Source: Candidatus Tremblayella phenacoccinincola
Lineage (GTDB): Bacteria > Pseudomonadota > Gammaproteobacteria > Burkholderiales > Burkholderiaceae
Assembly (NCBI RefSeq): GCF_002682985.1
Contig: NZ_MKGN01000007.1
Coordinates: forward strand, 1 to 13,128
Length of the DNA stretch: 13,128 nt
Reading direction: 5' to 3'
Shown: positions 1 through 13,128 of the stretch, piece by piece
How the letters are laid out: each line of letters begins with the position of its first letter
Position numbering within the stretch: the first letter of the stretch is position 1
The notes under the pieces: generated by a model
Seen by the model: only the letters and a program-made list of their open reading frames with translations
Database searches by the model: none
What the model was told of the DNA's origin: nothing
Position numbers and translations under genes: made by a program

Positions 1-193
1 GTGTTCTAGAGAAGGGCTTAGAATAGATAGTCTTTTGGTTAGTTAACTATTGATTCAGGGACATATTCCAATAATACATCACTACGAGCAACCCAAAAGC
101 CATAGAGCCAACAGCAATATATCATATGAATGCTAATATAAAAGAAGAAACAATAGCTGCTTTATCAACAACCCAAAAGGCTAGTGGCATAGG

Positions 194-1516
194 CTGAAGT
201 ACGCATCTATACCTATATTAGGAAGACCAAACGTTGGGAAAACCACCTTGTTCAACCGCATAATATGTCAACATGGGTCAATAGCATACTGTTTACCAGG
301 TCTTACTGCTGATAGTAGATATGGCATTGGAGCTCTACATCGTAAAAGGTTTGGACTGTACTATGTTCTGGATACTAACGGTTGGGATGTCTACAGTGCC
401 CCTACAGATCAACTTAAGAAGGTAGTTAGTCTTTCCAGTACGGTCATTCTTGTTTTAGATGCTAGAGAGGGTTTATCCACAGGAGACCTTAAGATCTTAA
501 ACTACCTTTCGAGGCTCGACAAGTCCGTTTACGTAGCAATAAACAAGGCAGACCCCAACTACGCTTTTATGAAGAAAGAGTTTAACCACATCGTCTGTAG
601 TTCTTTCTTCGTGTCTTCTGCACATAATATTGGAATTAAAAGAATGATGTACTACATCCTAAGGAATCTCAACCAAGCATTGAATGTTAAAAAAGAGCTA
701 GGAACCAGAAATAGTACCAGAGTAGCAATAGTTGGAAAACCAAATGTTGGTAAATCCACGTTAGTAAATACTTTAGTAGGCTATTACCGTTCGGTAGTGT
801 CTATCGTATCAGGCACCACAAAGGACCCAATCGAAGCTTCTCTTATGTTCAAAGACCATCAATACACAATGATTGATACTGGAGGTCTGAAAAGAAAAGG
901 AACCTCTGAATACTCTGTTGCTAGATGCGTAATCTTAAAAACACTGCAAACCATCCTAACTTCCAATATCGTATTATTGCTGGTTGATGCTCAGCTCGGT
1001 ATAGCAAAACATGACCTAACAGTTATTGACTTTGCACTCAGGAACAACAAAGCTCTAGCTGTTGGGTTTAACAAATGTGATACTGTTAAAGCTTTTAACG
1101 TTAAAGCTAAACTACCTGAACTACAAAGACTTAAAGAGCAGTTTCGTGTATGTGTTTTAGCATTCTCAGCTCTTAAACGGATTGGTCTAAACAGCCTTTT
1201 AGCAACACTACACAGACTAAACAACCTCGCTAACACAAAGATACCAACTATAAAGCTAAATAAGTTGATTGGGGATACTGCTCCTGCTCCAACCATTGAG
1301 GCTTCAACACCCACAACAGCCGCAACATCCGCAAAAGACAAGCTTAAGCTAAACTATATACACCAAGGCGGCTGTAGTCCTTTGGTTCTAGTAGCACATG
1401 GTTCAAACATTAATAAGCTAAACAAAGACTCAAAGAGACATATAAAAGAAACCATAACAGAAATGCTAGGTCTCAATAAGCTTCATATTCATATTAACTT
1501 AAGAAATGTACGTTAG
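194..1516 (+). CDS. der: GTPase Der (EngA): two tandem G domains plus a KH-like C-terminal domain
   Basis: The ORF track gives 248..1516 with a TTG start. G domain 2 has GKPNVGKSTLVN, DTGG and NKCD. G domain 1 has INKAD. The first P-loop, ILGRPNVGKTTLFN, is encoded at 215-256 and so lies partly upstream of TTG 248. The frame is open back to TAG 182-184 and contains no ATG, GTG or TTG. I therefore place the start at CTG 194, which is 9 codons before the G of GRPNVGK, the same spacing as in E. coli Der. The start is uncertain and the end is firm. Confidence 0.85.
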   Translation: MKYASIPILGRPNVGKTTLFNRIICQHGSIAYCLPGLTADSRYGIGALHRKRFGLYYVLDTNGWDVYSAPTDQLKKVVSLSSTVILVLDAREGLSTGDLKILNYLSRLDKSVYVAINKADPNYAFMKKEFNHIVCSSFFVSSAHNIGIKRMMYYILRNLNQALNVKKELGTRNSTRVAIVGKPNVGKSTLVNTLVGYYRSVVSIVSGTTKDPIEASLMFKDHQYTMIDTGGLKRKGTSEYSVARCVILKTLQTILTSNIVLLLVDAQLGIAKHDLTVIDFALRNNKALAVGFNKCDTVKAFNVKAKLPELQRLKEQFRVCVLAFSALKRIGLNSLLATLHRLNNLANTKIPTIKLNKLIGDTAPAPTIEASTPTTAATSAKDKLKLNYIHQGGCSPLVLVAHGSNINKLNKDSKRHIKETITEMLGLNKLHIHINLRNVR

Positions 1517-1572
1517 CCGTTAACAACAATACAATACCAAAAAGATGTCCTAAACCCACATAGCTTATGAAG

Positions 1573-1929
1573 TCATACTAAACACTCTTGTACATTTAGA
1601 ATACCTTTAGCAAAAAGCTCCATGTAATAGCTTTGTGTGGTTTTGTTGTAGTTTAAGCTCTCCTTCAGAATAAGCCTATGGTACAATATTAAATCACAGC
1701 ACACCTGTTTGGAATTAGACCCAAGAGTGCAGAAGGTTAGGATGTTGCCAGGTAATCTGTTGCTTCTATGCTTTTTGTTTAAACGCTTCATCTCTCTAGC
1801 ACCTACATATCTTATGGTAATACCCACAGTATGCTGATCAACTAACTGAAGAGACTCTTTTGTTAACCTGACTGTTGGCAGAATACCAACTAAACCAACG
1901 TCTTCTTCAGACCCATACTGCATATACAT
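1573..1929 (-). CDS. ybeY: YbeY-like endoribonuclease homologue, probably degenerate or inactive (His triad missing)
   Basis: 118 aa. Recalled E. coli YbeY blocks match: GITIRYVGAREMKRLNKKHR vs [26 protein letters not shown] vs TNVLSF, and CDLILY vs GDLVIC. The region that should read HGxLHLxGYDH instead reads AKGILNVQECLV followed by a stop. Confidence 0.55.
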   Translation of the reverse strand: MYMQYGSEEDVGLVGILPTVRLTKESLQLVDQHTVGITIRYVGAREMKRLNKKHRSNRLPGNILTFCTLGSNSKQVCCDLILYHRLILKESLNYNKTTQSYYMELFAKGILNVQECLV

Positions 1930-2015
1930 AGGAGGTTCTCCTGTTATTCTGATTCGAGGTAATGCTATAATAGTTTTAATTATGATAAGCTAACCCTAAA
2001 CCAGATAAAGTCCAC

Positions 2016-2477
2016 ATGAAGAGCATATGTTCTAGTTACTCCTATAAAGTAGTAGTTATTATTGCTCGCTTTAATTACTTTATTAGTAAAACCATATTAA
2101 AAAGCGTAGTAAATACTATTAAGTTAATAGCAGCTATATATAATAAGCCTATAGATATTCTTTGGGTTTCCGGTTCTAATGAGATGCAGCTAATAGTAAA
2201 TAGTTTATTATATAATAAGAGACATAATATTATAATTCCAATAGGTACTATCATTCGAGGAGATACTATACATTTTAAAACAGTAGTTAGTAATTGTAAC
2301 TTAAGCTATAACAATATAACAATAAATAATAAGCTATCAATAACTTCAGGAATGCTAATAACAGATAATATTGATCAAGCTATTGAACGAACAGATCCTA
2401 AAGCTGGATATAAAGGAGCTGAGTCTATTGTTACTATATTAGAGTTAGTTAATATTATGACTAGCAGCTATATATAA
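2016..2477 (+). CDS. ribH: 6,7-dimethyl-8-ribityllumazine synthase
   Basis: 153 aa. IARFNYFI, WVSGSNE, GTIIRGDTIHF and QAIERTDPKAGYKGAE align with E. coli RibH (IARFNNFI, WVPGAYE, GTVIRGGTAHF, QAIERAGTKAGNKGAE). The gene is very AT-rich. Confidence 0.9.
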   Translation: MKSICSSYSYKVVVIIARFNYFISKTILKSVVNTIKLIAAIYNKPIDILWVSGSNEMQLIVNSLLYNKRHNIIIPIGTIIRGDTIHFKTVVSNCNLSYNNITINNKLSITSGMLITDNIDQAIERTDPKAGYKGAESIVTILELVNIMTSSYI

Positions 2478-2492
2478 AGACTAATCTAATAG

Positions 2493-3506
2493 CTAATGCA
2501 TAGATAGGTAATATAGGATATCGTAACATAGCTTTTTAATACCAATATGGTTTATAGATGAAGCTATATAGTATTTAGATTTCCATTCTATTCTTCTTAT
2601 AAACCTATCTACAAGTCTTATTAAAAAGGCCTTATCAGTTATTTTATCTACCTTATTAAAAACTAACCAACAATGCTTTTTTGAAGTTAAGCTATTATAT
2701 TGATATAGTTCATTATTGATAGTTTTAATAGCTTTATATATAAGCGACTCATTCATATGTTTTAAGTCAACAATATGTAATAATAGGCTACATCGATCTA
2801 ATTGTTTTAAAAGCCTAATGCCTAAACCAATACCATTAGAAGCGTCTTCAATTAAACCAGGAATATCAGCAATAATAAACCTGTTATTATATAGCTGAAC
2901 AACTCCTAAAACAGGAAAAGCTGTGGTAAAAGAATAACTAGCTACTTTTGATTTAGCTTTCGAAACAGAGTTAATAAAAGTAGACTTACCAGCATTTGGT
3001 AGTCCTAATATGCCTACATCAGCAGTTAACATTAGTTCCATATGAATATCACATGTTTCTCCAGGGATTCCTTTATTCTTTTGCAGCTTATTAGTTGTTT
3101 TAGTCTTTGAGTTGCCTATACCATGAAGACCACCTTTTGCTACTAAAACCTTTTGACCAACAAAAGACATATCAATAATAAGTAGGTTAGTTTTAATATC
3201 AGTAACTCTTGTTCCTAGGGGTGTTTTTATTAGCATATCTTTTCCTTTCTTTCCAGAACAACTATTTCTTTTACCATTAGTTCCGCTTTCAGCAATATAT
3301 ATCCTTTTGAGTTTAAAGCATAATAAGGTATTTATAGCTTTGTCAGAATATAACCAAACATCACCCCCATTTCCACCATCACCACCATCAGGTATTTTAT
3401 AGTGTATAGCATTCTCTTTTCGAAAAGCTACGCTTCCATTACCTCCAGTTCCAGCTTTGATTGAAATAATAGCTTCATCTATAAAGTTGGTATTTATGTT
3501 CATCAT
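2493..3506 (-). CDS. obg: GTPase Obg/CgtA
   Basis: 337 aa. It has the N-terminal glycine-rich Obg fold (FIDEAIISIKAGTGGNGSVAFRKE, DGGDGGNGGDVW). G-domain motifs are GLPNAGKSTFI, DIPGLIE and NKVD. The long acidic C-terminal tail of E. coli ObgE is absent. The gene is AT-rich. Confidence 0.92.
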   Translation of the reverse strand: MMNINTNFIDEAIISIKAGTGGNGSVAFRKENAIHYKIPDGGDGGNGGDVWLYSDKAINTLLCFKLKRIYIAESGTNGKRNSCSGKKGKDMLIKTPLGTRVTDIKTNLLIIDMSFVGQKVLVAKGGLHGIGNSKTKTTNKLQKNKGIPGETCDIHMELMLTADVGILGLPNAGKSTFINSVSKAKSKVASYSFTTAFPVLGVVQLYNNRFIIADIPGLIEDASNGIGLGIRLLKQLDRCSLLLHIVDLKHMNESLIYKAIKTINNELYQYNSLTSKKHCWLVFNKVDKITDKAFLIRLVDRFIRRIEWKSKYYIASSINHIGIKKLCYDILYYLSMH

Positions 3507-3591
3507 ATGTATATGCTGTCAATAACTATTAACTATGTCTAGAACCATACTAACTCTATTTCCTACCAAAAGCATTCTAAGTCTAGCTCCA

Positions 3592-4029
3592 TCAGGGTTT
3601 GGTTTCGAACTCTTCGTTAATACAAAAGGTTACTTTGAAGTTGGTCTTTGAGTTGATTGTGTTCCTGTTGATTGTGGCTCTTTTAACCCTAGCAAACGGA
3701 TAGCTGTACATTGTAACACCATTACCAACTTCTAACCCATATACCGCAGCTAACTGCACAAACCAAATCTTAACATTATGGGTTAACCCTGAAAAGCTAG
3801 AACTAAAAGCTAATGCTTCGTTGCTAATGGTAAGCTTTTGTACCGCTTTCCTACTGAGATTAATAACTAGCTCTTCCAGTCTTACTAGGCGGTCTGGTAA
3901 GTTATTGTTAACACTAGGCATAAATAATATACATGGTGTATATCTATTACTGATGCACCATTGGTATATCGAATACACGACCGTAGCTTCAATATTAAAT
4001 CTGCTGTACATTAGGTTAGCTCTATACAT
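3592..4029 (-). CDS. sspB: Stringent starvation protein B (ClpXP specificity adaptor) homologue
   Basis: 145 aa. VVYSIYQWCISNRYTPCILF aligns with E. coli LLRAFYEWLLDNQLTPHLVV. LVINLSRKAVQKLTISNEALAFSSSFSG..V..AAVYGLEVGNGVTM aligns with IVLNIAPRAVGNLELANDEVRFNARFGG..V..LAIYARENGAGTMF. The stretch upstream of ATG 4029 is purine-rich. An alternative ATG lies at 4011. Confidence 0.7.
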   Translation of the reverse strand: MYRANLMYSRFNIEATVVYSIYQWCISNRYTPCILFMPSVNNNLPDRLVRLEELVINLSRKAVQKLTISNEALAFSSSFSGLTHNVKIWFVQLAAVYGLEVGNGVTMYSYPFARVKRATINRNTINSKTNFKVTFCINEEFETKP

Positions 4030-4052
4030 TGGCTTCTCTCACCCTCTCCGTC

Positions 4053-5720
4053 TTAAACAGTAACTGAACCAAAGCTAGACTGGTTAACTACTTCAGCATA
4101 TCTTTTAAGAATGCCTCTTCTGTTCTCAACTATTGGTAACCTCCATAGCTTTCGTCGTTTCAATAGGACAGGGTTGCTCACATGTAGATGTATAAGAGCT
4201 TCTGATAAGTCAACTGTTATCAAGTCGTTGTTCTTAACCAAAGCAATAGGTCCTCCAACAAAGGCTTCAGGGGCAACATGTCCTACTACTATACCCCAAG
4301 AACCACCAGAAAACCTACCGTCAGTGATCAAACATACTTTATCTCCAAGGCCTTTACCAACTAAAGCAGAAGTAGGAGAGAGCATCTCAGGCATTCCAGG
4401 ACCCCCTTTAGGACCAAGGTACCTTATTATTACAATGTTGCCAGCTGTAACACTATCGTCCAATATTGACTTGGTTGTGCTCTCTTCGTCGTTGAATACT
4501 TTGGCTCTACCAGTAATGGATCTCCGTTTGACACCTAATGTTTTGGCTACTGCTCCAAACACTGCAAGATTACCTTTTAAAACTAGTAGATGTCCTTGTT
4601 GGTGTAATGGCTTGTTGATTGGTAGTATAACATTGTATATACATTGGGTAGCAAGCTTAATCCTATTGAGTTCTTCTCCTAAAGTACGTCCGGTAACGGT
4701 GGCACATGCTTTGTGCAGTAACTCTTGAGATGATAGTCTTTTCAAAACCTGAGGAATACCTCCAACGTTGTGTAGATCAGTAGTTGCATGGGTTCCTGAA
4801 GGCTTTAGGTTGCATGTCACTGGGGTTCTCTTTCTTATTGTTTCTATGTCGTCTAACGTTAATCTAACTCGAACGCTGTTTGCAATGGCAAGGTAGTGTA
4901 GAATAGCATTTGTTGAGCCACCAATGTACAATACAACAGTAATTGCGTTTTCAACTGCCTTTCTTGTAATCAGTATGGTTGGGTTAACACCTAATCTTAA
5001 GAGCTTCATTAAATACTTTGCAGACAGGCGAGAGGAACGGATCTTTTCAGTAGTTGGGTTTGCCATCGTTGAAGAATAAAACAGAGAGATACCTAACGAT
5101 TCGAATGAAGCACTCATAGTGTTTGCAGTATACATGCCTCCACAAGAACCTGTAGTAGGGCAAGAATGCTTCTCTATTTCTGTAAAGTCTTCATGTGTAA
5201 GAGCCTGTGTGTTGAGCTTTCCTACTGCTTCAAACGAAGAAACAATGGTAAGCGCCTTTCCTTTCCAGTAGCCAGGCAAGATAGTACCCCCATAGATATA
5301 TATGCTAGGAACGTTAACTCTTATTAGAGCCATCAAGCCACCAGGCAGATTCTTATCGCAGCCTCCCACCACAATAAGACCATCCATGCTTTGGCCTAGC
5401 GCACACACTTCTATACTATCTGCAATCACTTCCCTAGAGACTAAAGAATATCTCATTCCTGAAGTACCCATAGAAATGCCATCAGAAACAGTTGGAACTC
5501 CAAAAGACTGAGCTATGGTTCCATGTCGGTTAAGAAGGTTACTTACAGTGGTTGTTATCCTTTGTAGACCAGCATTACAAGGGGTAATAGTGGAATATCC
5601 GTTAGCTATACCAACTATTGGTTTCTTAAACTCCTTTAAGCTACATCCTAATGCGTAGAACATAGACCTGTTTGCAGTTCTAACATAACCTTTTGTAACG
5701 CTCTTGGAGTTGTACTTCAT
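4053..5720 (-). CDS. ilvD: Dihydroxy-acid dehydratase (short, ~555-aa subfamily)
   Basis: 555 aa. STITPCNAG, SDGISMGTSGMRYSLVSREVIADSIE, GGCDKNLPG, CPTTGSCGGMYTANTM, GGSTNAILHYLAIA, LGPKGGPGMPEML and ITDGRFSGGSWG are all present. The Fe-S ligand cysteines are retained. Confidence 0.97.
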   Translation of the reverse strand: MKYNSKSVTKGYVRTANRSMFYALGCSLKEFKKPIVGIANGYSTITPCNAGLQRITTTVSNLLNRHGTIAQSFGVPTVSDGISMGTSGMRYSLVSREVIADSIEVCALGQSMDGLIVVGGCDKNLPGGLMALIRVNVPSIYIYGGTILPGYWKGKALTIVSSFEAVGKLNTQALTHEDFTEIEKHSCPTTGSCGGMYTANTMSASFESLGISLFYSSTMANPTTEKIRSSRLSAKYLMKLLRLGVNPTILITRKAVENAITVVLYIGGSTNAILHYLAIANSVRVRLTLDDIETIRKRTPVTCNLKPSGTHATTDLHNVGGIPQVLKRLSSQELLHKACATVTGRTLGEELNRIKLATQCIYNVILPINKPLHQQGHLLVLKGNLAVFGAVAKTLGVKRRSITGRAKVFNDEESTTKSILDDSVTAGNIVIIRYLGPKGGPGMPEMLSPTSALVGKGLGDKVCLITDGRFSGGSWGIVVGHVAPEAFVGGPIALVKNNDLITVDLSEALIHLHVSNPVLLKRRKLWRLPIVENRRGILKRYAEVVNQSSFGSVTV

Positions 5721-5862
5721 TTTAGACCCATTCGACAGCTGCAGGTGTGTTAGTAGCTAAGCCTTGAAGATTGCATCATAACCTGCTGTTCTAAGCTACC
5801 ATCTTCTATATATTGTACTTCTTTTATGGGGGTCTCCTTCTCTGGAACGGTTGATGTCGCTT

Positions 5863-6195
5863 CTACATTACAAAGGAAGAACCGCAATGACAAGTAGAAG
5901 CGGTACTTGGTGTATAGACTATATAATAAGACCCGTCAATACTACTTCTATAGTCAATGACTGCATTGTTAAGATACTGTAAGCTAATGCAGTCTACAAT
6001 GAAGCTAACTGTCCTTTTTACAAATGCTAAGTCATCCCCACATTGCTTCTCGACAAGTGCAAACATGTATTGAAGACCAGCACAGCCTCCCCCAAGAACA
6101 AATACTCTAAGCTTTAAGTTTGGGTTGCTTTTCTCTTGTATGACTTGGCACATATGTTTTGTTGAATTATCTGTGAAGGTTAACATACAGCTCAT
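5863..6195 (-). CDS. erpA: Iron-sulfur cluster insertion protein, A-type carrier (ErpA-like)
   Basis: 110 aa. [20 protein letters not shown] and the C-terminal STCHCGSSF match E. coli ErpA [20 protein letters not shown] and STCGCGSSF. The start ATG overlaps the rpsI stop (TAATG). Confidence 0.8.
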   Translation of the reverse strand: [110 protein letters not shown]

Positions 6196-6593
6196 TATCT
6201 TTTTGAGAACTGCTTTTGTTTCCTAGCCTTATGAAGACCACACTTTTTCCTTTCTACTTCTCTTGGGTCTCTAGTCAGAAATCCTTGTTTGGCAAGTGGT
6301 TGTTTAAATGATGAACTAATCTTAACGAGAGCTCTGGATAAACCAAGCCTGATAGAGGCAATCTGTCCACATTTACCACCACCTTTAACTGTTGCTTTAA
6401 GTAGAAAGGAGCGCTTAGTATCTAGTTGATGTATGAGTTGGTGTAACATATCGATATGTTTATGGTTTGTAAAGTAGGTATTCAGGAGTATTCCATTTAC
6501 CAGCATTACATTCTTAACGCTTTCCCTAATAAAGACTCTTGCGGTAGATCTTTTTCTTCGACCAGTTCCATAATACCAGATGTCCATGCCCAT
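6195..6593 (-). CDS. rpsI: 30S ribosomal protein S9
   Basis: 132 aa. YYGTGRRKRSTARVF, TVKGGGKCGQ and the C-terminal RDPREVERKKCGLHKARKQKQFSKR match bacterial S9. GGAG lies 6 nt upstream of the ATG. Confidence 0.97.
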   Translation of the reverse strand: MGMDIWYYGTGRRKRSTARVFIRESVKNVMLVNGILLNTYFTNHKHIDMLHQLIHQLDTKRSFLLKATVKGGGKCGQIASIRLGLSRALVKISSSFKQPLAKQGFLTRDPREVERKKCGLHKARKQKQFSKR

Positions 6594-6599
6594 TTAGTT

Positions 6600-6603
6600 C
6601 TCC
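6600..6603 (-). promoter_or_regulatory. Shine-Dalgarno sequence for rpsI
   Basis: The minus strand reads GGAG, then aactaa, then the ATG at 6593. Confidence 0.55.
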
Positions 6604-6751
6604 AGATGAGGGTGTCTGTTTGAGACAGGGTTTTTAACACTTCTTGTTTTGTTAGTCTTAAAGCTGTTAGAGAAAGATGGTTCTTGACTTGACTGATGGA
6701 TGTTGGGGTTAAAAGCAGTTATTCAAGGAGTACTATATATTCTAGAAGTCC

Positions 6752-7714
6752 CTAACATTCGACACAGACTCGCTTTTCGATGTATTGTGTTAGCTCCTGT
6801 GTAGCCTTTCTGAACGTATAGACCCCGTTTATTAGGTTTTTGTATGCGTTGACATTTTGTTTTAATGCTCTATAAAAGAACTCTTGACTCCAGATTGGTT
6901 TCAGGTCTATGGGTTGTTTGCGTATATGACTAACACTTAAAACAGATGTTGGTAGTAAACGATGTGTATTCTTGAGATCCAAGAAGATATCAGGACTTAG
7001 AGTTACATAGTCACACCCAGTTACAGATAGAGCTTGTTCAATAGACCTAAAGCTTGCTGCCATTAGTTTAGTGTTGTAGTTGTTATGTTTGAAATATTGA
7101 TACACTTGTTCAAGAAACTGAACACCTACATCTAAAGACTCATTCTGTTTTTTGCAGTTAGAGGTTAAGCTTGTGTACATATCAGAAACACGACCTACAA
7201 ATGGAGAAATGAGATATGCTTTTGATTCACCACACAAAACTGCTTGAGCTAAAGAAAATACCAACGTCATATTGCATCTTACGTTCTTTTTCCTAGCTAA
7301 CCTTAATACTTGAATTCCTTCCCAAGTAGCAGGCACCTTAATCAGAACTCTGTCCTGTATATTAAACGAATTGCACAACATTAAGACTTCAGCTATTTGT
7401 TCCATAGATTCTTCAACATTAAAAGCATAGTCAGCGTTCAATTCAATTGAAACTGTTCCAGGTATATATTTTAGGATTTCATTGCCAAGATGTACTAAGA
7501 TCTGGTTTATTATTTCAGAAGTAGTGTAAGCTTTGTATGTTGAAATTACCCCATCTATAAACGCTAAGCACTCTTTGTCTTTTGTTGCTTTTAGAATCAA
7601 CGAAGGGTTCGTAGTAACATCGTTCGGATGGAGCTTTGCTACTTCTAGAAAGTTTCCACTGTCCAAAGCAACTGTTGTGTATTTTTTTAGATACTCTAAA
7701 GCATTCATGTTCAT
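6752..7714 (-). CDS. tal: Transaldolase (TalB type)
   Basis: 320 aa. YTTVALDSGN, DVTTNPSLILKA, VLIKVPATWEGIQ (Schiff-base Lys context), CNMTLVFSLAQA, LISPFVGRV and ASFRSIEQ align with E. coli TalB. Confidence 0.93.
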   Translation of the reverse strand: MNMNALEYLKKYTTVALDSGNFLEVAKLHPNDVTTNPSLILKATKDKECLAFIDGVISTYKAYTTSEIINQILVHLGNEILKYIPGTVSIELNADYAFNVEESMEQIAEVLMLCNSFNIQDRVLIKVPATWEGIQVLRLARKKNVRCNMTLVFSLAQAVLCGESKAYLISPFVGRVSDMYTSLTSNCKKQNESLDVGVQFLEQVYQYFKHNNYNTKLMAASFRSIEQALSVTGCDYVTLSPDIFLDLKNTHRLLPTSVLSVSHIRKQPIDLKPIWSQEFFYRALKQNVNAYKNLINGVYTFRKATQELTQYIEKRVCVEC

Positions 7715-7721
7715 TCTTTTG

Positions 7722-7726
7722 TCCTT
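7722..7726 (-). promoter_or_regulatory. Shine-Dalgarno-like sequence for tal
   Basis: The minus strand reads AAGGA, then 7 nt, then the ATG at 7714. Confidence 0.45.
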
Positions 7727-7825
7727 AGCTCTATGTTAACTGCTCTTTCGGGTTTAACTGACGGTGTAATCTTAATACTTCTGGACTATGTAGAGCTGCT
7801 AAACAGACGAATATAGAACACCTAG

Positions 7826-8383
7826 CTAAAGACTAAGCATTTCAGCTTCTTTACTTAAAGCTATATTATTAACTTTCTTTATAAGACAGTCAGTAATAGT
7901 TTGTATCTTTATTTGAAAAGCTTCCATATTATCTTTACTAAGCAGTTTCTTTTTAAATAGGTCTTTTAGTTTATTATTAAACATACGTCTTGTATTTCGT
8001 ATAGTAACTCTTACTTTCTCAGCTTCATTATGAACCAGCTTAACTAAACTATATCTATAGGTTTCAGAAAGGTCTGGAAATAAGATACGAATTAAGTTGG
8101 TTTCTAGATAAGGAACTAATCCTAAGTTAGCAGCAATAATGCTTTTATTTATTATTGGGTTTAGTGAGTTATCAAATGCAGTAATAATTACAGACTTTGT
8201 GGACTCTAAAGAAATAGTTGCTAGCTGACGTATAGATGTTAGCTTATTATTATACATTATTTTGATTCCATTAAGTAAGTCAGGAGAAGCTTTTCCTGTT
8301 CTATAGCTGTTAATAGTCCTTATAAAAGAATCTATATATTTACCTGCTTGAAGTTCATAGTCTTTACATATGTTTGTATTCAA
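7826..8383 (-). CDS. frr: Ribosome recycling factor
   Basis: 185 aa with a TTG start. (M)NTNICKDYE aligns residue for residue with E. coli MISDIRKDAE. RTGKASPDLLNGI, IRQLATISLE and VRVTIRNTRR also match. AGGAG lies 10 nt upstream. The gene is AT-rich. Confidence 0.93.
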   Translation of the reverse strand: MNTNICKDYELQAGKYIDSFIRTINSYRTGKASPDLLNGIKIMYNNKLTSIRQLATISLESTKSVIITAFDNSLNPIINKSIIAANLGLVPYLETNLIRILFPDLSETYRYSLVKLVHNEAEKVRVTIRNTRRMFNNKLKDLFKKKLLSKDNMEAFQIKIQTITDCLIKKVNNIALSKEAEMLSL

Positions 8384-8393
8384 GGTTATTGTG

Positions 8394-8398
8394 CTCCT
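8394..8398 (-). promoter_or_regulatory. Shine-Dalgarno sequence for frr
   Basis: The minus strand reads AGGAG, then 10 nt, then the TTG start at 8383. Confidence 0.6.
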
Positions 8399-8436
8399 AT
8401 TAAAACGAGGTTACAATTAACAATAGCCTGCCTACT

Positions 8437-9828
8437 TCAACTATAATTATCAAAACGAGACAGCTGGCCATTAAACCTTAATTTAATAGTTCCAGTTGGT
8501 CCATTTCGTTGCTTTCCAATAATAACTTCTGCTATTCCATGAAGACCTGTATTAACATATTCACGATACACTTCGTCTCGATATATAAACATTATTAGGT
8601 CAGCATCTTGTTCAATCGAACCAGACTCGCGTAGATCTGAATTAATTGGACGTTTATCTACTCTCTGTTCTAGGTTTCTATTTAGCTGTGAAAGTGCCAG
8701 TATAGGTACTTGTAGTTCTTTAGCTAAAGCTTTTAATGAACGTGAAACCTCAGCAATTTCTAATGATCTATTTTCTGATAATGACGGCACTTTCATTAGC
8801 TGCATATAGTCTACCATAATTAAACTAAGACCGTTCGCTTCTCGGTATATACGGTTAGCTCTTGTTCTTAAATCTGTATGTTTTAAGTCAGGAGAGTCGT
8901 CAATATATAGGTTCTTCTTTTTTAAGAGCATATTCATAGTATTAGAAAGCTTTGTCCAGTCGTTTCTATCCAACTGACCAGTCCTTATAGATGTTTGGTT
9001 AATCTTTGATAAAGAAGCTAATATTCTTATCATTATTTGGTCACTAGGCATTTCTAAACTAAATATTAACACTGGCTTATCTTCATTAACAACAGCATTT
9101 TCACATATATTTAAAGCTAAAGTTGTTTTACCCATTGAAGGTCTTGCCGCAATGATAATTAAGTCAGACTTTTGTAATCCACATGTTTTTATATCTAACT
9201 CATAATACCCACTAGAAATGCCAGTAATACCTTTTTTAGGACTTTTATATGCTTTTTCTATATTAATAACTGTTTTCCCTAATATATTATCAATAGGTTT
9301 AGGACCATTGGATTTATTAATTCTATACTCAGCTATTTGAGATAGTTTTGACTCAGCTATTGCCAATAACTCAGAGCTACTTCTTCCTTTCGGGTTATAG
9401 CTATTGTTAATTAGTTCTTGAGATGTTTTGATCAACTCTCGTTTTATTGCTCTATCTTTAACAATAGCGGCATATTCTAATATGTTGGCAGTGTTTGTAA
9501 TTGTAATGGGTTTATATAGAACAGCTAAATAAGAAGGACCACCAATCATAGTTAACTTACCTTTTTGTTCTAATGAGTCGGAAAGCGTAATAAGATCAAT
9601 TGGTTTATGGGAATCTAATAATAACTTCATTTCATTATATATTAGCCTATGGGTTCTTTTCATGAAGTCTTGCTCTGAAATAACAGATGCTATTTCATCC
9701 CATATATTATTATCTACCATTAGACAGCCTAATATTGTTTGTTCTGCTTCTAAAGAGTGTGGTAATGTCTTCATATATTCTTTTCTATGGATAGGTTCTA
9801 GCATATTATATACTTCTGGAACAGCCAA
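8437..9828 (-). CDS. dnaB: Replicative DNA helicase DnaB
   Basis: 463 aa. LPHSLEAEQTILGCLMVDN, Walker A AARPSMGKTTLALN, FSLEMP, LKALAKELQVPILALSQLNR, RESGSIEQDADLIMFIYRDE and IIGKQRNGPTG are present. The ORF-track start is TTG 9828. In-frame ATGs 8 and 18 codons downstream are also possible starts. The gene is AT-rich. Confidence 0.95.
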   Translation of the reverse strand: MAVPEVYNMLEPIHRKEYMKTLPHSLEAEQTILGCLMVDNNIWDEIASVISEQDFMKRTHRLIYNEMKLLLDSHKPIDLITLSDSLEQKGKLTMIGGPSYLAVLYKPITITNTANILEYAAIVKDRAIKRELIKTSQELINNSYNPKGRSSSELLAIAESKLSQIAEYRINKSNGPKPIDNILGKTVINIEKAYKSPKKGITGISSGYYELDIKTCGLQKSDLIIIAARPSMGKTTLALNICENAVVNEDKPVLIFSLEMPSDQIMIRILASLSKINQTSIRTGQLDRNDWTKLSNTMNMLLKKKNLYIDDSPDLKHTDLRTRANRIYREANGLSLIMVDYMQLMKVPSLSENRSLEIAEVSRSLKALAKELQVPILALSQLNRNLEQRVDKRPINSDLRESGSIEQDADLIMFIYRDEVYREYVNTGLHGIAEVIIGKQRNGPTGTIKLRFNGQLSRFDNYS

Positions 9829-9866
9829 AACAACATATGCTAATAAGAAAGATGGGTTAACATGAG

Positions 9867-10130
9867 TTAGTTATTACGAAGCACCATTCGAACATCTACC
9901 AGCTTTCTAGAAGCATTCCAGTAATATCTCACTACTCCTTTAGACAATGCGAACAAGGTGTGGTCTTTTCCAGCACCTACGTTTTTACCAGGGTGGATCT
10001 TTGTGCCTCTCTGACGTACAACAATGGAACCTGGCATTACTAAGACCCCACTGTAAGCTTTGATTCCTAGTCTCTTGGATCTCGAGTCTCTATTGTTCCT
10101 AGTAGCACCGCCTGCTTTCTTTTGGGCCAT
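9867..10130 (-). CDS. rpmA: 50S ribosomal protein L27
   Basis: 87 aa. [41 protein letters not shown] and GKDHTLFAL match bacterial L27. Confidence 0.96.
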
Positions 10131-10522
10131 GTTAGTTTCTGGGTAGTCTGAATGGTTGTCACAATAATTTCAGTACGTAGGCTTCTGTAACCTTGGCTCT
10201 TCATGTAATGCTTTCTTCTTTTGTGCTTTAGGATAGATATCTTTTTGGACTTGAAGTGTCTTGAAACCATTGCAACTACACGGACTCCTGATAATGTAGG
10301 TTGTCCAATGTGAACTTTGTTACAATGTATATGGAGGAGCACACTATGTAGATAAAACAGCCTACCTTCTGGTAAACCCATTCGATCTACGACCACTCTT
10401 TTGTTTACCTGTGTCTTATACTGCTTGCCGTTTAGCTTTATTATAGCGTAGTCTAACCTGTGTCCATAAATAGTCCCGCTCTGAAGTAGCATACATTTTA
10501 GTTGTTCTTCTTGTTCGTTCAT
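10067..10522 (-). CDS. rplU: 50S ribosomal protein L21 with atypical N- and C-terminal extensions
   Basis: The ORF is 151 aa, against roughly 103 aa for typical L21. The core [14 protein letters not shown]...[25 protein letters not shown] matches L21 (MYAIIKTGGKQYKV...KFRRRKHYRKQQGHRQ). The codon where the canonical ATG should be is GAC (10451-10453). Initiation must therefore occur at ATG 10492 or ATG 10522. The frame does not stop until 10067, which is 64 nt inside rpmA. Confidence 0.85.
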
Positions 10523-10531
10523 TGGAATTCA

Positions 10532-10598
10532 GGCTATAGGTTATAGGAGGAAGGTTTAGGTGGCTATAGGATATAGGAAGTAGGTTTAGGTGGCTAGG
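10532..10598. repeat. 30-bp tandem repeat, 2.2 copies, spanning the secA stop and the secA-rplU spacer
   Basis: Unit 1 is 10532-10561, ggctataggttataggaggaaggtttaggt. Unit 2 is 10562-10591, ggctataggatataggaagtaggtttaggt; aligning the two needs about 3 substitutions and a 1-nt indel. A partial third unit, ggctagg, occupies 10592-10598. Each unit contains an internal (c)tatagg sub-repeat. Confidence 0.9.
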
Positions 10599-12865
10599 CT
10601 TCCTACTTCTGACAGGCATAGAACATCGAGAACTAAATAAGCGACCATTCGTTTAAGTAGGTTCAAAGTGTTCTGAATGTATTGTTTGTGGGCTTTGTTG
10701 AAAGGTTGAAAGCTTAAGTTTATGCTCCAAAGAACGCTGTTTAAAAACCTAAGGTGATTCGTCCATATTGAATCTATTGAACCTAATAATAAGCATTTCT
10801 CCAGCTCTTTTCTCTTTTGTAATCCTGAGACTTCAATACAGGCCAAGTGATTTAGATTAACTAAGAACCTAAACCAAGATATCGAATATACAGTTCCTTT
10901 AAAAAGAGTTAAGCTCAATACTTTTAAGAACTGCTTTGGGGAATATATATAGCATTTGACTGGCCACTTCTTGGTTTTGAGTGCAAAGGCTTCTGACTGG
11001 CTTTTGGAGGTTAGCTTTCTTCTCAGCTTATGTAATGTAAGTCTTTGGAAATCCAAGATGTTGTTGAAGTTTGCTAATTGTGTTTTTTGGTATAAGCTTT
11101 TAGCTTGAGTTCTTTTTTGAATGGTTTCAATGGCTTGAGCAAACTTAGCTTGAGCAAGCTTACTTTCGGGATTTACGAGTAGCCTATTTAGCTGTCTGTC
11201 TTTTAAGGACACATAAAAACAGGAAGTACCAACATCTCCTTGTCTCCCAGACCTACCGATTAGCTGTACTTCAGGTTTTCTTAGATTATGCCTACCAATG
11301 CCGATAACTCTTAGACCGCCTAACCTTTTGGATTTGATGTATATTTGGTCTTTGGGTTGGTTGTGATCAAAGTATAATAAACCCCCTAACAAAATGTCTG
11401 TTCCTCTACATGCAATACAGGTCGTTATAGATAGTTTATTTGGTATTCCAGCGTTTGCAACAACTATAGGTTCTAACAGCTGGCTTTTAGCATTCAGTAT
11501 TTCGTGGGGAAACCCAATGTAGCTTAACATAACAGAAGTCCCTTCAGACTGTTCTACCGATTGTGTTCCAACTAAGGCTGGTTGACCACGTTTATAACAA
11601 CTCTGAATGTCTCTGATAACAGCTATACTCCTATCGCGAGGCGACATGTATATTCTGTCTGGCTCATCAACCCTGCCTTGTGGACTGTTTGTTGGAATAA
11701 CGACAGTTTTCAGATTGTACAGGTTTTTGAGCTCTTGTGTTTCGTTCGCAGTTCCTGTTATCCCTGATAGCCTACTATACATTCTAAAGTAAGGCTGGAG
11801 CACTACCTGAGATATAGCCTGGCTGTCTTTCCTTGCTTTGATTCCTTCTTTTGCTTCGACAGCCAGATGTATTCCATTGGACCAACGTTTGTTAGGTAGA
11901 AGTCTACCTGTTAAGTTAGCAATAATTATTGCTTCTCCGTTGCGGATAATATAGTCTCTATCTTTACTAACTGTTTTGTAAGTCTTTAGCATTACGCACA
12001 TCATAGTTATTAGAAGGTAGCTTTTGGACGTATATAGCTGTTTCCCGGTTCTAATGAGATTAGCGTTTACTAATAAGCTTTCAGTCTTAATAAAGCCTAG
12101 CTCAGTTAAATGCAGTTGTTTAGGTTGGTTGGAGTAATATAGGTTTCGGCTAGGAAAAGCTTTATTGGTTTCAAATACATATAACTTAATAAGCTTGTTC
12201 ACATATGTATAAAGGCTTGTTCTATAGTTAGAAGTGGAGGCAATGAAAGGTGTTCCAGCTTCATCTATTAAAATAGAGTCAACCTCATCAACTATCACTA
12301 TCGAGCAGGCTTGCTTTCTCCTTTGAACATATTCTTGATTCTTATATACCATGTGGTCTTGTATATAGTCAAATATATGTTCACTGAAAGAGACGTAAGT
12401 AATATCTGAATTGTATGTTGTTCTTTTTGAACTGTTAGCCAGGTTTGCAACAGCTTTACCTACTGAGGTTCCTAAGTACTCAAATACGATCTGTGTTAGG
12501 ACACTGTCCCTTTTTGTAAGATGGTCACTTGGAACTACAATGAGCACTCCTGAGTTGAACAGTGAGCAGGCAAAAGAAGCAACTGCAACTGCTAATGTTT
12601 TACCTTCTCCTGTCTTCATTTCCACTGCTTTGCCACTACATAATGCAAGTCCTCCTAGTAACTGAGTATCATGTAGTTTAAACCCTATTAACCTACAACA
12701 AGTCTCTTTAAACAACCCAAAAGCATATGGGAGAGCTTTGTTAAAAGATACGTTTGATTTCAAGTGAAGCTTAAGCACATTCGTTTTAAGTTTGAATGCT
12801 ATGCCTTTCAGGTATTTAAAGTAAGAACCTAACCCAAGGATTCTCGTTGTATATTCTTTTAGCAT
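10586..12865 (-). CDS. secA: Preprotein translocase ATPase SecA (shortened and derived)
   Basis: 759 aa. MKTGEGKTL (Walker A), VDEVDSILIDEAGTPFI (DEAD region), GRSGRQGDVG and DSIWTNHLRFL are present. The protein ends just after the helical scaffold domain. The C-terminal linker and zinc finger are absent. Confidence 0.95.
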   Translation of the reverse strand: MLKEYTTRILGLGSYFKYLKGIAFKLKTNVLKLHLKSNVSFNKALPYAFGLFKETCCRLIGFKLHDTQLLGGLALCSGKAVEMKTGEGKTLAVAVASFACSLFNSGVLIVVPSDHLTKRDSVLTQIVFEYLGTSVGKAVANLANSSKRTTYNSDITYVSFSEHIFDYIQDHMVYKNQEYVQRRKQACSIVIVDEVDSILIDEAGTPFIASTSNYRTSLYTYVNKLIKLYVFETNKAFPSRNLYYSNQPKQLHLTELGFIKTESLLVNANLIRTGKQLYTSKSYLLITMMCVMLKTYKTVSKDRDYIIRNGEAIIIANLTGRLLPNKRWSNGIHLAVEAKEGIKARKDSQAISQVVLQPYFRMYSRLSGITGTANETQELKNLYNLKTVVIPTNSPQGRVDEPDRIYMSPRDRSIAVIRDIQSCYKRGQPALVGTQSVEQSEGTSVMLSYIGFPHEILNAKSQLLEPIVVANAGIPNKLSITTCIACRGTDILLGGLLYFDHNQPKDQIYIKSKRLGGLRVIGIGRHNLRKPEVQLIGRSGRQGDVGTSCFYVSLKDRQLNRLLVNPESKLAQAKFAQAIETIQKRTQAKSLYQKTQLANFNNILDFQRLTLHKLRRKLTSKSQSEAFALKTKKWPVKCYIYSPKQFLKVLSLTLFKGTVYSISWFRFLVNLNHLACIEVSGLQKRKELEKCLLLGSIDSIWTNHLRFLNSVLWSINLSFQPFNKAHKQYIQNTLNLLKRMVAYLVLDVLCLSEVGSLAT

Positions 12866-12940
12866 GCTGGCTTCTTTGTATCCATGGAAGTACTAGGAGC
12901 TAGAACATAGGGTTGATAGTCTAGGAGAACAGCCTTAAAG

Positions 12941-12988
12941 TATGTATGATGAGGCTATCGTATATGTATGAGGCTAACGAAGCTAACG
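12941..12988. repeat. Short degenerate tandem repeat (tatgtatga..ggcta.cg twice, then agctaacg)
   Basis: 12941-12960 is tatgtatgatgaggctatcg. 12961-12979 is tatatgtatgaggctaacg. 12980-12988 is aagctaacg. The copies are imperfect, and the repeat lies in the spacer upstream of secA. Confidence 0.5.
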
Positions 12989-13128
12989 AAACAATGAACA
13001 GACTGACAGCAGAACATACTACTGCTTTCCACCCCAACCTTCTCCGGGATACCTTTCCTACTGAGAGTTCCCACACATACTCCCTCACAAACATCCTCTT
13101 CTGTTTACTACTGACCCTAACTCCACTA

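Follow-up and report, generated by a model that had tools for sequence, protein, structure and literature searches.

Genes in the window

The window is the whole 13,128-nt stretch of DNA that we analysed, and it carries 14 genes. Four of these, in two separate pairs, form a class with low GC content at third codon positions (GC3). The first pair is ribH (6,7-dimethyl-8-ribityllumazine synthase; 2016..2477, + strand) and obg (the cgtA/obgE GTPase; 2493..3506, - strand), which lie tail-to-tail with 15 nt between the gene ends. Both proteins score above the cut-offs of their family models: RibH has 94.6 bits against TIGR00114 (cut-off 84.6), and Obg has 360 bits against TIGR02729 (cut-off 280). 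The second pair, frr and dnaB (7826..9828, - strand), makes up another low-GC island, 4 kb from ribH-obg.

The other ten genes form the backbone. To the left of ribH-obg are der (engA; 194..1516, + strand) and ybeY (1573..1929, - strand), and to the right are sspB (the ClpXP adaptor; 3592..4029, - strand) and ilvD (4053..5720, - strand), which encodes the short, 555-amino-acid type of IlvD. The rplU-rpmA pair is at 9867..10522 (- strand). Der probably starts at a CTG codon (194-196), and its P-loop is encoded ahead of the first start codon of a canonical kind. YbeY and SspB match the NCBIfam models of those names, with scores below the cut-offs; Pfam PF04386 is recorded for the orthologue of sspB in PSOL, the second published chimeric genome.

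The window very probably comes, as one contig, from the chimeric genome of strain PPER of the mealybug endosymbiont Candidatus Tremblaya phenacola, which is the source that the preliminary description had guessed. Its Obg and RibH match Ca. Tremblaya phenacola proteins at NCBI with 100% identity, and its gene order is that of PPER locus tags TPPER_00058 to TPPER_00069. As summarized in a review (PMC5664097), Gil et al. 2018 (ISME J 12:124) described at least 80 genes of gammaproteobacterial origin in PPER, with distinct GC content and codon usage, and Bai et al. 2024 (PMC11014885) found the same chimerism in PSOL. The gamma-derived share of genes is given as 46% in PPER and 45% in PSOL (PMC5664097, PMC11014885). 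It is thus already known that the genome is a beta/gamma mosaic and that ribH, dnaB, and neighbouring genes are assigned to the gammas, as the preliminary description had expected if the source was PPER. The published labels agree with the window for ribH, ilvD, erpA, rpsI, tal, dnaB, rpmA, rplU, and secA. Separately, we noticed a few errors of annotation in one published table, which may be of use to specialists.

Two classes of base composition

The GC content of 2016-3506 is 0.294 (29.4%), versus 0.375 (37.5%) in the rest of the window (chi-square p = 1e-9). This island ranks 53rd lowest in GC among 11,638 windows of equal length, and when 60-nt blocks were permuted, none of 5,000 permutations gave a 1,500-nt stretch with GC as low. 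The preliminary description had counted G+C by hand for seven 60-nt lines, and all seven counts were exact.

The cleanest signal of composition is GC3, not raw GC. The low class is ribH (0.182), obg (0.192), frr (0.194), and dnaB (0.218), and the other ten genes range from 0.316 to 0.409 (der is at 0.34, ybeY at 0.395, and sspB at 0.40). GC3 is heterogeneous across the 14 genes (p = 2e-13), and this heterogeneity disappears within the classes (p = 0.71 for the low class and 0.55 for the high class). Pooled GC3 is 0.20 in the low class versus 0.35 in the high class (p = 7e-19), and codon choice differs between the classes in nearly every synonymous family. The preliminary description had named a single distribution of GC3, or the grouping of RibH and Obg with the class of IlvD, L27, and SecA, as evidence against two ancestries. 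We found two classes of GC3 and of codon usage, and Obg is placed outside of IlvD's class (see below). A strand effect is ruled out as the cause of the low GC, because GC3 is low both for ribH (+ strand) and for obg (- strand).

Raw GC is less regular. In obg it is about 0.33 in the 5' two-thirds and about 0.26 in the 3' third, while GC3 stays at 0.18-0.21 along the whole gene. Because of this unevenness, a scan of raw GC over intervals gave 1966-2785 as the best fit. We used this interval scan in place of binary change-point segmentation, which found no change point in the GC of the window because the islands are internal.

Ancestry of the low-GC genes

The best 120 homologues of Obg outside of Tremblaya are all from Gammaproteobacteria (120/120), and the closest by score are free-living or gut bacteria (Orbaceae, Moellerella, Musicola, and Yersinia). 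Similarly, in tblastn, Obg scores 251-270 bits against enterics versus 197 against Neisseria. The flanks of L27 loci yielded obg genes of beta-, gamma-, and alphaproteobacteria. Our trees are neighbour-joining trees from corrected p-distances and include a small number of betas, of which two are reliable references for Obg. Obg lies inside the gammas of the Vibrio/Enterobacterales/Pasteurellales/Orbales group with 98% bootstrap support, and also with 98% after Dayhoff-6 recoding; it grouped with the betas in just 1-3% of replicates. We conclude from these scores and trees that obg is gamma-derived, and this assignment was made independently of the published labels.

The Obg motifs that the preliminary description quoted are present in the window, and the E. 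coli motifs that it gave (GGDVWMEAD and GLGIRFLKHLERC) are correct. The betaproteobacterial motif is GLGYQFLRHLHR in a Burkholderia sp. MAG and GLGHKFLKHLQR in Neisseria.

Within the Enterobacterales, Obg adjoins Buchnera, Pantoea edessiphila, and other reduced symbionts, with support of 31-60%, and it is not sister to Doolittlea, which is the sole Sodalis-allied reference in the tree. Obg is pulled towards the reduced symbionts, and therefore the tree does not recover the Sodalis-allied donor that is given in the literature.

RibH is strongly diverged, with 34-41% identity to any homologue. A word-indexed search found only 7 matches, owing to this divergence, and a full HMMER search found 150 matches, all at 35% identity or below except for one close relative at 92%. 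The best named matches are from endosymbionts in the Enterobacteriaceae (40-41% identity), and in tblastn, RibH scores 84-100 bits against enteric RibE versus 39 bits against Neisseria. This ranking of scores, with the class assigned from scores and not from a tree, supports a gamma origin for ribH, and ribH has a gamma label in the literature for both PSOL and PPER.

In the second island, Frr scores 115-128 bits against enterics versus 80-87 against betas, and the C-terminus of DnaB is 74% identical to that of E. coli versus 51% for a Burkholderiales MAG. RibH and Frr are both highly diverged (34-40% identity to E. coli). These contrasts of score or identity support an enteric-type gammaproteobacterial ancestry for RibH, Frr, and DnaB. 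The published labels also call dnaB gamma, as well as TPPER_00065, which corresponds to frr by position.

Ancestry of the backbone

The best tblastn matches of IlvD are from Ralstonia (57% identity), and IlvD is just 31% identical to the 616-amino-acid IlvD of E. coli. This fits the preliminary description, which had called it the Burkholderiales type of about 557 amino acids and not the enterobacterial type. Der scores 201-204 bits against Ralstonia and 201 against Neisseria, versus 161-169 against E. coli, Klebsiella, and Proteus. The only tblastn match of YbeY with E < 0.001 is from Comamonas (Burkholderiales; 45 bits), and YbeY has no match in an enteric chromosome at E ≤ 1. By these comparisons, made against references other than Tremblaya PAVE and princeps, a beta-like and clearly non-enteric affinity is seen for IlvD, Der, and YbeY, and the published labels for genes of this class, ilvD among them, are beta.

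The other backbone proteins that we compared are less informative. SecA scores equally against enterics and Neisseria, and is too diverged to tell beta from gamma. Besides the PSOL orthologue and a weak match in Legionella, homologues of SspB were found only in Logan assemblies (one on a contig of SRR17390676), and a word-indexed search with a chimeric query of YbeY and SspB gave 2 matches, as these proteins are too diverged. L27 is so conserved that a scan of genome contigs with it returned 80 loci, mostly from Alphaproteobacteria and none from Tremblaya. In a tree of concatenated L21 and L27, the window grouped with enteric gammas in 0 of 500 replicates, and its long branch joined Sulfurimonas; we take this tree to rule out only an enteric origin, and not to place the pair among the betas. 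For SspB, the beta label is based on GC3; for SecA, L21, and L27, it has both GC3 and the published table behind it.

Gene order near rplU-rpmA also bears on obg. In the Burkholderia (L035) and Neisseria (L050) loci, obg is directly after rpmA, and it is near rplU-rpmA in E. coli, Orbaceae, Basfia, and Vibrio as well. Unlike in its beta relatives, obg is absent after this pair in the window, and the position where betas have obg is occupied by the gamma dnaB.

Junctions between the classes

The order der-ybeY-ribH-obg-sspB-ilvD and homologous junction spacers recur in PSOL (GCA_009805595.3) and in a Logan assembly of SRR17390676, which we did not find mentioned in the literature that we searched. 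Nucleotide divergence among the three strains is 5-6% and 11-13%. Alignment shows that both the left spacer (ybeY/ribH; 1930..2015) and the right spacer (obg/sspB; 3507..3591) are homologous in PPER, the SRR17390676 strain, and PSOL. Because these junctions are common to three independent assemblies, both classes of genes are on one DNA molecule, and the mosaic predates the split of these lineages.

The ORF coordinates match the lengths of 86 and 85 nt that the preliminary description gave for the two spacers, and across the window the classes switch in spacers of 38 to 111 nt. Its claim that the switch occurs inside the spacers, exactly at gene boundaries, stands if ancestry is considered gene by gene. 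It does not follow from composition alone: the GC of the spacers is intermediate (0.35 on the left and 0.33 on the right), so composition cannot locate the switch within them. The left spacer carries a conserved TGCTATAAT at 1963-1971, which might be a promoter; a promoter and terminator scan of the island was at chance level.

The orthologous locus in PSOL has its genes in exactly this order, falls into the same two classes of GC3, and differs from the window by 11-13% of nucleotides. Its junction spacers are longer, it has an extra ORF of 122 amino acids between tal and rpsI, and its block runs on into clpX-lon, where the window's contig ends.

Proposed origin

We propose, with a probability of roughly 0.9, that the backbone derives from a betaproteobacterium related to Burkholderiales and that ribH, obg, frr, and dnaB derive from an enterobacterial-type gammaproteobacterium that was merged into it. 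This is in line with the two ancestries of the preliminary description, which had ribH and obg as gamma within a beta backbone: the Obg tree, the RibH scores, and the beta-like IlvD, Der, and YbeY all agree with it. The genome of the gammaproteobacterium would have merged with that of Tremblaya, after which one copy of each redundant gene would have been lost, and deletions and rearrangements would have left the beta and gamma survivors interleaved gene by gene. The beta obg that is expected after rplU-rpmA would be among the losses, and the gamma obg would have been kept beside the gamma ribH (these two genes are 2.9 Mb apart in E. coli). The low GC, which is purest at third codon positions, would reflect a stronger AT bias in the donor, which the mutation regime now common to both classes would not yet have erased.

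That whole genomes fused, rather than that genes were transferred serially, and that the donor was Sodalis-allied, are taken from the literature; 13 kb cannot tell fusion from serial gene replacement. It seems unlikely to us that several independent transfers replaced single beta genes. In the window, the gamma genes do lie in two small blocks, apart from one another and with 2 genes in each, and ribH does not adjoin obg in E. coli, so the window by itself shows no large colinear segment from a donor. Against this, the reported gamma shares of nearly half of the genes would be hard to reach by piecemeal gain in an intracellular genome of about 200 kb. Also, one value of GC3 fits all four gamma genes (p = 0.71), as expected from a single donor, and the islands lack tRNAs, integrases, and flanking repeats. 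More specifically, Rfam and tRNA scans were empty, with no tRNA genes found, no repeats bracketing 2016-3506 were found, and, apart from shadows of the 14 genes, all ORFs of at least 80 amino acids are housekeeping, with no integrase or mobility gene among them. For lack of tRNAs, repeats, and mobility genes we rejected a mobile element or integrative genomic island.

Two other explanations would dispense with a second ancestor or with the mosaic itself. If all the genes had one ancestry, and ribH, obg, frr, and dnaB were simply faster-evolving or less constrained genes that decayed further towards AT, then long branches or shared composition could have drawn them towards AT-rich enteric symbionts and so given them their gamma look. 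The position of Obg beside Buchnera, Pantoea edessiphila, and other reduced symbionts is typical of attraction, and the low identity of RibH and Frr to E. coli would fit as well. However, the best-scoring relatives of Obg are free-living or gut gammas, its placement survives Dayhoff-6 recoding, and divergence between the PPER and PSOL proteins is no higher in the low-GC class. Also, free-living enterics outscore Neisseria and Ralstonia for Obg, RibH, and Frr, and the reverse holds for Der and IlvD by the same method. Single ancestry is largely refuted and, in our view, very improbable. We give even less credence to a chimeric assembly, in which reads from Tremblaya and from a separate gamma co-symbiont were joined. 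In mealybugs of the sister subfamily, Tremblaya does harbour a gammaproteobacterium (PMC11014885). But the same interleaving and homologous spacers in three independent assemblies of diverged strains, one of them the hybrid long-read assembly of PSOL (PMC11014885), rule out misassembly for practical purposes, and every class switch lies in a short spacer.

Under the merger that we favour, the low-GC class might still be changing. Along the branches of PPER and of the SRR17390676 strain, 33 substitutions in ribH and obg went from AT to GC versus 14 from GC to AT, and the beta-class neighbours of these genes are stationary (51 versus 55). Tentatively, the gamma genes may be drifting slowly towards the composition of the backbone (amelioration). 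That the gap in composition is measurably closing from the gamma side, and is not a frozen relic, is a possibility that we consider less likely than not.

Relation to known systems and implications

The closest known system is the "collage" of PPER itself, as described for Gil et al. 2018: it is the same organism, with gamma genes that have their own GC and codon signature interleaved with beta genes, and we see no substantive difference from the window. The nested symbioses of the Tremblaya princeps/Moranella type in the Pseudococcinae involve, by the accounts in PMC5664097 and PMC11014885, the same partnership of a beta with a Sodalis-allied gamma and the same division of labour. There, however, the two genomes are in separate cells, one inside the other, and in the window genes of both share one DNA molecule. 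Classical genomic islands from horizontal transfer resemble the islands in the window in that the composition of such blocks is atypical, their phylogenetic signal is foreign, and their edges coincide sharply with gene boundaries. The cargo of classical islands is accessory, whereas that of the islands in the window consists of core housekeeping genes standing in for native copies that were lost.

This locus is a remarkable case in which two genomes from different classes of bacteria have merged in a tiny symbiont and their genes have kept their ancestral compositions. Our finding is a correct rediscovery and not a new phenomenon, so its value is as a positive control: the mosaic, its boundaries at the level of genes, the probable organism, and a probable earlier publication could all be recognized from the raw sequence alone. 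For specialists in the evolution of symbiont genomes, it adds a tree that places obg independently, a third lineage in which the junctions recur, and a hint that GC is rising in the gamma genes. If the gap is closing genome-wide, it would reveal the mutational equilibrium that the parts of the fused genome share. Together with the third, undescribed chimeric lineage, in which the junctions recur, this would, if true, offer a way to date the fusion from how fast the compositions of the two classes converge.

Gene content and identity of the locus

The 13,128 bp of the window hold 14 closely spaced housekeeping genes. On the forward strand are der (listed at 248-1516, with a probable start at 194) and ribH (2016-2477). 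On the reverse strand are ybeY (1573-1929), obg (2493-3506), sspB (3592-4029), ilvD (4053-5720), erpA (5863-6195), rpsI (6195-6593), tal (6752-7714), frr (7826-8383), dnaB (8437-9828), rpmA (9867-10130), rplU (10067-10522), and secA (10586-12865).

Proteins at NCBI that are named Candidatus Tremblaya phenacola are 100% identical to the Obg and RibH of the window. Bai et al. 2024 (PMC11014885) tabulate, in their supplement, the following locus tags for strain PPER: TPPER_00058 (ribH), 00061 (ilvD), 00062 (erpA), 00063 (rpsI), 00064 (tal), 00066 (dnaB), 00067 (rpmA), 00068 (rplU), and 00069 (secA). This order agrees with the window gene for gene, so the window is very probably a PPER contig, as the preliminary description had guessed. 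Similarly, the tags peg2-peg14 of strain PSOL agree with its orthologous locus (L001 in GCA_009805595.3).

Four entries in the table of PMC11014885 appear to be annotation slips. TPPER_00065, entered as another copy of rpsI (gamma), occupies the position of frr; TPPER_00058 is entered as riboflavin synthase (K00793) but is actually lumazine synthase; tal is entered as dTDP-6-deoxy-L-talose 4-dehydrogenase but is actually transaldolase (TIGR00874); and rplU carries a gamma label in PSOL but a beta label in PPER, despite 84% identity between the two proteins.

We also note several features of individual genes. The P-loop of the first GTPase domain of Der (GRPNVGKT, 221-244, within the region 182-260) precedes the first canonical start codon (TTG at 248), and positions 194-196 are CTG in the window and ATG in PSOL, so der either has a rare CTG start codon or is missing its first P-loop. 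The rplU frame encodes 151 amino acids, versus about 103 in a normal L21, and is extended at both the N- and the C-terminus; the C-terminal extension runs 64 nt into the start of rpmA (10067-10130), as is also seen in PSOL (L001 2379-2442). In the rplU-secA spacer, a 30-nt unit is duplicated in tandem (10532-10591; the copies are 90% identical). Between tal and rpsI, PSOL has a 122-amino-acid ORF with no Pfam hit (L001 6311-6679), versus only a 158-nt spacer in the window (6594-6751).

Two classes of genes by composition

The preliminary description proposed, from hand counts of G+C, that a low-GC island with ribH and obg (2016-3506) is set in a backbone of another composition. All seven of its counts per 60 nt were exact on recount, and its lengths for the flanking spacers (86 and 85 nt) are also right. 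The GC content is 29.4% in the island versus 37.5% in the rest of the window (p = 1e-9), and none of 5000 permutations of 60-nt blocks gave a 1.5-kb stretch as low in GC. GC at third codon positions (GC3) is 0.182 for ribH and 0.192 for obg. A second low-GC island (7826-9828) has similar values (frr, 0.194; dnaB, 0.218), and the remaining ten genes range from 0.316 to 0.409. GC3 is heterogeneous across the 14 genes (chi-square 89, p = 2e-13) but not inside either class (p = 0.71 and 0.55), so the genes form two discrete classes and not a gradient or a single distribution, in line with the earlier proposal.

Codon choice differs between the classes in nearly all synonymous families. For instance, the share of C-ending codons in the low class versus the higher class is 0.28 versus 0.65 for Asn, 0.13 versus 0.47 for Tyr, and 0.04 versus 0.31 for Phe. 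Both junction spacers are intermediate in GC. A scan for intervals by raw GC ranked 1966-2785 first and 2796-3580 only third, because raw GC is uneven inside obg (0.33, 0.34, and 0.26 by thirds); its GC3 is constant, at 0.18-0.21.

Ancestry of the low-GC genes

Outside of Tremblaya, the best 120 homologs of Obg are all from Gammaproteobacteria (46-51% identity), including Orbaceae, Pantoea, Erwinia, Moellerella, Musicola, Yersinia, Pasteurellaceae, and Vibrio. We built a neighbor-joining tree of 44 Obg sequences (329 columns), including two from T. phenacola; the references included loci from a genome scan for L27 with obg in their flanks (beta-, gamma-, alpha-, epsilon-, and deltaproteobacteria). 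Both T. phenacola proteins fall inside a group of Vibrionales, Enterobacterales, Pasteurellales, and Orbales, and the split between this group and everything else has 98% bootstrap support (also 98% with Dayhoff-6 recoding). Obg grouped with betas in 1-3% of replicates. Within the gammas, it clusters with other reduced symbionts, weakly supported (31-60%) and probably through attraction, so the Obg tree neither confirms nor contradicts the published Sodalis-allied donor.

RibH is too divergent for a tree (its identity is 34% with E. coli RibE and 40-41% with the enterobacterial endosymbionts of Plateumaris beetles), so its class rests on contrasts in tblastn scores. A like-for-like contrast was possible because PLSDB includes whole chromosomes labelled as plasmids. 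RibH scored 84-100 bits against enteric RibE, 63-85 against other gammas, 61-75 against Firmicutes, and 39 (E = 0.1) against Neisseria gonorrhoeae. For Obg, enterics gave 251-270 bits and Neisseria 197. The genes of the second island are also gamma-like: the scores of Frr are 115-128 bits for enterics but 80-87 for Ralstonia and Neisseria, and overall DnaB shares 61% identity with E. coli (at the C-terminus, 74% to E. coli versus 51% to a Burkholderiales MAG). The gamma ancestry proposed for ribH and obg is thus borne out, and the motifs of Obg are indeed E. coli-like rather than beta-like.

The PLSDB records NZ_CP119142.1, NZ_OL790811.1, CP125156.1, and others are whole chromosomes or carry core genes; they include chromosomes of N. 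gonorrhoeae (2.17 Mb), Proteus mirabilis (4.08 Mb), and Klebsiella (5.37 Mb), as well as 2.2-2.3-Mb Ralstonia records with core genes. These were handy references here but are a trap in plasmid analyses.

Ancestry of the backbone

IlvD is of the short type (555 amino acids) and is 31% identical to the 616-amino-acid E. coli enzyme. Its best match is from Ralstonia (57%), slightly above alphaproteobacterial and cyanobacterial enzymes, and short-type gamma enzymes are well behind (46-47%). Der scored higher against Ralstonia and Neisseria (201-204 bits) than against E. coli, Klebsiella, and Proteus (161-169). The only match to YbeY at E < 0.001 is a Comamonas (Burkholderiales) gene; no enteric chromosome matched. 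In a tree of L21 and L27, the window grouped with enteric gammas in 0 of 500 replicates; betas are nearest by distance, and the topology has no resolution. SecA is equidistant from all references compared, and the search for homologs of SspB gave no informative relatives, so the beta label of these two comes from GC3, with the published table as a second basis for SecA. Among the genes that could be tested, the backbone is clearly non-enteric and beta-like. The beta backbone of the preliminary description therefore stands for IlvD, Der, and YbeY; L21 and L27 are only non-enteric.

In both the Obg and L21/L27 trees, two MAG contigs labelled Janthinobacterium lividum and Thiotrichales (L034 and L076) group with Alphaproteobacteria and are probably mis-binned.

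The published table labels ribH and dnaB as gamma and ilvD, erpA, rpsI, tal, rpmA, rplU, and secA as beta (PMC11014885), and the affinities of the backbone are consistent with this. The mosaic is the same phenomenon as the beta-gamma "collage" of PPER (Gil et al. 2018, as summarized in PMC5664097), which Bai et al. 2024 (PMC11014885) later extended to PSOL. The reading of two ancestries is correct, supported by GC3, the Obg tree, and the tblastn contrasts, and, as the preliminary description cautioned, already known.

Conservation of the mosaic

PSOL (84% identity for Obg; 11-13% nucleotide divergence) and a Logan contig from SRR17390676 (contig 57159, 5,288 bp; 94-95% nucleotide identity to the window, or 5-6% divergence) both keep the gene order der-ybeY-ribH-obg-sspB-ilvD, the two GC3 classes, and the junction spacers. 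The SRR17390676 contig represents a third chimeric T. phenacola-like lineage, with homologous junction spacers. In the ybeY-ribH spacer, TGCTATAAT (1963-1971, 45 nt upstream of the ribH start) is invariant in all three strains; it has the form of an extended -10 element and is a putative promoter.

A co-assembly of two organisms is excluded, as the same junctions recur in the two other assemblies; by the same token, the interleaving of beta and gamma genes predates the split of the three lineages. Strand bias from replication or transcription is not the cause of the low GC3, since ribH and obg are on opposite strands and both are low. We also rejected a mobile island, since scans for tRNAs, Rfam families, mobility genes, and bracketing repeats found none.

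With PSOL as the outgroup, we used parsimony to polarize substitutions on the PPER and SRR17390676 branches. In ribH and obg, 33 changes were AT-to-GC versus 14 GC-to-AT (binomial p = 0.008, or p = 0.013 once the parsimony bias was simulated, which controls for it partly). At third positions, there were 21 versus 7 (simulated p = 0.06). The four beta-class neighbors look stationary (51 versus 55). The gamma genes may be drifting slowly upward towards the composition of the backbone, but with few data from just 1.5 kb, this is a tentative lead.

Probable origin of the arrangement

The ribH-obg arrangement is derived: ribE and obgE are 2.9 Mb apart in E. coli and the relatives keep obg by rplU-rpmA (directly following in betas, close behind in gammas). 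In the window, gamma dnaB-frr come after the beta pair rplU-rpmA, and the one obg present is of gamma type and lies 6 kb away, as would be expected if two gene sets merged and then underwent loss of redundant copies and rearrangement. Following the literature, a Tremblaya genome would have fused with that of a Sodalis-allied gamma symbiont. One copy of each redundant gene would then have been lost, with ribH and obg as surviving gamma copies, and their low GC3 would be inherited from a more AT-biased donor and not yet erased. The gamma-derived genes are intact, as Obg and RibH score above their curated NCBIfam cut-offs and both genes remain conserved in each of the three lineages after their split. 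Such genes make up about 45% of the genes in PPER and PSOL, according to PMC5664097 and PMC11014885.

Follow-up and report, generated by a model that had tools for sequence, protein, structure and literature searches.

Evidence for a Sodalis-Allied Gammaproteobacterial frr-dnaB Patch in the Betaproteobacterial Backbone of the 'Candidatus Tremblaya phenacola' PPER Genome

Introduction

In the mealybug Phenacoccus peruvianus, the bacteriome houses a single symbiont, 'Candidatus Tremblaya phenacola' PPER, with a genome of about 219 kb. This genome has been characterized as a "collage", a mosaic of betaproteobacterial (Tremblaya) and Sodalis-allied gammaproteobacterial genes (Gil et al. 2018, ISME J 12:124; via PMC5664097). 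Its gammaproteobacterial genes are interspersed with the betaproteobacterial ones and can be told apart by a lower GC content and a codon usage of their own (PMC5664097). A second chimera, PSOL, is syntenic with PPER (Bai et al. 2024, PMC11014885), and the share of genes of gammaproteobacterial origin is given as 45-46% in both, with little redundancy (PMC11014885, PMC5664097). Mergers of two bacterial genomes from different classes into a single functioning chromosome set have been documented very rarely; PPER is such a case, and components of its replication and translation machinery that are essential but differ in ancestry have to work together.

Two other systems invite comparison. In consortia of the Tremblaya princeps/Moranella type, a Sodalis-allied gammaproteobacterial partner likewise complements lost translation and replication genes, but the genomes are kept in separate nested cells, whereas the PPER genes are linked on one molecule. 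The block described here, termed island B, resembles a classical genomic island in being compositionally deviant and in having a phylogenetic affinity unlike that of its flanks. It differs from one by the lack of an integrase, a tRNA target, and direct repeats, and by its cargo: a classical island adds accessory functions, whereas island B carries essential housekeeping genes that would replace native copies.

The closest described system is the PPER collage genome itself (Gil et al. 2018; PMC5664097), which concerns the same organism and, judging from the order of locus tags, the contig analyzed here; the locus shows no substantive difference from it. In PSOL (PMC11014885), peg2 to peg11 are an orthologous block of unchanged gene order (secA, rplU, rpmA, dnaB, frr, tal ... 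ilvD); PSOL differs in its host (P. solenopsis), in spacer lengths, and by a nucleotide divergence of 10-16%. The phenomenon is therefore already known, since the GC and codon signature and a gammaproteobacterial dnaB have been published for PPER/PSOL. The present analysis adds gene-level statistics for one contig, compares the junctions with those of a PSOL-like assembly, and notes an apparent relic of dnaB in a third lineage.

Source Contig and Gene Content

The window, i.e., the whole stretch of DNA analyzed, is a contig of PPER with 14 genes over 13,128 bp; the PPER assembly consists of 23 contigs. The gene order agrees with the PPER locus tags TPPER_00056 to TPPER_00069 (Table S5, PMC11014885), and the ribosome recycling factor (RRF) and transaldolase of the window are 100% identical to proteins named T. 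phenacola. An exact look-up in the contig index gave no match for the window DnaB or the PSOL RRF (P0002).

The per-gene origins of Gil et al. 2018 were taken second-hand, from Table S5 of PMC11014885. This table lists a single dnaB (TPPER_00066), of gammaproteobacterial origin, and assigns the same origin to tag 00065, while rpmA, rplU, secA, ilvD, and rpsI are betaproteobacterial in PPER. In the published table, ribH is also assigned to the gammaproteobacterial set (PMC11014885). The assignment of rplU conflicts between the published tables, being gammaproteobacterial in PSOL and betaproteobacterial in PPER (PMC11014885).

Island B consists of frr (7826..8383, minus strand), encoding an RRF of 185 aa, and dnaB (8437..9828, minus strand), encoding a replicative helicase of 463 aa as the longest ORF. 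It is flanked on the left by the transaldolase gene tal (6752..7714, minus strand) and on the right by rpmA (L27; 9867..10130, minus strand) and rplU (L21; 10067..10522, minus strand), the last two overlapping by 64 nt. A further two-gene block, island A, comprises ribH (2016..2477, plus strand) and obg (2493..3506, minus strand).

Base Composition and Codon Usage

An earlier reading made from the sequence alone had proposed that frr and dnaB form a low-GC block of the same foreign-looking class as island A. All five of its hand counts of G+C (17/60, 20/60, 12/60, 22/60, and 29/60) were exact, and the full GC3 calculation revealed a bimodal distribution without any gene between 0.22 and 0.32. 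The low class included ribH (0.183), frr (0.189), obg (0.190), and dnaB (0.218), while the other ten genes ranged from 0.32 to 0.41, among them rpsI (0.318), tal (0.322), secA (0.345), rplU (0.384), and rpmA (0.414). In island B, 136/648 third positions were G or C, versus 239/690 in the four nearest flank genes (Fisher p=2.7e-8). The GC1 and GC2 values of frr, dnaB, ribH, and obg were lower as well.

The contrast was also observed in synonymous codon usage. The G-test separated the low from the high class (p=2.7e-18) and island B from the high class (p=4.9e-8); the comparison of islands A and B gave p=0.034, and control splits within the high-class genes were homogeneous (p=0.73 and p=0.71). 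In the leave-one-out codon test, 14/14 genes were nearer to their own class. As had been suggested, the genes of islands A and B fall into one codon-usage class and the remaining ten into another, and the earlier view of frr-dnaB as a block of foreign appearance, in one class with island A, is supported. The PPER mosaic is detectable from composition alone, here at gene resolution.

Affinities of frr and dnaB

The frr product is a diverged but clear RRF as judged from its similarities. It matched TIGR00496 with 133.3 bits, under the cutoff of 149.1, over residues 13-184 (profile positions 4-175 of 176), and it aligned end to end with the E. coli RRF over residues 3-183 (135 bits, E=2e-38); PF01765 is precomputed for a protein identical to it. 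Homologues were ranked by an exhaustive representative search in a library of 1.84 billion proteins. The second-ranked match outside Tremblaya was a representative identical to the E. coli protein, and the named matches were all gammaproteobacterial, including Buchnera and Blochmannia. The scores of these two could be inflated, since AT-rich endosymbiont proteins attract one another; the match to the E. coli RRF is itself free of AT bias. The likeness to E. coli noted earlier stands: the best matches outside Tremblaya belong to Enterobacterales, and the quoted E. coli motifs agree with the real E. coli sequence. A betaproteobacterial RRF was sought among 20 representatives, ten of them picked for the motif 'RTGRAH' of the earlier reading, and none was betaproteobacterial. 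This motif, found in Steroidobacteraceae and other gammaproteobacterial MAGs, is no marker of Betaproteobacteria.

DnaB showed 526.6 bits to TIGR00665 (residues 22-462), over the cutoff of 385.25, and 588 bits to the E. coli DnaB. It was 65% identical to the Sodalis DnaB, and its best 80 genome matches were all Gammaproteobacteria (80/80), which points to a Sodalis-allied origin. The gammaproteobacterial placement of RRF and DnaB is that of a best-hit ranking and, as such, probable. In island A, Obg reached 331 bits to the E. coli ObgE versus 240 to a Burkholderiaceae Obg, and the best solved structure for RibH was that of Salmonella. Among the gammaproteobacterial genomes compared, frr lay within 10 kb of dnaB in 0/80; therefore, their adjacency is derived, and the block is itself rearranged, as had been proposed.

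TTG is the longest-ORF start of both genes, in agreement with the sequence-only reading. This start is probably genuine in frr: a Shine-Dalgarno box, AGGAG, lies 11 nt upstream in the dnaB|frr spacer (8384..8436, minus strand), two other lineages conserve both the box and the TTG, and the alignment of the product with the E. coli RRF begins at residue 3. Both the independent PSOL-like assembly (L082) and the third lineage (L083, from SRR33549362) keep the AGGAGCACA..TTG motif, the remaining dnaB|frr spacer being variable. The TTG start of dnaB is doubtful, because the similarity to other DnaB proteins starts at residue 14-19 and L082 shows no conservation of the 5' end. An apparent dnaB relic was also seen in L083.

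Flanking Genes and Island Edges

The left flank is betaproteobacterial. The nearest named homologues of tal were those of T. phenacola PAVE (42%), followed by Burkholderiales (Roseateles, Oxalobacter, and Burkholderia, 37-40%), and the gene product scored 259 bits with 41% identity to the PAVE protein versus 181 bits with 36% to that of Westeberhardia. The window shares no synteny with the tal neighborhood of PAVE (L081), which therefore yielded no ancestral betaproteobacterial arrangement. On the right flank, L27, called beta-like in the earlier reading, gave 98.6 bits to a Burkholderiaceae L27 versus 92.3 to that of E. coli, with named matches in alpha-, beta-, gamma-, and epsilonproteobacteria; L21, matched by TIGR00061 over residues 25-124, gave 62 bits to a Burkholderiaceae L21 versus 52 to that of E. 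coli. Both proteins were rejected as phylogenetic markers, being too short to place by similarity, and the betaproteobacterial origin of L27 rests on its codon class and the published assignment (PMC11014885).

The edges of island B were determined using dynamic-programming segmentation on raw GC; recursive binary GC segmentation, which has low power on a low-high-low-high pattern, found no split. The right edge fell at ~9880, at most 15 bp from the rpmA|dnaB spacer (9829..9866), a 38-nt intergenic junction between rpmA, taken as betaproteobacterial, and gammaproteobacterial dnaB. The left edge fell inside tal, at ~7060. Since the GC3 of tal is even along the whole gene (~0.32), this edge reflects amino-acid composition (GC1/GC2), and a chimeric tal was ruled out as its cause. 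At the codon level, the left boundary is the intergenic tal|frr spacer (7715..7825), where the earlier reading had placed it and where GC3 steps from 0.19 in frr to 0.32 in tal.

Scans for repeats, promoters, and terminators near the junctions yielded nothing above background, and no flanking direct repeats were found at the junctions of island B. The window contains no tRNA, and there is no integrase-like ORF among its 14 genes.

Conservation in a PSOL-Like Strain

The order secA-rplU-rpmA-dnaB-frr-tal is identical in L082, a Logan assembly obtained independently from a PSOL-like strain, whose proteins are 98-99% identical to PSOL entries, whose nucleotide identity to the window is 85-90%, and for which the nucleotide divergence is put at 10-16%. 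The six genes common to both are all intact, with dN/dS values of 0.21-0.41, and the two gene classes have comparable dS (0.14-0.38). The spacers have changed far more: the left one shows 55% identity to that of L082, with indels, and the right one is 38 nt here versus 112 nt in L082 and is barely alignable.

The shared order, the similar dS, and the dN/dS of 0.2-0.4 together argue that the junctions are old, real, and functional. The substitution pattern indicates that the six shared genes are functional and under purifying selection. The sharing of the junctions with an independent, diverged assembly likewise indicates that the betaproteobacterial and gammaproteobacterial genes lie on one DNA molecule and are not a product of co-assembly. 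At a dS of ~0.3 between PPER and the PSOL-like strain, the two codon classes have not visibly converged; this might provide a calibration for amelioration, the drift of acquired genes to the composition of their host genome, and for its rate when repair functions are few.

Origin of the frr-dnaB Block

Island B is very probably a Sodalis-allied gammaproteobacterial patch in the betaproteobacterial backbone of the PPER chimera. Under this reading, frr and dnaB would derive from the gammaproteobacterial partner and would have been embedded, in the same orientation, between the betaproteobacterial tal and the rplU-rpmA pair, retaining the more AT-rich synonymous codon usage of the donor. Probably no other functional copy of either essential gene exists, in which case a replication and translation machinery that is mostly betaproteobacterial would depend on a helicase and a recycling factor of gammaproteobacterial origin. 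As suggested by the literature, genes may have been shuffled and redundant copies lost after a whole-genome fusion, and betaproteobacterial copies of frr and dnaB would be absent elsewhere in the PPER genome.

A different history, in which frr-dnaB and, separately, ribH-obg were acquired piecemeal as small horizontal transfers from a co-resident gammaproteobacterial symbiont, agrees with the presence here of two small two-gene patches (~27% of the sequence) and with the non-adjacency of frr and dnaB in 80/80 gammaproteobacterial genomes, which fits independent insertions. From the window alone, fusion and serial gene transfer look alike. However, the patches have no integrase, tRNA, or flanking repeats, and a gammaproteobacterial share of 45-46% with little redundancy in PPER and PSOL (PMC11014885, PMC5664097) would be hard to reach gene by gene without mobile elements. 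Piecemeal transfer is accordingly regarded as improbable.

An in silico joining of Tremblaya reads with reads of an AT-rich gammaproteobacterial co-symbiont might be suspected from the division of the PPER assembly into 23 contigs and from the position of the junctions in short spacers. The same junctions and gene order occur, however, in an assembly from another SRA run and from a strain 10-16% diverged, dS is alike in both gene classes, and the published PSOL-PPER synteny argues likewise (PMC11014885), so this explanation is scarcely credible. Equally negligible is a native heterogeneity, with 14 vertically inherited Tremblaya genes of which four are AT-rich through weaker selection or lower expression: gene-to-gene GC variation is known in tiny symbiont genomes and the four genes frr, dnaB, ribH, and obg have reduced GC1 and GC2 as well, but the GC3 distribution is discontinuous and not graded, DnaB is 65% identical to that of Sodalis, the 331 bits of Obg to its E. 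coli homologue exceed the 240 to a betaproteobacterial one, and tal shows the opposite pattern to Obg and DnaB.

Within the preferred reading of island B as a patch in a chimeric genome, the rpmA|dnaB junction might be a recombination scar at the conserved rplU-rpmA-obg cluster carried by both parents; this is rather unlikely. If homologous operons did act as the crossover points welding both genomes together, the breakpoints of the mosaic would be predictable. A betaproteobacterial relative (L084) shows the order L21-L27-Obg-ProB. In the window, the rplU-rpmA pair, taken as betaproteobacterial, ends exactly where obg would be expected, and the only obg is gammaproteobacterial in type and lies 6 kb away.

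Gene Content and Strain Assignment

Mechanical ORF listing, NCBIfam scans, and solved-structure searches recovered 14 genes in the window: der (248-1516) and ribH (2016-2477) on the forward strand, and ybeY (1573-1929), obg (2493-3506), sspB (3592-4029), ilvD (4053-5720), erpA (5863-6195), rpsI (6195-6593), tal (6752-7714), frr (7826-8383), dnaB (8437-9828), rpmA (9867-10130), rplU (10067-10522), and secA (10586-12865) on the reverse strand. The window is a whole contig of the mealybug symbiont 'Ca. Tremblaya phenacola' strain PPER, whose genome comprises 23 contigs, 218,932 bp, with 35.6% GC (PMC11014885 Table S4). The RRF is 100% identical to the protein recorded as 'ribosome-recycling factor [Candidatus Tremblaya phenacola]', and the transaldolase likewise matches a T. 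phenacola-named protein at 100%. The PPER tags TPPER_00058-00069 (00058 rib gene, 00061 ilvD, 00063 rpsI, 00066 dnaB, 00067 rpmA, 00068 rplU, and 00069 secA; PMC11014885 Table S5) follow the exact gene order of the window. In the same table, TPPER_00065, which is frr by tag order, appears as a second, gamma-origin rpsI, and frr is otherwise missing; rpmA is listed as beta in PPER and PSOL (the chimeric strain of P. solenopsis). The rplU entries conflict, with beta given for PPER but gamma for PSOL, although the two products share 85% protein identity. The rpsI label and the rplU conflict are probable mislabels in that supplement.

Several proteins scored below the NCBIfam curated cutoffs despite clear identity: Der (278 bits against 307), YbeY (27 against 45), Tal (254 against 396), RRF (133 against 149), and SecA (534 against 814). 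The final ~130 residues of SecA (759 aa) matched no SecA profile. These scores reflect strong protein erosion, typical for tiny symbiont genomes and affecting both ancestry classes.

Base Composition and Codon Usage

The overall G+C content of the window is 36.6%, and all five 60-base counts of the sequence-only reading, which had called frr-dnaB (island B) foreign-looking, were reproduced exactly. The distribution of GC3 over the 14 genes is bimodal, with ribH (0.183), frr (0.189), obg (0.190), and dnaB (0.218) in the low class and the ten other genes at 0.318-0.414. Third-position GC amounted to 136/648 in island B and 239/690 in the four nearest flank genes (Fisher p=2.7e-8). Synonymous codon counts differed between the classes (G-test p=2.7e-18), the two control splits within the ten high-class genes gave p=0.73 and p=0.71, and island A (ribH-obg) differed marginally from island B (p=0.034). 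In leave-one-out codon tests every gene was nearer to its own class. The predicted single codon profile of islands A and B, unlike that of the other ten genes, was thus borne out. The GC-richest stretch of the contig is the 23-nt sspB-ilvD spacer (4030-4052, 61% GC).

Ancestry of the Island and Flanking Genes

Among 598 confirmed DnaB relatives (one genome per GTDB species), the best 80 were all Gammaproteobacteria, led by three Sodalis genomes (65% identity) and followed by Yersinia, Erwinia, Serratia, and others; against solved structures, four full-length matches stood out at 579-588 bits, the next one reaching 349 bits. RRF is very diverged, and a word-indexed search matched five proteins only. 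In an exhaustive search of 1.84 billion representatives, three proteins followed the PSOL orthologue: P0246 (139 bits), which shares 64% identity with E. coli RRF; P0247 (134 bits), which matches residues 3-183 of E. coli RRF at 100%; and P0248, which matches the E. coli protein at 98%. Of 20 representatives checked by name, four clusters were named, and all of these were gammaproteobacterial (Buchnera, Blochmannia, Steroidobacteraceae, and a Gammaproteobacteria MAG), and none in the comparison was betaproteobacterial; the motif RTGRAH, given earlier as typical of beta RRF, was not beta-specific among them. Of the solved structures, E. coli RRF scored 135 bits, the next 120, and all others at most 94. 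In island A, Obg was closer to E. coli ObgE (331 bits) than to Obg of a Burkholderiaceae MAG (240 bits), and RibH was nearest to Salmonella RibH among solved structures.

On the left flank, the nearest named relative of tal was T. phenacola PAVE (42%), followed by Roseateles/Pelomonas, Oxalobacter, Mitsuaria, and Burkholderia (37-40%); the local score was 259 bits for PAVE versus 181 bits for the gamma symbiont Westeberhardia. On the right flank, L27 (98.6 bits to the Burkholderiaceae MAG, 92.3 to E. coli) and L21 (62 and 52 bits) are too short and conserved for placement by such scores. Named L27 matches included Alphaproteobacteria, Sulfurimonas, Buchnera, and Burkholderiaceae. The L27 motifs KAY.G and LFAL, read earlier as beta-like, do agree with the single beta L27 retrieved; the beta assignment is nonetheless based mainly on codon class and the published listing (PMC11014885 Table S5).

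Origin and Physical Linkage of the Two Classes

The observation of a foreign-looking island is thus confirmed and its interpretation supported; the phenomenon itself is already known. On the best explanation, the genomes of a Sodalis-allied gammaproteobacterium and Tremblaya fused, after which genes were shuffled and redundant copies lost to leave a single mosaic, whose gamma genes still carry the GC and codon signature of their donor. This explanation was published by Gil et al., according to the summary in PMC5664097, with further support in PMC11014885 and bioRxiv 10.1101/2024.10.23.619971; the underlying biology is remarkable, though not a new discovery. Composition, affinity, linkage, and selection are established on this contig. 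That the two genomes fused as wholes and were not joined by serial transfer, and that no beta frr or dnaB copies exist elsewhere in the genome, is taken from the literature.

The two classes are also joined in an assembly from a different run. A PSOL-like Logan assembly (L082, SRR13503347, 6,564 bp), whose RRF and L27 are 98-99% identical to NCBI PSOL proteins, carries secA-rplU-rpmA-dnaB-frr-tal in the order and orientation of the window and aligns colinearly at 84-90% nucleotide identity. Coding regions are 84-95% identical; the junction spacers vary in length and are scarcely alignable. Nei-Gojobori dN/dS was 0.21-0.41 for all six genes; dS was 0.33-0.38 in the island pair, dnaB and frr, and 0.14-0.36 in the flanking genes. 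Therefore, both classes diverged jointly under purifying selection from before the PPER/PSOL split. In a third T. phenacola-like lineage (L083, SRR33549362; RRF 76% identical), the dnaB 3' end also lies directly upstream of frr. Hence, co-assembly of two separate genomes is very unlikely.

In positions 1-435 of L083, only the last ~15 dnaB codons (KLRFNGQLPRFDNCF and the stop) are recognisable upstream of frr, and the preceding 350 bp contain neither a long ORF nor dnaB similarity. Either dnaB survives there as a relic or the short contig is of poor quality.

Gene Arrangement and Island Boundaries

None of 80 gammaproteobacterial dnaB loci searched (dnaB +/- 10 kb) contained a frr homologue; hence the frr-dnaB adjacency is derived, as had been proposed. 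A classical mobile island was ruled out by the absence of tRNA and integrase genes in the window and of repeats at the junctions.

Dynamic-programming segmentation of raw GC called two low segments, 1961-3360 (28.6%) and 7061-9880 (32.4%). The right edge of the latter coincides with the 38-nt rpmA-dnaB spacer, and the left edge falls inside tal. GC3 of tal is even, ~0.32 from end to end, so the shift reflects amino-acid composition and a hybrid gene was ruled out. At the codon level, the left boundary is the 111-nt frr-tal spacer, where the sequence-only reading had placed it.

The rplU-rpmA-obg cluster is near-universal. It is interrupted in the window exactly after rpmA (9829-10522), where the gamma dnaB-frr pair comes next, and the only obg of the window is the gamma-type gene of island A (2493-3506), ~6 kb off. 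The Burkholderiaceae MAG (L084, 5622-8678) has the order L21-L27-Obg-ProB. In the non-chimeric PAVE genome (CP003982.1, 155354-170756), tal is flanked by aspS on one side and an aminoacyl-tRNA synthetase/dapB on the other and has no neighbour in common with the window; therefore, the beta backbone was heavily rearranged between PAVE and PPER. The secA-rplU spacer is filled by two tandem copies (10532-10591) of the 30-nt unit GGCTATAGGTTATAGGAGGAAGGTTTAGGT, which are 90% identical; the alignment of this spacer to L082 spans 118 columns at 30% identity only.

Start Codons and ORF Ends

TTG opens the longest ORF of both frr and dnaB, as had been noted, though as a true start it is credible for the former and doubtful for the latter. 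For frr, the TTG is favoured by AGGAG 11 nt upstream (motif and TTG being kept in L082 and L083), a product of 185 aa as in E. coli RRF, and alignment from residue 3. The dnaB TTG is questionable because homology begins at residues 14-19 and the 5' end is unconserved in L082; translation might instead begin at the ATG of residue 9 or 19.

The NCBI L27 of the contig (P0127, 56 aa) begins at an internal Met. Since the 87-aa ORF aligns with solved L27 proteins from residue 1, the deposited annotation probably cuts off the functionally important N-terminus. The rplU ORF (151 residues) is extended at both ends of the L21 core (residues 25-124), and its 3' tail shares the first 64 nt of rpmA (10067-10130) in a different frame; no other stretch is as well conserved in L082 as this overlap (95% nucleotide identity to the window).
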